Shown here in pieces: positions 1 to 64,000 of a stretch of DNA of 64,000 nucleotides. Under the pieces are notes generated by a model, which saw nothing but the letters and a program-made list of their open reading frames with translations, did no database searches and was not told the origin of the DNA. How positions within the stretch are numbered: the stretch's first letter is position 1; every line of letters starts with the position of its first letter. Location of the stretch: positions 255,519-319,518 of the IMG/VR virus record IMGVR_UViG_3300033997_000243; one strand, given 5' to 3'. Position numbers and translations under genes: made by a program.

Positions 1-1744
1 TATCACGATTAGAGTCAAACCACCCAAGTTCATCCAGGGCTCCGAGTATACGAGTACGACCACGAAGTACACGTTTGTCTGGAGTTGCCGGATAAAGTTT
101 AAGGTTTCTATGACGATAATCAATAAAGGTATCTTTTAGCTTTAGTAGAACTTCTCCGTATTTCTTTTCATAACGACGAAGCATTAAGTGATAAGCTTTA
201 AACCAAGGACTATTATTTATGTAACCGAGAAAAGGTTCCCATAAGTTTTGTGTTGCTTGTCCAAGTGTAAGTGCAAGGAAAGTTCCATGCAATATTTCGT
301 TATTACGAATATTGAAAAGTTCAGTTGGTTTACCACACATCAAAAACAAATGCACTATATAAGCACTTATCATGGTAACAACCGCAGACTTGCCGCTGTT
401 ATGTGAATCAATGCCATTGGTAATAAAATGTTGTGTGATAGGCATTGTAACATCGTACATGACTTCAGTTCTATCTGTAACTCCGCAGCTAACAACGGAT
501 AAAAGATGCCGATTTCTTTTGACGGATCTGTGATCATCAAATAATATATTTCGGTTTTCGTTTGAGATAGAAATGGAGATTGTTTCTGAGGTATTTTGAA
601 TTGTAGGCAGAATGCCAATGTTTAGCAGCAAGGCATAAACATCTTTTACTAATTGGCGGTAAGCAATAGGATATTGCGTTGTGTTGTTGTCGAATATTCC
701 ACGTAGAAATTCTCGACAATTTTTCATACTATATTTTAAAAGATCTGGATGTAAGCCTTTACCATCCACTGTATCGACCAACAAGTCTAGTCGATTTGTA
801 ATATCAGATCCTATAGAGCGTAATTCATCAACTGTATAAGGGCAGTTTAAATTTCCCCAACAATTTTGTCCGGTTTGTACAACAACTTGCTCACCAGCTT
901 TTATTTGGTGCAAAGCACGATAACCAAACTTTTCAACACGAACAGGATGGTCAAGAGTTCCACTTAAAGTAGATCCATTATCCAGCTGTAGTGTGTAAAC
1001 GTGTTCGGCTTTCGTTATATAAAATTCTTTTGTTGTCTCAAGCTTTTCACCGTTGAATACAGGATATTTAAAATCATTGTAACCCTGTTTAGCATTGCGC
1101 GGAACAAGATCTCCAATTCTTTCAATACCTTTTCCAGTGAAAATATGAGTATCGCCAGTAACACAACGCTGTCCAGCAACAACTACAAGTTCGTTATAGA
1201 AATTTAGTTCACCACTTGCAATAAGTTCGGATTTACGTGCGCCACACTTTGGACAAACACCATGATGCAAAAGAGACACTTTTCTGGAAAGTGTTGCTAA
1301 TGGTTCATCTGCCGAGTGTCCATCATCAGAAAACCATTTTAAATCAGAACATTCAGGTCTTGGACAATACTCAGCAAAAAGTTTGATACCTATTATGGCC
1401 TGTTCGAGATAAGGCGTGGAACTAAGAAAACTTTCATCGTTAGCAAACTGTAAGAAGTTTTTTGCTATCGGCATAGAACTGTCATCTATACGCAAATCTT
1501 TAGAGATCGGCCTAGCATTATCCAGTTCATCATATATAAGTTGTTCGAGATCTAAGACTTCATGGCCATCTTCTAAATCATGCTTAAAATGATGGCCATC
1601 ATCGTCGTCATCGTCGTCATGTACTATTGTGACGCTTTCATCGTCATCTTCACCCAACAAATTGAATAAATCATCTAATGGTTTAATTGCACTAGGTTTT
1701 TTGGCTTTACCTATTGGCTTCTTTTTCTTTATCTGCTTTACCAT
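1..1744 (-). CDS. terL: Terminase large subunit, intein-containing (3' end beyond window)
   Basis: Manual translation from ATG at 1744 is open to the window edge. The spliced Walker A reads VVVAGQR/SGKS, followed by LRGRTRILGALDELGWFD (motif III/Walker B). Confidence 0.9.
   Translation of the reverse strand, partial: MVKQIKKKKPIGKAKKPSAIKPLDDLFNLLGEDDDESVTIVHDDDDDDDGHHFKHDLEDGHEVLDLEQLIYDELDNARPISKDLRIDDSSMPIAKNFLQFANDESFLSSTPYLEQAIIGIKLFAEYCPRPECSDLKWFSDDGHSADEPLATLSRKVSLLHHGVCPKCGARKSELIASGELNFYNELVVVAGQRCVTGDTHIFTGKGIERIGDLVPRNAKQGYNDFKYPVFNGEKLETTKEFYITKAEHVYTLQLDNGSTLSGTLDHPVRVEKFGYRALHQIKAGEQVVVQTGQNCWGNLNCPYTVDELRSIGSDITNRLDLLVDTVDGKGLHPDLLKYSMKNCREFLRGIFDNNTTQYPIAYRQLVKDVYALLLNIGILPTIQNTSETISISISNENRNILFDDHRSVKRNRHLLSVVSCGVTDRTEVMYDVTMPITQHFITNGIDSHNSGKSAVVTMISAYIVHLFLMCGKPTELFNIRNNEILHGTFLALTLGQATQNLWEPFLGYINNSPWFKAYHLMLRRYEKKYGEVLLKLKDTFIDYRHRNLKLYPATPDKRVLRGRTRILGALDELGWFDSNRD
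398..1165 (-). mobile_element. Intein (256 aa) in the terminase Walker A motif
   Basis: Starts CVTGDTHI, block B GTLDHPV, ends TNGIDSHN followed by Ser; remnant LAGLIDADG-like FLRGIFD. Confidence 0.92.
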
Positions 1745-2516
1745 CACGAATTACCTTAGATTTTTTCATTCCAACGCCAGCAACATATCCGGCAGGATTG
1801 TCCAGTCTTTCTTGGTAACGTCTGTGCTGTTGAGCCGCAAGATTATTTTTAGCTAGATAACGCGCAGATGCAAGAGCATCAGTTACATAACCTATAATAT
1901 AAGCTTGTCGGGTTTCTTCACTTAGGTTAGTCAATTGTTTTAGGATAAGGCTAACGAAATCAGTCTTGATCGCGTTATGAATATATGGAATCATATCAAC
2001 GCTTATCTCAAATTCAGATAAGCCGAGTCCGTCTTTTGCAAATGCCTCTACATAAGCAGAAGCTTCATCAATACCTAAAATTTGAGGAAGATATTCTTTT
2101 ATAAAAACATCTTTTATCAAACCTGATTTAGTTTGAAGTATTTTAGGAAAGTTTTTTATATGGGCAGTTTTTAAACGTATCAGATTGTCAGGTGGAGAAA
2201 TATCAACTTCGATGTCAACTTCCTGCATGACTTCTTTTTGTTCGGCTGTTCGTTTGTAGCGAGAAAGTTTGCTGAGATCTACAGTTGTATATTTTTGTTG
2301 AATAAAATCTTGTTCAAAGCTTTCTTCGACAACAACTTGTTTGGCTTCAGGTGGGCGGATTACAATGTGGCATACAGGTTGAAACCTTGGAAGCTTTTTG
2401 ACTTTGACCGTTTGACCGTGTATATAAGGTTCACACAAAGATTCTTCTATTTCAACCAAGGGTATTGTATGTTCTGGCAATACTCCATAAGGACTATTTT
2501 CTGGTGAACTAAACAT
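1707..2516 (-). CDS. Hypothetical protein overlapping the terL start (possible terminase small subunit)
   Basis: 269-aa ORF with RBS; the small-subunit guess rests on position only. Confidence 0.6.
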   Translation of the reverse strand: MFSSPENSPYGVLPEHTIPLVEIEESLCEPYIHGQTVKVKKLPRFQPVCHIVIRPPEAKQVVVEESFEQDFIQQKYTTVDLSKLSRYKRTAEQKEVMQEVDIEVDISPPDNLIRLKTAHIKNFPKILQTKSGLIKDVFIKEYLPQILGIDEASAYVEAFAKDGLGLSEFEISVDMIPYIHNAIKTDFVSLILKQLTNLSEETRQAYIIGYVTDALASARYLAKNNLAAQQHRRYQERLDNPAGYVAGVGMKKSKVIRDGKADKEKEANR

Positions 2517-2567
2517 ATTTTTATTTCCCCAAAGAATAGAGGCACAAAATGTGCCTCTTATCTAAGT

Positions 2568-3935
2568 TTACGATAACGCATTAAGACCAGCATCTTCATC
2601 ATCTTCATCAACGTCAGACCCGCCAGCAGCACTTGCTCCAAATTGAGAACCTGCAACTCCGGGTAAGTTTGAAACACGCATTGTTTCAAATGTCTCTTGC
2701 AACTCAAGACGGAATAATTCACCGTCACGCGCTTTAACAACATCGATTGGTAATATCTTCGTAGCACGAACTTCAGGTTTACTATAGTTCCAAGTCCACA
2801 CAATGTCCGCGTGTTCTTTCATACCACGAGAATATCTCAGATTGTTACTATCGCTATCTAACTGAGCAAGAATTATAAACAACACTTTGAATTCAGTTGC
2901 ATAAACTTTTGCTTTACGACAAATAGCGCTTAGCATACGCCACTGGTTATCATCGTCTACACCTTCAAGCAAACTAATGTAGTCAAGAATAACAACATTG
3001 TAACCAAAAGGTTTGACCATGTTAATGACATCATCTATCGTCATTGAACCATCAGGACTCGAATAACTAAATTTGCTGCCAAGTTTTTTCAGTTTCTTAT
3101 CGTGCTTTAAGGCAGCACGTTCTATTCTTTTCTTCTCCTGTTTAGTAAGCTTGTTTTGTTTGAACTTCCATAATGGAATTCCAGTAAGCATTGAAAGAAC
3201 CCTGTTGGTTTCTTGCTCTGCCGTCATTTCAAGAGTTATCTTGATAGCTGAAAGTCCAGAATTTAAAGAAGTTAGATTATGTTCCAAGTTTGATGCGAGA
3301 ACGGATTTACCGCCGCTCGTTGTACCAGCAAGTAACATAACTCCAGTTGTCGGCAATCCACCATTACGCCTATCGTAATCTGCGTAACCAGTTTTGTACA
3401 TTCGTTCTGTTGGTTTATGCAAAGTTCTGCGTACCAAAGCACGAATAGATCCACCAACACCAAACGTGTGTATTTCTTGTTGCTTTCCAAACTCTTTACG
3501 GTTATTGGCTAGTTGAAGCGCTAACTTATCTGCAAGTTCTTCAGGATCTAAAGAATCCTGTAAATCGAAATAGGAAATAATATCCTTTCCCATATCAAAT
3601 AGACCGCGTAATTTGCGGTAACGATCTAAACGCTCAATTAGAGTCCTTGCCTTTATTTTACTTTTTACAGGCTTAGCATCTGAGTCCGCTAAAAATTCTC
3701 GGACTTTTGCATCGAACGTAGGATCATCAACTATATCATCCCAAACAGGAACACGTTGCTTTGCTTCAGTCAATTTTTTCACACGCAAGAAAGCTTTCTT
3801 TGTTGCAGGTGTATGAAAAAGACTTGCATCAGTTTTTGCAAGCAACATAGTTCTTTGTTTTTCTGGAACGTCAGTGTCGGTTATCGTCTTTAACAAAGTC
3901 ATTTCCGCTAGTGGCGAAAACAATTTCTTAGACAC
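2568..3935 (-). CDS. dnaB: DnaB-like replicative helicase
   Basis: TGY..DRRNGGL, Walker A GTTSGGKS, TLEM, Walker B VVILDYI, LAQL, KARDG. Confidence 0.93.
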   Translation of the reverse strand: MSKKLFSPLAEMTLLKTITDTDVPEKQRTMLLAKTDASLFHTPATKKAFLRVKKLTEAKQRVPVWDDIVDDPTFDAKVREFLADSDAKPVKSKIKARTLIERLDRYRKLRGLFDMGKDIISYFDLQDSLDPEELADKLALQLANNRKEFGKQQEIHTFGVGGSIRALVRRTLHKPTERMYKTGYADYDRRNGGLPTTGVMLLAGTTSGGKSVLASNLEHNLTSLNSGLSAIKITLEMTAEQETNRVLSMLTGIPLWKFKQNKLTKQEKKRIERAALKHDKKLKKLGSKFSYSSPDGSMTIDDVINMVKPFGYNVVILDYISLLEGVDDDNQWRMLSAICRKAKVYATEFKVLFIILAQLDSDSNNLRYSRGMKEHADIVWTWNYSKPEVRATKILPIDVVKARDGELFRLELQETFETMRVSNLPGVAGSQFGASAAGGSDVDEDDEDAGLNALS

Positions 3936-3938
3936 TGG

Positions 3939-4385
3939 TTAACTCCCTTTGCTTTTTTGTTCAAGCGCACCGATTACTACGTTAACCAATTTCAAAGCCG
4001 AATTTTCTAACTCTAAAGCAGATAACCACTGGTCAGCAAGTTCTGCGTTTTGAATAGAGTAAAAAACTTTTTCAGGGCGTTTAGCATCCTGAGTATTTTT
4101 GCGACTCCACACTAAAGGAGGTGTGCCAGCTGCATCCGTTGTTAAAGCATCTACCATTTGCATAATAACTTTTTCTGAAAATGGAAAACGCTTAGACAGA
4201 TTGTAGGACAACATGCTATTAGATATACTCGGATAGCGCTTAAGCGTTTTGAGTACAACATAAAGCAGATTGTTCTTTTCCTCGAACAAGCCCTCAGAAA
4301 CCAACCCAAACAATAGTGACCTTTTTATCAATAAGTCACCGTCCACTTTACTACTTTTTAATAACAAATTTGATGTAGTTGTCAT
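3939..4385 (-). CDS. Hypothetical protein
   Basis: 148-aa ORF tightly packed in the operon. Confidence 0.7.
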   Translation of the reverse strand: MTTTSNLLLKSSKVDGDLLIKRSLLFGLVSEGLFEEKNNLLYVVLKTLKRYPSISNSMLSYNLSKRFPFSEKVIMQMVDALTTDAAGTPPLVWSRKNTQDAKRPEKVFYSIQNAELADQWLSALELENSALKLVNVVIGALEQKSKGS

Positions 4386-4394
4386 TTTACTTAC

Positions 4395-5525
4395 CTAATT
4401 CATGACGCCAAGTTCTAACGCAACTTCCCGTAGTTTTTTATGAACGTAATCGACATCAGATCCCATAAATTTAGCTACAACACTTGCAGTTTCATCAAAA
4501 CCGCGCTCAGCTAAAAAATCTTGACAACTTTTATCTTCTGTACGAATGTATCTTTTCTCACGGAGCCACTGTGTAAACTTGGCTACTTCCCGTCCAACAT
4601 AAACAGCAAGGATGAATCCTTTTTTGGTGTTGCGTAAACGATCAAGCATACGATCTACGCTGAAATCAAAATCACTTCCAGATTTAGTGTGAGCAGATTC
4701 ATCGAAACGATCTTCGATTGAAATTTCTTCACCGTCACCATTGTAACGTGGAGTTATTTGACTCATAGCTTCTACGTTCAACCGATAACGACGATCTGCG
4801 CCTTCACCATCACCAATAAGTGTTTGACGTTTTTCAGTTGTGTACTTATCGATAAGATTGCAAGTTGTATTACGAACACTGGCTCTTAAATAATTCAGCA
4901 TGTGGTCATAACTTAAATTGCACGGCTGTCTTTTATAGTATGCTCTTAAAGCAGCTATAGTAAGTTCAGAGTGAAAATCCTTCTTATCAATATTGTTAGA
5001 CTGATAAACAAATTTCAGTTTGCTTTTAGTCTTATAACGTATAAAGCGTTGAATCGGCTCGGCATACTGAGCAAAGCCATTACGAACCTGCTCAAATTCA
5101 CTTGGGCAAAAAAGTTTGCTTGTTTGCTTACGTTTAACCAAAAATTTGTTTATTGCCGTTCTGTGTATTTTAACTGCGTGAAATACTCGCACAGCATCAC
5201 AACGGCATAAATCAAATCGCGCATAGTTTTCTTCGGCCACCATACTGTTCAAACCACGATAGCCGGACAGGAATGTTGCATAGTAACGCAAATTCAAAAC
5301 AACATAACCTGTTTCAGAAAGAAGTAATCTAAACTGGCTGGCAGAAAGTTCCGTATCATTAAAATTCACAACAGAGGAAATCTTTTTATGGAAATCCGCT
5401 ATATTGGTCTGCATACAAAAATGTTCAACAACATAATTGAACAAATCTTTACATTGCTGAGTATCGTATTCAACACCCAAAACTTTTTGAAAAACGCTTA
5501 CTATGGATCTGGACTCTATTTGCAT
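4395..5525 (-). CDS. Divergent sigma70-family-like protein
   Basis: DKKDFHSELTIAALRAYYK...MLNYLRASVRNTTCNLI resembles sigma region 2.2-2.4; C-terminal HTH-like VVAKFMGSDVDYVHKKLRE. Confidence 0.5.
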   Translation of the reverse strand: MQIESRSIVSVFQKVLGVEYDTQQCKDLFNYVVEHFCMQTNIADFHKKISSVVNFNDTELSASQFRLLLSETGYVVLNLRYYATFLSGYRGLNSMVAEENYARFDLCRCDAVRVFHAVKIHRTAINKFLVKRKQTSKLFCPSEFEQVRNGFAQYAEPIQRFIRYKTKSKLKFVYQSNNIDKKDFHSELTIAALRAYYKRQPCNLSYDHMLNYLRASVRNTTCNLIDKYTTEKRQTLIGDGEGADRRYRLNVEAMSQITPRYNGDGEEISIEDRFDESAHTKSGSDFDFSVDRMLDRLRNTKKGFILAVYVGREVAKFTQWLREKRYIRTEDKSCQDFLAERGFDETASVVAKFMGSDVDYVHKKLREVALELGVMN

Positions 5526-5548
5526 TTTTAAATCCCTGAATAAGAAGG

Positions 5549-6634
5549 TTAGTCTGCCATATCGCCAAGTTCAGTTTTGATCTTACCGCCTTTAGGACTT
5601 CGTTTCTTACCAGAGTTTTTCGTTTCGGCCTGAGCCTCTGCCAATTCCAGTTCCAATTTTTCAAGATAAGCTGTTGACAGATGTTGTCTTAAGTCATCGA
5701 TGTCATCGCTTTCTTTAATATCACGAGGTATACGAATTTTGTTCTTTTTAGCAAACTTCAGAAGTTGCGCTTCTTCCATTTCCTGAATATCTTCAATCGT
5801 GGTTTCACGCTTGTAATCAAGTTCATCCAGTTCGTAATGATCTTCATCCGTTTCTTTATGAGCTTTTGCATAGCCACGGTCAATATCACGAGCAATATCA
5901 ACAAGGCTGTAAACTTGCTGATCAGAACTTTCGCGTTTAATTTTGTTGCGCTTAGCCAACGATCCTATGTCATCAATGTAACCCATGACTCCATTGGTAT
6001 TCAATTTTAATTCAAATGGAAGTTCAAGAGCTTTTACATTTTTAGCGGTCGGTCTGTCCAACTTGGGATCTACAACACGACCTTTGAATTCCATCTGACG
6101 GCGGAAAATAGAAAACTGAGAAACAGTAAATATATTCTTCTCTTTTCCTAAATTTTGGAAAGTCAGTACAATCTTCCCATCATCACTACACACACGCACA
6201 TAATCTTTATCAGCTGAAAGAATACGTGCTGTCATGAAATTCGATAAATAATCTGAAGCCAAAGTTCCACGGAAACGAACATAAACTTTTTGCAAGAATG
6301 TATAACCTTGCTTGCGAGTAATATGTTCGTTTAAAATAGCTGCACCAAAAAGTCGTAACTGTCCATTATCGAATTCACGCATAATATCGGCAAGCTCATA
6401 AAGTGAACTGCCATTTTTCTCAATGCTCTCGGCCAGAGCCACACTGTTGGGTTTAAAATTTTCACAGCTCGAAGAGTATTCAAAGCGACCTTGTTTAATG
6501 CAAGGCGTATCATCACCAGCAATCAACCGCTCTCGTGTGAGTCCAATGCACTCACCACAAGTTAGTTTTTCTTCTGTTATGACTTTTATCTTTATCTGCG
6601 CTTTGTTTACTGATGTCTGTCTTTTTGTTGTCAT
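5549..6634 (-). CDS. Hypothetical protein with N-terminal Cys cluster and C-terminal HEH/Rho-N-like module
   Basis: CGEC...C...C; IQEMEEAQLLKFAKKNKIRIP. Confidence 0.7.
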   Translation of the reverse strand: MTTKRQTSVNKAQIKIKVITEEKLTCGECIGLTRERLIAGDDTPCIKQGRFEYSSSCENFKPNSVALAESIEKNGSSLYELADIMREFDNGQLRLFGAAILNEHITRKQGYTFLQKVYVRFRGTLASDYLSNFMTARILSADKDYVRVCSDDGKIVLTFQNLGKEKNIFTVSQFSIFRRQMEFKGRVVDPKLDRPTAKNVKALELPFELKLNTNGVMGYIDDIGSLAKRNKIKRESSDQQVYSLVDIARDIDRGYAKAHKETDEDHYELDELDYKRETTIEDIQEMEEAQLLKFAKKNKIRIPRDIKESDDIDDLRQHLSTAYLEKLELELAEAQAETKNSGKKRSPKGGKIKTELGDMAD

Positions 6635-7103
6635 TTTTTAATCCTTTGGATCTCAACGTGTGATTGATACAATATAAGATCGTCTGCTCCATATTGGTTA
6701 TCCCCGGAAGATCTTTTTTGAGTAACTCTAATCCTTGCCGAGTTGCTGGATCGGCATGTACCATAGGAAGTAAAGTCATTTTAGCATTGGAAGAAACTGG
6801 AGGACTCAATAATGCCTTGACCAAAATTTCTAACCAAGTTTTAGCTCTAAGTTCTGTCTCAGGATCTGCCCAAAATTTCCTTAAGGGTTTTGGGTTTTTA
6901 GCACCAATACGTGCAACTATAGCATCTGCGTGAGCATGAAGTGTTGTATGGCAAGCTCCATCAATAGGAATTTGCAAACTATCACTACCACCTAACGATC
7001 TTGGAATAGTGTGGTGCCAATGTATATTGGCAAACCAGTTCATACAAATACAGCATAACTCACAGCCGTCGGCTCTTTTTACCACTGGCAGTTTGTTTTC
7101 CAT
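6552..7103 (-). CDS. HNH endonuclease-family protein
   Basis: CCIC...HHTIPRSLGG...CHTTLH. Confidence 0.8.
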   Translation of the reverse strand: MENKLPVVKRADGCELCCICMNWFANIHWHHTIPRSLGGSDSLQIPIDGACHTTLHAHADAIVARIGAKNPKPLRKFWADPETELRAKTWLEILVKALLSPPVSSNAKMTLLPMVHADPATRQGLELLKKDLPGITNMEQTILYCINHTLRSKGLKNDNKKTDISKQSADKDKSHNRRKTNLW

Positions 7104-8445
7104 TTGAAACTCCTAAACTTTTATTTGAAAGCGGAAGTCCCCATGACAAAACTTTGATATTGCCTTTTGTTTGAGCATACAACTTTTTATAGACGGCTGT
7201 TGGTACGATCCATGCCAAGGAAATATCGCTATTAGCAGGACTGGTAGCAAAATCATTTGACATTAAACTATATTCATGGCCGCGAGATCTAGCGTCATCA
7301 AGAAATTGATTAACGCGCTCAAAATAAACATTTGAGGTTTTCTTGTCAAGGAATCGAGCCTTGGAATCATAGATACTTTTAGCTTCTACTCCATGACGTT
7401 TCAAAATAGAGATCATCTTTTCAGAAGTATCTATTTTAACTTGAACCGATTTCAGTTCGGCTTCAAGTTTTTTACGTAATTCAGAGTCCAGAGTTCCAGT
7501 ACGCTTTGCCCCTTCTTTTCTGTTATTTAGTTTTTCACGTTCGGTCAGAAGTTTACGTAACAAACTTTTTTCCGCTTTCATTGCAGACTTGTTTTTTGTT
7601 ACGGCATCGGCAAACTTTGAATCGTCGTGTTTTGTAGCAATCAACAATTCGCTTTGACTTTTGCTAAACTGCAAAAGAATTTGATTAGGTAAAATTAAAG
7701 CAACATCACTGCTATCAGGGCCAGCAAAGCCAAGCGCATCGACACCAGTAAATATGTGACGTAAAAGTTTTGTGCTGCGTAAAGCAACATTTTCAAAGTT
7801 AACTGTAACAGGGCACTGCGTTGGTATTACAGCACTTCTGGAGAAATTTAATTTATCAGATTTTATTTTGCTGACTAATGCTTTGTGTACAGCTTGACTA
7901 TGAACAGCCAATCTGTTTGTCACAAATTCATATTGAGCTTGAGAAAAATCGGCAATCTCTTCGTACTCCTCGACAGGTTCTGCCTTGGATTTTGAAGCAC
8001 CAGAAACTTTTTTGTAGGATTCAACAAAAATGGCATGGCCAACTTCGTCGTCACTTACTTCCATTAAAAGATCTGGATTTTGCTCGATCCTTTTTATATG
8101 GGTCTGCGAAGAATCTTTTAGATCTTGCAATCTGTCAGACATTTCTGTTCTGATCAATTCACAAAATCTAGTGAGATTAATCTCACGATTTTCCAACGCA
8201 TCCTTTAAAGAACGTATAGTGTTAGCTAAATACCGAGCAGGTTTTCGCTGTGCGGTAAATTTACGATCCCGCTTTGAGCTAGAATCGAAGTCAGCTAAAG
8301 CATCTATAGTAGATGATAGGTCAGCCAGTGTTTCACTAGCTTTAGCAAACTTTTTAGGTGTTGCAGCCTTTTTAATCAAATTGTCTGTTGAGCTAATGCT
8401 CGACATCAATGATTGAAGTACCGTCGCGTAAAGGACTTCTGACAT
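7060..8445 (-). CDS. Hypothetical protein with coiled-coil segment
   Basis: 461-aa ORF with RBS. Confidence 0.75.
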   Translation of the reverse strand: MSEVLYATVLQSLMSSISSTDNLIKKAATPKKFAKASETLADLSSTIDALADFDSSSKRDRKFTAQRKPARYLANTIRSLKDALENREINLTRFCELIRTEMSDRLQDLKDSSQTHIKRIEQNPDLLMEVSDDEVGHAIFVESYKKVSGASKSKAEPVEEYEEIADFSQAQYEFVTNRLAVHSQAVHKALVSKIKSDKLNFSRSAVIPTQCPVTVNFENVALRSTKLLRHIFTGVDALGFAGPDSSDVALILPNQILLQFSKSQSELLIATKHDDSKFADAVTKNKSAMKAEKSLLRKLLTEREKLNNRKEGAKRTGTLDSELRKKLEAELKSVQVKIDTSEKMISILKRHGVEAKSIYDSKARFLDKKTSNVYFERVNQFLDDARSRGHEYSLMSNDFATSPANSDISLAWIVPTAVYKKLYAQTKGNIKVLSWGLPLSNKSLGVSNGKQTASGKKSRRL

Positions 8446-8546
8446 TGTGTTAATTTCCCTAATTTTCTGTTTGTTATAATGGGCTAGGCCCGAAAGGTGT
8501 AGAGGATTATAAATTATAATCCTCTTGCCTTTATCCTAAAGCAGCG

Positions 8547-10190
8547 TCAGTCTGCTTTTTTCTTGCGCTTCTTCTCAGACTTTTTAGTGTCTGCGATTGA
8601 AGCATTTACCATCCGTACATACTTATTTACAGATTCGGTCAAGGAAGAAGCGATACGAGGATTAGGATCTTTGTGATCGCGTTTCCATCCTTTAATGTCG
8701 GCAGTAGCAATTTTAATCTTGTCCTGTAGCGCTTTCAGTTCAAGTTTTGCCAGCCTACGCATTTTCAATTCCAAAATGAAAGTAGCTTCATCTTGAGGAA
8801 TCTTCAATGTTTTTGCAGTGTAAGTATCTGGATCATCTTTGTCCAAAGCTTTTTTCATTACTTCCAAGATTTTATTCTTGTTGATAACAGCGTAGGACAA
8901 TACGTTGTATTCCCACAAATCGCGTTCGCGTTTTGCAATAATGTTTTCCAGATAACGCTTTTCCAATTCCACACGATAGCGAACCCAGTTTTTAATATAG
9001 GTCGCAAAGTTACAGTAAAGGAATTTAGCAGTTCCATCGACGTTGTTTATTGTAAGTCCTAAGTTATAGAACTCACTGCCAGTCAACATCTTACGAATTT
9101 TTTCAGCTAAATCAAAAAGGCCGTCATCTGACATTCCACGTTTTGGTACAACATAATAATATGCACCATAAGGGCCAGCGTTCGGACGTTTATCACCACA
9201 GTCACTTACCCAACGACTAACTTCGGGTAATTCTAAAATCTTATCACGTTTTTTAGCAACGCCATCTTCAGATGCGAAACCGGGAGAATAAGAAACAATT
9301 TCAACGATTTTATTTTTGTAATCAACTTGAACTTTCGGACAATATTTTATTGCCTTTGCTCTACCTGTTTCAATAAAGCTTGCAAGTTCTTCTGGTGGGC
9401 TAACGCAATCAGATCCAAAAGGAGCTTGAATTTTTAAATGCTTTACACAATCAGAAGATTTCAAATCGCCTTTTTCCAATACAATTTGAATAAGTTTTGT
9501 AACGCCTTCAATTTCAAAAGCAGGATTACAAGCACGAACACCGTAGGCAATACCACCAGCATTTCCAATCAACAGCATTGTTGGAAGAAGCGAAGGCAAA
9601 TACAACGGAATTTTTTCGCTGTCATCAAAGTTGTTTATACGCGGAACAACTTCAAGATAACCTTTATCCAAAAGAAAAAGTTTGCTGTAATCACTCAAAC
9701 GCGCTTCAGTATAACGCTGAGCTGCCGCCATATCGAGTGGACTGCCAAAATTTCCTCTACCTTGAATAAGTTTTGGAATTGTATTGGCTAACGTAACTAA
9801 TGCACCATACGTTGCAGAGTCACCGTGAGGATGATACTTACCAATTGTATCACCAACAATACGCGCACACTTTTTAAAGTCAGAACCGAATAAATTCAGC
9901 TGAGACATTGCATAAATAATGTGGCGGTGAACTGGCTTTAATCCATCACGGAATTCTGGAACAGCACGATCTTGTACAACGTATTCACCGTAATGAGTTA
10001 AATTTCTTTTTGCAAAGTTTGCCAAATCTTCTTTGACAATAGTTTTCATCAGTACAGTGGAAGGCAGTTTGAATTGATTAGGTTCAACAACTGCGGGTAA
10101 ATTTTTCTTCGACTTTTTATGTTGTTTAATATCTCCCAACTCAGTCTTAGAAACTTTCTTTGTTTTTGCTGGCGGCTTTTTTGATTTCAT
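8547..10190 (-). CDS. gyrA: Type IIA topoisomerase subunit A (GyrA/ParC-like, lacks C-terminal pinwheel)
   Basis: [32 protein letters not shown] (catalytic Tyr), GIAYG. Confidence 0.95.
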
Positions 10191-10230
10191 TGTTTAGTTT
10201 ACCAACTTTTTGTGTAAGCGAACAGGCCGG

Positions 10231-10287
10231 ATTATACCAAAATAAGGTATTGAAATAAACCCCTGATTTTTGACACACTTGGATCAG
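10231..10287 (-). promoter_or_regulatory. Class-I promoter cassette P1 (upstream of gyrA)
   Basis: GTGTGTCAAAAA...TTTATT-N17-TATAAT. Confidence 0.75.
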
Positions 10288-10288
10288 T

Positions 10289-10714
10289 TCATACTAAAGA
10301 TGGTGTTCCTTTAGGTAACACTTCTTTTAAGAATGAAGTGAACTGAACTTGATCATACGGATTATTTGAACTCAAATAAGAAACATATGCTCTTACAGAG
10401 TCAAGACCTAAAGTTGAAAGAGTTTTCTTTTCACTCAATTCATTAAGCAATGTATCTGTCAGAAATTTACTATTCTTACCCAACCAATAAAGACCTGTAG
10501 TGTAAACACGGGAAACGCTACCAATAATATTTTGTGGAGGGCGTTTTATGAAAAATCCGTTCGCATCCACAATAGCTAAGGCCATACACTGCAATCTAGT
10601 CTCCAACAACTTTTTAGGATTGTCATTAACTTCAAGTTCAGCTTTTATCCATCGACAACTTTCTTCGACTACACCTTGAGCCATATACATGAATACAATT
10701 TGTTTTTTAATCAT
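10289..10714 (-). CDS. Hypothetical protein
   Basis: 141-aa ORF with GAGG RBS. Confidence 0.7.
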   Translation of the reverse strand: MIKKQIVFMYMAQGVVEESCRWIKAELEVNDNPKKLLETRLQCMALAIVDANGFFIKRPPQNIIGSVSRVYTTGLYWLGKNSKFLTDTLLNELSEKKTLSTLGLDSVRAYVSYLSSNNPYDQVQFTSFLKEVLPKGTPSLV

Positions 10715-10723
10715 GCAATTTCC

Positions 10724-11113
10724 TCAACAAATATTATGCAAACTATTTTGCGTAACTGGAAGCAAAGCAATACGTCTGCGATAAGACTCTCTCGATCCAT
10801 AATACTGAATCATACGCTTTCGCGCCAGACTTATTTTTAAAAGCTCGTCCCAATTCCAATCATCACCATCAAGAGAAGTTCTCTCAAACACATTCAATAT
10901 AACTGAAGATATTGTTTTAGATTTTGTAGGCCAAACACTTTTTACGATTGTACCATCATTACTAAGTACAATCAGAGCGGCCCGTTTAATCTTTGTGTTG
11001 ATAAATGAAAGTCGAACCCAAAACACAGTCAAACTATTATTTCGCATGTGATCGGGATTCATCTTTATTGGAATAAAGCTTAAGTCCATTAGAGCATAGT
11101 AGCGTTGTCCCAT
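10724..11113 (-). CDS. Hypothetical protein
   Basis: 129-aa ORF with GAGG RBS. Confidence 0.65.
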   Translation of the reverse strand: MGQRYYALMDLSFIPIKMNPDHMRNNSLTVFWVRLSFINTKIKRAALIVLSNDGTIVKSVWPTKSKTISSVILNVFERTSLDGDDWNWDELLKISLARKRMIQYYGSRESYRRRIALLPVTQNSLHNIC

Positions 11114-11125
11114 TTCACGATCCTC

Positions 11126-13108
11126 TTAATCGTTGGAACTTAACCCCAACAATTGCCGTCTGGCAGAGGCATCTTCACCGACAACTGATCTGTAAAACGC
11201 AAGATCTTCTTGAACTTTACCGTATTCAATTTGAATCAACTTTCTGTTGTTAATATCAAATGCTATGGCTTCAAGTAAATCTGCATCTGTCTCTCCCCAA
11301 CCTTTTGCACGGAACACACTTCCCTTCGGAGCATTTTTTGGTAACTTAGCTAAACATTCTTCCATTGTGTTTCCGCTGTAATGCACACCATTAACGAGTG
11401 CGTTATACAATTGAGCGTCAACAACAAACAAACGACCTTCTTTAATAAAGTCCGGCATAAGTTTATAGAAAAATGCGGTGATAAGTACGTTAATGTGAGA
11501 TCCATCAGCATCAGCATCAGCAAGCAACATTGCAACAGCAACTCGCAGATTCTTTGTACTGAATGTAGGATTATCAGCTTTAACATCCAAACTTTTTATG
11601 TCAACTCCCAAACTGTTCAGCATATCTTGAATGCGGTCATTTGAAAGTAAGGCACTTAGACTGACGTTCAATGCGTTTGGAATTTTACCGCCAAGTTTTA
11701 AAACTTCCTGATTAAAACCACGAGCATTTTTGGCAGTACCACCAGCCGAATCGCCTTCGACAAAATACAGCTCACGCTCATGCGGTTTACAATCTGGAGC
11801 TTCATAAAGTTTTATTGGCAGCTTACTTCCACCTTTTTTAACTTCGCTCATGCCTTTCATTGTTTTAGCAAGATCTTCACGGGAAGCCGCAACATCACTT
11901 GCGCGTTTTATAATCTGCTTGGCTAATGTTTTGTTCTTTGCAAAAAAATCGGTTAATGGTTGAGTCAGTAAATCACAAACTTCGTTATCGATTTTAGATA
12001 CCAGTTTATCTTTTACCTGACCACTAAATTGAGCGCTGTTCATTTTCCAGTTGATAATAGCAACTGCGCCAACATAAAGATCTTCTGGCTTAAACTTACC
12101 TGCTTTTTTGGGCAGATAGTTTTTCAAAGCTTTTGACATGGCCGCACGGAAACCATTTACATGCGTACCATGATCTATTGTTGGACTACTATTTACATAA
12201 CTTCTGAACAGATCACTGTCATAGTGATTAGACCATTGAATAGCAACTTTCAGGCTTGAGCCATCGAACTCGAATGGCTTACCCAAAGGCTCTAAATCAT
12301 GATCAGAAATTATTGAACTGACTACAGCACCCAAACCTTTATCATTGTAGAAAACCTGTTCTTTGTTTGTTTCAAGGTTTAGGAAACCAATATAAAGCTT
12401 GCTATTCATGGTACTCATGAACTTTAAATAATCAGCAAACTTTTGTTCTTCCAAAACAGCTTGGGTATATGTTTTAAGTTTTGAGGTACGACTAGCATCA
12501 ACGCTTATCACGCTTTGATCTGGAACCAAGCGAATGATAGTGCCAAGTCGCTTAAACTTTTTCTTGAGAGGTAAAAGATAACCAAACTTTTTCTTGAGGA
12601 AAGTGTCTGGAACCTTTTTAACCGGACTGGTTTCTTTTCCGCATGAAAAACTTTGGTAGTACCACTGATCTTCACGACAAGTCCAGACCTCAAGTTCTTT
12701 TGATAAAGCATTGACCGCAGAAATACCAACACCGTGCGTACCACCTGAAGTCTGATAAGCTTTTACATCAAATTTTCCGCCAGCATGAAGTTCAGTAAGA
12801 ATTACTGTTAATGCGCTTACTTTTTTACCTTCAACTGTTTTCATTCCAACAGGAATACCTTGAGCGCAGTCGGCAAAAACGTATTCACTTGTTTTGTTAT
12901 TAAAGGCTACATAGATTGCGTTGTTGCGTCCAGCTTCGTATTCATCGCGGCTGTTTTCAACAGCTTCTTTGCCCATGCGATACATCATTGAATCGCCAAG
13001 CTCACCCATGTACATACCAGCGTTTAATCTAACACCAGCTAAACCTTTGTGAACCTGAATACTATCTTCATCATAAGTATTTGCAGATTTTGCTTTTGCT
13101 TTAGCCAT
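11126..13108 (-). CDS. gyrB: Type IIA topoisomerase subunit B
   Basis: ENSRDE, LHAGGKF, SGGTHGVGISAVNALS, VEGDSAGG, ADADADGSHI (TOPRIM). Confidence 0.95.
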   Translation of the reverse strand: MAKAKAKSANTYDEDSIQVHKGLAGVRLNAGMYMGELGDSMMYRMGKEAVENSRDEYEAGRNNAIYVAFNNKTSEYVFADCAQGIPVGMKTVEGKKVSALTVILTELHAGGKFDVKAYQTSGGTHGVGISAVNALSKELEVWTCREDQWYYQSFSCGKETSPVKKVPDTFLKKKFGYLLPLKKKFKRLGTIIRLVPDQSVISVDASRTSKLKTYTQAVLEEQKFADYLKFMSTMNSKLYIGFLNLETNKEQVFYNDKGLGAVVSSIISDHDLEPLGKPFEFDGSSLKVAIQWSNHYDSDLFRSYVNSSPTIDHGTHVNGFRAAMSKALKNYLPKKAGKFKPEDLYVGAVAIINWKMNSAQFSGQVKDKLVSKIDNEVCDLLTQPLTDFFAKNKTLAKQIIKRASDVAASREDLAKTMKGMSEVKKGGSKLPIKLYEAPDCKPHERELYFVEGDSAGGTAKNARGFNQEVLKLGGKIPNALNVSLSALLSNDRIQDMLNSLGVDIKSLDVKADNPTFSTKNLRVAVAMLLADADADGSHINVLITAFFYKLMPDFIKEGRLFVVDAQLYNALVNGVHYSGNTMEECLAKLPKNAPKGSVFRAKGWGETDADLLEAIAFDINNRKLIQIEYGKVQEDLAFYRSVVGEDASARRQLLGLSSND

Positions 13109-13120
13109 TGGGATCTTTCC

Positions 13121-13498
13121 TTAAGGCGTATTGTTATTTGTATTGAAATAACGAGACTCCAACACTTGAATTATTTTTGAAGTCAGATCTGGATCAGCAT
13201 CTGGTAATCTTCCAGAAGAAATAAGGTTAAGAACTTTTACATAAGCATTAACCAATTTCAGATCAGAAGAATCTAACTTGACTGGTATCTGAGAAAAATT
13301 TTCGTCAAGAACGGTGGCGACAATTTCAATAGGCGCTGTGATTGAGTTACCTGTAGCTGTTATCAGGAAAGTATAACCATCCAAAATAAAAGCTCGGAAA
13401 ACATCTTGACGGAAAACATCAACCTTAGCCTCAAACTTTTCAAACCACGAAGTTCCTTGATTCTGCAAAGAAGTCAAGCGCTTTTTAATGCTCGGCAT
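13121..13498 (-). CDS. Hypothetical protein
   Basis: 125-aa ORF in operon. Confidence 0.65.
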   Translation of the reverse strand: MPSIKKRLTSLQNQGTSWFEKFEAKVDVFRQDVFRAFILDGYTFLITATGNSITAPIEIVATVLDENFSQIPVKLDSSDLKLVNAYVKVLNLISSGRLPDADPDLTSKIIQVLESRYFNTNNNTP

Positions 13499-13913
13499 TT
13501 AAAGTTATCCCCAAACATTTTCGGAAATATTCGTTAATTCCATCAATCTGAATAGATAAAATCTTTTCTTCGCTGAGATTATAATGTTTCCCTAGCAAGG
13601 AAAGATTTGCATTAACAGCATCAAGAACCATAGAGGTTTCTATCAGACTAACTTTTAGAATTTCCAAAGAGGCTTTGGCACAAGATACTGAACCTTCCCA
13701 AATTGCAATATCTTCTGGATCTAGATTGTCCTTGTTTTTAGTAAGGATTCTATTTCCTTTTGCAACTAAGTTTGTTTGTTCAGTTTTTTGTTGCTCTAGT
13801 TCAAGTAAGTTGAGGCGAAGCGAAGTGCGGTAAGAAACCATGTAAGCATAAAGCTCAACAGGATCTTTTATGTGAAGCAGATTATTGGTTACATGAGCCA
13901 AACTCGTGTTCAT
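13485..13913 (-). CDS. Hypothetical protein
   Basis: 142-aa ORF in operon. Confidence 0.65.
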   Translation of the reverse strand: MNTSLAHVTNNLLHIKDPVELYAYMVSYRTSLRLNLLELEQQKTEQTNLVAKGNRILTKNKDNLDPEDIAIWEGSVSCAKASLEILKVSLIETSMVLDAVNANLSLLGKHYNLSEEKILSIQIDGINEYFRKCLGITLNAEH

Positions 13914-13946
13914 TTCTCAATTCCATTCGCTAGAGAACTTTTACGA

Positions 13947-13970
13947 AAAAAGCCGCAAGAAGCGGCTTTT
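13947..13970. terminator. Intrinsic terminator, potentially bidirectional
   Basis: AAAAGCCGC-aagaa-GCGGCTTTT. Confidence 0.7.
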
Positions 13971-13992
13971 GTTTGTTAACGACTAAAATTTA

Positions 13993-14460
13993 TTATTCAA
14001 AATCGAAGTCGTTATTTTTCTTTTTTGTAGAAGGCTTTTTGTCAGCTTTCTTGTCTGACTTGGCCGGAGCTTTTTTGTCAGCAGACTTTTTATCAGCTGG
14101 CTTTTTGTCAACTTTCTTGTCTGACTTGGCCGGAGCTTTTTTGTCAGCAGACTTTTTATCAGCTTTCTTATCCGCTTTGGCCGGAGCTTTTTTGTCAGCT
14201 TTTTTGTCAGCTTTCTTATCCGCTTTGGCCGGAGCTTTCTTATCGGCTACCGGAGCTTTTTTGTCAGCTTTGGCAGGAGCTTTTGCGGCAGGAGCTGGAT
14301 TACCTGCTAAAGCTTCGGCTTGCTGTTTTGTAGCGGCAGCAACTGCTTCTGCTTGTTCAGCGGCTTTAACTAAAGCTTCTGCTTGTTTGCGTAAAGCAGC
14401 GGCTTGCTTTGTAGAAGCAGTTGCACTTTTGTTCAGTGCGGAAATAGCTTGTTTACTCAT
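13993..14460 (-). CDS. Histone H1-like Lys/Ala-rich repeat protein
   Basis: Tandem KKAPAKAD/KKAD repeats after an Ala-rich N-terminal helix. Confidence 0.8.
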   Translation of the reverse strand: MSKQAISALNKSATASTKQAAALRKQAEALVKAAEQAEAVAAATKQQAEALAGNPAPAAKAPAKADKKAPVADKKAPAKADKKADKKADKKAPAKADKKADKKSADKKAPAKSDKKVDKKPADKKSADKKAPAKSDKKADKKPSTKKKNNDFDFE

Positions 14461-14548
14461 TTTTCAATTTCTCTTATTGCGAATTAAAGGAAAGCGATGC
14501 AATACACATCGCTTTAAATTTTAAAGAAGGTTAGTTAGAGGTCAGGGA

Positions 14549-15265
14549 TTAATCTTCTTCCCACTCTTCCTCTTCTTCCTCTTCTTCCTCTTCTTCCTCT
14601 TCCTCTTCTTCGTCAGAGGAATAGTTTTCTTCCAGCCACTCACGCAGAGTATCTTCGTTCTTCAGCGCCTTCTTAGGCGGCTCAAGATCGTTTTCTTTTG
14701 CGAAAGCCTTCATTTCTTTTAAATCCATTTCTTCAAAGTCTGGTTCTTCAGACTCTTCTTCCTCTTCTTCCTCTTCTTCGTCAGAGGAATAGTTTTCTTC
14801 CAACCACTCGCGCAGGTCATCTTCGTCTTTCAGAACTTTGGCAGGAACTTCCAGATCATTTTCTTTCACAAACTTTTTCAGTGCTTTGTGATCCATGTCC
14901 TCGAAGTCAGGAGAATCAGATTCTTCTTCCTCTTCTTCCTCTTCCTCTTCGGAATACTGCTCAGCTAAAAACTCGCGCAGGTCATCTTCATCTTTGATCT
15001 TTTTAGGGATCTCGATTTCGTTGTCTTTAGCAAACTTTTTCAGCTGCTTCAGATTCATTTCTTCAAAGTCTGGTTCATCAGACTCTTCTTCCTCTTCGAC
15101 TTCTTCATCCTTTTTGGATTTTTTGCCTTTGGAGGATTTACCGGCAGGAGCGCCTACAGCGGCAACAACGTCATCAGCTTCGATAACACCTTCTTCAACA
15201 CAAACTGTCAGCAATTCCAGTAACGCAGAAGCAACTGTTTTTCCGGCGGTCTTTTTCTTTGACAT
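14549..15265 (-). CDS. Highly acidic protein with three tandem HEH/Rho-N-like repeats
   Basis: Three copies of PDFEEM..K.LK.FAK.N.LE.P.K..KDEDDLREWL separated by poly-Glu. Confidence 0.8.
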   Translation of the reverse strand: MSKKKTAGKTVASALLELLTVCVEEGVIEADDVVAAVGAPAGKSSKGKKSKKDEEVEEEEESDEPDFEEMNLKQLKKFAKDNEIEIPKKIKDEDDLREFLAEQYSEEEEEEEEEESDSPDFEDMDHKALKKFVKENDLEVPAKVLKDEDDLREWLEENYSSDEEEEEEEEESEEPDFEEMDLKEMKAFAKENDLEPPKKALKNEDTLREWLEENYSSDEEEEEEEEEEEEEEEEWEED

Positions 15266-15377
15266 GATATTTTCCCAATGTTCTACTGTTATAAAAAATT
15301 GTTTATACCATTTAGGTATACTAAAGAATTTACAGTATTCCCAAAGCAGACTAAACTAAGGGAATACTTGAAAAGAA

Positions 15378-15899
15378 TTACTCGGCCAGTTCGGTCTGCA
15401 TTTCAAAGCCGTCAGTATTTGACGTATTAAAAACAGTAACGTCACCAGTGTCCAAATTTGTGATAACATTGGCAGAACCGCGAGTTTCAACATTGGCACG
15501 TTTGATTTCACGAACAACTTCTTGTGACATCACGGTGATTTGAGCGCGTTCACCTACAGCACCAGTGTACATGATTACATCTTTCGCTGGAAAGATTGAA
15601 ACTGTTTGCTTGGAAGAACGAGGTTTTGTGTGTGAGAAAACAAAAGATTCACCTTCGATTTTCAGCAAATAACCTTGCAGGTGTTGGGCAGTGCGTTTCG
15701 CAACAATACGAACACGTAATTCCATTTTAGGGTTGTGTTTGCGTAAAGAAATTTTGGAAAGTTTGCTTTCAAACTTATCAAGCATCGAAGGCTGGCCAGC
15801 TTTCTTAACTTTTGTAGCAGGAGCTTTGGCAGGTACTTTACCGGCAGCTTTTACAGGGGCTTTGCCTTTGGTTAAAGGCAGTTTCTTTTGGTTTGACAT
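15378..15899 (-). CDS. Hypothetical protein, basic N-tail plus possible Sm/Hfq-like beta domain
   Basis: LRVRIV...HLQGYLLKIE...VSIFPAKDVIMY; the fold is an inference. Confidence 0.6.
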   Translation of the reverse strand: MSNQKKLPLTKGKAPVKAAGKVPAKAPATKVKKAGQPSMLDKFESKLSKISLRKHNPKMELRVRIVAKRTAQHLQGYLLKIEGESFVFSHTKPRSSKQTVSIFPAKDVIMYTGAVGERAQITVMSQEVVREIKRANVETRGSANVITNLDTGDVTVFNTSNTDGFEMQTELAE

Positions 15900-15995
15900 A
15901 GCTATAAATTTCCTTTGCGATTTTAGTCAAAAGCGACAGTTATTACATTATCATCGGCAGGTCAGAATTCTAAAATTCCTCCCGACCTGCCTATG

Positions 15996-16008
15996 TATTT
16001 ACAGTTTT
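15996..16008 (-). promoter_or_regulatory. Class-II promoter motif AAACTGTAAATA
   Basis: Intergenic copy; the motif recurs upstream of several genes. Confidence 0.6.
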
Positions 16009-16022
16009 AGCAGACCAGCAGC

Positions 16023-18173
16023 TTACTCAATGACAATCATTGAGTTTGCAGACCACGGCAACAGGTAAGAAATTGAATCAAAATCAGATAACAGAGTGTG
16101 AACAATGTCGGTTTCGACTTCTGACTCAGTTTCTTCTTCTGAATCAATTTCTTCTTCTGTTTCTTCAACTTCTTCGCTTTCGTACTCTTCATCCAATTCA
16201 CCATCGAATTCAAATTCAGAGTCCTGCATTTCAGCGGCCTGTTCTGCTTTTTCACGAACATATTCAACTAACTGTTCGCGGCTATAGTAGCCTGTTTTGT
16301 TAAACAGATCAACAACAGCACGAGATTTTAACAGCAGATCTAAATCGGCTGCAAAAGTAACCATGATTTCAATCGACTCTTCTGTCGCTTCATCAGCAAT
16401 TGCTTGAGCAGATTTTTTTAGTGCCGTCAGATTTCCGCGCAACTTTTCTGAATCACGGCTACGGCCCAACATTGGGACGTTCAGAGATACGAAAAAGTTG
16501 TACACGATTTCATTTTCAGTATCACCGACTGAAGGTTGAACATTGATAGAAGCTAAATCGCTTAAATCAATACCTTCTGGTAATACGTTGTCATCGGTTA
16601 AACCGTAGACCAAAGCTTTTGCAACTTTTTGCAGGTTCTCACAAATACCGTAAACGGTTTGATGAACAGCAATTGTTGGGCCGCAGTAAACGCGCTGTTT
16701 CATGTTAAACTCTGCAACCATTTGCGATAATGATTGCATTGGATCTACAAACCAGCCCATATTTTTGTCATCGGTTTCACGACGGCGTAACGGATGATTG
16801 GCACACATTGCATTTTCACCAATGTAAATTGCGGCCAGTTCTTCCTGATCGATTTCACGAGTTTGCTGTGTGCCAGCCGATAAAACCAGAATAATGCGAG
16901 AAGAAGTTGTAAGTTCAAAGTGCGGAACTTCTGAACCTAAATAATCTACTTCTTCTAAGTGACGAATCACTTCGGCATTCAAAGCTTCAGCTTCAGCTTC
17001 AGCTTGCATTTCTGCTTCGATTTCGGCATCCATTTCAGCCAGTTGTTCTTCGGTGAATTCGATCTGAACACCATCTTCTTCATCTTCATCAGAAACATAG
17101 TTTTCAGGATCGTCGCGTTCAACTTCTTCGACTTCTTCTTCATGAGTTTCAAAGTCGTCAGTTTCGTCAGAAGTTTCTGATTCATCTTCGGCTTCTACTT
17201 CAGCCAAAGCTTTGTTTTCAGCAACGGCCAGAACGTCAGAATACTGGCCGCGTAATTCTTCACGAATTTCTGAAGTACCTAAGTCAGAAATTTCTGAAAG
17301 CTGATCAGCTGTTAAGCTAATGTGCTGTTCAAAATGAGAAAGCAAGGCTTTGCGATCCATAGAGTCCAGAACTTCCAGAAATTTATCTTCGTCACCGTTG
17401 GTAGCATGTTCCAGAAGTTCATCAAAATCTGAATCATCAACTTTTTCAGTTCCGGTGATTTCCTGCATAACCTGCGCTGTTGAAACAGTTTCGTTTTCTG
17501 CAAAATCAAATTCGCTCGACTCTTCGGCTTCAAAATCGCTGGCAGTCGGCACAGCATCAACAACTACAGTTGTACTTTCATCTGAATCTTCAGCATAAAT
17601 TTTGTTGATTGCAGCAATCAACATTTGACGAGCTTCGTCTGAAGTTTCAGCGTTTTCTGTAGCTTCATCGGCATAACCGCCTAAGTGAATAAGCAGATCG
17701 GCCAGACCATCATCAGAAAGTTGTTCAACTTTTGAAGGGTCTGAGTAATCAACCATCGGATCGAATTCAGCAAAATCAGCTTCATCAAAAGTAGAGTTTG
17801 CCGAATTTCCGCCAGATAAAGCGGCCAACAACGGATCAATTTCGGCACGAAGTTTGTTGCGAGATTCAGCACCGTTTTTAATACCTTTCAACAAAGCTTC
17901 CGCATTACCACCTAAATGATTCAACAGATCTTTGTGGCCTTTCAAACTTAACTCTTCCAGATTCACCGGATTGGTGTAATCAACAGATGGATTGAATTGC
18001 TTTTTCTCTGGAGCAGGAATTTTAACTTCGTTAACGTACATTGCGGTTTCTCCAACATTTGTTTTTGGTTCAGCCACAACAGGCGCTGAGTTCGGCACTA
18101 CTTTAGATTGTTGCATAGAAGCAGCGGCAGCTGCACTAACTTTAGGCAACAACTTATGTTTTGGTTTTAGCAT
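16023..18173 (-). CDS. Large acidic hypothetical protein with internal repeats
   Basis: Two FxPxVDY..P...E.LS..G..DLL.HLGG repeats; E/D-rich tracts. Confidence 0.8.
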   Translation of the reverse strand: MLKPKHKLLPKVSAAAAASMQQSKVVPNSAPVVAEPKTNVGETAMYVNEVKIPAPEKKQFNPSVDYTNPVNLEELSLKGHKDLLNHLGGNAEALLKGIKNGAESRNKLRAEIDPLLAALSGGNSANSTFDEADFAEFDPMVDYSDPSKVEQLSDDGLADLLIHLGGYADEATENAETSDEARQMLIAAINKIYAEDSDESTTVVVDAVPTASDFEAEESSEFDFAENETVSTAQVMQEITGTEKVDDSDFDELLEHATNGDEDKFLEVLDSMDRKALLSHFEQHISLTADQLSEISDLGTSEIREELRGQYSDVLAVAENKALAEVEAEDESETSDETDDFETHEEEVEEVERDDPENYVSDEDEEDGVQIEFTEEQLAEMDAEIEAEMQAEAEAEALNAEVIRHLEEVDYLGSEVPHFELTTSSRIILVLSAGTQQTREIDQEELAAIYIGENAMCANHPLRRRETDDKNMGWFVDPMQSLSQMVAEFNMKQRVYCGPTIAVHQTVYGICENLQKVAKALVYGLTDDNVLPEGIDLSDLASINVQPSVGDTENEIVYNFFVSLNVPMLGRSRDSEKLRGNLTALKKSAQAIADEATEESIEIMVTFAADLDLLLKSRAVVDLFNKTGYYSREQLVEYVREKAEQAAEMQDSEFEFDGELDEEYESEEVEETEEEIDSEEETESEVETDIVHTLLSDFDSISYLLPWSANSMIVIE

Positions 18174-18181
18174 AATGTCCT

Positions 18182-19459
18182 CTAGGCTTTTTGCCAGTAC
18201 ATTTTAGGTTTTGAAATTCTCACAACTGGCTGAGTTCCATTTTTGCCCTTTCTGCTTTCGAGACTGGAACTCTGAGCTGTTTTTGATTCACAACAAACAA
18301 AACCCAAACTTTTTAGTTTGCTCATAATCTGAGTGTGTTTAACGCTCGGTGGAGTGCATGTGATCTCATTTGAATTTGAGCAAAGAAATAAATCTAATGC
18401 TTTAAAACAAAATAAATTCACTGGGTCATTTGCTTTCGCAACTTCACGAGCTTTTTTACGCAATTCACGATTGGCTTCTCGCTTTTCTTCAAAAGCATCA
18501 ATCAACTTTTTAGCGGCTTCAGCCAAATTAATCTGGCGTCGTGTTGGCCGTTTTATTTGATCGAACTCTGAAAGATAAAGCACTGCCTTTGCTTTCTTTT
18601 CACGATACTTATCTAAGAATCCAATATATGGACTTTTTCGATCCGCACGTTCACGATAGATCTCAGCTAAACGATCAACATCGTGAATAATCCATTCATG
18701 AATCACCGAAGCATAATCCATTTCAGGATCGTATTCGTTGCGCTCAAGTTTGCCGTAAACAACATAATACTGCTCACTTTTACCAAAAGCACCGTCAGGT
18801 AAATTCGGTGGAACAATGTTTGAAGCTTGATACGTAAAATCAACAAACTTTTCTTTTTGTTTGGAGTCTACGTAATTCAGAAAAGCAGAAACTAACTTAG
18901 TCTGACCAGCAACTTTTTTATAAACGCAGTACATATCATAAGCGTCAGTTTGAACACGAACAAAACTTTTACCTAAACAAGATTTTGCTGGCCCATCTAC
19001 TATTTTGAACTGAGAAATACTCTTCATCAATTTTAAATAGTGATCAGAAGGAACATAAGTCACACTGCAATCTAAAGCGGAGCGCATGTGTTCTTTTAAA
19101 ACTGATCTTAGATCTTTTTTCGTTAATACGGAATCAGGCAACTGAACCGCATCATAACCAGCAACTTCATTCCAAAGCATTTTATTTATATTGCTTTGGG
19201 GCAAAGCTAAACCGCATTCGTAAAGTAATGCAACTTTTTCACAAGCAACATAACTACCACGACAAATTTGATTGTACAAATTAATAAGGTGCGAACGTGA
19301 TATACGCAACATGAAATGATGTTCGCTGCTTGCGCTACCTCGCGCTACCCAACGATCACCAGACAAAGGCACAGCAGTAGTAATCAAACAATTTGTTAAA
19401 GCGTTTGGCGCTTGTTCATGCAAAATGCTTGAATAGATCAACTTTGTGTGCTGATTCAT
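18182..19459 (-). CDS. Hypothetical protein, possibly a degenerate NAD-dependent DNA ligase adenylation domain
   Basis: YVACEKVALLYECG and HTQIMSKLKSLGF resemble LigA segments; no intact KxDG. Confidence 0.45.
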   Translation of the reverse strand: MNQHTKLIYSSILHEQAPNALTNCLITTAVPLSGDRWVARGSASSEHHFMLRISRSHLINLYNQICRGSYVACEKVALLYECGLALPQSNINKMLWNEVAGYDAVQLPDSVLTKKDLRSVLKEHMRSALDCSVTYVPSDHYLKLMKSISQFKIVDGPAKSCLGKSFVRVQTDAYDMYCVYKKVAGQTKLVSAFLNYVDSKQKEKFVDFTYQASNIVPPNLPDGAFGKSEQYYVVYGKLERNEYDPEMDYASVIHEWIIHDVDRLAEIYRERADRKSPYIGFLDKYREKKAKAVLYLSEFDQIKRPTRRQINLAEAAKKLIDAFEEKREANRELRKKAREVAKANDPVNLFCFKALDLFLCSNSNEITCTPPSVKHTQIMSKLKSLGFVCCESKTAQSSSLESRKGKNGTQPVVRISKPKMYWQKA

Positions 19460-19474
19460 AAATTTTCCAGATTA

Positions 19475-19496
19475 GGCGGTAGGAATTCCTACCGCC
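19475..19496. repeat. Perfect 22-bp palindrome (terminator hairpin or operator)
   Basis: GGCGGTAGGAATTCCTACCGCC, intergenic. Confidence 0.85.
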
Positions 19497-19551
19497 AATT
19501 TACTTGGTTAAAGATTCTTCCTCTTCGTCATCTTCCTCTTAAGCTAGAGGA

Positions 19552-21018
19552 TTATTCGCTCTCGAACTCGAAGTCCTCTTCGCCAGTAGTTTCTTCAGCG
19601 TCAACCAACTTTTCAATCAGTAAAGCTTTCAACGCTTTGATTTTACGGAAGTGACGGATGTTCTGCGAAACTTTACCAACTTTATCGCTGTATTGTTTTG
19701 CAATTTCCAGTAAAGAATCGAAGTCGCGGATTTCGTTGATTTCTTCGGCAGTAATGCCTTCCTCAACTTCTTCTTCCTCCTCTTCCTCTTCTTCAGTTTC
19801 TTCAAAGAACAGGCTGACCACGTATTCGATCAGTTCTTCTTTATCCAAACCTTCGATGTAATCAACAGTAGCTTCGTAATCTTCGCTACCTTCTTCACCT
19901 AAATCAACAGCACCAAAGATGAAAGTGCGGATTTCTGATTCAGAGTAATCGGCCAGTGCGTCAGCGGCTTCTTCAGCAGATTCACAGCCTTCTAAAAGAT
20001 TTGAATCATCTTCAGATTCTTCTTCCTCTTCTTCGGCTTCGTCCAGCTCGTCCAGTTCATCAACTTCTTCTTCCTCCAGTTCATCAACTTCTGTTTCCTC
20101 TTCTTCAGAGAAAGGAACAAAGTCTAAACTCTCAAAGTCTTTTGAACCAACATCTTTTGGTTCACCGTTTTCATCTTCCAGAATCAAACGAACTGGATCA
20201 CGTTGCATACCAGCAAAGTAGTAAGTTTTACCATCTTCGTCAACTAAGCGTGAACCGATGACAAACTCTTCCATTTCTTCTTCGTCCAGTTGCAGTGCGG
20301 CAAACACACGTTGAGCAACTTTTGAATTCGCGGCAACCTGACTTTCCCACAGACCTTCTTCAACCAGAGATAAAGTTTCTTCGCTGAAGTTAAATTCTAC
20401 AGCTTCTTCCTCTTCTTCCAGTTCTTCCAGTTCTTCTTCCAACTCTTCCTCTTCTTCAGGAATGTCAAAAGTTAAATCTGACATGCAAAGAATAACGGTC
20501 GGATCGCCACCTTCTTCTTCGATTTGTGCGCCAGTGTTTACGCTAACGAAATTGTCAAAGCGTTTTGGCAAATGTTCACGCAGAATTTCTTCAACCGCTG
20601 AACGAATTTCACCTGACTGTTCAGTAACATTTTCGATAGTAATGGCATCAACTTCTTCCAGTTCTTCCACAACTTTGGTGGCAGACTTACGTGCAGGTTT
20701 TGTTTCAGCAACTTTTTTGCCAGCTGGTTTTTTGTCGGCTTTGGCCGGAGCTTTTGCTGGAGCTTTTTTGTCGGCTTTGGCCGGAGCTTTTTTAACTTTT
20801 GGCAAAGTCACATAACCAGAACCAACTTTTGCACCGTCAACAGGCTGATCGATTTCTTCAAACTTTTGACCATCACGTACAACACAATTTGCGGCAACGC
20901 CTTTACGACGACCTTGCAGTTTGTAACCAGTTTTAGTTGTCTCTGTGATAGTGTCACGCGAACCATCTAACAGAGTAATTTTTTTACCGACTAAAGTTTC
21001 ATTAGGAGTTACTTTCAT
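19552..21018 (-). CDS. Acidic protein with N-terminal KKAPAK repeats
   Basis: Start reassigned to MKVTPNE (AGGAAAG RBS); poly-Glu tracts. Confidence 0.8.
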   Translation of the reverse strand: MKVTPNETLVGKKITLLDGSRDTITETTKTGYKLQGRRKGVAANCVVRDGQKFEEIDQPVDGAKVGSGYVTLPKVKKAPAKADKKAPAKAPAKADKKPAGKKVAETKPARKSATKVVEELEEVDAITIENVTEQSGEIRSAVEEILREHLPKRFDNFVSVNTGAQIEEEGGDPTVILCMSDLTFDIPEEEEELEEELEELEEEEEAVEFNFSEETLSLVEEGLWESQVAANSKVAQRVFAALQLDEEEMEEFVIGSRLVDEDGKTYYFAGMQRDPVRLILEDENGEPKDVGSKDFESLDFVPFSEEEETEVDELEEEEVDELDELDEAEEEEEESEDDSNLLEGCESAEEAADALADYSESEIRTFIFGAVDLGEEGSEDYEATVDYIEGLDKEELIEYVVSLFFEETEEEEEEEEEVEEGITAEEINEIRDFDSLLEIAKQYSDKVGKVSQNIRHFRKIKALKALLIEKLVDAEETTGEEDFEFESE

Positions 21019-21049
21019 TTCAACTTTCCTTACATTGGATTCAAATAAA

Positions 21050-21060
21050 TATTTACAGAA
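21050..21060 (-). promoter_or_regulatory. Class-II promoter motif CTGTAAATA
   Basis: About 30 nt upstream of ATG 21018. Confidence 0.55.
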
Positions 21061-21107
21061 CGGTCGGAGCAGGATTGCCCCACACATTAATCAAACAAAC
21101 TTTTTTG

Positions 21108-21713
21108 TTAGAAACTGATTACAGTATCTGACTCAACGCGAACATCTTTGCCTTTGGCATTTTTACAGATTAAGCGGCAAACGCCACCACGCACTGAAAC
21201 ACCGTAAACCAGAAGTTCCTGATCATCTACGAATATCGACTTGTTGAACATTGATAATGCAACGCCGAATTCTTTAGCTTTGGCTAAATTCGCCTTGAAC
21301 GAATCTTTAGTTTCGCTCAAACCTGCTTCACGATAAACTTTTCGTAACTCTGTGGATGGAGCAACGAACTGCGCTACCGCTTGCTTTTTACTTGCTTTGC
21401 CAGTCACTGTTTTATTTACAGTTTTGGCAGTACCAGAACCTTTCAGATCAACCAACTTTTCTTTTATCAAAGTTGAAAGTTGATCTACGGCAGAAAGAAC
21501 ACGAGTTAATGATTTTGCATCTAAGTTGTCGATGTTGTTTACTTCGATGCCAGCACTTTTTAAAGTTGACCTTACCGCAACAGGAATACTTGCTTTTGGT
21601 TTTTTAACCGGAGTATCTTTTGCAGGAAGTTTAGCACTTGGTTTAACTTTACCAGAAGGTTTTACACTTACTGGAGCTTTGTTTTCACCTTTCTTTGGAA
21701 ACTTTTTAATCAT
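21108..21713 (-). CDS. Lys-rich hypothetical protein
   Basis: Start reassigned to MIKKF (TGAGG RBS), downstream of promoter P2. Confidence 0.75.
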   Translation of the reverse strand: MIKKFPKKGENKAPVSVKPSGKVKPSAKLPAKDTPVKKPKASIPVAVRSTLKSAGIEVNNIDNLDAKSLTRVLSAVDQLSTLIKEKLVDLKGSGTAKTVNKTVTGKASKKQAVAQFVAPSTELRKVYREAGLSETKDSFKANLAKAKEFGVALSMFNKSIFVDDQELLVYGVSVRGGVCRLICKNAKGKDVRVESDTVISF

Positions 21714-21783
21714 GGTCGAGATCCTCAAATGATTGATAAACTTTTTACTTTGATTGGGCGATATTGCCCTAACCAATGTACAC

Positions 21784-21830
21784 ATTATACTAAAAGTGGC
21801 CGCTCATAACAACCACTATTTTTGACACAC
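21784..21830 (-). promoter_or_regulatory. Class-I promoter/terminator cassette P2
   Basis: GTGTGTCAAAAA-N6-TTGTTA-N17-TATAAT. Confidence 0.85.
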
Positions 21831-21895
21831 TTTGTTTAGTAACAAACTTTTTATCGGGAACGAAACTTCAGACAAACTTTCTCTGTTGTTTCGAT
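21792..21895 (-). ncRNA. Candidate small RNA of about 105 nt between tandem promoters
   Basis: Promoter P3 upstream, hairpin plus U-tract of P2 downstream, internal stem-loop, no ORF. Confidence 0.45.
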
Positions 21896-21901
21896 GGTGT
21901 A

Positions 21902-21948
21902 ATTATATCAAAAGTGGCCGCTCATAACAACCACTATTTTTGACACAC
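21902..21948 (-). promoter_or_regulatory. Class-I promoter/terminator cassette P3 (near-duplicate of P2)
   Basis: GTGTGTCAAAAA-N6-TTGTTA-N17-TATAAT. Confidence 0.85.
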
Positions 21949-21961
21949 CTCGATCAGTTGA

Positions 21962-22213
21962 CTATCGTTGAGCTTTACGTGCCTTCTTTTGTACAGCACG
22001 TTTTGCTCTACGTAAACTTTTTGGAATCAACTTTTTCGTTGCACGATAGCGAGTGGCTGTACCTTCATCGTGCCAAGAATCTTGCTGCGGCTCACTGTAA
22101 TCATCTTTTAAACTTTTTACAATGCGCTTTACTTCAGCATCAATATTATCTTCGGCTATCGCAATCTGATTAAATTGAGAAGCGACGATTGCACCAACTA
22201 ATTCTTTTCTCAT
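21962..22213 (-). CDS. Small basic hypothetical protein
   Basis: 83-aa ORF with AAGGA RBS. Confidence 0.7.
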   Translation of the reverse strand: MRKELVGAIVASQFNQIAIAEDNIDAEVKRIVKSLKDDYSEPQQDSWHDEGTATRYRATKKLIPKSLRRAKRAVQKKARKAQR

Positions 22214-22277
22214 ATAAATATCCTTTTGCTAAAGCTTGCGTAAAAGGCGACTTAATAAAATCACCTTTGCCAAAACT

Positions 22278-23054
22278 TTATTCTATATCAATTCCGTTTA
22301 TAACAGCATCCAGATATTCTTGCATAGAAGATTGACTGGTATAAATACCGTGATCAATGCTTGCACCTTTATCCGGCAGATTTTCACGAGCGTAACGCTG
22401 CAAAGCTGGCAAACTCATTTCCTGAAAATCGACAAAGTTTTCTACAGGTAAATCAGCATCATCTTCTTCCATATCTTCTTCATCTTCACGAAGAATACGA
22501 ACGCTGTAACTGCAATTTGTAAAAAGTTGGCCGTCAACCATTATTGAATTTGGGGTTATAGGTTGAATTTTGAATTCGTCGGCAAATGAGAATTCAACCC
22601 TGTACGGAACGTCAACAACAAAAACGGAAAACTTATCTTTCAAAGAATTAATATGCAGCCCAAGTTTAGGTAACTGAATAAACTTTTCAACACGTTTTAC
22701 CATGCCGTAGTTAAACAGCAAACGTGCATCAGTAACCACACCAAGATCTTCACGAATTTCATAACCTGAATTCATAAAGTCAGGCGCACGACCTTTTGCA
22801 GCTGTTTGTGCTAAAAATTCTACATAAGCATCAACACATTCGCTGGAAACCAAAAGTTTGCATTCCTGAGTAGTGTCGATAACAACATGAACAGGTGCTT
22901 TGTTTGCGTAGATTGCGTTTCGAGTCAAATACTCAACAACAGCTTTTTGATATTTTGTTGAACGCATTTGTTCAGGAATGGTTAAACCTTTTTCTTCCGC
23001 GAAAGTTAAAAGGTCTGACATACTAGCGTTGTTTAACTCTTGTATACTTTTCAT
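22278..23054 (-). CDS. Hypothetical protein with HEH-like modules at both ends
   Basis: LNNASMSDLLTFAEEKGL; FQEMSLPALQRYAREN. Confidence 0.75.
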   Translation of the reverse strand: MKSIQELNNASMSDLLTFAEEKGLTIPEQMRSTKYQKAVVEYLTRNAIYANKAPVHVVIDTTQECKLLVSSECVDAYVEFLAQTAAKGRAPDFMNSGYEIREDLGVVTDARLLFNYGMVKRVEKFIQLPKLGLHINSLKDKFSVFVVDVPYRVEFSFADEFKIQPITPNSIMVDGQLFTNCSYSVRILREDEEDMEEDDADLPVENFVDFQEMSLPALQRYARENLPDKGASIDHGIYTSQSSMQEYLDAVINGIDIE

Positions 23055-23115
23055 GATCTAGATTCCCATCATAATATGTTTAATTGGTGGCCTTATTGCC
23101 TTAACCAATGACTGT

Positions 23116-23162
23116 ATTTTACCAAAAAGCTTAGTGTCGATCAATCACTGTTTTTGACACAC
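23116..23162 (-). promoter_or_regulatory. Class-I promoter cassette P4
   Basis: GTGTGTCAAAAA-N6-TTGATC-N17-TAAAAT. Confidence 0.8.
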
Positions 23163-23547
23163 TTGGATCAATTCGTTTAGCTTGGTGACGATCAAGAACA
23201 AATTCCAGATCGCGCTGTTTGCGTGGAACACAGGCCATAGCAAAACTTGCAAACAAACGAACAGCGTAAAATGGCGTAAGTCTGTAAACATCTTTTTGCG
23301 AGTTACCTTCAGAATCAATACGATCCAAAAGTAATTGATAAACTTTTTCACTGATGCGAGTCAAAGTGATTGCATAATCTTTTGATGAATAGCGCAAACT
23401 TTTTCCAGCTGTTATTAAGTTCTCAGCAAAGGCCGGACGTTTTTCAGCATATAACCTGAGTGTTTGAAAGTCAGCATCAGGAACTTTAGCAAAGAACTTC
23501 TCGGCGTATGTTTGAAGTGCAGGAATTCCAACAATTTCTTTTTTCAT
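23131..23547 (-). CDS. Hypothetical protein
   Basis: 138-aa ORF; 3' end overlaps P4. Confidence 0.7.
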   Translation of the reverse strand: MKKEIVGIPALQTYAEKFFAKVPDADFQTLRLYAEKRPAFAENLITAGKSLRYSSKDYAITLTRISEKVYQLLLDRIDSEGNSQKDVYRLTPFYAVRLFASFAMACVPRKQRDLEFVLDRHQAKRIDPSVSKTVIDRH

Positions 23548-23550
23548 ATA

Positions 23551-23805
23551 TCACCCGTAGGTCAAGCTGTGATTCACTAAACGAATAATGCTCAACTGGC
23601 TTGCTCTAAATTGATCACCTTGTTGAGTCATTGCCATAAAAAATCTTTCGCCTTTAAAACCTTGTTTAACTTTTTCAACGGAAATAATCAAACAATTTTG
23701 TTGGCGTCCGTTAATATGAATTTCTACAACTGCATTTGGCTTTAATTGCTCAACAGTCATATTGAATGGGAACCCATTATTAACGCTAAGTATATTAGCT
23801 TGCAT
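23551..23805 (-). CDS. Small hypothetical protein
   Basis: 84 aa, AGGAG RBS, first gene after P5. Confidence 0.75.
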   Translation of the reverse strand: MQANILSVNNGFPFNMTVEQLKPNAVVEIHINGRQQNCLIISVEKVKQGFKGERFFMAMTQQGDQFRASQLSIIRLVNHSLTYG

Positions 23806-23831
23806 GTTTTCTCCTTTGTTTGAATGTGCCT

Positions 23832-23878
23832 ATTATATAAAAACAGACTATAATAGGCAACACTCATTTTTGACACAC
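23832..23878 (-). promoter_or_regulatory. Class-I promoter cassette P5
   Basis: GTGTGTCAAAAA-N6-TTGCCT-N17-TATAAT. Confidence 0.85.
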
Positions 23879-23888
23879 CTAGAAAAGT

Positions 23889-25598
23889 TTAGGTCAACAG
23901 TGCATCGATAAGATTTTTAACGCGCTGTTCTTTGCTATCAACACTATTGATAGAAGTTACTTCAATTTCAGGATGAAGCATTGAACAAACTGACAGTGCC
24001 ACCGGAAAAGTCTTTGTGGAATAATCCGCGAATTCAATATCCATATCGTCAGTCGCAAGTAAGGCGGCTTCAAGTTGAGCTAACCATGAATCACCGACAA
24101 CAATAACTCCAGTATCGGACAGACGTTTTTCAACTTTACATAAAGCTTCGTAAACGTCTGGTACGCACGAAGATAAAGCGTTCACTGTAATAACATCATT
24201 CAAAACAGCGCGAACAATTTTAGCGCGTTTCTCGATAGATGTTTCGGATAAACAGCGATTGTCAACCAGCTTGCGAACTTTTAAAGCTTCAAAAAGTTGG
24301 TCAATAACTTCAGGAACATAGCGAAGTAAATTAGTGCAGCCGCTATCTTCAAACTGATCTTCTGTTGTGTAATAAGTTCGGATCAGGTCAACAGCATACA
24401 ATGCACCATCTTCTGTGAATCGTGTTTCTGGATTCACATCAATAAAGCCGAGCAAGCTTAAAACAATACACGCTTTACCGCGCTTAGACCAAGCTGTTGT
24501 AGTTTTACCATCGTTGATCGCAACATAAATGTTTAGGATTGCGCCCAAAACTTCGTTTGTTACATAAGCTGTATCAAGCAAGAAAGCTTCAACTGTTGGA
24601 GCATCAAGCGACGATTCAAACGGCAGACTTAAATGTTTTATGATTCGTAAGGCAGCACAAAAACTTTCAAACGAAGTACAATCAAACTGACTACTAACTT
24701 TAATAACGCGCGTCTGGCCTTCAGCCAAAGCGGTCAAGTGTGAAAGAACAGGGGCCAAATAGTTGGCACAAAATTCCTGATCCCAAACTAAACTTGTATC
24801 GTCTGTTGTAAGGCCAACAAAAGCTTCATAAATGAAAGCGCTGACATCACCGCTTTCTCTTAAAGATTCTGTTAACTGTTGGATAAACTCAGCGTTTTGA
24901 ATATTCGCGTAAACTTTGTAACTATCCAAAGAAAACAAATGCGCGTAGCCTGAGTTTTCAACAGCGGCATCAAAAGCATCTTTATTCAATTGAGTAGCAT
25001 CAGTTTCGAGTAAAGCTGAAGTTGTTGGAATCAAATCAAACTCAACTTCTTCAGGTTCTACATTGGACTCGCTGTTTTCGACAACGGGTTCAGGCGCAAC
25101 AACTTTTGCGCCTTCGTCTGTTGGAACAAACTCTAAAGATGAAGCCTGTGGCTTTTCAAATCCTGTTGCAAATTCTTCAGGATCTTTTACCAAAGCCGCA
25201 ATATCAACTTCATCGGCTGGTACGGTCAAAGTTGGTAAGAACAAAGAACTACCATAAATTGTTTGAACCATACCCGCAATAAAAAAGATTGGACGAGTTT
25301 TTCCGGATTTTTTGTCATGCGTAACCGCAGAATAAACCGGATAGATAGAGTCACCATAACCAACTTCCATTTCGGTTAGCTGAATTGTATTTGAGCAATC
25401 AGCATCAATCGGATTTTTAGGAACCAAAAGTACAGCGCCAGAAAGTTGTTCAATCAGACTGTAATCATCGGTTTCAATTTTGTAAGTTGGCAAAGCATCA
25501 TCTTTTGGGATGATAGCGGCCATAGCTTTGTTTGTTTGAGATTGAAAAAGTTCACCAACAGCAATAAGGTGAGTAATACGAACTGTGATACTTTGCAT
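23889..25598 (-). CDS. Hypothetical protein
   Basis: 569-aa ORF with GAGG RBS. Confidence 0.8.
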   Translation of the reverse strand: MQSITVRITHLIAVGELFQSQTNKAMAAIIPKDDALPTYKIETDDYSLIEQLSGAVLLVPKNPIDADCSNTIQLTEMEVGYGDSIYPVYSAVTHDKKSGKTRPIFFIAGMVQTIYGSSLFLPTLTVPADEVDIAALVKDPEEFATGFEKPQASSLEFVPTDEGAKVVAPEPVVENSESNVEPEEVEFDLIPTTSALLETDATQLNKDAFDAAVENSGYAHLFSLDSYKVYANIQNAEFIQQLTESLRESGDVSAFIYEAFVGLTTDDTSLVWDQEFCANYLAPVLSHLTALAEGQTRVIKVSSQFDCTSFESFCAALRIIKHLSLPFESSLDAPTVEAFLLDTAYVTNEVLGAILNIYVAINDGKTTTAWSKRGKACIVLSLLGFIDVNPETRFTEDGALYAVDLIRTYYTTEDQFEDSGCTNLLRYVPEVIDQLFEALKVRKLVDNRCLSETSIEKRAKIVRAVLNDVITVNALSSCVPDVYEALCKVEKRLSDTGVIVVGDSWLAQLEAALLATDDMDIEFADYSTKTFPVALSVCSMLHPEIEVTSINSVDSKEQRVKNLIDALLT

Positions 25599-25613
25599 AA
25601 AGTTTCCTCTGCA

Positions 25614-25886
25614 TTAATCTAAGAAATTTAATTTAACGACAAAACCTTCATCGAACAATTCAAAAGAATATTCGCCATCTTCGTTTTTATAGAAACTGAG
25701 ATTTTCGATATATTTCTCAAGTTGTTCATCCGTAAGTTCTGGATATTGACAATCAGCTTCAAAATAACGCTGCCAATAAGTTCGCATGGCAGCATCGTGT
25801 AAAACATCAACTATTTCCGAGGTGCTTGTACTAAACTCAACTACTTCGGTTGATTCACAAACTTGCGCGGTGTTTTGCTGTGTCAT
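25614..25886 (-). CDS. Small acidic hypothetical protein
   Basis: 90-aa ORF. Confidence 0.65.
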   Translation of the reverse strand: MTQQNTAQVCESTEVVEFSTSTSEIVDVLHDAAMRTYWQRYFEADCQYPELTDEQLEKYIENLSFYKNEDGEYSFELFDEGFVVKLNFLD

Positions 25887-25954
25887 AATTAATTCTCTGT
25901 TGTTATATTTGATTCGGCCAGTTTATCTGGCAATACTATTTAACGAAGTAAAAT

Positions 25955-26773
25955 CTACTTCTTATCTTTCTCACGAGATTTCTTATCGTGAGATTTTTTG
26001 TCCTTACCTTCCAACTTGCTTGCGACTATTTTATGTATCTCAAGCTTATCGTCGTCGGACATTAATTCAGATTTGTCCTGTTTCGGCACAACAAGATCGT
26101 AACTGTTATTCACATCAACCACAGTCTTAAACTTTTTACTACGTGCCAAAATTTGCAAAGTTTTCTCAGGAACAAATATCAAATCTTTCCAATCCAAGCG
26201 ATCTATCGGACGGAACTTAGTTGGCACAATGCCAACATTTCCTTTATCCGTAATAAGGACTGTAAAAGAAGTTGCAGGGATTTTAGATCCGCAGCGAGAA
26301 CATTTACCTGTCTGTCGAATAGACAAACGACTGTGGCCAACGGCTTCACATACAACGGAAGCAACTTTATCTTCCGGTAAATTTAAACGCTTCAGATTTT
26401 GAATATCTGCAAACAAAACTTGCTTACTATTTAACAGATCATCAAAATCATCCATTGAATATTTTTCAGCATCTGTCAGGAAAGTATTTGTATCACGGAA
26501 AATGTAATACAACTTTCTGGCCTTGCCTTCAGTGGCTGATTCACGCTGTTCTGTTGGTAAGCTAACCAAACATACACCGCTTAACATCAGCATTTCCTGC
26601 AACTTTAAAATCGCAGAAGGATCAGCTTTAAGATCAGCAGAATTAACTGCAATCAATTTTAAAAGCTGTTCGGTCGTCAAAGCAATAACTAAATCGTCAA
26701 CGACTGTACGAGCAACGAATTGTTGGACGGCAGAAACCATTGTATCGAGTTTTGCATCAGTTAACTGTGTCAT
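25955..26773 (-). CDS. Hypothetical protein with CxxC knuckle
   Basis: GKCSRCGSKI. Confidence 0.7.
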   Translation of the reverse strand: MTQLTDAKLDTMVSAVQQFVARTVVDDLVIALTTEQLLKLIAVNSADLKADPSAILKLQEMLMLSGVCLVSLPTEQRESATEGKARKLYYIFRDTNTFLTDAEKYSMDDFDDLLNSKQVLFADIQNLKRLNLPEDKVASVVCEAVGHSRLSIRQTGKCSRCGSKIPATSFTVLITDKGNVGIVPTKFRPIDRLDWKDLIFVPEKTLQILARSKKFKTVVDVNNSYDLVVPKQDKSELMSDDDKLEIHKIVASKLEGKDKKSHDKKSREKDKK

Positions 26774-27399
26774 AAGTAACGATCCATATAAACAGTTGTG
26801 ATTGATTTATCGGCCAGAATTTCACGAACTTCTTCTGTAAGTAAACCAGAATTGTTTGATCCGTTCCCTTGTTCGTCAACACCCCAAAACTTTTCTTTGT
26901 CCCAAGGTGCAAGTTCAACCAACTTAGCATCTTCAGTAGCAAGAAGCCACTTTTTCAAAATCAAGTTTTGGCCATATTTTGCAAGAAGAAGATTTTTCAT
27001 CACGCTCTTGCGAATTTCTTTCCAGTCAGGTCGCATAGGGCAACCAGATTTTTCACTGCCATGATAACGAGCGTCTTTTGCTTTGACGCAGTTGTAAATC
27101 TTTTGGCGGAATTCAGGACTGCGAGTTTTGAAGTAATGGAAGCCTTGTTCCACACTGCTAAACTTTAATGTTTCGCCAGTAGTACGATCAATAACCACAA
27201 CGATCAAACAAGGTTGAAAGTTTGATAACCATTCCAACTTTTCAATCTGGCTGTTGTAAGTTAAAGTGACAGGTTCTTTTTTCTCTGCTTTAGCAGGAAC
27301 AGATTTTTGCTCGGCCTGAGACTTAATAAAAGACTTCTTCAATGGAAGCGAAGGCTTTTTAGCCAAAGGTTTCTTTGCAAGTTTCTTAGGTTCTTTCAT
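26770..27399 (-). CDS. NADAR (YbiA) family hydrolase
   Basis: FSSVEQGF...MRPDWKEIR..VM...L.AKY.QN..LK.WLLATED..LVE...FWG...GSNNSG. Confidence 0.9.
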   Translation of the reverse strand: MKEPKKLAKKPLAKKPSLPLKKSFIKSQAEQKSVPAKAEKKEPVTLTYNSQIEKLEWLSNFQPCLIVVVIDRTTGETLKFSSVEQGFHYFKTRSPEFRQKIYNCVKAKDARYHGSEKSGCPMRPDWKEIRKSVMKNLLLAKYGQNLILKKWLLATEDAKLVELAPWDKEKFWGVDEQGNGSNNSGLLTEEVREILADKSITTVYMDRYL

Positions 27400-27554
27400 T
27401 TAGATTCTCTCTTTGATTCAAGGCTTTTAGGATCTACACCCAAAGCCATTAACTTGCGCTCATACAATTTCATCAAGCGTTTGTGCTCTACGAGCTTTTG
27501 CTTAAGACGTTTGTTGAGCTTGCGTTTTGATTCACAACCTAAACAAGCACACAT
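27396..27554 (-). CDS. Small protein (52 aa) below the ORF-track cutoff
   Basis: MCACLGCESKRKLNKRLKQKL...; fills the gap exactly and its stop overlaps the NADAR ATG (ATGA). Confidence 0.65.
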   Translation of the reverse strand: MCACLGCESKRKLNKRLKQKLVEHKRLMKLYERKLMALGVDPKSLESKRESK

Positions 27555-27556
27555 AT

Positions 27557-28129
27557 TTAACGTGAGCTATAAACAGAAGCAGAGTAAAGCTTCTGGAGTT
27601 CTTCACCCGCATCTGAGATATAATCCATAACATGGCGTTTCGCCAAATCATGAAAGTGTCTTTGAATGCGAGTGCAGAAATTTTTGTTGTAGGTAAGAAA
27701 AGTACCGGAGTCCAGATCAAACCAAACAACATTACGTAAATCGTTGTTCTCGCTTTGAGGTAAACAAAAAGCGCAGTCAGAGTTTTCCACAGTCTTTTTG
27801 CGGTACGCTGATATAGTTTCCTGAAGATCCAGCAAATAATCCGCATCAATCGGCTGACTTTGGTTCAAAGGTAAAGCACGTAAATACCACACGCTGCTTT
27901 GCTCAGACTTTTTCTCAGGAACAACGATTTCACGATTCAAACTAAAATCCAATATTGGATTTTCATTATTCAATAAAATACTACGCAACATAACATCGTT
28001 GGCTTTATTGAAAGCATCCAACTTATCGTTGCGAGTTTGGGCCGGACGAATTACGTCACGCATTGTTGCAGGAATAGATTTCCATTCCGAATCCCAACGG
28101 TGATTAAAAATATAAGACACTAACTGCAT
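27557..28129 (-). CDS. Hypothetical protein
   Basis: 190 aa, GGAG RBS. Confidence 0.7.
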   Translation of the reverse strand: MQLVSYIFNHRWDSEWKSIPATMRDVIRPAQTRNDKLDAFNKANDVMLRSILLNNENPILDFSLNREIVVPEKKSEQSSVWYLRALPLNQSQPIDADYLLDLQETISAYRKKTVENSDCAFCLPQSENNDLRNVVWFDLDSGTFLTYNKNFCTRIQRHFHDLAKRHVMDYISDAGEELQKLYSASVYSSR

Positions 28130-28139
28130 TTTTATTCTC

Positions 28140-28361
28140 CTAGCTAGTATGCCAGATTACCGGATCTAAACTTTTCTTATCAGCTTTTTTCTTGGCCTTG
28201 CGTTTTAAGGCACGAACAAGTTTAGCTGCCTTTTCAATCAAACGCTTAGGTGGCTTTCTTTTTGGCGGCTCCAAACCCAACAAAGCATATTCAGCATCAG
28301 TAAGATCCAATAAAGCCAATTTACGTTTCAAAGACCTGAGAAGCTTTTCATTCTTTGTCAT
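28140..28361 (-). CDS. Small basic hypothetical protein
   Basis: 73 aa, AAGG RBS. Confidence 0.65.
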   Translation of the reverse strand: MTKNEKLLRSLKRKLALLDLTDAEYALLGLEPPKRKPPKRLIEKAAKLVRALKRKAKKKADKKSLDPVIWHTS

Positions 28362-28932
28362 TACACTTTACCTTAAGATTTACAGTTACTAAATCCAGTT
28401 TGACCGCCAAAACAATTAGACCTAAACGGCCAAACATTTCATTCATCAAATTCATCAATGTCGGCCAAGCATCAAAATCGCTGGCAGTTCTGCGAAAGTT
28501 GATCTCAAACTTTTCACGAGTAAAAGAAGGATCATCTTGCTCGTTTCTAGCCAAAAGCAAAAGAGTGTAAAATTCATCCAAAGCTTTTTCTCTGTGTTGC
28601 AGCCACGTTGTAGATTTTTCATCACTCAACATCAAGCTTTCCGCAAAGTCCAAAGACATAAAGCGATGCAGCGCGTTAAAACGACGACACATAGATCGGC
28701 TGAGCATTTCTTCCGACTGACACATTTTATTTTTTGTCCACAAAGTAATACGAGTAGATTTAAGTTCGGCAGCCACTGTATCGATGTGTTTCGCTTTGGT
28801 CGCAAACTTTTTATCCAGTTTTGAATAAAAGGGCAAACAAGCTACGACAATTCGGAAAAGCAATTCAATAAAAAGAGCTATTAATAATCCGACTGTGTAG
28901 CGCAAAATAAAGTTGATTACATTCTTAACCAT
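28348..28932 (-). CDS. Hypothetical protein with N-terminal TM segment
   Basis: 194 aa, GAGG RBS. Confidence 0.7.
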   Translation of the reverse strand: MVKNVINFILRYTVGLLIALFIELLFRIVVACLPFYSKLDKKFATKAKHIDTVAAELKSTRITLWTKNKMCQSEEMLSRSMCRRFNALHRFMSLDFAESLMLSDEKSTTWLQHREKALDEFYTLLLLARNEQDDPSFTREKFEINFRRTASDFDAWPTLMNLMNEMFGRLGLIVLAVKLDLVTVNLKVKCNDKE

Positions 28933-28956
28933 TTCTAGATCCTCAAGTGGTTACGT

Positions 28957-29130
28957 TTAAAAGTGCCGTGGCCTATAGAATACAAAGTATATTAAATAAA
29001 TAACACAAATTGATCCAATAGTCGGCGTTAATATCGAATGCGCTTTAACAAAAGGAAATGGCAAAACGCAAACAATTAAAAGAATAACAGCAATCAGCGC
29101 GATTACCCGTAAGCAATATTCAACAAACAT
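28957..29130 (-). CDS. Small membrane protein (2 TM)
   Basis: Hydrophobic; start at MFVEY with AAGGA RBS. Confidence 0.6.
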   Translation of the reverse strand: MFVEYCLRVIALIAVILLIVCVLPFPFVKAHSILTPTIGSICVIYLIYFVFYRPRHF

Positions 29131-29254
29131 TTTGATCCTTAATTCGCATCGACAATTTTGCTTCAATGTCATGGCGAAAAGTTTGTATTGTTATTAAATC
29201 TAGTTCAATACCGAACAAAGTTTTGAATAAACGGACTAGCTGCCATTCGGTCAT
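29120..29254 (-). CDS. Small hypothetical protein (44 aa)
   Basis: MTEWQLVRLFKTLFGIEL...; fills an operon gap. Confidence 0.45.
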   Translation of the reverse strand: MTEWQLVRLFKTLFGIELDLITIQTFRHDIEAKLSMRIKDQNVC

Positions 29255-29283
29255 AACAGCCAGTCCTTGATTTATCACACACA

Positions 29284-29928
29284 TTACTTTTCTAAACGGG
29301 AAAGTCTTTCCAAATATACTTCTTCTGTATCAGAGTATAAGACTTTTTCCATCAAAGTTTGTTTATCAGAAATTGGTGCATAAGCAACATATTCAAACTG
29401 AGCGGCAAGCGTCATAACAACCTTTGATTGCAATAGCTTAGAAAGTCTGACGATACGCGCTCGGTTGTGATTACATTCCAGCACCAGAACAACTTCAATA
29501 TCTTCGCAGGAATCAATATTCAGCGTGGAAAAGTTGATCGTGTCTGCGGTACAGAATAAAGCGTATCTGTTTTTATACACCGAACAATCAATGACTATGG
29601 CAGTTTGAGACATACCAGATTCAAAAGGTTCATAAGTTTCAAGTTCAAAATCGGAAATATCTAATTCTGAATATTGATAAACCTTATTAGTCTTTTCAAT
29701 TTGAATAAAATGCTCAAGCAGACTAATCAGTTCTTTCAGATCGGAAAGATTTTGTCGTCCAGATAAACCAACAGCGTAATTATCCCAATCTACTTCAAAA
29801 GAATAGCCAGCGGCTTTTGATACCAGATCAAAACCAAAGTAAGCAGCTGGAAACAATGGAGTAACTAAAGTAGGCTTTTCTTTCTTTGCTTTACTTTTAG
29901 TTGTTTTTTGTCGTGTTATTTTCTTCAT
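29284..29928 (-). CDS. Hypothetical protein
   Basis: 214 aa, GGAG RBS. Confidence 0.7.
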   Translation of the reverse strand: MKKITRQKTTKSKAKKEKPTLVTPLFPAAYFGFDLVSKAAGYSFEVDWDNYAVGLSGRQNLSDLKELISLLEHFIQIEKTNKVYQYSELDISDFELETYEPFESGMSQTAIVIDCSVYKNRYALFCTADTINFSTLNIDSCEDIEVVLVLECNHNRARIVRLSKLLQSKVVMTLAAQFEYVAYAPISDKQTLMEKVLYSDTEEVYLERLSRLEK

Positions 29929-29939
29929 AAAGTTCTCCG

Positions 29940-30431
29940 CTAAACTTTAAAGTAACGAGGTTCTAAACGATCCGCATAAAGCACTACAATTTTATTGGCA
30001 TCGGCATATCCTGAAATGTTTGAGCCTTCCACATAATAAAGGCAGCGCATAATATTAAGTCTGTTGTACGCTTCTTCAGAAATTTCACGATAGCCATCTG
30101 AGTGCATAGTGAACTCGCCTTCATATAATGTTTGGCGGCTGGCCTCTAAAATCGTGTGGCCTAAAAGTTTGAAACCTGCAACAGCGTTCGCGCAAAACGA
30201 ATCAACCTGCAATTCACCTTTTTCGTTAAACGAAACAGCGTCAACAAAAAGAACTTCTGTTTTAATAATAGGATATGTTATTAAGTAGTCAGATTCTTCC
30301 ATGAAAACACAATCAACTTTTTGAGCAGGAACCAAAAGATTTTCGATCTTAACAAAACCATTTTTTGGTTCTATTGGTTTACGTGAAGTTACCGTTACGT
30401 TGCTTTCATATACTAATGTTACTTGATACAT
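29940..30431 (-). CDS. Hypothetical protein
   Basis: 163 aa, first gene after P6. Confidence 0.75.
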   Translation of the reverse strand: MYQVTLVYESNVTVTSRKPIEPKNGFVKIENLLVPAQKVDCVFMEESDYLITYPIIKTEVLFVDAVSFNEKGELQVDSFCANAVAGFKLLGHTILEASRQTLYEGEFTMHSDGYREISEEAYNRLNIMRCLYYVEGSNISGYADANKIVVLYADRLEPRYFKV

Positions 30432-30485
30432 TTATTGATCCTCAAATGTCATTATCGGAGGCACTATTGCCTTACCAATGAAGCT

Positions 30486-30532
30486 ATTATACCAAAAGCG
30501 GCCATTCATAACAACCGCTGTTTTTGACACAC
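30486..30532 (-). promoter_or_regulatory. Class-I promoter/terminator cassette P6
   Basis: GTGTGTCAAAAA-N6-TTGTTA-N17-TATAAT. Confidence 0.85.
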
Positions 30533-30537
30533 TTGGT

Positions 30538-31008
30538 TTAGTTCAGATTACGAAGAGAAGTTTCTAAGTTGTTCGATGATTCTAAGAATCGGCACAGTTT
30601 CTTTATACAACTTTTTGTATTGCCCTTTAAGTAAAAGCGTTGCGTGTAAACAGTATCAAATTTAGAATCGATCTTGCATTCTAAATAAAGACCAGTATCT
30701 GAATCACAGCATAGCCAGAAAGTTCCATAACAGTCAACAAAGGCAAAAGGAAAGCTTAAAGCAATTTTTCCAGAATCACGTTCTCCCATCATTTCTTTAT
30801 TCGTTGTATCATGTTTGAATGGACGTAAAATACCAAGATTCTTCTTAGTCCTTTTATTTGTAGAACGACCTATCAGATTAACGGCCAATGTTTTTTGTTG
30901 TCCTGTTATAAATCCTTTGTCAACTGCCTTAGATAATTGAGAGTCAACACTGCGAACTACCGATTGAACTTCTGCTGTTATTTGAATTCTATTGCCAGCT
31001 TTTTTCAT
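30538..31008 (-). CDS. Hypothetical protein
   Basis: 156-aa ORF. Confidence 0.7.
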   Translation of the reverse strand: MKKAGNRIQITAEVQSVVRSVDSQLSKAVDKGFITGQQKTLAVNLIGRSTNKRTKKNLGILRPFKHDTTNKEMMGERDSGKIALSFPFAFVDCYGTFWLCCDSDTGLYLECKIDSKFDTVYTQRFYLKGNTKSCIKKLCRFLESSNNLETSLRNLN

Positions 31009-31340
31009 TACGACTTCCTTTGATAATAAAATGGGATTTCAACACGAACATAATCAGGATGAAAAGCAAGTAAACAAGGTAATACATAGATCTTGTATTT
31101 GTTCACATCCAATTTCTGTTGGACAACCTCGTTAAGTTTATCCAAACATTCTTCTAAAGTTTTTGCACTTTTTTGAATTCTTTTGTAGTGGCATTTCTCC
31201 GTATCAACATTTATAAATTTAGATGCAACGCCAAATACAGCGTCACATATTTCTTTGGTGCTAATTAGCTTTTTGGGAACCAAACTTTTTTCAAGTTTGT
31301 GTGGCTTTCTAGGTCGGCCACTTCCATCATAAATTGACAT
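31008..31340 (-). CDS. Hypothetical protein
   Basis: 110 aa, GGAGG RBS. Confidence 0.7.
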   Translation of the reverse strand: MSIYDGSGRPRKPHKLEKSLVPKKLISTKEICDAVFGVASKFINVDTEKCHYKRIQKSAKTLEECLDKLNEVVQQKLDVNKYKIYVLPCLLAFHPDYVRVEIPFYYQRKS

Positions 31341-32349
31341 TCCTTCCTCCAGAAATAGATTTCAGGTATTGATCAATTAATTGCTGTGAAGCAATGTTTT
31401 TATGTTTCGCCTCACACATAATATCGAAGCTTGGTAGAAAACTTAGCGCCCAAGCATTCGAGTGCCAGTTTGGATATTGGTCACTGTGCTCACGCAACTT
31501 TCTACTATCAGTCTCCATTTTTGCCAAAGTAGGTCTACGTGAAAACTTTTCATTGACCAGATATTCCTCACGCGAATACGCATAGTGAATAACTGGCCTG
31601 ACGCCTCTCCAACTTTCTATAACTTGTAACGCACGTTTAGAATCAGGTTTAATGTAACCGCCGCTATGAATCCAATGATGGTGAATATCCAGAACAATAG
31701 GAACCAAGTCGGCTATAGCTAAAACGTCATCCAAGCCAGAACTGTATTCATCATTTTCCACAGTGATTATGTTACGGGCAGCCGCACTTAATCTTTTGTA
31801 GGTTTTTCTGAAAACAGATTCACCACCTTTACCATTCAAATGAATGTTGCATTTAAAATCTTGAAACTTTCTACCATAGCCCATAAGTTCTGCGATATAA
31901 GCATGATACTCAAATTCTTCAATACTCTTTTCAACAACATTTGGATTCTCACTGGCAAGCACACAAAATTGCGCTGGATGAAAACTAAGTCTAACGTCAC
32001 CTGCAAAAGTTCGCACATTTGCCAAATGTTTTTCTAGGTAACGCTCTACGTCTTTACGTTTGTAAAAATGAGAAAAATCAGGATGCGTAAAAAGAGGAAA
32101 AGCATCACTACTAAGGCGAACCATTTGTGCAATCTTTGGAAGCGACCTAACATAGCTAATCATGTTGTAGATAGCTTTGATGTTGAATTCCATTATTTCC
32201 CAAAGGCGATCTTGCCAAAGGTCAGGATTGTCTTTGCACCACTTGACAGTTGTGGTTCTCATATTGTAAGGTTCTTCCAACTTTTTAAGTTCACTCGTTT
32301 TTAGTGATCTGTCAGGGTGCATGTATTTACAAGCGAAGCCAATTTTCAT
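31327..32349 (-). CDS. uvsE: UV-damage endonuclease
   Basis: IGFACK, RLSSD.FP, RLSFHPAQF.VL.S, VENDE, IVLDIHHH, HSD, MCEAKHK. Confidence 0.95.
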   Translation of the reverse strand: MKIGFACKYMHPDRSLKTSELKKLEEPYNMRTTTVKWCKDNPDLWQDRLWEIMEFNIKAIYNMISYVRSLPKIAQMVRLSSDAFPLFTHPDFSHFYKRKDVERYLEKHLANVRTFAGDVRLSFHPAQFCVLASENPNVVEKSIEEFEYHAYIAELMGYGRKFQDFKCNIHLNGKGGESVFRKTYKRLSAAARNIITVENDEYSSGLDDVLAIADLVPIVLDIHHHWIHSGGYIKPDSKRALQVIESWRGVRPVIHYAYSREEYLVNEKFSRRPTLAKMETDSRKLREHSDQYPNWHSNAWALSFLPSFDIMCEAKHKNIASQQLIDQYLKSISGGRNVNL

Positions 32350-32350
32350 A

Positions 32351-32629
32351 TTACACCAGTAAAAGAAGTATTAAAAGTTGCGGAGCAAAAATCAAATCAT
32401 TTTTGTACGCGGCTATTCCCGTGCGATCAGGATTAGCTTCTGAATCTTTTATCAGCAAATAAAGGCTAACAATTGAAAATAAAGTTGAAATAATTATAGG
32501 GGCCGCTGATAAAATTCCAACTTGTCTAAAGTATTTATCGAGGCAAAAAGAAAATAAACTAATGGCCGTCAGTGCGGCAATCAAATGAAAAGTTTTTCCA
32601 CTTGTAATAATCGAGCCTGACTGGATCAT
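32351..32629 (-). CDS. Small membrane protein
   Basis: 92 aa, hydrophobic. Confidence 0.55.
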   Translation of the reverse strand: MIQSGSIITSGKTFHLIAALTAISLFSFCLDKYFRQVGILSAAPIIISTLFSIVSLYLLIKDSEANPDRTGIAAYKNDLIFAPQLLILLLLV

Positions 32630-33095
32630 GATGAATTACCCTTACAATACTTTTATCTTTATTGACTGATATACAAAAGAAGCCTTTACGAAAACAAAAC
32701 AGATCCAGATCTCTAAGTGAGTTTCTGTTTTTGTAATGCAAATCTTTAATGACTAATGGATCACTGATGCACATTTTCATTTGATGTGCATAATAGCGAA
32801 CAAAAGCTTCAGAGTTTGATGCGTTCCAAGAACTTCCTGTAATAACACACTTCAAACTTTTCTGTTCTTGATCATTCGCCTTATAGGTATACAAAATCGG
32901 ATTAGGATCAAAGCGATTGTATTTTGAAACGTGTACAGGATTTAATTTTGGATAAGGGAAGAAGATTTTATCTTCTGTTCGACCATAGCTCAAATGAGTT
33001 GTTTCTATACGACAACCATAACGTCTAAGGTCTTTTAAAATCTCTAATCTAGTTTGCATATCACAATTCCCATACGCAAAAGTTTGCGGCCCCAA
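32559..33095 (-). CDS. Hypothetical protein
   Basis: 178-aa ORF; start uncertain. Confidence 0.6.
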   Translation of the reverse strand: MGPQTFAYGNCDMQTRLEILKDLRRYGCRIETTHLSYGRTEDKIFFPYPKLNPVHVSKYNRFDPNPILYTYKANDQEQKSLKCVITGSSWNASNSEAFVRYYAHQMKMCISDPLVIKDLHYKNRNSLRDLDLFCFRKGFFCISVNKDKSIVRVIHHDPVRLDYYKWKNFSFDCRTDGH

Positions 33096-33113
33096 TTAAG
33101 AGGCCACGTTTGT

Positions 33114-34733
33114 TTATTCTACAGAAACAGTTGTCGGCATTTTGAAAACAGCACGAGTTGTTTTCACAACTTCTTCTTCATAAGTAATCAGCCCCAAATG
33201 AGCAAATTCCAAAATGAAGTTTTCTGAGTATTCATCACAATTTTCGTACACGGGTTTTTCAGTACCAACTTTTGTACGTTTGCTAACTTCTACAACCAAA
33301 GGTTCTCCAGAGATTCGCGTCTGACTTTCAACCAGATAGTTGTAGAAAACTCTGATAGCATCTGCCGCTGTTTCAACTTGTTGTATAAAGTTTTGTATTG
33401 TCAGACCAACACGGCCTTTAGATGAAACATAATGAATGCCGAACATATAAACTTTGCCGTCCAAAGATTCTGCAAAAGTATAGCTCTGCTCTTCAAAAAA
33501 TTCAGTATCTGGAATATCCAGAACGAAGCCGTAAAGTGAAGTTTGACCCAAGACCGAAATAATATCAGACTGTGTATCTTCATCCAGATCAATAAGCATA
33601 AGCCTTGGCGTATCTAAATGCGTGGCGTTAAAGCTGGAAACCATTGACATTAAAGCAGGGCCGACACCGCGAATCACAACAGGCTTTTCTTCTTTTTTGA
33701 ACTTTGGATTTAGTTTAATTCTTTTTGGCTTCTTAACAGGCCGAACCTTTTCAGAAGCGCTTTCTGCCGGAACTTCAACAAGTTCGTCAACTGGAACGGA
33801 TTCAGATTCCAGTGGAAGTTGTTTTTGTTCTGAAACTTTTTTATCTTCAGTCGGCTCACGCAGCAAAGATGCCAGTTCAAGCTTTTTACTTGAACTGCTT
33901 GGAGCTTTTTGTTCTTCAGTCATAGCGGCCTCGGCTTTTGCAAAGTTGTTTAAAATAAATGCTGATAACTCTTTGTACTTTTTGGCTTCATTCGCTTCTG
34001 GATGTTCCATATACGAATTAATATAACGATATTTAAAGTTCAGGATATAAGAATAGAACTTAGATTTACTTCTGGCATATTTTGCCATGAAGTCGATCAT
34101 AGTAGAGACTTTCTGATGAATGTGTGAAGCATCAGTTAATTCATCAATGTCCACAGACTTGTAATAAGTCTGATTTAACCAAATGGCTGCCTCAACAAAT
34201 TCGTCGGAAATTTCTGAAGTAACATCCAGACGATTTATTTGATACATCAGAGTTTCTTTACCATGTACCGCAAATGCCTGACACACCATTGGAATCTTAT
34301 CAAGAAACATAAGTTTATCCATTTCCTGAGTGGTAATAAACTTTCCTACCAAGCCGTACTGATCAATAAGATCGACCATGCGAAGAACAAGGCTATTGTT
34401 AGAACTACGAACAGTATTGGTCTGTTTAATAACAGCCGATTCACAAAACTTGCGAAGAGGTTCGCGGATTTCTGCTTTACCTTGGCAGTGACGAACATGA
34501 AAGGCACGAAAGCCAGACAGAGTATCTGACAAACTTTTTTGTTCAGAATTGGCCAGTGAAGATTTCTCAGTTAAATTCTCAACGAGAATTTGTGCTTGAA
34601 CACAAACATCGTTAATTAAATTCAGTGGAACTTTTGAAGCTTTTGCTTGTGTGCGAAAAGCTTCTGGAGTAGCGCAAATTTCTAACGCCATTGCAGATAA
34701 AACGAAACTTAATGATGAAGTGACTTTGCTCAT
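33114..34733 (-). CDS. Hypothetical protein
   Basis: 539 aa, TGAGG RBS. Confidence 0.8.
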   Translation of the reverse strand: MSKVTSSLSFVLSAMALEICATPEAFRTQAKASKVPLNLINDVCVQAQILVENLTEKSSLANSEQKSLSDTLSGFRAFHVRHCQGKAEIREPLRKFCESAVIKQTNTVRSSNNSLVLRMVDLIDQYGLVGKFITTQEMDKLMFLDKIPMVCQAFAVHGKETLMYQINRLDVTSEISDEFVEAAIWLNQTYYKSVDIDELTDASHIHQKVSTMIDFMAKYARSKSKFYSYILNFKYRYINSYMEHPEANEAKKYKELSAFILNNFAKAEAAMTEEQKAPSSSSKKLELASLLREPTEDKKVSEQKQLPLESESVPVDELVEVPAESASEKVRPVKKPKRIKLNPKFKKEEKPVVIRGVGPALMSMVSSFNATHLDTPRLMLIDLDEDTQSDIISVLGQTSLYGFVLDIPDTEFFEEQSYTFAESLDGKVYMFGIHYVSSKGRVGLTIQNFIQQVETAADAIRVFYNYLVESQTRISGEPLVVEVSKRTKVGTEKPVYENCDEYSENFILEFAHLGLITYEEEVVKTTRAVFKMPTTVSVE

Positions 34734-34759
34734 TTATTGATCCTCAAATGATAAACTTT

Positions 34760-34984
34760 TTATTTCCACAATTTCTTTGGAGCTTTAGTCCGATTGATTT
34801 TGTGGTAAACAGTTGATACTACAAATCCGAAAGTTGTTAAAGTAAAAAATACTACTAAACAACCATAAACAAAATACGCGGCAGCTTTAGTCGAGTACAC
34901 ATCAAAAAGAGCGCACGATAAAAGTAATAAAGTGGCACTAATTACAGCACCGAATAATCGACGTTGCCAACGCTGAGTTTGCAT
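34760..34984 (-). CDS. Small membrane protein (2 TM)
   Basis: 74 aa, AGGAG RBS, first gene after P7. Confidence 0.7.
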   Translation of the reverse strand: MQTQRWQRRLFGAVISATLLLLSCALFDVYSTKAAAYFVYGCLVVFFTLTTFGFVVSTVYHKINRTKAPKKLWK

Positions 34985-35051
34985 TTACTTCTTCTCCTAA
35001 CAAACTTTTGTGCTTGTGAAAGTACAGCACTTCCCTTGTTTGTATGATGCC

Positions 35052-35102
35052 ATTATACCAAAAATGACCAAGTGCGTCTATGTCGATTTTTGACGCACTT
35101 GG
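35052..35102 (-). promoter_or_regulatory. Class-I promoter cassette P7
   Basis: GTGCGTCAAAAA-N6-TAGACG-N17-TATAAT with an inverted copy of the box. Confidence 0.8.
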
Positions 35103-35111
35103 ATCAGTTGA

Positions 35112-35204
35112 TTACACACGTTTAATTTGACGCAGAACACGAATCATATTCGCTTTGTTCTGCCAGACCAAACGCTTTTGTTTTTCCAAAAGTTCTTTGC
35201 TCAT
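35112..35204 (-). CDS. Small basic peptide (30 aa)
   Basis: MSKELLEKQKRLVWQNKANMIRVLRQIKRV with GAGGT RBS. Confidence 0.5.
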   Translation of the reverse strand: MSKELLEKQKRLVWQNKANMIRVLRQIKRV

Positions 35205-35246
35205 ATCTACCTCTTAATGACTGAGCAAAATATTACTCAGTCTTAC

Positions 35247-35885
35247 TTACTCAATATCAATGTTGTCTGCATTATATACTTGCCAGACACGTTTAATTAT
35301 TTCCATAGAGCGATCATCTGGATGCCGATTTTTATTGTGCGGATTTTCAGCGTCCCACAATCTGTACTCATTACGAATCGCTTGACCAGTTGTATGATGA
35401 AGTTCAATCAAATCATCAAACGCAATTTCAAGCCAGCTTTCCATTTCATCCTGTGTGGAATTCTCCGTAATGTCATGTACTATTTGATCGTCGTCCAGAT
35501 AAACGAATTTACTTTCCTTAGTCTCTTTATCATCAAGCTGTTTTACAACTTTTCTGATTCGAGAATAAAGCTTTGCTCTTTTTTCTTTCTTACGGATTAA
35601 TCGTCTTTTACGCATTAGCCGATCATGAGTTACCATGCCAGCAACGTAACCTAAACCGATACCTAGACCTGTGAATACACCAAACACAAATCCATTATTC
35701 GCGACAATAGCAATCGAAGCTGCATCAGCTAATCCCATAAACCAGCCTACACCAAAGGCCGAGAATTTTAGATTAGCCTGTACGTTTTTACTTTGTATGG
35801 ATCTGAAAAACGCACTAATGAAACCTGCTAAAGTAGCATACAAGAAAAATTGATACTCGATAATAAACTCCATCCAATACCTCAC
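35247..35885 (-). CDS. Membrane protein with C-terminal DUF6794-like domain
   Basis: N-terminal TMs; GQAIRNEYRLW...HPDDRSMEII (family recalled from memory). Confidence 0.65.
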   Translation of the reverse strand: MRYWMEFIIEYQFFLYATLAGFISAFFRSIQSKNVQANLKFSAFGVGWFMGLADAASIAIVANNGFVFGVFTGLGIGLGYVAGMVTHDRLMRKRRLIRKKEKRAKLYSRIRKVVKQLDDKETKESKFVYLDDDQIVHDITENSTQDEMESWLEIAFDDLIELHHTTGQAIRNEYRLWDAENPHNKNRHPDDRSMEIIKRVWQVYNADNIDIE

Positions 35886-36367
35886 AACTTTTCATAAACA
35901 TAAGCGTCTATATTTTCCTGATTTATTCTGGCCCAACCTCCGGCAAGAATACGAGGATTAAGATGAAACAATTCAAGCTTAGGCTTAAACTGAATAGCTT
36001 CCTCGTTTTCAAGTCGATAATAACGCTTACCATTTCCTTTACGTAACAAATGAAAAACTGCTTCTTCAAACTTTTCAGGTGTTACAGCAACTAACCAGCC
36101 ATGAAGATCTTTTTCACCTTCAGACTGTTCGACTATTCGAGCGCAATAAATAATCGAAGGCAAAGCTGGCTCAGCTTGGGCGCGAACTAAAGAGATCAGA
36201 TCATTTAACATGGCCTCTTTCTTAAGTTTGACTGGCGTTCTTTGCGTAGATAGTCTACGAATTTCAGACTCAAGCCACTGAATTTGATCGCGTCTAGTAA
36301 ACTTACTTAGATTATTCAACTGCATAAAATTTCTACTCTCCAGCACTAAACTTACGCAATGTGTCAA
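35882..36367 (-). CDS. Hypothetical protein
   Basis: 161-aa ORF; start uncertain. Confidence 0.65.
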   Translation of the reverse strand: MTHCVSLVLESRNFMQLNNLSKFTRRDQIQWLESEIRRLSTQRTPVKLKKEAMLNDLISLVRAQAEPALPSIIYCARIVEQSEGEKDLHGWLVAVTPEKFEEAVFHLLRKGNGKRYYRLENEEAIQFKPKLELFHLNPRILAGGWARINQENIDAYVYEKL

Positions 36368-37076
36368 CTAAGTTATCTTCGTAATTGACAACACTGCGAT
36401 TCGGTAAATAAATGTGAGGCATGAATTCTTCAATGAAAGAACATACCACGTACATGAAGTACCATTTATTTTCCAGTATCTTAATATTGTTCTGGAAGAA
36501 AAAACTGAATTCACTTAAAGCCATAAGCTCAGTCATTATTGCATTCAATTCAAAACGCGGGTTTATGTAAAGTTCTTTCTTTAAATATTTCACGCAAAGT
36601 TCTGTGGACTTACGTACAGAAAAATAACCACCTTCTAACCTTGAGGTGAAAAGCCAAGCTGCATTTGGAGCATCAGCAAAACAACTGGCTACAGCAGTAG
36701 CTGAATGCGTTTCATGTTCGCTATTAATAAAGTAAAGTATGCGAGACATGAAAGCATTTTTGTTCGCCATATTTTCTTCCATGATAATCCGGCAGCTTGA
36801 TTTGTAGCAGGATATAACAGGATAATACTGTTGCATTGCCAAGCTGTCAGACGCATAAAGTCTGGTGTTGAGGTACTTGAGAATACGACCGCCTTTGGAC
36901 AAACTAGAGAAACCATACTGAGTTATTTTGGTTTCATCTTCAAACATTTCAAAGACAGCGTTAACAACAGAATCATACTGATCCACGGTTGTTTCACCGG
37001 AAATCAGATATTGAATTTGATGATCCAGTTCTTTGTGGAAATCTTCGATTAAAAGAGAAAGCATTTGATAGTTCAT
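36333..37076 (-). CDS. Hypothetical protein
   Basis: 247-aa ORF. Confidence 0.7.
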   Translation of the reverse strand: MNYQMLSLLIEDFHKELDHQIQYLISGETTVDQYDSVVNAVFEMFEDETKITQYGFSSLSKGGRILKYLNTRLYASDSLAMQQYYPVISCYKSSCRIIMEENMANKNAFMSRILYFINSEHETHSATAVASCFADAPNAAWLFTSRLEGGYFSVRKSTELCVKYLKKELYINPRFELNAIMTELMALSEFSFFFQNNIKILENKWYFMYVVCSFIEEFMPHIYLPNRSVVNYEDNLVDTLRKFSAGE

Positions 37077-37078
37077 TT

Positions 37079-37549
37079 TTATTTCCTTACCAGATTGGCA
37101 ATTGCAATTTGCATTAACTTCATAAATTCAGAAGCGGTTATTGTCGGCATACGTCTGTAAACAATCCAAACAAAAATTAACACTTCTGGATTGTACATAT
37201 AAGGCCGTTGATCATTTTCCAAATTGAACTGGGCGTACTCCAAATGCAAATTGAATTCAATAAGATCGAATTCTTTGCGCTTCGTTAAATGTATGCCAGC
37301 TAAAATATTCACGCCGAGGTTACTTACAAAAGTTTGCATTGCAGCAACACGTACTTCCATTTCAGAAAGCGGCCAAAATTTCTTATCGAAAAAGTAGCTA
37401 CGAAAAACACGGCCTTCAACAACCAGCTCTACGTTAAAGCCTTCGATTAAACTTTCAGCAAATAGCTGGCAAGTTGTCTCTAATGTTTCGGCTGTAAAAT
37501 GAACCGGATGAATTAACGGAAAATCAAGTTGACTCATTTTGGACTCCAA
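37079..37549 (-). CDS. Hypothetical protein
   Basis: 156-aa ORF. Confidence 0.65.
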   Translation of the reverse strand: MESKMSQLDFPLIHPVHFTAETLETTCQLFAESLIEGFNVELVVEGRVFRSYFFDKKFWPLSEMEVRVAAMQTFVSNLGVNILAGIHLTKRKEFDLIEFNLHLEYAQFNLENDQRPYMYNPEVLIFVWIVYRRMPTITASEFMKLMQIAIANLVRK

Positions 37550-38115
37550 TAAATGCTGGCTTCACCAGCACGTTTTTGTTCTATAGAGAAAGCGTCAGAG
37601 AACTTTAGATAAATCTCAAAACTGTCTACCATAGAATCATCGGCAACCAAAGACAGATAAGTAAAAACAATTGAGCGTAACGCAGAAGCTGTTACTGCAC
37701 CAGCAGTAGCATCGCGTTTGTTCAAACTGTTTCGGACATCAGCCAAAACCATTTGATAAAACACACCTGTCATTTTATCATCAGGCAAAGTATTATCAAG
37801 ATAAACTGTGCGTAATAAAGTTTGCAGCAATACTTTGTCTGTATCAAAGGACACAAGTTCGACAAACTGCAAAAAATTACGCATCACAACCGCAGTCACC
37901 AAATGAGCAGAACGCATCTTCTTTAATTCTGCAAATACGTCTTTGCGAACTTTGCTCTCAAAAGAATCGTTGATTCTTATTGATTCACCGTCAGTAGGTA
38001 AAGTTAATTCGCCTATTACAGTGGCGCAGTGTTTAACTATATTTGTGCGAAGTTTATTGTCGGTTGGAAAAGAACGCATAGCCATTAAATAGGTTAATAC
38101 AGCATTCGTACTCAT
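37534..38115 (-). CDS. Hypothetical protein
   Basis: 193 aa, GAGG RBS. Confidence 0.7.
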   Translation of the reverse strand: MSTNAVLTYLMAMRSFPTDNKLRTNIVKHCATVIGELTLPTDGESIRINDSFESKVRKDVFAELKKMRSAHLVTAVVMRNFLQFVELVSFDTDKVLLQTLLRTVYLDNTLPDDKMTGVFYQMVLADVRNSLNKRDATAGAVTASALRSIVFTYLSLVADDSMVDSFEIYLKFSDAFSIEQKRAGEASIYWSPK

Positions 38116-38128
38116 AAAAATTCCTCAA

Positions 38129-38410
38129 TTATTCGATGATCATTACGTGCTTGATTATATCGTTAGACCAAACCAAGCCATTAAATTTTTGAACGGTTTC
38201 GATGCCAATAGGACTAAGTAAGCAGCGCTTAAACTGTCCAGATATTTCACTGCGAACATCAGCATCTTTGTAAACGTAGCCTTGTTTTGCAATAGCAAAC
38301 TTTTTACCTTCTTCAACATCAAAGCAAACAATATGTCCATCTGGACGAGACATGCCGTGATCGAATTCGGTAACAGAAACTATGTACGCATTAAACTTAT
38401 CAGAGTTCAT
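38129..38410 (-). CDS. Hypothetical protein
   Basis: 93 aa, GGAG RBS. Confidence 0.7.
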   Translation of the reverse strand: MNSDKFNAYIVSVTEFDHGMSRPDGHIVCFDVEEGKKFAIAKQGYVYKDADVRSEISGQFKRCLLSPIGIETVQKFNGLVWSNDIIKHVMIIE

Positions 38411-38413
38411 AAA

Positions 38414-39004
38414 CTACTCCGCAGGTTCTGGCTGATTCTCTTCTGAACAGACAATAGATTTAGATCTGGTTCCAGCAAGAAATTTAGAGTCAACTAAGTC
38501 ACATTGCTGCATTAACAAACCAAGTGCATAAAATATCCTTGAGTGCAAAACAAACTGATGCCAAAGCATTTGGTCGTTAAAAGATTGCAACCCAATAGTT
38601 GAAACGTCCACAACGTAAGTTTGATTTACGTCTTTGTTTATAAGTTTCATTATCTGATTTACAGTAGTCTTATCGAAAGGACTTTCGCTTTGAACCATGT
38701 AGTGCATAATCAATACGAAAATCATGGGAAGCCAACGCATGGTGCGATCTTGATAAGACATTTTATGACCTTGTTTATCAGTGGCAACCATACCTGCTAT
38801 ATGTTTTTCTATAAACAAATTGTTTTGCAAGAATCTGTCTATGCGTGAATACACGACTATCAAATCCTGTTCTTCAGATTTATTGACAAGATCGTCGTTC
38901 AGACTTAACCTTAAACTGTTCATGTGTATAATGAAGTTGAGTTTGAAGCTTAAGTTGTTAAAGAACACAAGAATTTTAAACTTTAAGTTATGATAAAATT
39001 TCAT
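38414..39004 (-). CDS. Hypothetical protein
   Basis: 196-aa ORF. Confidence 0.65.
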   Translation of the reverse strand: MKFYHNLKFKILVFFNNLSFKLNFIIHMNSLRLSLNDDLVNKSEEQDLIVVYSRIDRFLQNNLFIEKHIAGMVATDKQGHKMSYQDRTMRWLPMIFVLIMHYMVQSESPFDKTTVNQIMKLINKDVNQTYVVDVSTIGLQSFNDQMLWHQFVLHSRIFYALGLLMQQCDLVDSKFLAGTRSKSIVCSEENQPEPAE

Positions 39005-39014
39005 TGTACTTTCC

Positions 39015-39695
39015 TTATACCCAAGAACGCATGTTTAATTGCATTCTTTTCAATGCTTGTTTATGAAGATTACTTATGCGAGGCACACAAAGTTCCATAC
39101 GATTTCCAATCTCTTCCATGTTAAGATCGCGCATATAGTAAAGATTAACTACAATGGATTCCTGCTTTGGCAGTTTTGATACGAATACTTTTAAAGCAGA
39201 TCCTAACTTTGTGACCTCGCACTGACGATCCACAAAATCCACTTCAGTGCAGAAACCGTCAAAGTTGCTTTCATTGAGTTCACTGTCAAGTAACACATGA
39301 ATGCTGTGTGTTTCACGTTCGAGTTTATTAAACTCTTCGATAGAAATATTCAGCTCACGAGCAATTTCAATATTTGTTGGAACGCGCAAAAACTTCTGCT
39401 CTAATGCAGAACGCACTTCATTTAGTTTACGAGCTTCTGCACAAACATTTTTAGGAATCCAACCTAGTTTTCTGGCCTCGTCTAACATTGAACCGTAAAC
39501 TCGAATTCCAGCAAAAGTTTGAAAAGAAGTGCCAGAGTTTGAATCATAACGATCAATCGACTCCAGTATTCCAAGCATACCAGCTTGGATTAAATCATCC
39601 AGCTGTATACTCGCGGAAAGTTTGCCAATTAAACTGTTGGCAATGCGTTTAACCATAACCATATTATCCGCAATAATTTTTTGTTTGCTATTCAT
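39015..39695 (-). CDS. fliA: RNA polymerase sigma factor, FliA/WhiG (sigma28) family
   Basis: VKRIA, LDDLIQAGMLGIL..IDRYD...GTSFQTFAGIRVYGSMLDEARK..WIP, region 4 LNMEEIG...RISNLHKQALKR. Confidence 0.92.
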   Translation of the reverse strand: MNSKQKIIADNMVMVKRIANSLIGKLSASIQLDDLIQAGMLGILESIDRYDSNSGTSFQTFAGIRVYGSMLDEARKLGWIPKNVCAEARKLNEVRSALEQKFLRVPTNIEIARELNISIEEFNKLERETHSIHVLLDSELNESNFDGFCTEVDFVDRQCEVTKLGSALKVFVSKLPKQESIVVNLYYMRDLNMEEIGNRMELCVPRISNLHKQALKRMQLNMRSWV

Positions 39696-40443
39696 TATTG
39701 CCTCCTATTGCGACAATCTGATTTAAGTAAAGAGTTTTGTAAGACATATAACCGCCTTCTTTAAACTCAATGTTGATCAAATGAAGATCTCGTGTCGGCA
39801 CACCTTCCTGTTTAATCAGTGCAAAGTTTACCGGATTGAAATTTACAACCGTAGCATATTTCAACTTACCACGATCAAGATATGTTATGCGTGATCCTTT
39901 TTGAATGCTAAAAAGATTAAGACCAAAACGCATATCATAGTTAAAGTTTTTCAGAGTGTGTGCAGAATAAGATTTGCCTTCAAACTCTAAAACTTCATTC
40001 AGATGATCTATGTAATTTTCTAAATCATCTTTTAATACATCAAGTGCCGCTCTTGGCGATACTGATATACTTGGGTCTGGACTGTAATTACTACAGTTCA
40101 ACAAACATTTTATTTTGTAGATGCGTTCTTCGTCAATAGTCGGAAACGAACCATCCCAAATAAGTTCAACGTGTAAGTGACAAGAGTTATTAATAATGAT
40201 AACCTTGTTTTCTTCAACGAACATTTTTCGTGAAGTCACGTTGAACAACTGATAAACTTTTTCAACACTAATCTTTATAGTGCCACGAACTATTAAAGTT
40301 GCTAAACTGTCAGGTTCATAAAGACACTCACCAAGATAACTGCCTGAGATACTAATCCGCGCTTGTTGATCATACATGATCTTTATTAAGCTTGATAAAT
40401 CCGCAGTAGCAGGTTTGTTTGGTATGGTATATAATTGTCGCAT
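39688..40443 (-). CDS. Hypothetical protein
   Basis: 251 aa, AAGGA RBS. Confidence 0.7.
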   Translation of the reverse strand: MRQLYTIPNKPATADLSSLIKIMYDQQARISISGSYLGECLYEPDSLATLIVRGTIKISVEKVYQLFNVTSRKMFVEENKVIIINNSCHLHVELIWDGSFPTIDEERIYKIKCLLNCSNYSPDPSISVSPRAALDVLKDDLENYIDHLNEVLEFEGKSYSAHTLKNFNYDMRFGLNLFSIQKGSRITYLDRGKLKYATVVNFNPVNFALIKQEGVPTRDLHLINIEFKEGGYMSYKTLYLNQIVAIGGNNE

Positions 40444-40494
40444 TTGATTTTCCTTTCAAGCGGTAGGGGAACTTCTGTTCCCCTCAGTTTAGTT

Positions 40495-41283
40495 TTAAGA
40501 ACGCACGTAATTCAAAGCTGACGCCAACGCATCTTCAATAGATGCAATAATCAAAACTTTATCAACTTTTTTCTGACGTTTTACCGCAGTCGGCCCAAAG
40601 TTGTCTATAAGAATTTGACTGATCGGATGAAAAGCGGTTGTAGAATTTTTAATATTCAGCTGGTCATTAGTTACGTAAATAGATGCAGGCATTCCTACAT
40701 TTTTATTTTTGGTAAAAAAGTCAACAATTTGAGCAGCCGATGAAAACTCTTCGATTTTGTTTTCATCTAAAAACACAAACTTTGCTTTCATCGCGGATAG
40801 TGCAGATACCTTAAACTTTTCCAGTTCGATACTAACAAGATTGGATATATCATCAAAGTTAATATCCAGATCCAGCTGGTCAAGACCTTCACAAAGTTCA
40901 TTGGCAATTTCTGGCAAGTCCAGATCGTCAAGCGCATCGTGCGCTAAAATATCAGCGGCCATGCCTTTTAATATCCAGTCTGCAAAAATTGTGGAATTCA
41001 TTTCCATCTTACGAAGATTAGCAACGACTACTTTTAAAGCAGAATATACTTCGTCAGTATTTCCATCAACATAAGAAATTTCGTTTTGCGCGGAAAGCAG
41101 TGTGATCCGGTAAACATAATTTTCAGGTTCACAATCAGATACGTCTTTGGTAATGTTCTCTATGTTCATTACCACATCGTAAACATCACCAAGAGTAAGG
41201 CGTTTCACCAGCGATAAAACTTGCAGAGGTGAGTTTGAACCGCCTTTCTGTGGTTTGTTAGATTCTAATTTGAATAAATTCAT
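40495..41283 (-). CDS. Hypothetical protein
   Basis: 262 aa, GGAG RBS. Confidence 0.75.
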   Translation of the reverse strand: MNLFKLESNKPQKGGSNSPLQVLSLVKRLTLGDVYDVVMNIENITKDVSDCEPENYVYRITLLSAQNEISYVDGNTDEVYSALKVVVANLRKMEMNSTIFADWILKGMAADILAHDALDDLDLPEIANELCEGLDQLDLDINFDDISNLVSIELEKFKVSALSAMKAKFVFLDENKIEEFSSAAQIVDFFTKNKNVGMPASIYVTNDQLNIKNSTTAFHPISQILIDNFGPTAVKRQKKVDKVLIIASIEDALASALNYVRS

Positions 41284-41294
41284 AGATTCTCCGT

Positions 41295-41984
41295 TTATTT
41301 ATCAGAAGCTAAACTGCTTATTAAATTTGACTTGATGAAAAGTTTTTTGCCTTCACACAAAACTTGTATGTCGAGGGCAAAAGGTTGTTTACGTCCATCA
41401 CGAGTTTTAGCAACATCTTTCAAATCTGTGTAAGAAAGAACGTCAACATTGACCAGATCGTTACTGAGGAAAACACCAACTTTTTTGTTGACCAATTGGT
41501 GAATGCTAAGGCCGATAGGTAAACCGTGATTGATTCGCATATCGATATTTTTTGCGAAACAAACTTTTGTATGAGCCTGTGTCACATGAAACTTCAGGTA
41601 CTGAGAAAAAGCGTGAGCTTCCATCGTTTGATCGAAAACATCATAACTTGCTTCAGGCGCAAGACCGATAGTAATATCCATCAAAGTAAATTCAGTAATT
41701 CGACCTGTTGCTGTATTTTGAACGACTGCTTTTATAAAATCGTTCTCATAACGATCCATGAAAAACTTACTTGCAACAGTCGGTAAAGTTGGTTCAGCTC
41801 GTTCTTGCCTGTGACATTGTTTTGCACACAGTCTGAGAATTTCACGAGCCTCGTTTGACTGAGCAAAAAGTTTGCCGAAAATGTACACGCGATTTCCCTG
41901 CAAAGAAACTTCAGGCATAGCCTTAGTTGATTGCATCAGCAAATGAAGCACTTGAAAAACTACTTCCGTGGTAAGTTTACGCAT
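41295..41984 (-). CDS. Hypothetical protein
   Basis: Start reassigned to MRKLT (GGGAG RBS). Confidence 0.7.
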   Translation of the reverse strand: MRKLTTEVVFQVLHLLMQSTKAMPEVSLQGNRVYIFGKLFAQSNEAREILRLCAKQCHRQERAEPTLPTVASKFFMDRYENDFIKAVVQNTATGRITEFTLMDITIGLAPEASYDVFDQTMEAHAFSQYLKFHVTQAHTKVCFAKNIDMRINHGLPIGLSIHQLVNKKVGVFLSNDLVNVDVLSYTDLKDVAKTRDGRKQPFALDIQVLCEGKKLFIKSNLISSLASDK

Positions 41985-42031
41985 AAACTTTTCTCCCAAA
42001 AAGTTGGTGGCCCGAAAGCCACCGAATGATT

Positions 42032-42439
42032 TTACTGAGCCAGAGCTACCAACTTTTCTTTGATCGAATCAAAGTCCAGTGTGTTTATTTGGCTCTGGAA
42101 TTCGTCTTTGATTCGGTTAGCACCTTTGGCACTTAGCGCATCTGAAACCGCAGCGTAGATGTCAGCTTCTGGATCATTAACATCAAAATGTTTATCGTCA
42201 GTCAGATAGTTCATAACCGTACTTTCCTGCAAGCCGTTGTTACGAATATCGTAGCAAACAACTTTTTTAACATTTTCTTCCGTGGTATGACAAATTTCAT
42301 CGTCAGAATCCGCCATGCAAGTGATCATGGTTTTTGTTGGATTCGATGAAAAACGAAAAGACAGTATAGTGAAAGTGCCTTTACGATCTTTCAGTGTAAC
42401 GCGCATTAAACTTTTCAAATTGATTCGTGCTTGTGACAT
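42032..42439 (-). CDS. Hypothetical protein
   Basis: 135 aa, first gene after P8. Confidence 0.75.
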   Translation of the reverse strand: MSQARINLKSLMRVTLKDRKGTFTILSFRFSSNPTKTMITCMADSDDEICHTTEENVKKVVCYDIRNNGLQESTVMNYLTDDKHFDVNDPEADIYAAVSDALSAKGANRIKDEFQSQINTLDFDSIKEKLVALAQ

Positions 42440-42499
42440 AACTAGATTCTCTTATGCTTGGCAAGATTTGACATGGTTCTTGCCCTAACCATTGAATAC

Positions 42500-42546
42500 A
42501 TTATACCAAAAAAGGGCAGCCGAAGCCACCCCTATTTTTGACACAC
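42500..42546 (-). promoter_or_regulatory. Class-I promoter/terminator cassette P8
   Basis: Box and TATAAT at the conserved spacing; spacer is GGGGTGGC-TTCG-GCTGCCCT-TTTTT. Confidence 0.85.
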
Positions 42547-42551
42547 TTGGT

Positions 42552-43172
42552 TTAGTTGCTATTCGCGCTTAAATCGCAGATTGAATCGGCCATTTCTTTT
42601 CCAACCATCGAAACGTACATGGCGTGTTTCATCTTGTCGAATTCGGCTAAAAAGTTTGCATCCAGTTTAGTCTTATCCGAATCTATTTCAACAGCCAACT
42701 CTGGCAATGATGTCCACAGCTGATAACTATTCAAGATCAAACTCTGGCCATTTTCATCAGCAGGTGCAATCGCATTTACTTCATTCCCTTGAATGTAAAT
42801 CAATCCGTGATAGCCAGCAAAGTTGGTGCGAACAATGTAACGTCCTTCGCTAGTTTTAAAATCGCGCGGGTAAATAGAAAAAATAACTCCATCTTCACCG
42901 ACAAAATAGCAGGTCTTTGGTAATAAACGATCTGCCGTACTTACAGTTGGTTTCTTTCCAGTAGAGATTTTTTCAGCTGTTAAATCGATTGGATCGTAAC
43001 CCAAAATCTCAATTCGTTTTTCACGGGAATCTTCTGAATCAGCATACTTGCCTTCAAAAGCTTGCCACAACTTTTCAGCATCGGCCAGAGAACGTAAGCC
43101 CATTGATAAAAATGAACTTTGTAATGCTAACCAACGAGAAACTTCAACCATTTTGTTTGTTACGTCTTTCAT
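42552..43172 (-). CDS. Hypothetical protein
   Basis: 206 aa, AAGGTGA RBS. Confidence 0.75.
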   Translation of the reverse strand: MKDVTNKMVEVSRWLALQSSFLSMGLRSLADAEKLWQAFEGKYADSEDSREKRIEILGYDPIDLTAEKISTGKKPTVSTADRLLPKTCYFVGEDGVIFSIYPRDFKTSEGRYIVRTNFAGYHGLIYIQGNEVNAIAPADENGQSLILNSYQLWTSLPELAVEIDSDKTKLDANFLAEFDKMKHAMYVSMVGKEMADSICDLSANSN

Positions 43173-43173
43173 G

Positions 43174-43569
43174 TTATTTCACCTTTTTCAGAAAACCAAT
43201 TGATAATACATAACGTGTACCGGACTCAATGTAAGAAACAGAGTGTCCAATTAAATCAGGTCGAAAATAAACTAACGGGCCGAAGTGTGTAACCTTGTTT
43301 TTATGACCAAACTTATTGAATTGATCATAACGGAATTCACCGCCAACTTTTGCTGGAAACAACACAATGTTGATTCTATGATGTTCGTAATCCTTACCAA
43401 CACGATCAAAGTGATATGGAATGCTGCTTCCGGCTTCGTAGCGCAGAATATGAAGATCCAGATTAAAGCGTTTGCTGATTAAGATCTCGAACTTTTTATA
43501 TCCGGTTCCTTGTCTACCGTCTTTCCACCGAAAGTAATTTCTCAGGGTATCAACAAACTTTTTAATCAT
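43174..43569 (-). CDS. 2OG-Fe(II) oxygenase superfamily protein
   Basis: LRY..GSSIPYHFD...GGEF...HSVS...GTRYVLS. Confidence 0.85.
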   Translation of the reverse strand: MIKKFVDTLRNYFRWKDGRQGTGYKKFEILISKRFNLDLHILRYEAGSSIPYHFDRVGKDYEHHRINIVLFPAKVGGEFRYDQFNKFGHKNKVTHFGPLVYFRPDLIGHSVSYIESGTRYVLSIGFLKKVK

Positions 43570-43937
43570 ACGTCACCAAACACAAGTTGTTTATTACGGC
43601 CACCATCAAGATCGTGAAATACCCAACCATCGTTATACTCAAGGATTAAGGCAATTTCACAATCTCGATAGATTTCTTCAATGTCATCTACCCAAGACCA
43701 AGGCATAAATTTTTCATCATGTCCATGATAGAATTGCCATCCGTTTTCGTCATCAAAATAAATGTACGAATATTTTTCAAAAATTGCATCATTGTAAAAT
43801 CTGATGCGTGTTGATATAGGTTGATTCATCGTTCTGGCTAAGAAAGATTGTATCTGTTCAACTGTAATCGGATATTCAACAGGATCAACTATCAACTCAC
43901 CTTCAACAACTGGCGCTACTTTAATTAAATCATTCAT
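43566..43937 (-). CDS. Hypothetical protein
   Basis: 123-aa ORF. Confidence 0.7.
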   Translation of the reverse strand: MNDLIKVAPVVEGELIVDPVEYPITVEQIQSFLARTMNQPISTRIRFYNDAIFEKYSYIYFDDENGWQFYHGHDEKFMPWSWVDDIEEIYRDCEIALILEYNDGWVFHDLDGGRNKQLVFGDV

Positions 43938-43947
43938 AAACTTTTCC

Positions 43948-44274
43948 TTATTTCTTAACTGTTACATTGTAAAGTTCATCTTCAGTTATTTCTACTGAAA
44001 AGCACAATTTTTCAAAAGAGCCTTTTGCGGTTCTGCGAGCATGGTTATCTAAAAGAACGAGTACGAAAGATTGTGGACAAAAAGCATCCAGATTTTCAAT
44101 ATAACTTTTATTTAACTCATGAATAGATATGACCTGATAGAATGATTCGGAATCCAGTAGAGGATCTTTTCCCAATAAAGCTTCATCTAATTTAATAAAG
44201 TCCAGCAGTTTAACTTCTGCCAAACCTACTCCGCAGCTTCTAACAAACTTTTTATTTGATACCGATACTTTCAT
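43948..44274 (-). CDS. Hypothetical protein
   Basis: Start reassigned to MKVSV (GAGGT RBS), first gene after P9. Confidence 0.7.
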   Translation of the reverse strand: MKVSVSNKKFVRSCGVGLAEVKLLDFIKLDEALLGKDPLLDSESFYQVISIHELNKSYIENLDAFCPQSFVLVLLDNHARRTAKGSFEKLCFSVEITEDELYNVTVKK

Positions 44275-44314
44275 TTTTAATACCTCGTAGATTCTTCGCT
44301 GTTTCAATGTGCCT

Positions 44315-44370
44315 ATTATAGCAAAAATCTAGGATCATGTATATAGCTATTTTTGACACACTTGGATCAG
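44315..44370 (-). promoter_or_regulatory. Class-I promoter cassette P9
   Basis: GTGTGTCAAAAA-N6-TATACA-N17-TATAAT. Confidence 0.85.
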
Positions 44371-44451
44371 TTCAGCAACTTTCAACGATTTTTGTTAAAT
44401 TTGAAGGTCATACTTGTTAGTAATTTAAGGGTACTACTAAAGGAGATTATT

Positions 44452-44655
44452 ATGAAAGAAGTTATTCAAGAAGTGATCGAAGGAACTAAAACTCTGGAGG
44501 ATCTTGAAAAGTCAATTGCAGAAAATTTTGAATTGCGTAATAGCAGTGATAACAAACAACGTGGAATATACAGACTTGCAACATTACTATTGGCAAGTCC
44601 AGAAAAAGCCAAGGACGGTCAATTTTTAGATCGCTTTAAACAACTGTCAGAATAA
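44452..44655 (+). CDS. Small hypothetical protein (67 aa), lone plus-strand gene
   Basis: AAGGAG RBS before MKEVIQE; followed by a terminator. Confidence 0.75.
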   Translation: MKEVIQEVIEGTKTLEDLEKSIAENFELRNSSDNKQRGIYRLATLLLASPEKAKDGQFLDRFKQLSE

Positions 44656-44659
44656 ATGC

Positions 44660-44691
44660 AAAAGGGAACCCCGAAAGAGGTTCCCTTTTTT
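44660..44691. terminator. Bidirectional intrinsic terminator
   Basis: AAAAGGGAACC...GGTTCCCTTTTTT between convergent genes. Confidence 0.85.
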
Positions 44692-44694
44692 GAT

Positions 44695-45138
44695 CTAACT
44701 TGGATGTTTTATTTTCAGTGCTTTTTTAATTGCGCGTGTTAAAGAAGGAGAAAGCCTCGGAGCTTCTTTAACTTTGGTTCCAGATAAAATCATTATCTTG
44801 CCTTTATCGGGATTTGATATGCGATCAATCAAAGCACTGAGTTCGGCAGGTTTTAATTTTTCATCGGAAAGATCGACAGATAGAATTTCGTATTCTTCAA
44901 TTTGCTGCAAAGTCATTTCATTGGTAGGTAGGAAAGTAATCTCAGTAACAAGATCTTTATCAATGAATACGCTTGAAAATACGCGAACGGTAGCTTGTCC
45001 TGCTTCGGCCACTATTCGATTTTTATCCGCAGAACTAAGTTCTGCAAAATCAGAAAGTTTTCGATAGGCTTCGGCCATTGTCCAACGCACACCAGAAAAT
45101 GTGAGTCTAGGGCTGTTTAAGTGGCATAATATTCTCAT
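44695..45138 (-). CDS. Hypothetical protein
   Basis: 147 aa, overlaps tmk stop. Confidence 0.7.
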   Translation of the reverse strand: MRILCHLNSPRLTFSGVRWTMAEAYRKLSDFAELSSADKNRIVAEAGQATVRVFSSVFIDKDLVTEITFLPTNEMTLQQIEEYEILSVDLSDEKLKPAELSALIDRISNPDKGKIMILSGTKVKEAPRLSPSLTRAIKKALKIKHPS

Positions 45139-45770
45139 ACATCACCAAAAGCTTTACGCGCACACATTAAAATCATTTCCGCAGTATCTTCAATACTAAC
45201 TCCATTTATGTCGAAAGTGACTAAACTTTTCGCAACAGTATGATCCATATTGCTAAGAGCAAACATGCGGTCATATTCGGCACCAATCTTTTCTCTGAAC
45301 TCAAAATACTCAAACTCAATTCGATCTTCAGGCTCTTTTACTTTGCCTGAGTTAGTTCCGTAAAAAATCATATCAGGAACCAAGGTATCTAAACTCAGTA
45401 TTTTACGCAGGTTATAAAAGTGCTCAAGTGGAAAACCTTTACCTCCACACTGAAAAGCTCTTGTTGAAAAATCCCAACGATCTGCAACAACATTAACGCC
45501 AGCGGCAAGTTGTGATCTTACGTAAGGAACCAATTGCGCTCTGGCAGCAAACATTAAAAGAGTTTCTGCTTCTACAGTAAACTTTTCATCAGAGTTATTA
45601 GCATTACCTTTTACCACAGTACGTATCTGTTCTGCAATCGGAGTTCCTCCAGGTTCGCGTACTTGAATAGTCGGGCCAAATATTTTAGTAAGATTTGCCG
45701 TCAATATTTTTGCTTGTTCACTTTTACCAACACCATCCAATCCTTCAAGTACAAAAAATTTACCTTGCAT
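45135..45770 (-). CDS. tmk: Thymidylate kinase
   Basis: FFVLEGLDGVGKS, REPGGT, LMFAARAQ, VVADR; start at MQGKF. Confidence 0.93.
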   Translation of the reverse strand: MQGKFFVLEGLDGVGKSEQAKILTANLTKIFGPTIQVREPGGTPIAEQIRTVVKGNANNSDEKFTVEAETLLMFAARAQLVPYVRSQLAAGVNVVADRWDFSTRAFQCGGKGFPLEHFYNLRKILSLDTLVPDMIFYGTNSGKVKEPEDRIEFEYFEFREKIGAEYDRMFALSNMDHTVAKSLVTFDINGVSIEDTAEMILMCARKAFGDV

Positions 45771-45792
45771 AGTTATTTCCCCAGTTAAGATC

Positions 45793-45818
45793 AAAAAAGG
45801 CCACAGCAAAGTGGCCTT
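45793..45818 (-). terminator. Intrinsic terminator closing the structured-RNA region
   Basis: AGGCCAC-TTTGCT-GTGGCCT-TTTTT on the minus strand. Confidence 0.8.
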
Positions 45819-45824
45819 GTGTTT

Positions 45825-46838
45825 AATAGATTTTTGTTCTGACGGCAAAACGCAACAGACTGTAATATGTACTGGTGCTCGAACAAAGCCAGTGCGAAAG
45901 TTGAATCTTACCGTCAGAACAAAAATCTATTTTATTCGGTGGGTTTGTTTTCCTTGTCCAAAATGCGAACAACAAACCCACCTGCTGGATTATTTAATAT
46001 CGGTATTGCGGCTACCGAGATTTGTTCTTACCCTCTCAACAAGATAAGGAGTCATGTAAATAACAAATCGCCAAGCATCATATCAACGAGTGCTTATAGT
46101 GAGCAGGTTTATGCTCCACTTGTACAACGCGAACAGTTAACCAACCTTTAAGGTCAAAGTAATCTGTTATACGTTGAATGTTGGTTGATATGCGAAAACT
46201 TTCTACGGATGACCGCCGTAAATTGTTTTCGCGGTTAATACAAATCGTTAGAAAAAAGATGAATAGAGTTACCATGAATATTCCTGTATAGCGGCATTTC
46301 AAATACACGACCCAAGAATTGAAGCAAGGAAAAAAGTCCAAAAACCTACAACAATTCAAAGTCTAAACATTGCTTAATGTTAGATTAAGGTTTGTACTCT
46401 CAGCGGGAGTTCGCGTCAGCACGTTCATGTTTTGAAATAACGAATGAGTGCGTGAGATACTCACAATACTAACCGACTTGGAGGGACGCAAGTATTGTCT
46501 CGTTGTTTTTCCTCTATAAGTTCATCAGCACAGCGGCAAGGAAGAATCCGCCTCACACAAAACTTTTTCAAGGACTGCTTAAACTAATGCCGCGAAAAAT
46601 TAGAATGCCTGTTCGACACAACTTGCTTGGAACCCCACGTACCTAAAAGGAGATCGAACAGACAAAGATGTTAAAGGAGATTCCACTAAAAATCTCGAAG
46701 TTAGGCTACTTCGTATAAAGTCTAGTCAAGGGATCTAGCTTGACATAATAAACTTTGCACTGCATACCAGCGCACAAGCAACGGCTGTTCTGACCTAAGA
46801 CAAAAAATGTCTCTGCTTGCAGATCTAAAGTGGAATCT
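45825..46838 (-). ncRNA. Candidate large structured ncRNA, or a cluster of ncRNAs (about 1 kb)
   Basis: No credible CDS; dense run of stems including a perfect 21-bp stem; minus-strand terminator at the end. Confidence 0.55.
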
Positions 46839-47169
46839 ACTTTAACATATTCAAAATATCTTCAAATTCTTCTGTAGTCAATTGGTTTCGTTCAACTAAA
46901 ATTTTCATGTAATTCAAATACAAACCTTTTGAGTAAGAAGTTTGGGCTATCAAGAATTCTACTTCAGGCCAACGACATTTCTTTTCGCGCAAAACAATTA
47001 AAGCGCATCTGTAAGGTATTCTATTTGGAGGCAAAGAAGTTAAAGCTTGCTTAAGCGTTGTAAATCTTCGCATCTGACTCCAATAAAAAGCGCAGAATTT
47101 TTCTTTGTTGTTAAGTTCAAGAAAATGTTTAGAATAAAATTCAGGGCAATTTAAAAACTCTGGTTCCAT
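46837..47169 (-). CDS. Hypothetical protein
   Basis: 110-aa ORF inside the RNA island. Confidence 0.55.
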   Translation of the reverse strand: MEPEFLNCPEFYSKHFLELNNKEKFCAFYWSQMRRFTTLKQALTSLPPNRIPYRCALIVLREKKCRWPEVEFLIAQTSYSKGLYLNYMKILVERNQLTTEEFEDILNMLK

Positions 47170-47402
47170 AAATGATTACCAAATAAAGATTCCTGTTCAG
47201 TGATACACTTAAACCACCAACTTTTCATAGTCTCCTACGCGGCTAAGTGCATGACTATCTTAAGTTACTTAGCTAACTGAAATAAGTTTAGTGTTGGAAT
47301 CAAAAACTTAGCGCAATCAAAATAACAAAAACTAAAACAAGAGAAAGCAGATAGGGTTTTAATTCTGAATAATCTGGAAGCATTTTTGTTACCTGTTGAA
47401 AG

Positions 47403-47477
<75 letters not shown>

Positions 47478-47519
47478 ATTAACCATGTTTACCTGTTGAA
47501 ACATGGAAAGTCACTGAAA

Positions 47520-47872
47520 AGCAATTTCAACAAACAGCCTCTAGTGGAAAGCATTACACTATAACCATCTATCTTATATGCTTTGATAAACGTGATCAGA
47601 TCGCCAATCAGATTCGGTGGCGCTAATACAAAACAAAGAATTTCTCATGACAGCTACTCACGTATCTCGCATGTCGATGCAAACGAATAAACTTGTTTTG
47701 TAAAACCAGTCTTGCGACCAGAAACAGCACTTAGAGGACGCTAGAGTGCCGAAATAAAAAAGACCGTAAGAAATTCTTACACAAACTATCGGAAAGGATG
47801 TAGCGCAGACACAATCCAGTTCCTGAGTTTAGTTGCCAAACAAATACATGCAAAGTTTGGCAGGTCAGGGAA
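47520..47872 (-). ncRNA. Candidate structured ncRNA (about 350 nt) upstream of the tRNA
   Basis: Multiple stems, a GCAA tetraloop and G-U pairs on the minus strand; no ORF. Confidence 0.55.
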
Positions 47873-47874
47873 AT

Positions 47875-48297
47875 CTATATACTGTCTTTTATAGACAGAA
47901 CTATACGGGCTTCGCCAGTTGTGACTATCTTAACTGCGGTTACAAGATGTTCAATGGATTCCATTTTAGTTTCACCAGCTGGAATTCCGGTAAGCAGATC
48001 AGATAACATCCAATCGGCTGTAATAAATTTTTCCTGTGTTTCCCCATCAGCCGGAAGATCAGGAATATTCGCAAGTTTTATATCAGAAGCTGTGTAGAAA
48101 ATATCTGTTGTTCCACTTATACTGTGAGCCTGCATGGTAAGAAATGAATAATTCTGTGGAACCAACAAAATAAAATCTTTTGTTGGATCAGATGGAACAT
48201 GGTGAGTAAAAATATTTTTGTTGACTTTTAAACTGGCACTTACGTCACCAAGTTGTTCTAAAAACTTTTTACTATTTACTAAAACTATAGGTTTCAT
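47875..48297 (-). CDS. Hypothetical protein
   Basis: 140 aa, AAGGT RBS. Confidence 0.7.
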   Translation of the reverse strand: MKPIVLVNSKKFLEQLGDVSASLKVNKNIFTHHVPSDPTKDFILLVPQNYSFLTMQAHSISGTTDIFYTASDIKLANIPDLPADGETQEKFITADWMLSDLLTGIPAGETKMESIEHLVTAVKIVTTGEARIVLSIKDSI

Positions 48298-48317
48298 TTG
48301 AGTGTACCTTAATGAAG

Positions 48318-48443
48318 TGCTGGTGCGGAAAGCTAGAAGTTCAGGTTTAATGTTCTACTTTCACCCCTAAACCAAAAGCCTTGTGAGTGTAATAACAAAC
48401 TGAGTGAGTTATGTTTAAATTACCTAACATTTCCGCACCAGCA
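48318..48443. ncRNA. Candidate 126-nt multibranch RNA element
   Basis: Perfect 14-bp closing stem TGCTGGTGCGGAAA/TTTCCGCACCAGCA enclosing four short hairpins. Confidence 0.5.
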
Positions 48444-48449
48444 AAACTT

Positions 48450-48791
48450 TTAAGATGACTTTTTAGCCGACAGTTTTGGTAAGCCGAAATTATCTAACAA
48501 ACTATCCAGCTTTGATATACGATTTACAGTTTCCTCTGAGCGCTCGTCGATGCAGATAAGAATGTTATCGCGGTGCTGGATCAACTCTTCAATGTAGCCG
48601 ACCAATTGATCCAGTTTTAAGTTTGCCGTACTTTCTTTCAAACGTGTTTTAACATTTGAAATAGTAGAATCGTAACTAAGATCAAAATGATCTTCAGCAA
48701 AAGTAATGAGATCAGAAACTTGTTGACGAGCCTTAACCAGCTTTGCATTTAAAGAAGCACGATCAATTTGAACAGATAATTGTTGCAACAT
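48450..48791 (-). CDS. Hypothetical helical protein
   Basis: 113-aa ORF. Confidence 0.7.
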   Translation of the reverse strand: MLQQLSVQIDRASLNAKLVKARQQVSDLITFAEDHFDLSYDSTISNVKTRLKESTANLKLDQLVGYIEELIQHRDNILICIDERSEETVNRISKLDSLLDNFGLPKLSAKKSS

Positions 48792-48862
48792 TTTAAGATT
48801 CCTATAATAAAGGTGGAACTCTCCTTGTTCCGGTTGGGACGTCCGATTTACCTACGACAACA

Positions 48863-49651
48863 CTAAACTAAAAGGCGAGGGAAATTCAAAAGATTTTCAC
48901 AGGCCACTAAAGCTTTAGACCACATTTCGAGTTGGTCAAAATACTTTTCGTTAAGTTCTTCACGAGTGAACCAGCCAAGGAAGTTTAACTGTTCTTCAAT
49001 TTCAAGAACATCAGCATCTTTGACCTCAACAACATAAACAAGTGCAAGATGACGACAATCAACTGGAACAGCACGACTTGTAATTATGGTATGCAAACGA
49101 GTACCATAAGTGCGCTCCATATAAGTATCGTGATCCAAGGTTTCAGAATAACCTACAATGTTGTGTTGATCTATTCCAAACTCTTCGTCAAGTTCACGTA
49201 GCGTACTGCTAACAAGAGTAGAAGGAATATCCAAAGAATCTTTTTTGTACTCATGGCGATCAACATTAACTGTAGCACCAAAATACGCACACTCGGCCAT
49301 TTCAATATGGCCACCAAAGCCAATACTTAATTTGCCGTGAAGTTGACCTTCAGTTCCTTTTGGTGTACGTGCGTACAAAGCAAATTTTCCGTCATGCACA
49401 ACAGGGATATACGGAATAAAATGTCTGTGTTTAATTGGAGTGAAACGATCTTCAGTATCATCCAATAGTTCGCGTGAAGCACCAAACAAATAAAGCGGGT
49501 TAAAAAGTTCGGCAAACGAAGCGGTGTGTTCGGTAACAATGATAGAGTTTGGCAAACGAGGATCTAAAGATTCAGAAGGATTTGCCATGTGTTCATCAAG
49601 GTAAGCATCGAACTTAGGGTCTAAAGTACCTAAAATTAATTCTGTACGCAT
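48863..49651 (-). CDS. Nudix-family hydrolase
   Basis: LHGKLSIGFGGHI...RELDEEFGI...LEMWS. Confidence 0.85.
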   Translation of the reverse strand: MRTELILGTLDPKFDAYLDEHMANPSESLDPRLPNSIIVTEHTASFAELFNPLYLFGASRELLDDTEDRFTPIKHRHFIPYIPVVHDGKFALYARTPKGTEGQLHGKLSIGFGGHIEMAECAYFGATVNVDRHEYKKDSLDIPSTLVSSTLRELDEEFGIDQHNIVGYSETLDHDTYMERTYGTRLHTIITSRAVPVDCRHLALVYVVEVKDADVLEIEEQLNFLGWFTREELNEKYFDQLEMWSKALVACENLLNFPRLLV

Positions 49652-49661
49652 TTCAAATTCC

Positions 49662-50375
49662 TTAAGCTTTAAGCGCGTAAGTTTCGTCGCCAGCGGATTC
49701 GTCAGATTCTGGAGAAAGACCTAAAGCGTTTTCAACAGAACCTACTTGAGAAGAATCAATTGCAACAGATTCTTTTGTTTCAACTTGATCCGCTGTTGGA
49801 TCGTAACCATCAGGGCCACCACAACAACCGTCTGATCCAATTGGGCCTTCAGATCCATCAACAGAAGTAGATGGAGGAACAGGAAGATTTGAAAACATTT
49901 TCAACAGTGCCATTGCACCAGCTTCCCACGCAGCAATAACTTCAGGACGTTGAAGATTGTATTCAGGTAAATCAGCACCAGAGTAAACTGACTTCCAATT
50001 TGTTGCATCACAATAAGCATTGTAAACTACTTCACCCAATGAAAGTGGAGTACCTTCAGATTGCAAGGAAAAGGTTCCATTTGAGTTGGGTAAAAGTTTT
50101 GGAAATTGTGTCGCTGGAGAATGTGCAGAATAGTAATGACTGGCCCAAACTTCTTTAGCAGGTTTGTCATTAACTGTAATTGGATCTGATTCTGCATCCA
50201 TTTCAGCGCCACCTTTCACATTATGAAAGGTTTTGTATGCAACTATTGCAGCATAATTAACAAGTTGGTCTGAAGTAAATTCATAAACTTGTTTATCGTG
50301 TGAGAAATTTTCACGATCAGCACTTTCCAAAGCAAGTGCTTTGCTAAAAGCAAACGATGTGTTTTCGTAGGACAT
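49662..50375 (-). CDS. Hypothetical protein with ssrA-tag-like C-terminus
   Basis: Start reassigned to MSYENT (GGAGA RBS); ends SAGDETYALKA. Confidence 0.75.
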   Translation of the reverse strand: MSYENTSFAFSKALALESADRENFSHDKQVYEFTSDQLVNYAAIVAYKTFHNVKGGAEMDAESDPITVNDKPAKEVWASHYYSAHSPATQFPKLLPNSNGTFSLQSEGTPLSLGEVVYNAYCDATNWKSVYSGADLPEYNLQRPEVIAAWEAGAMALLKMFSNLPVPPSTSVDGSEGPIGSDGCCGGPDGYDPTADQVETKESVAIDSSQVGSVENALGLSPESDESAGDETYALKA

Positions 50376-50427
50376 AATAAATCTCCAAGTCGATTTGTTA
50401 GGATAGGCGGCTGTTAACCGCCTATTT

Positions 50428-52659
50428 TTATTCGTCATCAGTATCGATTTTTTCTTTACTGCGTTTGACGATTTGATCTTTGTAGCGTTTCGGGCCTTTT
50501 CCACTTGCACAATGTTTAGAACACCATGTACGAATGTTTCCAGCTTTCTTCAAACCAACTCGCTCACAAACTTCGGTGATTTGTTTTTTACTACCAAGAA
50601 CAAGAACTTTGAAATCTTCAAAGCTTAATTTTTTCGCACCATGCAGTGGAACATCTGGATGGAACTTTAAGTTGTTTCTTGTTCCATCTACATACCCAAG
50701 TTGTTTTAAATACTCAAAGGTATCAAAAACTGGATCGAATCCACGAGCACGACCGTCACCATCAGTAACCCAAACACGCGCCCAAACTTCACGGTTAGGA
50801 ATACCACCGAGTTTGTTTTTGACAGTACGCAAACAGATGAAACGATAAATATCTTTACCGCCTTCAACAGTCACAGAATTTTCTTCCATGATACCTTTAT
50901 CAAGAACAAAACCGTAAGGTGCAGATCCACGAGAAGTAGATTTTATACGAACGTCTGAGTTATGGCTAACAATTCCGTTAGTGATAATTGTATGCGTGTC
51001 AGGCATGTTTGCATCGTAAGTCTGCTCAGCTTCTTGATATTCAATATCGACAATTTCGTCAGTAAGATAATCGACATCGCAAGAAAGATCCAAGACAGAA
51101 ACAGTATAAAAGTTCTCTACCTTTTCTAACTTTGAAAATACACAACTATCAAGAAGTAGTAACTGGAAATCTACTGCGTGTTGGTAGTGTCTGTGGGTAT
51201 TAGTTACAGAACTATATCCTTTAATATAAGCACTAACAAGATCGGAAGATCCTGTCCTTATATTAAATGGAACTCCATGTAAGGAATCCAACTGACCTAA
51301 ACCTACCTTGACGCCTGTATTATAAGCATCTTGATAATCAAGATCAGAATTGCTTGATACAGGTCTAGTAATTTCGTTTGATGGTTTAATCAAAACAAAT
51401 TTACCAACAGTCAAAGAATCAAGTCTAGCAAATTGATAGTTACTTGGTGATTTAGCTTGGTCATTAGCTAAAACCTGATGTCCATGTTTGCCGCGCAGTG
51501 TATAGCCATTTGATGTAGTAATTTTAATGATATTATCTACACCAGTATCGTCGAAGATTGTCGGAGATTCCAAACCGCATTTACCTTGAATTTTAGGTAA
51601 AGAGTGTCTGAATTTTTCGTAGTATTCTTCAACAGATACCAACCCAAGTTCTGTTCTGATTCGAGTTTCAGGTGCCAGACAGAAAAATTTGAGCGCTTCC
51701 CCGGAAGGCTCATACTCAGGATTACCGTGCATAACAGCAGGACGTAAACGTAATTGGTTTACACCAAAAACAGTCATACGTTTTTTACGCATACCGCTTC
51801 GTACTTTTTTAATACCAGCAGCGTGCATACGTGCTTGTTCTGCCATAGCTTCATTACGATCATCATCATCTAAGCCTTCAGGCAACATGGCCGGATAACT
51901 ATCAACGATTGATACTGCTTGCATAAAGCCATCTGGAGCAGGAATACGAATTTTATTTGTTTTAGTCAAATACTTGACATCGTACTTACCAGAAAACTTC
52001 TTTTTGTTTTCTTGCGTATGTTCGTAAACATACCAATACTTATCACCGATTTTTTGTACGTCAGGCAGTGCGCGACGAAGTTTTGCTTGGTAACGATAAA
52101 AATCTTCGCCAACATCAGGCATGTAGTAACGAATTTTTGGTTTAATCAACCAAGAACCAGTATCGTCATCTTTGATACCGAATATTGTAGTAGCATCAGA
52201 TTTTAATCCAAGCGCTTCCATCATGTTACCGATATATTCAATGTCGGTAGAGCCTTCGTAATCAAAAATACTGGCAGCAATTTTTCTGTTTAATTCATCA
52301 ATAGCATTCTGAATCATACAGAGAAGAGTCATTGTCAATGTCGATTTACAGCTTTGTTCACCACCATAAATAGTGTACCAACCGCCACCAACAATACCGC
52401 CATTAAGAAGTAAATCAAGAGCCAACAGCCCTGTGGACAATCTTTTTTCATCACGGTCAACCAAACTGCTTGAAAGGCCATATTTCTTTTCAACACCATC
52501 AAGCAAATCATCGATGTCGTCAGCAGGAGAATAACCACGAGCATCTTCAATAGCAGAGTCTACAATTTCTTTGGCAGACTTGCCTTTTGATTTACCCTTT
52601 TTCTTTGACTCTTCTACAGCAACGTCATCATCAATGTCTAACTTTTTCTTTTTAGCCAT
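50428..52659 (-). CDS. recA: RecA/UvsX-like recombinase, intein-containing
   Basis: LSTGLLALDLLL.GG, IYGGEQSCKST, DYEG, IVDS, VNQLR, PSGEALKFF/SDVRI, VKNK. Confidence 0.93.
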   Translation of the reverse strand: MAKKKKLDIDDDVAVEESKKKGKSKGKSAKEIVDSAIEDARGYSPADDIDDLLDGVEKKYGLSSSLVDRDEKRLSTGLLALDLLLNGGIVGGGWYTIYGGEQSCKSTLTMTLLCMIQNAIDELNRKIAASIFDYEGSTDIEYIGNMMEALGLKSDATTIFGIKDDDTGSWLIKPKIRYYMPDVGEDFYRYQAKLRRALPDVQKIGDKYWYVYEHTQENKKKFSGKYDVKYLTKTNKIRIPAPDGFMQAVSIVDSYPAMLPEGLDDDDRNEAMAEQARMHAAGIKKVRSGMRKKRMTVFGVNQLRLRPAVMHGNPEYEPSGEALKFFCLAPETRIRTELGLVSVEEYYEKFRHSLPKIQGKCGLESPTIFDDTGVDNIIKITTSNGYTLRGKHGHQVLANDQAKSPSNYQFARLDSLTVGKFVLIKPSNEITRPVSSNSDLDYQDAYNTGVKVGLGQLDSLHGVPFNIRTGSSDLVSAYIKGYSSVTNTHRHYQHAVDFQLLLLDSCVFSKLEKVENFYTVSVLDLSCDVDYLTDEIVDIEYQEAEQTYDANMPDTHTIITNGIVSHNSDVRIKSTSRGSAPYGFVLDKGIMEENSVTVEGGKDIYRFICLRTVKNKLGGIPNREVWARVWVTDGDGRARGFDPVFDTFEYLKQLGYVDGTRNNLKFHPDVPLHGAKKLSFEDFKVLVLGSKKQITEVCERVGLKKAGNIRTWCSKHCASGKGPKRYKDQIVKRSKEKIDTDDE
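50959..51681 (-). mobile_element. Intein (241 aa) in RecA
   Basis: Starts CLAPETRI, ends TYDANM...ITNGIVSHN followed by Ser. Confidence 0.92.
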
Positions 52660-52740
52660 TTTAAGAATCCAAGTTAGCGGCCAGTTTATTGGCCGCTCAT
52701 TAAAACAAAATGCAGTTAACTAAATTTAATAGTCAAACAA

Positions 52741-53772
52741 CTATTTCTTTTTCTTCAGTTTTGAAGTTGTTTTCTTAACAGGCTTCTTGCCGGACTTTTT
52801 AGCAGGTTGGTCATCTTCGTCATCAAACTTTGAAGTTTTCTTGACAGGTTTCTTTTTCTTGGTCGGTTTGTCATCTTCATCTTCGTCGAATTTTGAAGAT
52901 TTTTTACCAGACTTTTTCAGTGGCTTCTTGCCGGATTTTTTCTTGCTGCCAAGAGAATCTTCATCCTCTTCTTCATCTTCGTCATCGATGTCAGTACCAC
53001 CAACAACTTTCATGCGTTTGAAATCTTCGTCGGCTTCTTCCTGTGATTTAATGCCAAGCTTTTCTACCAGTGAAGCATCTAAACACCAAACAAGATATTT
53101 TGATTCTTCTTCTGTGATTGGAGAAAGTTCACCACGGTCAATGCTGTATTTATCACCACCAGCTTTATCATTGTCAAAGTTGATTGCAAGATCAATACCG
53201 TACTTAGGATGGGTGATTGGGAAAGATTCTTTCTCACCAGTTTTCTTGTTTTTATGGATATTGCGCTTTTCGGCCTTCTGAATTTTTTCAGCTAAAGAAC
53301 CAGGAAGTGCAAGAACTCGAACAGGTGTCCAAGTTTTACTGCCTTGTTGAATAAAGCCAGTTTTCTTTTCTTCTGCCGAAAGTTTTTGTTTCATTGCAGC
53401 ACGAGGCATGTCAGCTTGCAAGTCACGAACAATAGCGTTCGCATAATACTTAACGCTTGTTTGACAAGCTCCATCTTCGCCTTGAGAAAGTGAACAATAT
53501 GGGCACGTTACACCTTTGCGTGGAACTTTTTCGTTTGTAGGATCAAATGCAATACACCAACGACTTACCTTGATTTCTTTGTTGTCTTTACCAGCAATGA
53601 TTTTAATCCAGTGCTGTTTTAACGGCAGGATAGGAGTTTGTAAAAAACGAAATTCTGAAAAGTCTTGATTGGACACAAATTTGTGCATACCCAATACTTC
53701 GTCAATTCGAGCCTCGTCTTTGTACTTACTGTTTCCTGCTTTTGGGTCTATACTACCAAAACCACTTGCCAT
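52741..53772 (-). CDS. Single-stranded DNA-binding protein (gp32-like)
   Basis: FRFL, QHWI..., CPYC, YYANAIVR; charged tail; adjacent to recA. Confidence 0.7.
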   Translation of the reverse strand: MASGFGSIDPKAGNSKYKDEARIDEVLGMHKFVSNQDFSEFRFLQTPILPLKQHWIKIIAGKDNKEIKVSRWCIAFDPTNEKVPRKGVTCPYCSLSQGEDGACQTSVKYYANAIVRDLQADMPRAAMKQKLSAEEKKTGFIQQGSKTWTPVRVLALPGSLAEKIQKAEKRNIHKNKKTGEKESFPITHPKYGIDLAINFDNDKAGGDKYSIDRGELSPITEEESKYLVWCLDASLVEKLGIKSQEEADEDFKRMKVVGGTDIDDEDEEEDEDSLGSKKKSGKKPLKKSGKKSSKFDEDEDDKPTKKKKPVKKTSKFDDEDDQPAKKSGKKPVKKTTSKLKKKK

Positions 53773-53809
53773 TATTTTTCTCCGAGAATTGTATGAAGCT
53801 TCATCTTAT

Positions 53810-53821
53810 TATTTACAGTTT
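53810..53821 (-). promoter_or_regulatory. Class-II promoter motif AAACTGTAAATA
   Basis: About 38 nt upstream of the SSB start. Confidence 0.6.
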
Positions 53822-54832
53822 AGACAGAGTATGCCGTTCCATTAACTCTAGCTCTGCCTCAGTAAATACCTCTGGTATCTCAAGCGTAAGTCTGGCCAAT
53901 CCAAAAGGATCTGCTCTTTTTGCCATGAGATATAATCGCCTTAGTTCATGATCGACAGCATGTTCATCAGAAAGATCTTCTGTTTCTGCCGTAAGTAATT
54001 CATGTAAATTTCCATCTTCATCTTCACCCTGAGAAAGTAAGGTGTCCATTGAAGTTGAAAAGTTTACATTTGAACTATGACCACCACTCAAAGTTTTCTT
54101 GTGGTTCTGTGGGATAACATAAGCTATTCCATATTCATGTTCAGAACTTGCACAAGTAAGACTGTTGAGAATCCAATACTTTATATATGACGTTAAAGCG
54201 CCTTTGCTACTGTCATATTTGTTTAGTGCTACCACAACATTACGCAAAAAGTTTTGCACCACATCTTTGTAGTCGTAATTATTTCCAGTGTTTGTATCAA
54301 TCAAATGTTTTGCATGTGTATAACAAAACTTATGATACTGCTCAACAACACTGTTGAAATATTTGTAGAATAAGGCCAGATACTCAGAAGGCTGAGTAAT
54401 AGCAACGAAAACATCTTGTATACTATCTGCACCCAAAAGAGCTTTGTAAGGAACCATCCGATCACGATAAAAAATTCTTCGCTTTGGTTCGCTCATATAA
54501 TGGAAATAAAGTTCCATGTATACGTCTTTGTATTCGGCTAAAAATTTCTTTATGAAAACATGAACAAAAGATCTTTCGATCTTGAGTTTTTTGATCAGCT
54601 CGAACTTACGAATGCGGTCAGGACAAACTATGGCTTGTGCCAAAATGTCTATGGTCTGAGATCTTTCAAGAGCACAAAACTTTCGTTTTTTGTTTTTTAT
54701 AACAGCGGTTAGTAAATAGATAAGTTGACTGTCAAAGACATTTGTATGGATCACTATTGGTTCAAGTGCTTTATATAAAAGCGTGTCCATTATTTCTTGT
54801 ATTTGACCGCCTGTTAAATTTTCTTTACTCAC
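53813..54832 (-). CDS. Divergent phage sigma70-family factor
   Basis: DYKDVVQN...VALNKYDSSKGALTSYIKYWILNSL (region 2); SMDTLL...LHELL (region 3.2-like); region 4 not evident. Confidence 0.75.
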   Translation of the reverse strand: MSKENLTGGQIQEIMDTLLYKALEPIVIHTNVFDSQLIYLLTAVIKNKKRKFCALERSQTIDILAQAIVCPDRIRKFELIKKLKIERSFVHVFIKKFLAEYKDVYMELYFHYMSEPKRRIFYRDRMVPYKALLGADSIQDVFVAITQPSEYLALFYKYFNSVVEQYHKFCYTHAKHLIDTNTGNNYDYKDVVQNFLRNVVVALNKYDSSKGALTSYIKYWILNSLTCASSEHEYGIAYVIPQNHKKTLSGGHSSNVNFSTSMDTLLSQGEDEDGNLHELLTAETEDLSDEHAVDHELRRLYLMAKRADPFGLARLTLEIPEVFTEAELELMERHTLSKL

Positions 54833-54865
54833 ATAGAATCCTTTAACATTAAGCCCTTACCCTAG

Positions 54866-54878
54866 TATTTACAGTTTT
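54866..54878 (-). promoter_or_regulatory. Class-II promoter motif AAACTGTAAATA
   Basis: About 34 nt upstream of the sigma gene start. Confidence 0.6.
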
Positions 54879-54896
54879 ACAAAAGCAGAGGCAATA

Positions 54897-54924
54897 AAAA
54901 AAGGCAGCTTTTTAGGGCCGCCTT
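54897..54924 (-). terminator. Intrinsic terminator
   Basis: AGGCGGC...GCTGCCT-TTTTT on the minus strand. Confidence 0.7.
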
Positions 54925-54932
54925 TAACATTG

Positions 54933-55637
54933 CTATTGATTACTTTCTGACTTGGCTGAAATAAGCAGTCGTGCTTTCTTTGCATACAGTGTAATGTGTG
55001 TACGTAGAATATACATGCGTGTATCTGCATTATTCAAAGATTCTTTTTGCGATTTGTCATAGTTTTCAGCGGATTCTTTTATACCGCAACTTTTGAATGT
55101 TTCATCGGTAGAAAGAAAGAACGTACTTAATAACCAGCACAAGGTTCGCTTACCATTCGCATATTCACGAATACGTTTGGTTGCATCAACATCAGTAAAA
55201 CAAGAGGTAAAGAAATCGCACACCCAATCGTTAATCGCATCACTTTCGCGTTGACGCTCAGCTCTTTGCACAACTTGTTGAGAACTTACGTTGGCTTGAC
55301 TACGCGCAAGTTCAAGATCTTTCTTGCTTTGTTCAGCATTGATCTTGGCTTCATACTCTAAAGTTTTTACTCGCTCAGTAAGACTCATTGCAAGTTGTTG
55401 CGTTGTTTTAAGAATTGTAAGTTCTTCAACTAATCGATTGTTTGCCGCGAATAACATTTCTTGTAGAACCGAAACTTTGTTGCAACTGATAGAAAGATCA
55501 TTACTTTGTTTTTGAATAATGAAATTTTTATCACTAACAAGAGTTTCCAATTTGCTCACTTGATTTGAAAGATCAGAGATCAATTTCATTTCTTGTGTTA
55601 CGCCTTTAGTTTCTTCCACTTGTATTTCTCCTAGCAA
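54933..55637 (-). CDS. Coiled-coil hypothetical protein
   Basis: 234-aa ORF; start uncertain. Confidence 0.7.
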   Translation of the reverse strand: MLGEIQVEETKGVTQEMKLISDLSNQVSKLETLVSDKNFIIQKQSNDLSISCNKVSVLQEMLFAANNRLVEELTILKTTQQLAMSLTERVKTLEYEAKINAEQSKKDLELARSQANVSSQQVVQRAERQRESDAINDWVCDFFTSCFTDVDATKRIREYANGKRTLCWLLSTFFLSTDETFKSCGIKESAENYDKSQKESLNNADTRMYILRTHITLYAKKARLLISAKSESNQ

Positions 55638-55912
55638 TCACATTTTGGTTTTAATTTGTGAGGTATTGGTTTCGCTTCGCTAACTGCTCCGCATATTGTG
55701 CATTTATTGATCCAACCATCTGCCGTAACTGATGTAGTGCAATTAGCGCAAGCTGATTGACCTGTCGGCCCAGTTAATGGTTTAGCTTGAGCAACTGAAT
55801 CACTACCGATAGAAGTGACCAACTTTTTTGCACCACTAGCTATTTTGTCTGTAATGTTTACTGCAAAAGATTTAATTGCTGCCCTACGTCTAGCGCAACC
55901 TGAACAAGCCAT
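55631..55912 (-). CDS. Small Cys-rich protein
   Basis: CSGC, CANC, CTIC, CDC. Confidence 0.7.
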   Translation of the reverse strand: MACSGCARRRAAIKSFAVNITDKIASGAKKLVTSIGSDSVAQAKPLTGPTGQSACANCTTSVTADGWINKCTICGAVSEAKPIPHKLKPKCDC

Positions 55913-55922
55913 TTTATATCAC

Positions 55923-56633
55923 CTACCAATTTTTCTTAACTAATTCTTCGGCCAACGCAACACAGTGTTTGCATAAACCAACTGCATTTCCAGGATTGGT
56001 AAAAGTCGGTGGATCACCATTACCATAAACCAATTTACTTGCGCCATGTAAAGCATTTGCGTATTCCCAAGTAAAAACATAGTTTTCGCACGGACAGCTT
56101 ACAAGAACTCGACGCTGTTTATTAATCGGATCTGTTTGACTATCAAGTCCAATTATATAAAGCTTGTGATCTCTTCTTGTTTTATTCGGACGATAAGGAT
56201 CTACGGAATAGGCAACTGCTTCAACAGCAGGTAATCCACTTTTAGTTTTCTTACGAACCAATTTGCTTATAATAACGTGCTTGGCGTTATGTTTGAAAAG
56301 TGGTGGAGTACCACGCAACAATTCTTTCAAGCTTTTACCTTTACGTGTAAGAACTGTGTCAGGTAATTGTTGAACAATGCCAGCATTTTGTTTTAATGGA
56401 ACGACACGGACAACTCGATCTTTAAGTTCAATTCTTTTTGTCTTAGCTTTGTCAGCTGAAGTAGGTTTCTTTTGCGCTGTTTTATTAGCACTGTGAGATT
56501 GGAACTCTTTGATTTTACGTTGTCTTTCTTCGTGCATTCTTCTAGCAACAGATTTTACTTTTCGCACACTAGATTTTATAGGTTTGTAAGCCACATCAGA
56601 CTTCCTCGAAGGCATCTGTATCAGAACTTTCAT
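55923..56633 (-). CDS. SWIM zinc-finger protein
   Basis: VSCPCENY...LCKHC. Confidence 0.75.
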   Translation of the reverse strand: MKVLIQMPSRKSDVAYKPIKSSVRKVKSVARRMHEERQRKIKEFQSHSANKTAQKKPTSADKAKTKRIELKDRVVRVVPLKQNAGIVQQLPDTVLTRKGKSLKELLRGTPPLFKHNAKHVIISKLVRKKTKSGLPAVEAVAYSVDPYRPNKTRRDHKLYIIGLDSQTDPINKQRRVLVSCPCENYVFTWEYANALHGASKLVYGNGDPPTFTNPGNAVGLCKHCVALAEELVKKNW

Positions 56634-57078
56634 CTTGTTCTTCTCCTTCTTTTGGTTCTTCCGACTCTTCAGTGTTTTCTTCGGTTTCTAATTCTTCAGT
56701 TAGTGCTGCATCAACGTCAGAATCTTCTTCAGATTTTTCTTCAGATTCTTTTTCTTCTTTTTTCGGAAACTTAGTAGGTTTCGGATTTTTATCACCAGTT
56801 TGTCGTAAAGCCCAAGCAGCAACAGTTGCTTCAGTCTTTTCTTTTTTAGTAGTGACTTTGTCGGCCGCAACCTGATCTTCAAGAATTTCCAACTCAATAT
56901 CTTCATTCAGTTGTTGCAAGCGTTTCTTTGATCTCTTTCTTTCAAGTTTACGAAGTTCTTCTCTTCCATCAATATCTAATTGACTTGTGCCTTGTTCGGA
57001 CAAGCGAAGATAAGCTTGATCGCCACGCGACTTAGATTCAGAAGAAAAATCAGGCAAATGAATTGTTACACGCTTCAT
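56596..57078 (-). CDS. Hypothetical protein with acidic tail
   Basis: 160-aa ORF. Confidence 0.7.
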   Translation of the reverse strand: MKRVTIHLPDFSSESKSRGDQAYLRLSEQGTSQLDIDGREELRKLERKRSKKRLQQLNEDIELEILEDQVAADKVTTKKEKTEATVAAWALRQTGDKNPKPTKFPKKEEKESEEKSEEDSDVDAALTEELETEENTEESEEPKEGEEQDESSDTDAFEEV

Positions 57079-57419
57079 CGTAAAATACCTTTTAGTTCTT
57101 TAACAATACGGTTGACGATTATTCGTCTTGTACGTAAATCCTTTTTGCACTGTGTTATTCTAGTGCGAAGTTTTTGAACAACAGATGATTGGCGATTAGA
57201 CAACTTTAAAGCTTTGTTAAGATTGAAAGCTAGTTGTCGTTCACGACTTAGTTCTTCATCAAGAAGCTGAACATTTATTTTTAATAAATAAGTATTAACA
57301 GCAAGGTTTGTAATCAAAGGACTTGCAAATTCAAGATCTTCTATAAGCTCATAGCCAAGCAGATTCTTGTATTTTGCTAAAACTTTAACATTGTCGTCAT
57401 GCAGATGCGGTTTAGCCAT
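57075..57419 (-). CDS. Hypothetical coiled-coil protein
   Basis: 114-aa ORF. Confidence 0.7.
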   Translation of the reverse strand: MAKPHLHDDNVKVLAKYKNLLGYELIEDLEFASPLITNLAVNTYLLKINVQLLDEELSRERQLAFNLNKALKLSNRQSSVVQKLRTRITQCKKDLRTRRIIVNRIVKELKGILR

Positions 57420-57428
57420 TTTTAAATC

Positions 57429-58571
57429 TTATAAACGAATTCGTTTAACTGTTGGTGTCTTTTTACTTTTGTATTCCAAGTCAGTTACAATTTCAATTAC
57501 CTGCTTAAAAGGTATTAGACGTTTTGGATCGTCAGAATGATATTCAACCCAAGTATCTAAGAAATTGCGAAGCTTTTTCTGAGTAAAGCAAATACTCAGC
57601 AATGGACAATCTTCGTATACGTGCATTAAACTACGATATTCGGATTGACTCTTGCAAGGCTTGGTTCTAATGACTTCATCAAAAGTTTCGGTTTCGACAT
57701 CGCTATTTATTGCTTCCCACTTTTCATATTCTGCTTCAAATTGATTATGGCAACGAACACGCCATTTATCTGTCCATCTTTCTTTGTATTCGACAAATGC
57801 ACGAGGATTATCTCGTGGAATATAAATAAGTGAGAAGCCTTTTAATTTCATGCCAAACTTTTTAGCATATTTCTTTTCAAGTGCATAAACATAAAACGGA
57901 AGTTGATGCAAATGTTTTTTCTCTGGAAATTTGTAGGCAACAACTTTTTTCATGCTGGTGGTTTTGTAATCCATTACCCACCATTCACCGTTATCCAACT
58001 TTATGATCGCATCAATATGACCATCGATACCCCGATATTTTATTGCGAACTCTACGTAATCCATAGGTTCATGACATTTAGGGCAAGTGCTTTTAGTTGT
58101 ATGCGTTCTTGTTGGCTTTCCTTCTTTAACAATATTACCCAAATGATCGTAAAGATTTCTAGCTTTCTTACTTTCTTTACAAACTGGATTTATACATTTC
58201 CAGTTACCCCAAAATTTACCAGTGAATCCAGCAAAGTATTGGATTTTTTCGTGAACTGTTGTACCAACTCCGGTATAGTATTGCATACCAAAGTATTTGT
58301 GTTCTTCATTGTTGCCTAGCTTTTTAAAGCGCAGAAGTTGCATCCAATTTAAAATTGAGCAACAGGGAAAACTACTAGGTCTAAATTGTGGAGCACGGCC
58401 ACGAGGAAGAACAACACTTGCTTCCATTGCTTGGGCAACAAGTTTACTGATCGGACTTAAACGATTTGGATTAGTTTTTTGAAAATCTAAAGAGTATGGC
58501 GTAGATTCTTCACCAGAATTGGATGACTTGCCTTTATAATGGTGAGTAGTTGCCAGCGAAGAAAAACTCAT
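57429..58571 (-). CDS. PD-(D/E)XK nuclease, Cas4/RecB-like
   Basis: RPSSFPCC, GTTVHE, GHID, MDYKT, QL.FY, C-terminal C...CP...C. Confidence 0.85.
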   Translation of the reverse strand: MSFSSLATTHHYKGKSSNSGEESTPYSLDFQKTNPNRLSPISKLVAQAMEASVVLPRGRAPQFRPSSFPCCSILNWMQLLRFKKLGNNEEHKYFGMQYYTGVGTTVHEKIQYFAGFTGKFWGNWKCINPVCKESKKARNLYDHLGNIVKEGKPTRTHTTKSTCPKCHEPMDYVEFAIKYRGIDGHIDAIIKLDNGEWWVMDYKTTSMKKVVAYKFPEKKHLHQLPFYVYALEKKYAKKFGMKLKGFSLIYIPRDNPRAFVEYKERWTDKWRVRCHNQFEAEYEKWEAINSDVETETFDEVIRTKPCKSQSEYRSLMHVYEDCPLLSICFTQKKLRNFLDTWVEYHSDDPKRLIPFKQVIEIVTDLEYKSKKTPTVKRIRL

Positions 58572-58870
58572 AATGTTACCAAGACACTAAATTTCTCAGA
58601 CACAATAACGTGGAATTTAGCGCCAGATTTAAGTTGAAGGCAATAGATGCCAGCAAGATCACTAGGTTCCATCTTGTGTCCTTGCAGCGCAAGTTTAGAT
58701 GCAAGCTTTTGGATATTGCAGCTTTCTATGTGTATATAGAAAGCATTTACATTATTCGTTTCACCACAAATTTGCAATCGATCTTCAGAAAAATAAGATC
58801 TTAATAAATCTCTTAGTTCAAGCATTTCTGGACTATAACACAGAACTCTGCCTTTAGTTACGTTCATCAT
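58568..58870 (-). CDS. Hypothetical protein
   Basis: 100-aa ORF. Confidence 0.65.
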   Translation of the reverse strand: MMNVTKGRVLCYSPEMLELRDLLRSYFSEDRLQICGETNNVNAFYIHIESCNIQKLASKLALQGHKMEPSDLAGIYCLQLKSGAKFHVIVSEKFSVLVTL

Positions 58871-58893
58871 ACGTTGGTTCCTTGACCTGTACT

Positions 58894-58904
58894 AAACTGT
58901 AAAT
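58894..58904 (+). promoter_or_regulatory. Class-II promoter motif AAACTGTAAAT
   Basis: Plus-strand copy upstream of the plus-strand primase. Confidence 0.55.
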
Positions 58905-58947
58905 CCATGAGTAGAAATTATGGTACTTACTGTACAAGGTTAATATT

Positions 58948-60021
58948 ATGGCGGTTAAGAAATCACCAAAGAAAACATCGGCTGTTGCAGAAGATATGCA
59001 GTCGATCATAACAACTGAATTGCAAAAATTAGACGGGCCGCAAAAAACAACACAAGATCGCATAATGGTATGTTGTCCATTTCACGATGAAAGGACTCCA
59101 AGTTGCGGTGTTGTAGTAAGTGAAGGATCTCGTTATCCAATGGGAACATTCAACTGTTTTGGTTGTCCTGAAAGTGGAGATTGGAACAAGTTTGCTGAAA
59201 AAGCTGGATTAAGAAAAATATCAAATCTTATTCCAAAAACAGGAAGTGTTGACACGAACGGACTGAATAAGAAACTTCGTGAAATGGAAGGAGGAATGCT
59301 GACCAACAAAAATACTGACATGGAAGGAATGTTAAAAAGTTTGGGAGATCCTTCAACAATTGATTGGCCTATTTATAATGAATGGCGTGGTTATCCTGGA
59401 TGGTTAATTAAAAATTTGAATGGACTTGCTGCCGTAAATAAATATAGCGAGTTCAAATGTATATTGCCTGTAAAAGTTGGCAAAGAAATTAAAGGTGTTA
59501 TAGAGGCACTTGAAGAAAAGAAAGAAGGTAAGCTAAGTTATGTAAGTAGTGCAGGTGATTGGGTTAAAGAAAGTGGATTATTTCCTTTCAACTTTGTTAA
59601 AGCAATGCTTGCCAAAATGAAATATCGTTATGTAGTTTTGGTTGAAGGCCCAAGGGATGCACTGCGTTTAATAATGGCTGGTATTCCTGCACTTGCGGTA
59701 TTAGGTTCTCAAAATATAAATGGAAAGAAATTACGTTTGGTAGAAAGGCTTGATATTGAATTACTTTGTTGGCTACCGGATAATGATGCGGCAGGTAAAG
59801 CAATGGCAGAAAAGCTTGAATGGATGTGCAACAACATGCAGATTTCTTTTGAGTATCGAGGATTTAAGTTACCACGTAAGAAAGGAAAGGATGGCAAGAT
59901 TGTAAAATTAGATCCTGACGTAATGCCTAAGAAAATGTTACGTGCTTTGAAAGATGAAATAAAGGAATATGGTGGGAAATTTATAAAGCCTGAAAATTTA
60001 CGAATGATTGAGCAAAAATAA
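58948..60021 (+). CDS. dnaG: DNA primase (CHC2 zinc finger plus TOPRIM)
   Basis: CPFHDERTPS...CFGC; LVEGPRD; PDND.AG. Confidence 0.92.
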   Translation: MAVKKSPKKTSAVAEDMQSIITTELQKLDGPQKTTQDRIMVCCPFHDERTPSCGVVVSEGSRYPMGTFNCFGCPESGDWNKFAEKAGLRKISNLIPKTGSVDTNGLNKKLREMEGGMLTNKNTDMEGMLKSLGDPSTIDWPIYNEWRGYPGWLIKNLNGLAAVNKYSEFKCILPVKVGKEIKGVIEALEEKKEGKLSYVSSAGDWVKESGLFPFNFVKAMLAKMKYRYVVLVEGPRDALRLIMAGIPALAVLGSQNINGKKLRLVERLDIELLCWLPDNDAAGKAMAEKLEWMCNNMQISFEYRGFKLPRKKGKDGKIVKLDPDVMPKKMLRALKDEIKEYGGKFIKPENLRMIEQK

Positions 60022-60050
60022 AAGGGGAGCCATTACGGTTCCCCTTTTTT
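60020..60050. terminator. Bidirectional intrinsic terminator
   Basis: AAAAGGGGAGCC-atta-cGGTTCCCCTTTTTT between convergent genes. Confidence 0.85.
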
Positions 60051-60061
60051 ACGTCTGTACT

Positions 60062-60709
60062 TTAGATCTTTTCAGCAATCAAATCTTGAAGTTTGCTGTT
60101 CTTACTCTTGTCCATCAGTTCTTCTAAATCAGAACTATTCAGTTGAGAAGAGAACTTGTTGAAAATCTTCACAACTTGATCATCAGTCGCTTCTGGATCT
60201 TCCGACACGCCAAGAATTTCTTCGACAGCAGTTAAATCGTCATCAGCATCTTCCACATCAAGGTTTGCACTTTGCATTTTACCTTGCAGACTTTCAGAAG
60301 GCTGAGCTTTTGCGCCACCGATTTCAAAAGTTTCGGTAACAGAACGTGCAACATATTTGCCACCGTTATTTTTCAGTGCAACAGCAGCAGCTTCACGTAA
60401 CTCAGAATTTTCACTCAGAATACGCTCAGCATCAAGGTTGTCAATCAGAACCAAATATTGCATACTCAGTAAACGCTTGAATTCATGTGAATTCAAAATA
60501 GCTTCACGAGTTGTAATAGCGGTCAAATCTAAAGGTGCGTTAGTGTTTGGAACACTAACCGCAGAAGGTTGACCGTTAGCACCTACCACGTTGAAAATAA
60601 CTTCGGCAGGTACAGCCATATTGTTAACAACATAAATGCCGTTAGCAATGTTAGAACCATACTTTTCATTCCAAGCGGCCAGTGTAATTGTTTTTACTTT
60701 TGTACTCAT
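60062..60709 (-). CDS. Hypothetical protein
   Basis: 215 aa, GGAG RBS. Confidence 0.75.
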   Translation of the reverse strand: MSTKVKTITLAAWNEKYGSNIANGIYVVNNMAVPAEVIFNVVGANGQPSAVSVPNTNAPLDLTAITTREAILNSHEFKRLLSMQYLVLIDNLDAERILSENSELREAAAVALKNNGGKYVARSVTETFEIGGAKAQPSESLQGKMQSANLDVEDADDDLTAVEEILGVSEDPEATDDQVVKIFNKFSSQLNSSDLEELMDKSKNSKLQDLIAEKI

Positions 60710-61335
60710 TGTATTGCTCCATGTTTAGACTTCTGTTTTTCAAAAGTCTTTTTCGCGTTGTTGAAATTTTTAAGTGCATACACTAAATTTTTATGCTTGC
60801 CGGGAGTTAAGCATAACACGTTTATTAAAAGGACACTTTCTTCACCGCCACGATTTTGTTCATCAATAAAACTTTGATAAACTTTTGGGTTGGCCGCGTA
60901 GTAAAGCATCCAAGGTTCAAAATTTAATTCCGGTTGATTGAATGGAAAGTTTCTCAGCATTTCATCCAATACATTTGAAATACCCAATTCATATTTGAAC
61001 TTATCACTAGGTTTGAGTTTGCTTTTGATCCAGCCGCAGTATAGATATAAAAGCATGTTTGCTTTAGCTGCGACAACAGCTTTTTTACGAGCATAGAATG
61101 CAAACTTACCATCATAAGACTTCGATTCAAATTTATCTTGGTTAGGTAAAATTTTAAAATGTAGAATTTGCGTGTCACTTAATTTTGTACTTGTGGCCGC
61201 AATATCTAGTTCCAAACAACCTGATTTGGTTTTAACATTGTGATATTGACAAGTTGTAACAATGCACTTGCCTGTAAATTGAAAAGTTTTGTTGCAAGGA
61301 CAAACGGCAATCTTTTGTTGCATGTTAATTCTCAA
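60706..61335 (-). CDS. Hypothetical protein with N-terminal Cys cluster
   Basis: CPC...C....CQYH...GCL; start may be 61323. Confidence 0.7.
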   Translation of the reverse strand: MRINMQQKIAVCPCNKTFQFTGKCIVTTCQYHNVKTKSGCLELDIAATSTKLSDTQILHFKILPNQDKFESKSYDGKFAFYARKKAVVAAKANMLLYLYCGWIKSKLKPSDKFKYELGISNVLDEMLRNFPFNQPELNFEPWMLYYAANPKVYQSFIDEQNRGGEESVLLINVLCLTPGKHKNLVYALKNFNNAKKTFEKQKSKHGAIQ

Positions 61336-61357
61336 ATTTTATTACATACTACTGCAT

Positions 61358-61963
61358 TTACAGTTTGGGTGTTGTTAGAAACCAAGAAATAAACTTTTCC
61401 CAATTGTTTGTATTAAAGTTTTCAAAGTCCTGCATACCTAATATACGTGTCGCAGAATAGAAACCAATAAGAGTGGCATCTAGTTCATGAGGCGTTTTAG
61501 GTGACGCAACTTTACTCATACCATAAGCTCTATAAGTTAAATCCAACTGACTTGCTTTTTTAGATGTCGGATTTTCAAATAAACCTTCCAACTTTTTATT
61601 GATTCTGTTTTTCCATGTACTGGCCAAGTAAATATTTGGCTGCTTATCCGCAAATATGTTCAACATGAGTCCAAGCATTATGTTAATGCACTCTATTGTT
61701 GTTCCTGTAAGTCCACGACTTTGAAAGCGTTCAATGAAAACTCGATCAGGATTGTATTTGCGTTTTATCTTTAACATAGCCTTTTGAAACTTTCTTATTT
61801 GTTTATTCATGTGATTACCTGTAAGTTGGGTAACGCACTTAGTAAACATTCCAGTTCCTAAAATCTTGGCCTTTAATTTTGATCCATCGTAAGAATACTC
61901 TTGTATGCTATAAGCAAAATTTGATGTTCCAGGATCAAATGACAGAATACGTAGCTTTTGCAT
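61358..61963 (-). CDS. ruvC: RuvC-like Holliday junction resolvase
   Basis: ILSFDPGT.N.A, VFIERFQ, ASTWK, HELDA. Confidence 0.85.
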   Translation of the reverse strand: MQKLRILSFDPGTSNFAYSIQEYSYDGSKLKAKILGTGMFTKCVTQLTGNHMNKQIRKFQKAMLKIKRKYNPDRVFIERFQSRGLTGTTIECINIMLGLMLNIFADKQPNIYLASTWKNRINKKLEGLFENPTSKKASQLDLTYRAYGMSKVASPKTPHELDATLIGFYSATRILGMQDFENFNTNNWEKFISWFLTTPKL

Positions 61964-62042
61964 ATTTTATTCCCTTTGCAGTATGTTCTAAAATTAATAA
62001 CCGATAATTTAGATCCGAGAATAATGGAAAGGAATTTTTCAT

Positions 62043-63200
62043 ATGAGTTGGCTTAATACAGCACAAAAGAAGGGCAAACGTAGAGCCAAAAACTTTACAC
62101 ATGAACGCGCTCAAAAGCGTTTAGATGAAACTTTGCCTGTATTCCAAAATCAAATTGAGAACGCGCTTAATGTAGATAGAGTTGTGGCTATTGTGGCTAA
62201 GCGTGTTCGAGCTGGCCGTTATTGCACATGCAGCAAACATATTGCTGAAGATAGTGTGGCCGCACTTGATACAAGTTTGGTTGATATAGAGTCAGATGAA
62301 TACACGCAGACTCCAATTCCAGATTCACAGCCAGAAGGTAAAAAAGCAACTATGGTTTTGGATCTTGGTTCATCAAGTTTGTTTGGAGAAAGTGAGGTAG
62401 AGCGTCATGCTCCAAAACCACTCAATAACAAACGTGTTGAGATTGGTGATATGTTACGTGAAGAACATGAGGAAATAAAGGCCGAAAATCCAGATGATGT
62501 GTTTACCTTTCAAGATGCTATGACATCTGGAACAGGCGTTGATTGTGGTATCTGCTATCGTGAAGGACGCCAACCAGCTTTTGAATTCACGAATTTCCGT
62601 CAATCATTGATGACAAGTTATGATGCACTTGCTATAAAGGGTTACGCTTTTGATAACAGCACTCCAGTAAACTTTATTCAACAAGAATCTGATGGATACG
62701 TGCTTTTTGAAATACTGGTTCCGAAATATTTTATCAGCGCTTCGTACAGCGTTCGTGCTAATACAGATGTGTTACCTTCCAATAATCGTTTATACTTAGG
62801 AACATCAAAAACTCCTTTAAAGTATAACGATTTAGATCAGCATCGCGGAAGAAGTATTCAAGTAAGTGTGCGTGATGTAGCAAATTTTACTCATGCAATA
62901 GTAATGTTTAAATTGAGTGAGGATAGTATTCAGGCTAATATTAGTCAAGAAAATGAAATGGTAAACTACGAACAGGAAATTACAATAGGTGATATTACTG
63001 TTGTTCTTCCTGCGCGTATAGGTTTATTCAGATCAGAAGATTTTATTATTGTTCCCGAACGTAATTTAGTCTTGAAAGTAAATGATGTACCGCGCAAGTC
63101 AACGGCAGATCGTCAGGTTTGGGAATGGATGGCAACTACCCGTGCTGTTCAAAGATCTGAAGCTGCTTACAACATTTTTAAAAGCTATAAACTTTATTGA
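62043..63200 (+). CDS. Hypothetical protein, possibly a virion head-completion protein
   Basis: 385 aa; RYCTC...CGICY; the function is a weak inference. Confidence 0.65.
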   Translation: MSWLNTAQKKGKRRAKNFTHERAQKRLDETLPVFQNQIENALNVDRVVAIVAKRVRAGRYCTCSKHIAEDSVAALDTSLVDIESDEYTQTPIPDSQPEGKKATMVLDLGSSSLFGESEVERHAPKPLNNKRVEIGDMLREEHEEIKAENPDDVFTFQDAMTSGTGVDCGICYREGRQPAFEFTNFRQSLMTSYDALAIKGYAFDNSTPVNFIQQESDGYVLFEILVPKYFISASYSVRANTDVLPSNNRLYLGTSKTPLKYNDLDQHRGRSIQVSVRDVANFTHAIVMFKLSEDSIQANISQENEMVNYEQEITIGDITVVLPARIGLFRSEDFIIVPERNLVLKVNDVPRKSTADRQVWEWMATTRAVQRSEAAYNIFKSYKLY

Positions 63201-63208
63201 GGTGACTA

Positions 63209-63418
63209 ATGAAAGTCTTGGTTTCGGTAAGTAAAAAGAAAGGTGGTAAGAAGAAAACTGGTCGCAGTCTTATGCTGAGTACAATCATGCCGTTTCTTTC
63301 CGGTGATTTAGGTGAACAGATTCAGACTGCTGTTGAAAAAGAAGAAGGCGAGAAAGTAGAGGCACTAATGAAGCAAGTAGGTGCTAAACTTCGCGCTAAA
63401 TTTGAAAGCACTAAATAA
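63209..63418 (+). CDS. Small hypothetical protein
   Basis: 69 aa, GAGGTGA RBS. Confidence 0.7.
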   Translation: MKVLVSVSKKKGGKKKTGRSLMLSTIMPFLSGDLGEQIQTAVEKEEGEKVEALMKQVGAKLRAKFESTK

Positions 63419-63425
63419 GTTTTGT

Positions 63426-63453
63426 AGGGCGGCCTTAAAAGCTGCCCTTTTTT
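63426..63453 (+). terminator. Intrinsic terminator
   Basis: AGGGCGGC-cttaaaa-GCTGCCCT-TTTTT. Confidence 0.85.
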
Positions 63454-64000
63454 ACGTCCAAAATTCGTGAATTTTCCTACCAATTTTCGATGTATTTTTA
63501 CTGAAATTCTGTCCCCATTTTAAAGAAAAAGGCTAAATTTATGTTTTAGCTATTTTGGGTAAAAACACCATTTTTTGCCGTTGCATCTAAATAGGGTTTT
63601 AACGCTTCTAAGTGTGCTAAAGTCTGATAGTCAGAAACTGTGGTCTGCTAAAGTAATACTGTAAATTAAATAAAAACAGCTGGATCAATTGGGCTTTTGG
63701 AAATGAGTTAATTGCTTAGGATCGTTGGTTGATCAGTTAGTAATTAAAGAAGGTTTATAGTTGGTGTGAGCGAAGTGAACACCAACTTTGGAATCATGGA
63801 TTCCTAAAATTCTTTAAAAATTACTAAATGCCCCAACAGACAACAGGCCACTAGAATAAATTAAAAGATCAAAAAGATCTCAAGGCATTTGAATTAGCCC
63901 ACAGCGATCAGTGGAACAGATCATAAAAAGGCGGAGGTCTGCCTAAAATTTGCCTTCGTCAAATTAACAGGCCAGATCTTTTTTTTTTTTTTTTTTTTTG

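What the first reader, a model, noticed from the sequence alone, without database searches (positions are those of the whole stretch)
45825..46838. About 1 kb of densely structured non-coding sequence: candidate novel large phage ncRNA
Seen, in an otherwise gene-packed genome: a perfect 21-bp stem (45825-45845/45911-45931), a 12-bp stem (45938-45982), stems near 46000-46018, 46192-46232, 46463-46498 and 46609-46661, and a multibranch domain closed by AGATTCCACT/AGTGGAATCT (46678-46838). A minus-strand terminator follows at 45793. Most wobble pairs favour the minus strand and one inner stem favours plus. No tmRNA, RNase P or intron hallmarks were recognised. Established: GOLLD and ROOL are large structured RNAs often near phage tRNA genes. 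Inference: a divergent member of these or a new class. This is my strongest candidate for an undescribed system here.
Basis: partly seen in the sequence, partly recalled or inferred. Interest (0 to 1): 0.78.

Follow-up and report, generated by a model that had tools for sequence, protein, structure and literature searches.

The report
New large structured phage RNA candidate
A 1.05-kb stretch with no gene in an uncultured jumbo phage is conserved like an enzyme gene and keeps its RNA helices through compensating mutations, so it most likely encodes a large folded non-coding RNA of a family not yet described; its function and its transcription remain untested.

Summary
The minus strand folds far better than shuffles (1,000 nt: z -7.4, against -4.7 for the plus strand and -2.35 for a coding control).

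The key evidence is comparative. A second clade of the same uncultured jumbo-phage lineage keeps a gap of the same size. It is 85% identical there, as conserved as thymidylate kinase (86.5%) and more than ORF110 (77%) or ORF147 (67-69%). It contains a 96-nt invariant run. Substitutions show no codon periodicity. Every ORF of 28 aa or more is broken in the other clade, except one that lies mostly inside the invariant run.

RNAalifold finds 312 pairs, 21 of them compensated. With a structure predicted from one sequence only, the other clade gives 14-20 compensated pairs (null 3.6 +/- 1.8) and 28-36 broken (null 61-64 +/- 5). Wobble-type changes favour the minus strand.

Rfam 15 gives no real match, so this is not GOLLD, ROOL, OLE, an intron, tmRNA or RNase P. 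No other homologue was found.

Verdict: a probable new family of large structured phage RNA, GOLLD/ROOL-like only in genomic context. Limits: two clades only, long-range helices unverified, transcription unproven, function unknown.

The parts
45793..46838 (-). Whole candidate RNA, about 1,046 nt. It runs from the first conserved helix, which overlaps the ORF110 stop codon, to the U-tract of the intrinsic terminator.
   Evidence: Conservation jumps from about 70% to 100% exactly at the ORF110 stop. The gap is 85% identical between clades, against 77% for ORF110 and 67-69% for ORF147. RNAalifold gives 312 pairs, 21 of them compensated. Permutation test. No ORF is conserved outside the invariant run.
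46678..46838 (-). 5' multibranch domain D1. A 10+5-bp closing helix encloses four or five hairpins.
   Evidence: Folds alone: MFE -61.3 kcal/mol, z -7.16, MFE frequency 0.18. It is 89% identical between clades. Three inner pairs are compensated and five show one-sided G-U-type changes.
46606..46664 (-). Hairpin D2: an 11-bp stem with an apical GGGGUUCC element.
   Evidence: Only 68% identical between clades, yet the stem is kept by two compensated pairs (UA to CG, CG to UA) plus one more in the apical helix.
46510..46574 (-). Hairpin domain D3.
   Evidence: One compensated pair and three pairs broken or gapped. This is the weakest supported domain.
46403..46498 (-). Invariant 96-nt core. It contains the conserved hairpin loop GCGUCCCUCC.
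   Evidence: Identical in all four aligned sequences while the region as a whole differs by 15%. Local folding is not exceptional (z -1.26 for 46233-46474). A wastewater DNA run holds only 46356-46524, at depth 17, with no flanks at 80% likeness or more.
46287..46321 (-). Second invariant block (35 nt). It is predicted to form a 17-bp long-range helix with 46425-46442 in the core.
   Evidence: Both strands of the helix are invariant, so covariation can neither support nor refute it.
45938..46232 (-). Series of 3' hairpins: 46192-46232, 46125-46176, 46098-46120, 46072-46096, 46019-46069, 46000-46018 and 45938-45982.
   Evidence: z -5.69. Only 78% identical between clades, but it holds 12 of the compensated pairs. 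Examples: 3 in 46192-46232 (plus 5 one-sided), 3 in 46019-46069, 3 in 45938-45982. No pair is broken.
45825..45931 (-). Long hairpin: 31 pairs, with the outer 21 bp perfect. Candidate double-strand-specific processing site (RNase III type) or structural arm.
   Evidence: I2. It is 93% identical between clades, with one AU to GC compensation in the perfect part. The role in processing is inference.
45793..45818 (-). Intrinsic terminator (8-bp stem with 5 G-C pairs, 6-nt loop, U6). It ends 22 nt before the tmk start codon.
   Evidence: Invariant between clades apart from one loop base and one base 5' of the stem.
46837..47169 (-). ORF110, the flanking upstream protein gene. It is not part of the RNA, but its stop codon overlaps the first helix.
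   Evidence: Substitutions are biased to the third codon position (24/14/39). Remote homologues exist in other phages in contexts without the RNA.
45135..45770 (-). Thymidylate kinase gene, directly downstream. It can only be transcribed by read-through of the terminator or from a promoter inside the RNA.
   Evidence: Pfam Thymidylate_kin, E 1.4e-22. Only 22 nt separate the U-tract from the ATG.
47403..47477 (-). tRNA-Gly(UCC), same strand, 565 nt upstream of the RNA.
   Evidence: ARAGORN and Rfam tRNA, 59.9 bits.

Best explanation
Window 45,793-46,838 (minus strand) is the gene of a conserved, highly structured non-coding RNA of about 1.05 kb. It belongs to a family not in Rfam.

It is read in the same direction as all its neighbours. 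It probably sits on a transcript that also carries tRNA-Gly and ORF110, since no conserved promoter of its own was found. It ends at an intrinsic terminator 22 nt before the thymidylate kinase start codon.

The molecule has these parts:
- a very stable 5' multibranch domain;
- variable hairpins held together by compensatory changes;
- an invariant 96-nt core whose conservation is not explained by simple helices, and which is inferred to be a tertiary-contact, partner-binding or catalytic centre;
- a string of 3' hairpins;
- a long, nearly perfect hairpin that may be a double-strand-specific processing site.

I propose that it accumulates as a stable, trans-acting folded RNA particle during infection, as GOLLD and ROOL do in other phages, while leaky read-through of its terminator feeds tmk-ORF147.

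Shown: conservation, absence of coding signal, covariation in local helices, strand, terminator.
Inferred: a single 1-kb molecule, long-range fold, processing, trans action, function.
For: - Size and conservation. The gap is kept at the same size (1,062-1,068 nt) in a second clade (L005, L011). It is 85% identical, like tmk (86.5%) and above ORF110 (77%) and ORF147 (67-69%).
- Invariant runs of 96 nt and 35 nt.
- No coding signal. Substitutions by position mod 3 are 60/41/57, against 15/12/58 in tmk. All ORFs of 28 aa or more are interrupted in clade B, except a 42-aa TTG ORF lying mostly inside the invariant run. Where that ORF does vary, the codon changes I read are mostly non-synonymous and coincide with compensated pairs. 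No Pfam hits.
- RNAalifold: 312 pairs, 21 compensated, about 6 broken.
- Non-circular test, with the structure taken from one sequence and the substitutions from the other clade: 14-20 compensated against a null of 3.6 +/- 1.8, and 28-36 broken against 61-64 +/- 5. None of 2,000 permutations reached either value.
- Strand. One-sided G-U-type changes are 27 on the minus strand against 8 on the plus strand. Broken pairs are 28-36 against 43-50. Folding z is -7.4 against -4.7.
- Terminator at the 3' end.
- Sharp onset of conservation at the ORF110 stop codon.
- Context like GOLLD/ROOL: phage-encoded and near a tRNA gene (10.1101/2024.12.08.627333).
Against: - Only two clades (about 15% apart) are available. 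Each variable column therefore records essentially one event, and R-scape-type statistics have no power.
- Every helix with compensatory support is local. All long-range helices lie in invariant sequence and are untested.
- The central region folds no better than shuffles.
- Transcription is not demonstrated. The 'RNA-Seq' metagenome runs hold flanking genes too and may contain DNA, and the higher depth of the core also appears in a DNA run.
- The sigma-70-like promoter just upstream (46881-46853) is not conserved in clade B.
- No partner gene was found. ORF110 homologues occur without the RNA.
Confidence: 0.6

Rival explanations
1. Cis-acting leader. The structured region is a very long 5' untranslated region and processing platform that sets expression of tmk-ORF147. 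It would act through the terminator 22 nt before the tmk start, through cleavage at the long hairpin, and through a predicted long-range pairing that covers the tmk ribosome-binding site.
For: The terminator abuts the tmk start with no room for a promoter. RNAalifold pairs 46578-46598 with 45776-45795, which includes GGGGAAA, the tmk Shine-Dalgarno sequence. A strong second terminator closes the unit after ORF147 at 44660-44689. There are weak Rfam look-alikes to leader or sRNA-plus-terminator shapes at 45785-45963 (E 0.015-0.04, far below threshold).
Against: No known attenuator or riboswitch needs about 1 kb. The invariant core lies 600-700 nt from the terminator. The RBS-covering helix is invariant and therefore unsupported. 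The related Dickeya phage JA29 expresses tmk without any such leader. A leader role could also coexist with a trans-acting RNA.
Confidence: 0.15
2. Cluster of several independent small RNAs or processing hairpins, comparable to the stable small RNAs next to the T4 tRNA genes. The region would be beads on a string rather than one large folded molecule.
For: All helices with compensatory support are local hairpins or the 161-nt D1 domain. Excess thermodynamic stability is concentrated in separate blocks. The long hairpin could be a processing site that releases pieces.
Against: No internal promoter-like or convincing terminator-like signals were found apart from weak hits inside D1. Conservation is continuous over the full kilobase. 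The two invariant blocks are predicted to pair with each other over about 120 nt.
Confidence: 0.15
3. DNA-level element (replication origin, packaging or recombination site) or a decaying former gene. In this reading the hairpins are incidental or act in single-stranded DNA.
For: The region lies within a replication and nucleotide-metabolism module that includes topoisomerase II, a DnaB-like helicase, a RecA-like protein and tmk. The invariant core is not explained by secondary structure.
Against: The compensatory changes and the strand-asymmetric G-U pattern fit RNA. There is no GC-skew inflection and there are no iterons or direct-repeat families. A decaying gene would not be as conserved as tmk or hold a 96-nt invariant run.
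Confidence: 0.05
4. A highly divergent member of GOLLD or ROOL.
For: Phage-encoded, large, ornate, same strand as a nearby tRNA gene.
Against: There is no hit to either Rfam model, nor to any other large-RNA family, at E<=10 on the isolated 1.08 kb, on 3 kb or at gathering thresholds on the whole window. No blastn match to any of 50,697 phage records.
Confidence: 0.03

Closest known systems
[quoted passage not shown]
   Same: Phage or prophage-encoded. Very large (many members above 800 nt). Often next to or downstream of tRNA genes. A conserved part sits beside a more variable part. Function unknown (10.1101/2024.12.08.627333).
   Different: No match to the Rfam model. This RNA is longer (about 1,046 nt). 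Its most conserved block is central rather than 3'. It is separated from the tRNA by a protein gene. Multimeric cage formation is untested.
ROOL RNA (Rumen-Originating, Ornate, Large)
   Same: Phage or prophage-encoded large structured RNA, often near tRNA islands, with no known protein partner.
   Different: No match to the Rfam model. It is nearly twice the size of ROOL (the ROOL env-120 studied by cryo-EM is 659 nt). The pseudoknots that characterise ROOL were not assessed here.
OLE RNA and other large bacterial ncRNAs (raiA motif, HEARO/IscB omega RNA)
   Same: Large, conserved, multi-helix non-coding RNAs recognised by comparative analysis.
   Different: No Rfam match. No associated ole-type or IscB/TnpB-type protein genes were found among the neighbours scanned. 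The host here is a phage, not a bacterial chromosome.
Stable small RNAs beside the tRNA genes of phage T4 (from my own knowledge, not tested here)
   Same: Non-coding, stable, co-transcribed with phage tRNAs and released by processing. Function still unknown.
   Different: Those are roughly 120-140 nt. Here the conserved structured stretch is continuous for about 1 kb.
RNase III processing hairpins of phage early transcripts such as T7 (from my own knowledge)
   Same: A long, nearly perfect hairpin (21 bp perfect, 31 pairs in all) lies at the 3' end of a phage transcript, just before the next gene.
   Different: That would explain about 107 nt of the region only. Cleavage is untested.

Membership tests
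GOLLD RNA | Significant match to the family covariance model (conserved 3' core with its helices and pseudoknots) | tested here: not met
   cmscan against Rfam 15 gave no GOLLD hit on the whole window at gathering score, on 3 kb at E<=10 or on the isolated 1.08 kb at E<=10.
GOLLD RNA | Phage or prophage location, often near tRNA genes | tested here: met
   The contig is a jumbo-phage contig. tRNA-Gly lies 565 nt upstream on the same strand.
GOLLD RNA | Self-assembly into a closed RNA-only multimer (14-mer cage) | not testable with these tools
   Needs cryo-EM or SEC-MALS of the transcript (describes the property).
ROOL RNA | Significant match to the family covariance model | tested here: not met
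   No ROOL hit.
ROOL RNA | Phage or prophage location, often near tRNA islands | tested here: met
   Only one tRNA gene is present in the 64-kb window, so this is not an island.
Group I / group II introns | Match to the intron core models (group I core; group II domains D1-D4 and D5) and interruption of a host gene | tested here: not met
   No intron model hit in the gap. ORF110 and tmk are both complete on either side.
tmRNA / RNase P RNA / 6S / SRP RNA | Match to the family model | tested here: not met
   ARAGORN found no tmRNA. Rfam gave no hits.
Protein-coding gene or pseudogene | Conserved open reading frame, third-position bias of substitutions, family match | tested here: not met
   ORFs are broken in clade B. 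Substitutions by position mod 3 are 60/41/57, against 15/12/58 in tmk. No Pfam hits at E<=0.09. The 42-aa ORF query found no candidates.
Structured non-coding RNA (generic) | Helices maintained by compensatory and wobble-compatible substitutions beyond chance | tested here: met
   21 compensated pairs of 312. Permutation test: 0 of 2,000 permutations reached the observed values. Limited to two clades.
Structured non-coding RNA (generic) | Expressed as a discrete RNA | tested here: inconclusive
   Metagenome 'RNA-Seq' contigs cover parts of the gap and also the flanking genes. DNA carry-over cannot be excluded and contigs carry no strand information.

The most novel reading that the evidence does not exclude
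This is the founding member of a new class of giant (about 1.05 kb, larger than GOLLD) ornate phage RNA. In this reading it folds into a defined tertiary or quaternary architecture around an invariant 96-nt core and acts in trans during jumbo-phage infection, for example by sequestering translation components or tRNA, or as a ribozyme or scaffold. The wastewater run that holds only the core suggests a wider family with divergent flanks that is not yet in assembled databases.
Probability: 0.35. Interest if true: 0.85.

Novelty: new variant of a known kind. Interest (0 to 1): 0.64.

Why it matters
Only a handful of bacterial or phage non-coding RNAs exceed 500 nt and fold elaborately: rRNAs, group II introns, RNase P, tmRNA, OLE, GOLLD and ROOL. 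Each has turned out to be a machine, or an assembly of an unexpected kind. GOLLD and ROOL were recently shown to form RNA-only cages larger than a ribosome, and their function is still unknown.

A further, unrelated RNA of more than 1 kb in the same genomic niche (phage, beside a tRNA gene) would show that such RNAs are a recurrent phage invention. It would also give a second, independent system in which to ask what they do. The invariant 96-nt core is a compact, testable handle for mutagenesis, pull-downs and wider database mining.

Tried and rejected
**Similarity searches that found nothing**
- Rfam at three sensitivities: nothing real.
- blastn of the gap against 50,697 phage records, near and distant modes: no match.

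**Exact-word scans with 18- to 20-mers from the invariant blocks**
- IMG/VR, JGI metagenomes and GTDB genomes.
- These returned only the two clade-A contigs plus three chance hits.
- L015 shows no other similarity.
- L018 looks like coding sequence and matches only about 21 nt.
- L022 is a 51% GC contig from a MAG.
- nhmmer and blastn showed all three are not homologues.

**Searches through neighbouring proteins**
- ORF110 has only two near clusters.
- tmk has one 90% relative and then bacterial tmk at 40%.
- Remote ORF110 homologues lie in other contexts, with no similarity to the RNA.
- The closest cultured phages by topoisomerase II are Phage NCTB and the Dickeya phages JA29, JA11 and AD1. 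In JA29, tmk has no upstream gap and the locus shows no nhmmer hit.
- The ORF262 neighbour is not shared with these phages.

**Other attempts**
- Using the 42-aa ORF in the core as a protein probe for short contigs: no candidates.
- Reads: one read-laying run gave no usable transcription evidence.
- The sigma-70-like promoter at 46881-46853 was rejected because it is not conserved in clade B.
- The phage-specific motif AAGTGTGTCAAAAAT does not occur near the RNA.
- The second apparent 1.1-kb gap at 619-1706 is a gene running off the window.
- ORF110 in the protein Atlas gave no informative hit.

**Deliberately left out**
- I did not build covariance models, because no further target sequences were available to search.
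- I did not use the count of structure pairs, because it needs a kilobase-long typed structure string. A permutation test in a script replaced it.

Full report
**Where the window comes from**

The window matches at 100% an IMG/VR contig of 319.5 kb. A second, 214.5-kb contig is nearly identical. Genes lie almost all on the minus strand. They include topoisomerase II subunits, a DnaB-like helicase, a RecA-like protein with an intein, thymidylate kinase (tmk) and two sigma-70-family proteins. The nearest cultured phages are only about 44-50% identical in topoisomerase II: Phage NCTB and the Dickeya and Erwinia jumbo phages. The source is therefore an uncultured jumbo phage.

**The observation**

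The stretch 45,773-46,836 lies between ORF110 (46,837-47,169, minus) and tmk (45,135-45,770, minus). It is the largest gene-free gap in the window. Another apparent gap at 619-1,706 is a gene that runs off the window start.

So is a minus-strand intrinsic terminator at 45,797-45,818 followed by T6. It ends 22 nt before the tmk ATG.

Folding energies:

| Stretch | z-score |
|---|---|
| Minus strand, 1,000 nt | -7.39 |
| Plus strand, 1,000 nt | -4.67 |
| Coding control, 1,000 nt | -2.35 |
| 5' domain 46,678-46,838 | -7.16 |
| 3' hairpin series 45,938-46,232 | -5.69 |
| Long hairpin (300-nt window) | -9.2 |
| Centre 46,233-46,474 | -1.26 |

The excess stability is therefore not uniform. The two ends carry it and the centre is unremarkable.

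**Known families**

Rfam 15 gives only the neighbouring tRNA-Gly at gathering thresholds. At E<=10 there is nothing real, either on 3 kb or on the isolated 1.08 kb. The best scores are 31 and 27 bits for a small RNA and a leader whose thresholds are 99 and 55. They reflect the hairpin-plus-terminator shape only.

There are no matches to GOLLD, ROOL, OLE, introns, tmRNA, RNase P or 6S RNA. blastn against 50,697 phage records finds nothing.

**Relatives**

Through ORF110 and tmk I recovered more copies of the same clade, here called clade A: L002, L006 and L007. I also recovered a second clade, B: L005 (a 3.2-kb Logan contig) and L011 (a 329-kb ENA contig).

In clade B the gap is still there and has the same size (1,062-1,068 nt). 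Nucleotide identity between clades A and B:

| Segment | Identity |
|---|---|
| The gap | 85% |
| tmk | 86.5% |
| ORF110 | 77% |
| ORF147 | 67-69% |

Conservation rises from about 70% to 100% exactly at the ORF110 stop codon, where the first helix begins. Inside the gap there is a 96-nt run (46,403-46,498) and a 35-nt run (46,287-46,321) without a single change.

**Not coding**

- Substitutions in the gap show no periodicity (60/41/57 by position mod 3). The figures are 15/12/58 for tmk and 24/14/39 for ORF110.
- Every ORF of 28 aa or more is interrupted by stops or frameshifts in clade B. The one exception is a 42-aa TTG ORF that is preserved because most of it lies in the invariant run.
- Where that ORF does vary, its 3' tail, the codon changes I read are mostly non-synonymous. 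They coincide with compensated base pairs.
- Invariance at all three codon positions over 96 nt is also not what coding constraint produces.
- No Pfam family matches any of the ORFs.
- One gene caller did call the 94-aa plus-strand ORF in L007. It is broken in clade B.

**RNA structure**

RNAalifold on four distinct sequences (alignment A3) predicts 312 pairs. Of these, 21 keep pairing through changes on both sides, and about six have any broken or gapped cell.

To avoid circularity I predicted the structure from one sequence only. I then asked what the other clade's substitutions do to it:
- 14-20 pairs are compensated, against a permutation null of 3.6 +/- 1.8.
- 28-36 pairs are broken, against a null of 61-64 +/- 5.
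- None of 2,000 permutations reached either value.

The same test on the plus strand gives similar compensation, as it must, but 43-50 broken pairs. In the consensus structures the minus strand has 27 one-sided wobble-compatible changes against 8, and 55 pairs using G-U against 20. The transcript is therefore the minus strand, co-directional with the genes.

Compensated pairs are spread over the whole length:
- D1 (46,678-46,838);
- D2 (46,606-46,664);
- D3;
- 46,362-46,384;
- 46,192-46,232, with three compensated and five one-sided changes;
- 46,132-46,168;
- 46,098-46,120;
- 46,019-46,069, with three;
- 46,000-46,018;
- 45,938-45,982, with three;
- the long hairpin, with one.

All of these are local helices. 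The long-range helices lie in invariant sequence and cannot be tested with two clades:
- the D1 closing helix;
- 46,466-46,474/46,233-46,241;
- 46,425-46,442/46,292-46,310;
- a pairing of 46,578-46,598 with the tmk ribosome-binding site.

**Search for wider relatives**

Exact-word scans with 18- to 20-mers from the invariant blocks covered IMG/VR, JGI metagenomes and GTDB genomes. They returned only the clade-A contigs and three chance matches.

Remote homologues of ORF110 (31-50% identity) lie in other genomic contexts with no trace of the RNA. ORF110 is therefore not a dedicated partner.

Public-run indexing shows full copies in subsurface metagenomes. It shows partial shares in wastewater, drinking-water, air and other samples.

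**Reads**

Laying four runs on 5 kb gave no proof of transcription. The 'RNA-Seq' libraries also hold flanking genes at low depth and may contain DNA.

One wastewater DNA run holds only 46,356-46,524, at depth 17 and with one difference. Apart from tRNA look-alikes, it holds nothing else of the 5 kb at 80% likeness or more. This suggests the invariant core exists in further genomes with divergent flanks. That reading is an inference from a single 170-nt contig.

**Transcription unit**

- No conserved promoter precedes the RNA. The sigma-70-like hexamers at 46,881-46,853 are not kept in clade B.
- A phage-specific motif, AAGTGTGTCAAAAAT, is present nine times in intergenic regions on the minus strand. 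It is absent near the RNA.
- The RNA is therefore probably co-transcribed with tRNA-Gly (47,403-47,477) and ORF110, then released by processing.
- tmk has no room for a promoter after the terminator, so it depends on read-through or on a promoter inside the RNA.
- A strong terminator after ORF147 (44,660-44,689) closes the unit.

**Interpretation**

The best-supported reading is a new family of large structured non-coding RNA of about 1,046 nt. By genomic niche it resembles GOLLD and ROOL, which are phage-encoded and often near tRNA genes, of unknown function, and recently shown to form RNA-only cages (10.1101/2024.12.08.627333). It is not a member of either family. The large IMG/VR survey of structured RNAs reported only motifs of 29-151 nt (PMC10690425), and I found no description of this RNA.

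The rivals cannot be excluded:
- a giant cis-acting leader or processing platform for tmk;
- a cluster of small RNAs;
- a DNA-level element.

The last fits the strand-asymmetric covariation poorly.

What the RNA does is unknown. I commit, at modest confidence, to a stable trans-acting folded RNA whose invariant core is the functional centre, with terminator read-through supplying tmk.

**Limits**

- Only two clades are available.
- There is no expression evidence.
- No long-range covariation could be tested.
- Pseudoknots were not assessed.
- Only 64 kb of a 320-kb genome was examined.

Noticed in passing
window 47478-47874 and 47170-47402 (minus strand): The non-coding flanks of tRNA-Gly appear about 90% or more identical between the two phage clades, by my reading of the alignment. 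That is more conserved than the neighbouring protein genes. There is no Rfam match and no blastn match in phages apart from the tRNA itself. Covariation support is weak: 2 compensated pairs against a null of 1, and 23 broken against a null of 30 (P about 0.03).
   Followed up: partly
window 47489-47501 and 47389-47401 (minus strand): A 13-nt direct repeat, TTTCAACAGGTAA, brackets tRNA-Gly: 12 nt before its 5' end and 2 nt after its 3' end. In clade B both copies carry the same C-to-T change (CAACAGG becomes CAATAAG and CAATAGG). This could be a processing signal or the footprint of a mobile tRNA cassette.
   Followed up: partly
window 47151-47228 (minus strand): A 25-codon small ORF (MKSWWFKCITEQESLFGNHLWNQSF) with a strong AGGAGA ribosome-binding site overlaps the ORF110 start. 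L011 has a 29-nt insertion near its end.
   Followed up: no
window 10266, 21818, 21936, 23150, 23866, 30520, 35086, 42534, 44349 (minus strand): The 15-nt motif AAGTGTGTCAAAAAT recurs nine times with at most one mismatch. All copies are on the gene strand, and several fall between the ORFs listed. It is a candidate phage-specific promoter. It may be read with one of the two sigma-70-family proteins encoded at 39015-39695 and 53813-54832.
   Followed up: partly
window 50428-52659 (minus strand); L006 1-1724; L011 1-1222: The RecA-like gene carries an intein in the window (743 aa). A near-identical relative has a longer version with a LAGLIDADG domain (960 aa). In the clade-B contig the product is 502 aa with no intein domain on record. 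The intein content therefore varies among close relatives.
   Followed up: no
window 1-1706 (minus strand): This looks like a gap in the ORF list but reads as a gene running off the window start. It has an acidic stretch, a CxxC-type motif and an intein-like CVTGDT block. It was judged by eye from the sequence only and was used here as a coding control for folding (z -2.35).
   Followed up: partly
window 46356-46524, in run X13 (wastewater DNA): Apart from tRNA look-alikes, the only piece of the 5-kb stretch found in this 3-Gb run is a 170-nt contig covering the invariant core, at depth 17 and with one difference. This hints at unsampled relatives that share only the core.
   Followed up: partly
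L017 7802-8804 (Dickeya phage JA29, record 77406-78410): The related cultured jumbo phage has an unannotated gap of about 1 kb a few genes downstream of its tmk. nhmmer found no similarity to the RNA described here.
   Followed up: partly

What the first reader, a model, noticed from the sequence alone, without database searches (positions are those of the whole stretch)
47520..47872. Second structured ncRNA candidate directly upstream of tRNA-Gly
Seen on the minus strand: CUGGUC-GCAA-GACUGG (GNRA tetraloop, 47706-47721), CGGCACU/AGUGCUG, a long-range AAGAAUUUCU/AGAAAUUCUU pairing (47636-47778) and a nested CCUGA/UGCCAAAC stem (47822-47869). An interleaved UACAAAACAA/UUGUUUUGUA pairing (47627-47702) suggests a pseudoknot or switch. 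Inference: a ribozyme-like or GOLLD/ROOL-like RNA released by tRNA processing.
Basis: partly seen in the sequence, partly recalled or inferred. Interest (0 to 1): 0.65.

Follow-up and report, generated by a model that had tools for sequence, protein, structure and literature searches.

The report
Conserved structured RNA beside phage tRNA-Gly
The 400 bases between a small gene and the only tRNA gene of an uncultured 320-kb phage encode a conserved, folded non-coding RNA that fits no known RNA family, though its function and exact ends are still unknown.

Summary
The window is the end of a 319.5-kb jumbo-phage genome whose only tRNA is tRNA-Gly(UCC), 47403-47477, minus strand. The stretch upstream of it (47478-47874) is non-coding and matches no Rfam family. 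It is under clear constraint. It is 91% identical to a relative in which four-fold synonymous sites of the flanking genes are 56% identical. It diverges 2.5-3 times more slowly than the adjacent ORFs at three depths of comparison. Its consensus fold is far more stable than column shuffles on the minus strand only (z -4.5 to -4.9; plus strand -1.7; coding controls -0.5 to -1.9).

A covariance model of the core (47594-47752) finds diverged copies in two further phage lineages. There, 17 of 47 base pairs show compensatory changes.

The UACAAAACAA/UUGUUUUGUA helix covaries. The long-range AAGAAUUUCU/AGAAAUUCUU pairing breaks in relatives, which removes the basis for a pseudoknot or switch. The GNRA loop is not conserved.

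The distant copies sit after the same upstream gene but not next to a tRNA, so release by tRNA processing is at most lineage-specific. GOLLD, ROOL and ribozyme membership fail. Verdict: a real, new phage RNA family of unknown function.

The parts
47875..48297 (-). 140-aa ORF of unknown function (predicted beta-sandwich). Its homologues lie immediately 5' of the RNA element in every lineage that has the element.
   Evidence: ORF list. No PHROG hit. Homologues are 75% identical in L014-L016 and 25-27% in L031/L033. Structure model has pLDDT 63, and Foldseek gives only generic beta-sandwich matches.
47764..47874 (-). Domain I, a branched 5' domain. Helices: H2 GACC/GGUC; H3 UGCCAAAC/GUUUGGCA with an invariant 13-nt loop; H4-H6 arm; H7 GUAAGA/UCUUAC. 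Present only in the window-type and L015-type lineages.
   Evidence: RNAalifold consensus and pair counts. Coordinates checked. Absent from L031/L033. Only one-sided compatible changes, no compensatory pairs.
47752..47763 (-). Invariant single-stranded U-rich linker, UCUUUUUUAUUU.
   Evidence: Alignment A3. Not flagged as a terminator by the scan.
47594..47752 (-). Conserved core. Helices: H8 47751-47725; H9 47721-47706; H10 47702-47692 with 47637-47627, enclosing H11, H12 (47683-47666) and H13 (47662-47646); H14 47622-47602. Conserved unpaired motifs: CUGGUUUUACAA, UAGCU, GAGAA.
   Evidence: CM R1 hits L031:5419-5575 (E 3.5e-4) and L033:5484-5637 (E 3e-3). In alignment A7, 17 of 47 pairs have compensatory changes, against 7.4+-1.8 in shuffles and 1-3 in slid controls. 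Independent MFE folds of L031 and L033 reproduce H9, H10 and H14.
47511..47595 (-). Domain IV, a long irregular hairpin (H15 UCAC/GUGA, H16, H17, H18). One compensatory pair among close lineages. Poorly conserved in L031/L033.
   Evidence: alignment columns 305-368, AU to GC. CM R2 gives only weak partial hits in L031/L033.
47483..47513 (-). Conserved UGACUUU motif plus the 3' hairpin H19 (CCAUGUUU-CAACAGGU-AAACAUGG). L031/L033 have GAGUUUC-AAUAU-GAAACUC at the same place.
47478..47482 (-). Variable 5-nt linker (UUAAU, or CCCAA in the L015 type) between H19 and the tRNA 5' end. This is the expected RNase P cleavage point.
   Evidence: Alignment. RNase P cleavage is inferred from general tRNA biology and was not tested.
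47403..47477 (-). tRNA-Gly(UCC) with encoded CCA; the only tRNA gene in the 319.5-kb genome.
   Evidence: ARAGORN on the window and on the whole genome. Rfam tRNA model, 59.9 bits.

Best explanation
Window 47478-47874 (minus strand) encodes a conserved, multi-helix non-coding RNA. It belongs to a previously undescribed family found so far only in a small clade of uncultured jumbo phages.

Shown:
- The stretch is not protein-coding.
- It evolves several-fold more slowly than neutral sites and than its flanking genes.
- The constraint is strand-specific and preserves base pairing through compensatory changes.
- A core of about 160 nt (H8-H14), plus a 3' hairpin, persists in lineages whose neighbouring protein is only about 26% identical.

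Inferred:
- It has no promoter of its own and is transcribed as the 3' continuation of the 140-aa gene's transcript.
- In this phage the precursor runs on into tRNA-Gly, so RNase P cleavage at 47477/47478 would leave an RNA that ends just after the 8-bp hairpin H19. That hairpin would shield it from 3' exonucleases.
- The 5' end is either at the ORF stop or in the invariant U-rich linker at 47763-47752.
- The combination of invariant unpaired junction and loop sequences with covarying stems suggests that the mature RNA works through a defined tertiary fold that binds a protein or another RNA. That is, it acts as a processed stable RNA rather than a passive spacer.

It sits in a 2-kb island of structured RNA around the tRNA.
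For: Non-coding: stops in all frames, and seven 1-nt indels between lineages.

Constraint: 90.9% identity to L015, against 56% at 310 four-fold sites in six flanking genes and 74% in the adjacent ORF. The candidate diverges 2.5-3 times less than the ORFs in the pairs window-L019, L014-L015, L015-L016 and window-L015.

Structure:
- Consensus energy is -95 kcal/mol against -69+-5 for column shuffles (z -4.9). The plus strand gives z -1.7. Four coding controls give -0.5 to -1.9.
- Substitutions break 7-9 pairs of the window's own MFE structure, against 15-16 expected for random placement (P 0.003 and 0.007).
- Four compensatory pairs appear among close lineages.
- After adding L031 and L033, 17 of 47 pairs are compensatory; 0 of 500 shuffles reach this, and slid controls give 1-3.
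- Model-free folds of L031 and L033 give the same H9/H10/H14 layout with different stem sequences.

Co-transcription:
- Neither of the two promoter-like motifs recurrent upstream of genes in this genome lies within or just upstream of the element. The nearest AACTGTAAATC is at 48531.
- The only sigma-70-like match, at 47927-47900, is not conserved.
- In L031 the element starts at the ORF's stop codon.
- A 3.2-kb contig from a library labelled RNA-Seq spans 47447-50054.
Against: - There are no raw reads, so transcription, strand, ends and abundance are unproven. The RNA-Seq-labelled runs may contain DNA, and contig depth cannot resolve the element from the upstream genes.
- There are only about four effective lineages. 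The 17 compensatory pairs were counted on an alignment fitted to the model's structure.
- Unpaired columns vary no more than paired ones (paired 27 of 246, unpaired 24 of 157; p 0.22). A sequence-level or DNA-level constraint is therefore not excluded.
- All four intergenic regions in this 12-kb stretch are 85-94% identical to L015.
- The related phages G002 and G003, locus L032 and phage NCTB have no detectable copy.
- Adjacency to a tRNA is not conserved.
Confidence: 0.55

Rival explanations
1. The element acts in cis. It would be a structured 3' UTR or inter-cistronic leader that sets the stability of the 140-aa gene's mRNA and/or controls processing and read-through into whatever lies downstream: tRNA-Gly here, a 98-aa ORF in L031/L033. 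There would be no independent trans-acting RNA product.
For: The element always starts at or next to the stop codon of the 140-aa ORF homologue. No conserved promoter lies in front of it. An invariant AU-rich single-stranded linker flanked by stem-loops (47763-47752) looks like an RNase E-type site; this is inference. The hairpin immediately before the tRNA could influence RNase P access.
Against: About seven covarying helices with invariant junction sequences over 160-400 nt is far more than an mRNA 3' stabiliser needs. The downstream gene differs between lineages, which argues against a gene-specific regulator. In L004 the tRNA-Gly has no such leader. No terminator-like site was found in the element.
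Confidence: 0.25
2. The constraint is at the DNA level, for example a replication origin, a packaging site or a cluster of protein-binding sites. The RNA fold would be incidental.
For: Unpaired columns are as conserved as paired ones. The region is AT-rich and holds inverted repeats.
Against: The signal is strongly asymmetric between strands (z -4.9 against -1.7). Many conserved G-U pairs and one-sided changes between G-C and G-U make sense only in the minus-strand transcript. Compensatory changes keep the pairing while the sequence changes. There are no iterons or direct-repeat families, and no copies elsewhere in the genome.
Confidence: 0.05
3. The stretch is an ordinary spacer. Its high identity would reflect a recent recombinational exchange between lineages, and the helices would be chance features of AT-rich DNA.
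For: Single-sequence z is only -1.65. Phage genomes are mosaic, and identity along this locus varies from 55% to 100%.
Against: The same 2.5-3-fold slowdown appears at three independent depths of divergence. The conserved block begins exactly at the ORF stop. A recognisable core persists next to a protein that is only 26% identical. Substitutions avoid breaking pairs.
Confidence: 0.05
4. The element is a self-cleaving ribozyme or other catalytic RNA that processes the precursor.
For: It has a complex fold with invariant junction nucleotides and sits between an ORF and a tRNA, that is, at a processing site.
Against: No match to any Rfam ribozyme family at E<=10 within the element; the only ribozyme-class hit in the region lies outside it on the plus strand (RAGATH-13, 48842-48885, 17.8 bits against an 80-bit threshold). 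The core is larger than the known small self-cleavers. There is no experimental hint.
Confidence: 0.05

Closest known systems
GOLLD and ROOL RNAs (large ornate RNAs of phages and prophages)
   Same: They are encoded by phages and prophages, often near tRNA islands, and GOLLD sometimes has tRNAs inside its linker. They have many helices, no known protein partner and unknown function (PMC12286853, read). In this window, a structured RNA abuts the phage's only tRNA, and a second, larger structured non-coding stretch lies about 570 nt beyond the tRNA, past a 110-aa ORF.
   Different: The Rfam models give no match at E<=10 on two lineages. The element is smaller (about 400 nt, with a conserved core of about 160 nt) than about 580 nt for ROOL (from my own knowledge) and over 800 nt for GOLLD (PMC12286853). 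tRNA adjacency is not conserved in distant members. Multimer or cage formation was not tested.
Phage T4 rnaC and rnaD (species 1 and species 2 stable RNAs)
   Same: These are small stable RNAs of still unknown function encoded in the tRNA cluster of a large lytic phage, right beside tRNA-Arg (annotation; 'RNAs of yet unknown functions', PMC9697503). Processing from a tRNA-containing precursor is from my own knowledge.
   Different: The T4 RNAs are 139 and 119 nt and lie 3' of the tRNA, whereas this element is about 400 nt and lies 5' of it. Models R1 and R3 find nothing in the T4 tRNA region.
sRNAs derived from 3' UTRs, and structured mRNA 3' ends in bacteria
   Same: The element starts at the stop codon of a conserved ORF, has no promoter of its own that I could find, and ends in a stable hairpin.
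   Different: Such sRNAs are usually 50-150 nt with a seed region and a Rho-independent terminator. This element has seven or more covarying helices and no terminator.

Membership tests
GOLLD RNA (Rfam) | Match to the family covariance model (conserved 3' domain) | tested here: not met
   cmscan of all 4227 Rfam 15 families found no GOLLD hit, either at gathering score on the whole window or at E<=10 on 45700-49000 and on L015:6300-8650.
GOLLD RNA (Rfam) | Length of 800 nt or more, with a variable 5' domain and a conserved 3' domain | tested here: not met
   The element is 397 nt with a core of about 160 nt.
GOLLD / ROOL | Encoded in a phage or prophage near tRNA genes | tested here: met
   A jumbo-phage record; the element abuts tRNA-Gly. 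In L031/L033 it lies about 0.6-0.7 kb before tRNA-Met.
ROOL RNA (Rfam) | Match to the family covariance model | tested here: not met
   No hit at E<=10.
GOLLD / ROOL | Homo-oligomeric cage assembly | not testable with these tools
   Needs native gels or cryo-EM.
T4 rnaC / rnaD stable RNAs | Sequence or structure similarity to the T4 RNAs | tested here: not met
   R1 and R3 searches of NC_000866 69000-74000 (L029) gave no match at E<=10.
T4 rnaC / rnaD stable RNAs | Accumulates as a discrete stable RNA processed from a precursor that contains a tRNA | not testable with these tools
   Only contigs were available, not raw reads.
Small self-cleaving ribozymes (hammerhead, twister, pistol, hatchet, HDV-like) | Match to a family model | tested here: not met
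   No hit within the element. The only ribozyme-class hit in the region is RAGATH-13 at 17.8 bits against a threshold of 80, at 48842-48885 on the plus strand, outside the element.
Intrinsic terminator | GC-rich hairpin directly followed by a U-tract | tested here: not met
   The scan found no site on the minus strand in 47478-47874. The U-run at 47763-47752 follows a 4-bp closing stem of a branched domain.
Plain tRNA 5' leader | Exists only as the sequence removed by RNase P, with no constraint of its own | tested here: not met
   The stretch is as conserved as the tRNA itself (90.9% against 93.3%), and the core persists where no tRNA follows.
Protein-coding gene | An open frame kept among relatives | tested here: not met
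   Stops in all six frames and seven 1-nt indels between lineages.

The most novel reading that the evidence does not exclude
The element and the about 1-kb structured non-coding stretch beyond the tRNA (45790-46836) are parts of one new class of large 'ornate' phage RNA system organised around tRNA genes. It would be functionally analogous to GOLLD and ROOL, for example a self-assembling RNA scaffold or a decoy acting on host tRNA or translation or on tRNA-targeting defences, but with an unrelated fold.
Probability: 0.15. Interest if true: 0.8.

Novelty: new variant of a known kind. Interest (0 to 1): 0.6.

Why it matters
Large structured RNAs of phages that sit near tRNA genes (GOLLD, ROOL, T4 rnaC and rnaD) are a long-standing puzzle. 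Their folds are elaborate and their functions unknown.

This locus adds an unrelated family with the same genomic habit. It has a compact, covariation-supported core of about 160 nt that is small enough for chemical probing, structure determination and binding studies. Next to it lies a second, larger structured RNA. The same clade also shows its tRNA genes being gained, cut down and lost while the non-coding RNAs are kept. That contrast could help separate the role of these RNAs from the role of the tRNAs themselves.

Tried and rejected
- Rfam at gathering score and at E<=10 on the window and on L015: only the tRNA matched.
- blastn of the region against 50,697 phage records: only the tRNA matched.
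- tblastn of the 140-aa protein against phages: nothing.
- IMG/VR protein-based and pattern scans and the metagenome scan returned only a 99%-identical relative.
  - The pattern was built with the L015-type 4-nt spacer, so it could not match the window type; this was my slip.
  - The 20-mer scan of prokaryote genomes gave three hits in high-GC bacteria, at the number expected by chance.
- DNA and CM searches of related phages found no copy: G002 (L004), G003 (L005), L032, NCTB and the T4 tRNA region.
- CM R2 for the 3' half gave only weak partial hits in L031 and L033 (E 0.5 and 5.7).
- Decayed tRNA in the stretch: rejected. No further tRNA-model hit appeared at E<=10.
- Small ORFs: rejected.
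- A conserved sigma-70 promoter at 47927-47900: rejected, because it is not conserved.
- Trans targets for the invariant H3 loop: the complement occurs 1 time exactly and 3 times with one mismatch elsewhere in the genome. Permuted motifs do as well in 5.5% of trials, and the sites share no context, so I dropped this lead.
- Function of the 140-aa neighbour: the AlphaFold model has pLDDT 63, Foldseek against PDB and BFVD gives only generic beta-sandwiches with TM<0.55, and the Atlas features gave only unnamed viral clusters.
- The catalogue of 10,006 viral structured-RNA candidates (PMC10690425): its motifs are 29-151 nt, and its supplements are not held as text, so membership could not be checked.
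- Read laying was used once, on 5,901 letters.

Full report
CONTEXT. The window is bases 255519-319518 of a 319,518-bp virus record with direct terminal repeats. Genes are dense and mostly on the minus strand. The UvsX-like recombinase is at most 59% identical to any protein encoded in the deposited phage records; the nearest are phage NCTB and the Erwinia jumbo phages of the Y3 type. The genome has a single tRNA gene, tRNA-Gly(UCC), at 47403-47477 on the minus strand, with an encoded CCA. The finding concerns the 397 nt between the stop codon of a 140-aa ORF (47875-48297) and that tRNA.

OBSERVATION. On this one sequence they are only weakly beyond chance. RNAfold gives z -1.65 for the minus strand and -1.50 for the plus strand. 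Two perfect 10-nt inverted repeats occur in 2% of dinucleotide shuffles. Sliding-window z-scores in the stretch (-2.5 and -3.1 at best) are no better than elsewhere in the neighbourhood. Rfam finds nothing but the tRNA, even at E<=10.

RELATIVES. IMG/VR and the JGI metagenome collection hold only a 99%-identical phage (L002) and two distant ones (L004, L005). In the distant ones the syntenic position carries unrelated sequence and other tRNAs. At that stage the stretch looked like a fast-evolving spacer.

The word-based protein search with the 140-aa ORF then found a 75%-identical homologue. Its encoding contigs (L014, L015, L016) have the same gene order. In them the non-coding stretch aligns end to end.

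CONSTRAINT.
- Window against L015: 359 of 395 aligned bases are identical (90.9%). The tRNA itself is 93.3% identical, the adjacent ORF is 74%, and 310 four-fold degenerate sites of six flanking genes are 56% identical.
- The conserved block begins exactly at the ORF's stop codon.
- The element diverges 2.5-3 times less than the two upstream ORFs in every pair examined, at about 1-3%, 3-7% and 9-26% divergence. This argues for a lower substitution rate rather than one recent recombination event.
- Seven single-base indels between lineages, together with stops in all frames, exclude coding.

STRUCTURE, CLOSE LINEAGES. RNAalifold on seven sequences gives 121 pairs in 19 helices.
- Four pairs show compensatory double changes. 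Two are in the UACAAAACAAG/UUUGUUUUGUA helix (H10), one in the CGCCA/UGGCG hairpin (H14), and one in AAAGCA/UGCUUU (H16). About nine further pairs show one-sided compatible changes.
- The consensus energy (-95 kcal/mol) lies 4.9 sd below column-shuffled alignments. The reverse complement scores only -1.7.
- Four coding stretches of the same length from the same loci score -0.5 to -1.9.
- I also used the window's own MFE structure, which was predicted without the alignment. The substitutions seen in L014 and L015 break 7 and 9 of its pairs, where random placement would break 15-16 (P 0.003 and 0.007).
- The many conserved G-U pairs fit an RNA read from the minus strand, the strand of the tRNA and of all neighbouring genes.

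- H10 is supported.
- The long-range AAGAAUUUCU/AGAAAUUCUU pairing is perfect only in the window type. In L014-L016 it has 2-3 internal mismatches, because the 3' arm changed while the 5' arm did not. The 5' arm instead forms a local hairpin that is kept in all sequences.
- With one of the two crossing helices gone, nothing supports a pseudoknot or switch.

STRUCTURE, DISTANT LINEAGES. Homologues of the nearby NUDIX-like 262-aa protein (54-58% identical) led to contigs L031, L032 and L033.
- A covariance model of the core built only from the close lineages (R1; window 47594-47752) hits L031:5419-5575 (E 3.5e-4) and L033:5484-5637 (E 3e-3). Both hits lie directly after the homologue of the 140-aa ORF, which is only 25-27% identical there.
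- On the model-made alignment, 17 of 47 pairs carry compensatory changes. Shuffles give 7.4+-1.8, and none of 500 reaches 17. Partner-slid controls give 1-3. Overall 97.4% of cells are paired. This alignment is fitted to the structure, so it leans towards it.
- Plain MFE folds of L031 and L033, made without any model, recover the H9 hairpin, the long H10 helix enclosing an inner domain, and the H14 hairpin, each with different stem sequences.
- Conserved unpaired motifs (CUGGUUUUACAA, UAGCU, GAGAA, UGACUUU) sit between covarying stems.
- Differences in the distant copies: they lack Domain I (47764-47874), have a different Domain IV, and have 8-12-nt loops in place of the GCAA tetraloop. They keep a 3' hairpin with a compensated stem.
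- A broader model (R3) finds no copy in the L004 and L005 phages, L032, NCTB or the T4 tRNA region.

TRANSCRIPTION AND ENDS.
- Two motifs recur upstream of genes in this genome: GTGTGTCAAAAAT followed by TATAAT, and AACTGTAAATC. Neither lies in or just before the element; the nearest is at 48531, inside the 113-aa ORF.
- The only sigma-70-like match, at 47927-47900, is not conserved.
- The element therefore most likely rides on the transcript of the 140-aa gene.
- In two wastewater libraries labelled RNA-Seq, contigs carry the element. In X5 it is part of a 3.2-kb contig that runs from 50054 to 47447. In X6 a 165-nt piece (47514-47678) has a depth of 12.4, against 6-8 for the upstream ORFs.
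- These are assembled contigs, and the libraries may hold DNA. Strand, ends and abundance remain unknown.
- RNase P cleavage at the tRNA 5' end is an inference from general tRNA biology. It would leave the 8-bp hairpin H19 plus 5 nt at the RNA's 3' end. In L031 and L033 an ORF follows instead of a tRNA, so this route to a 3' end cannot be general.

INTERPRETATION. The best reading is a functional, folded non-coding RNA of a new family, made as the 3' extension of the 140-aa gene's transcript and probably matured into a stable RNA.
- A purely cis-acting role (mRNA 3' stabiliser, processing platform or read-through control) is the main rival.
- DNA-level function, chance, and catalysis are minor rivals.
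- The 140-aa neighbour gave no clue: no family hit, a moderate model, and only generic beta-sandwich matches.

COMPARISON WITH KNOWN RNAS. By genomic habit the element resembles GOLLD and ROOL (phage RNAs near tRNA islands, function unknown; PMC12286853) and the T4 stable RNAs rnaC and rnaD beside tRNA-Arg. It fails every membership test that could be run. It is therefore a new family within a known kind of phage RNA.

LIMITS. There are about four effective lineages, all from metagenomes. There are no raw reads, the host is unknown, and the function is unknown.

Noticed in passing
window 45790-46836 (minus strand): An about 1-kb stretch between the 110-aa ORF and the thymidylate kinase gene has no gene called in any relative. 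It shows very strong conserved structure (alifold z -6.2, -3.75 and -9.0 for three of four sub-windows, -1.1 for 46600-46330; the plus strand also scores -3.75 and -7.9 for two of them), with obvious compensatory helix changes. It ends in a conserved terminator at 45818-45797.
   Followed up: partly
window 46330-46600: In the RNA-Seq-labelled wastewater runs, a short contig here is much deeper than its neighbours (X5: 300x against 3-46x; X6: 28x against 7-15x). It covers a block (46381-46500) that is 97-100% identical between lineages. It is either a very abundant small RNA or a unitig shared by many co-occurring strains.
   Followed up: partly
between window 47184 and 47183; L022:216-292; L021, L015, L016 at the same place: A tRNA-Met gene is intact in one relative (L022), carries an internal deletion in L021, is reduced to about 30 nt of its two ends in L015 and L016, and is absent from the window. 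This is tRNA loss caught in stages, while the flanking non-coding RNAs stay conserved.
   Followed up: partly
window 47489-47501 and 47389-47401: A 13-nt direct repeat, TTTCAACAGGTAA, flanks tRNA-Gly. In the L015 lineage both copies carry the same C>T change. It may be a duplication made when the tRNA was inserted into the ribosome-binding region of the small ORF that follows.
   Followed up: no
window 47300-47383 (minus strand): A 27-codon ORF (MLPDYSELKPY... followed by a hydrophobic stretch) starts 20 nt after the tRNA. It has a Shine-Dalgarno-like AGGT, and its N-terminus is conserved in all relatives. It is a possible small membrane peptide.
   Followed up: no
window 50428-52659 (minus strand): The UvsX/RecA-like recombinase gene carries an insertion (about 50956-51681) that L015 lacks (743 aa against 502 aa). 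Relatives have 960-1312-aa versions with intein-splicing and LAGLIDADG domains, so this is an intein site with variable occupancy.
   Followed up: no
whole genome; in the window at 44359, 42544, 30530, 23876, 23160, 21946, 21828 and 10276 (minus strand), and at many AACTGTAAATC sites: There are two recurrent promoter-like motifs. One is a long composite, AACTGATCCAAGTGTGTCAAAAATAG followed by a hairpin and TTTTGCTATAAT. The other is a short AACTGTAAATC about 20-30 nt before ribosome-binding sites. They probably mark two temporal classes of phage promoters.
   Followed up: partly
window 48298-48449 (minus strand): The intergenic region between the 113-aa and 140-aa ORFs has the most negative single-sequence local folding z in the neighbourhood (-5.5 at 48320-48439) and is 89% identical to L015.
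   Followed up: no
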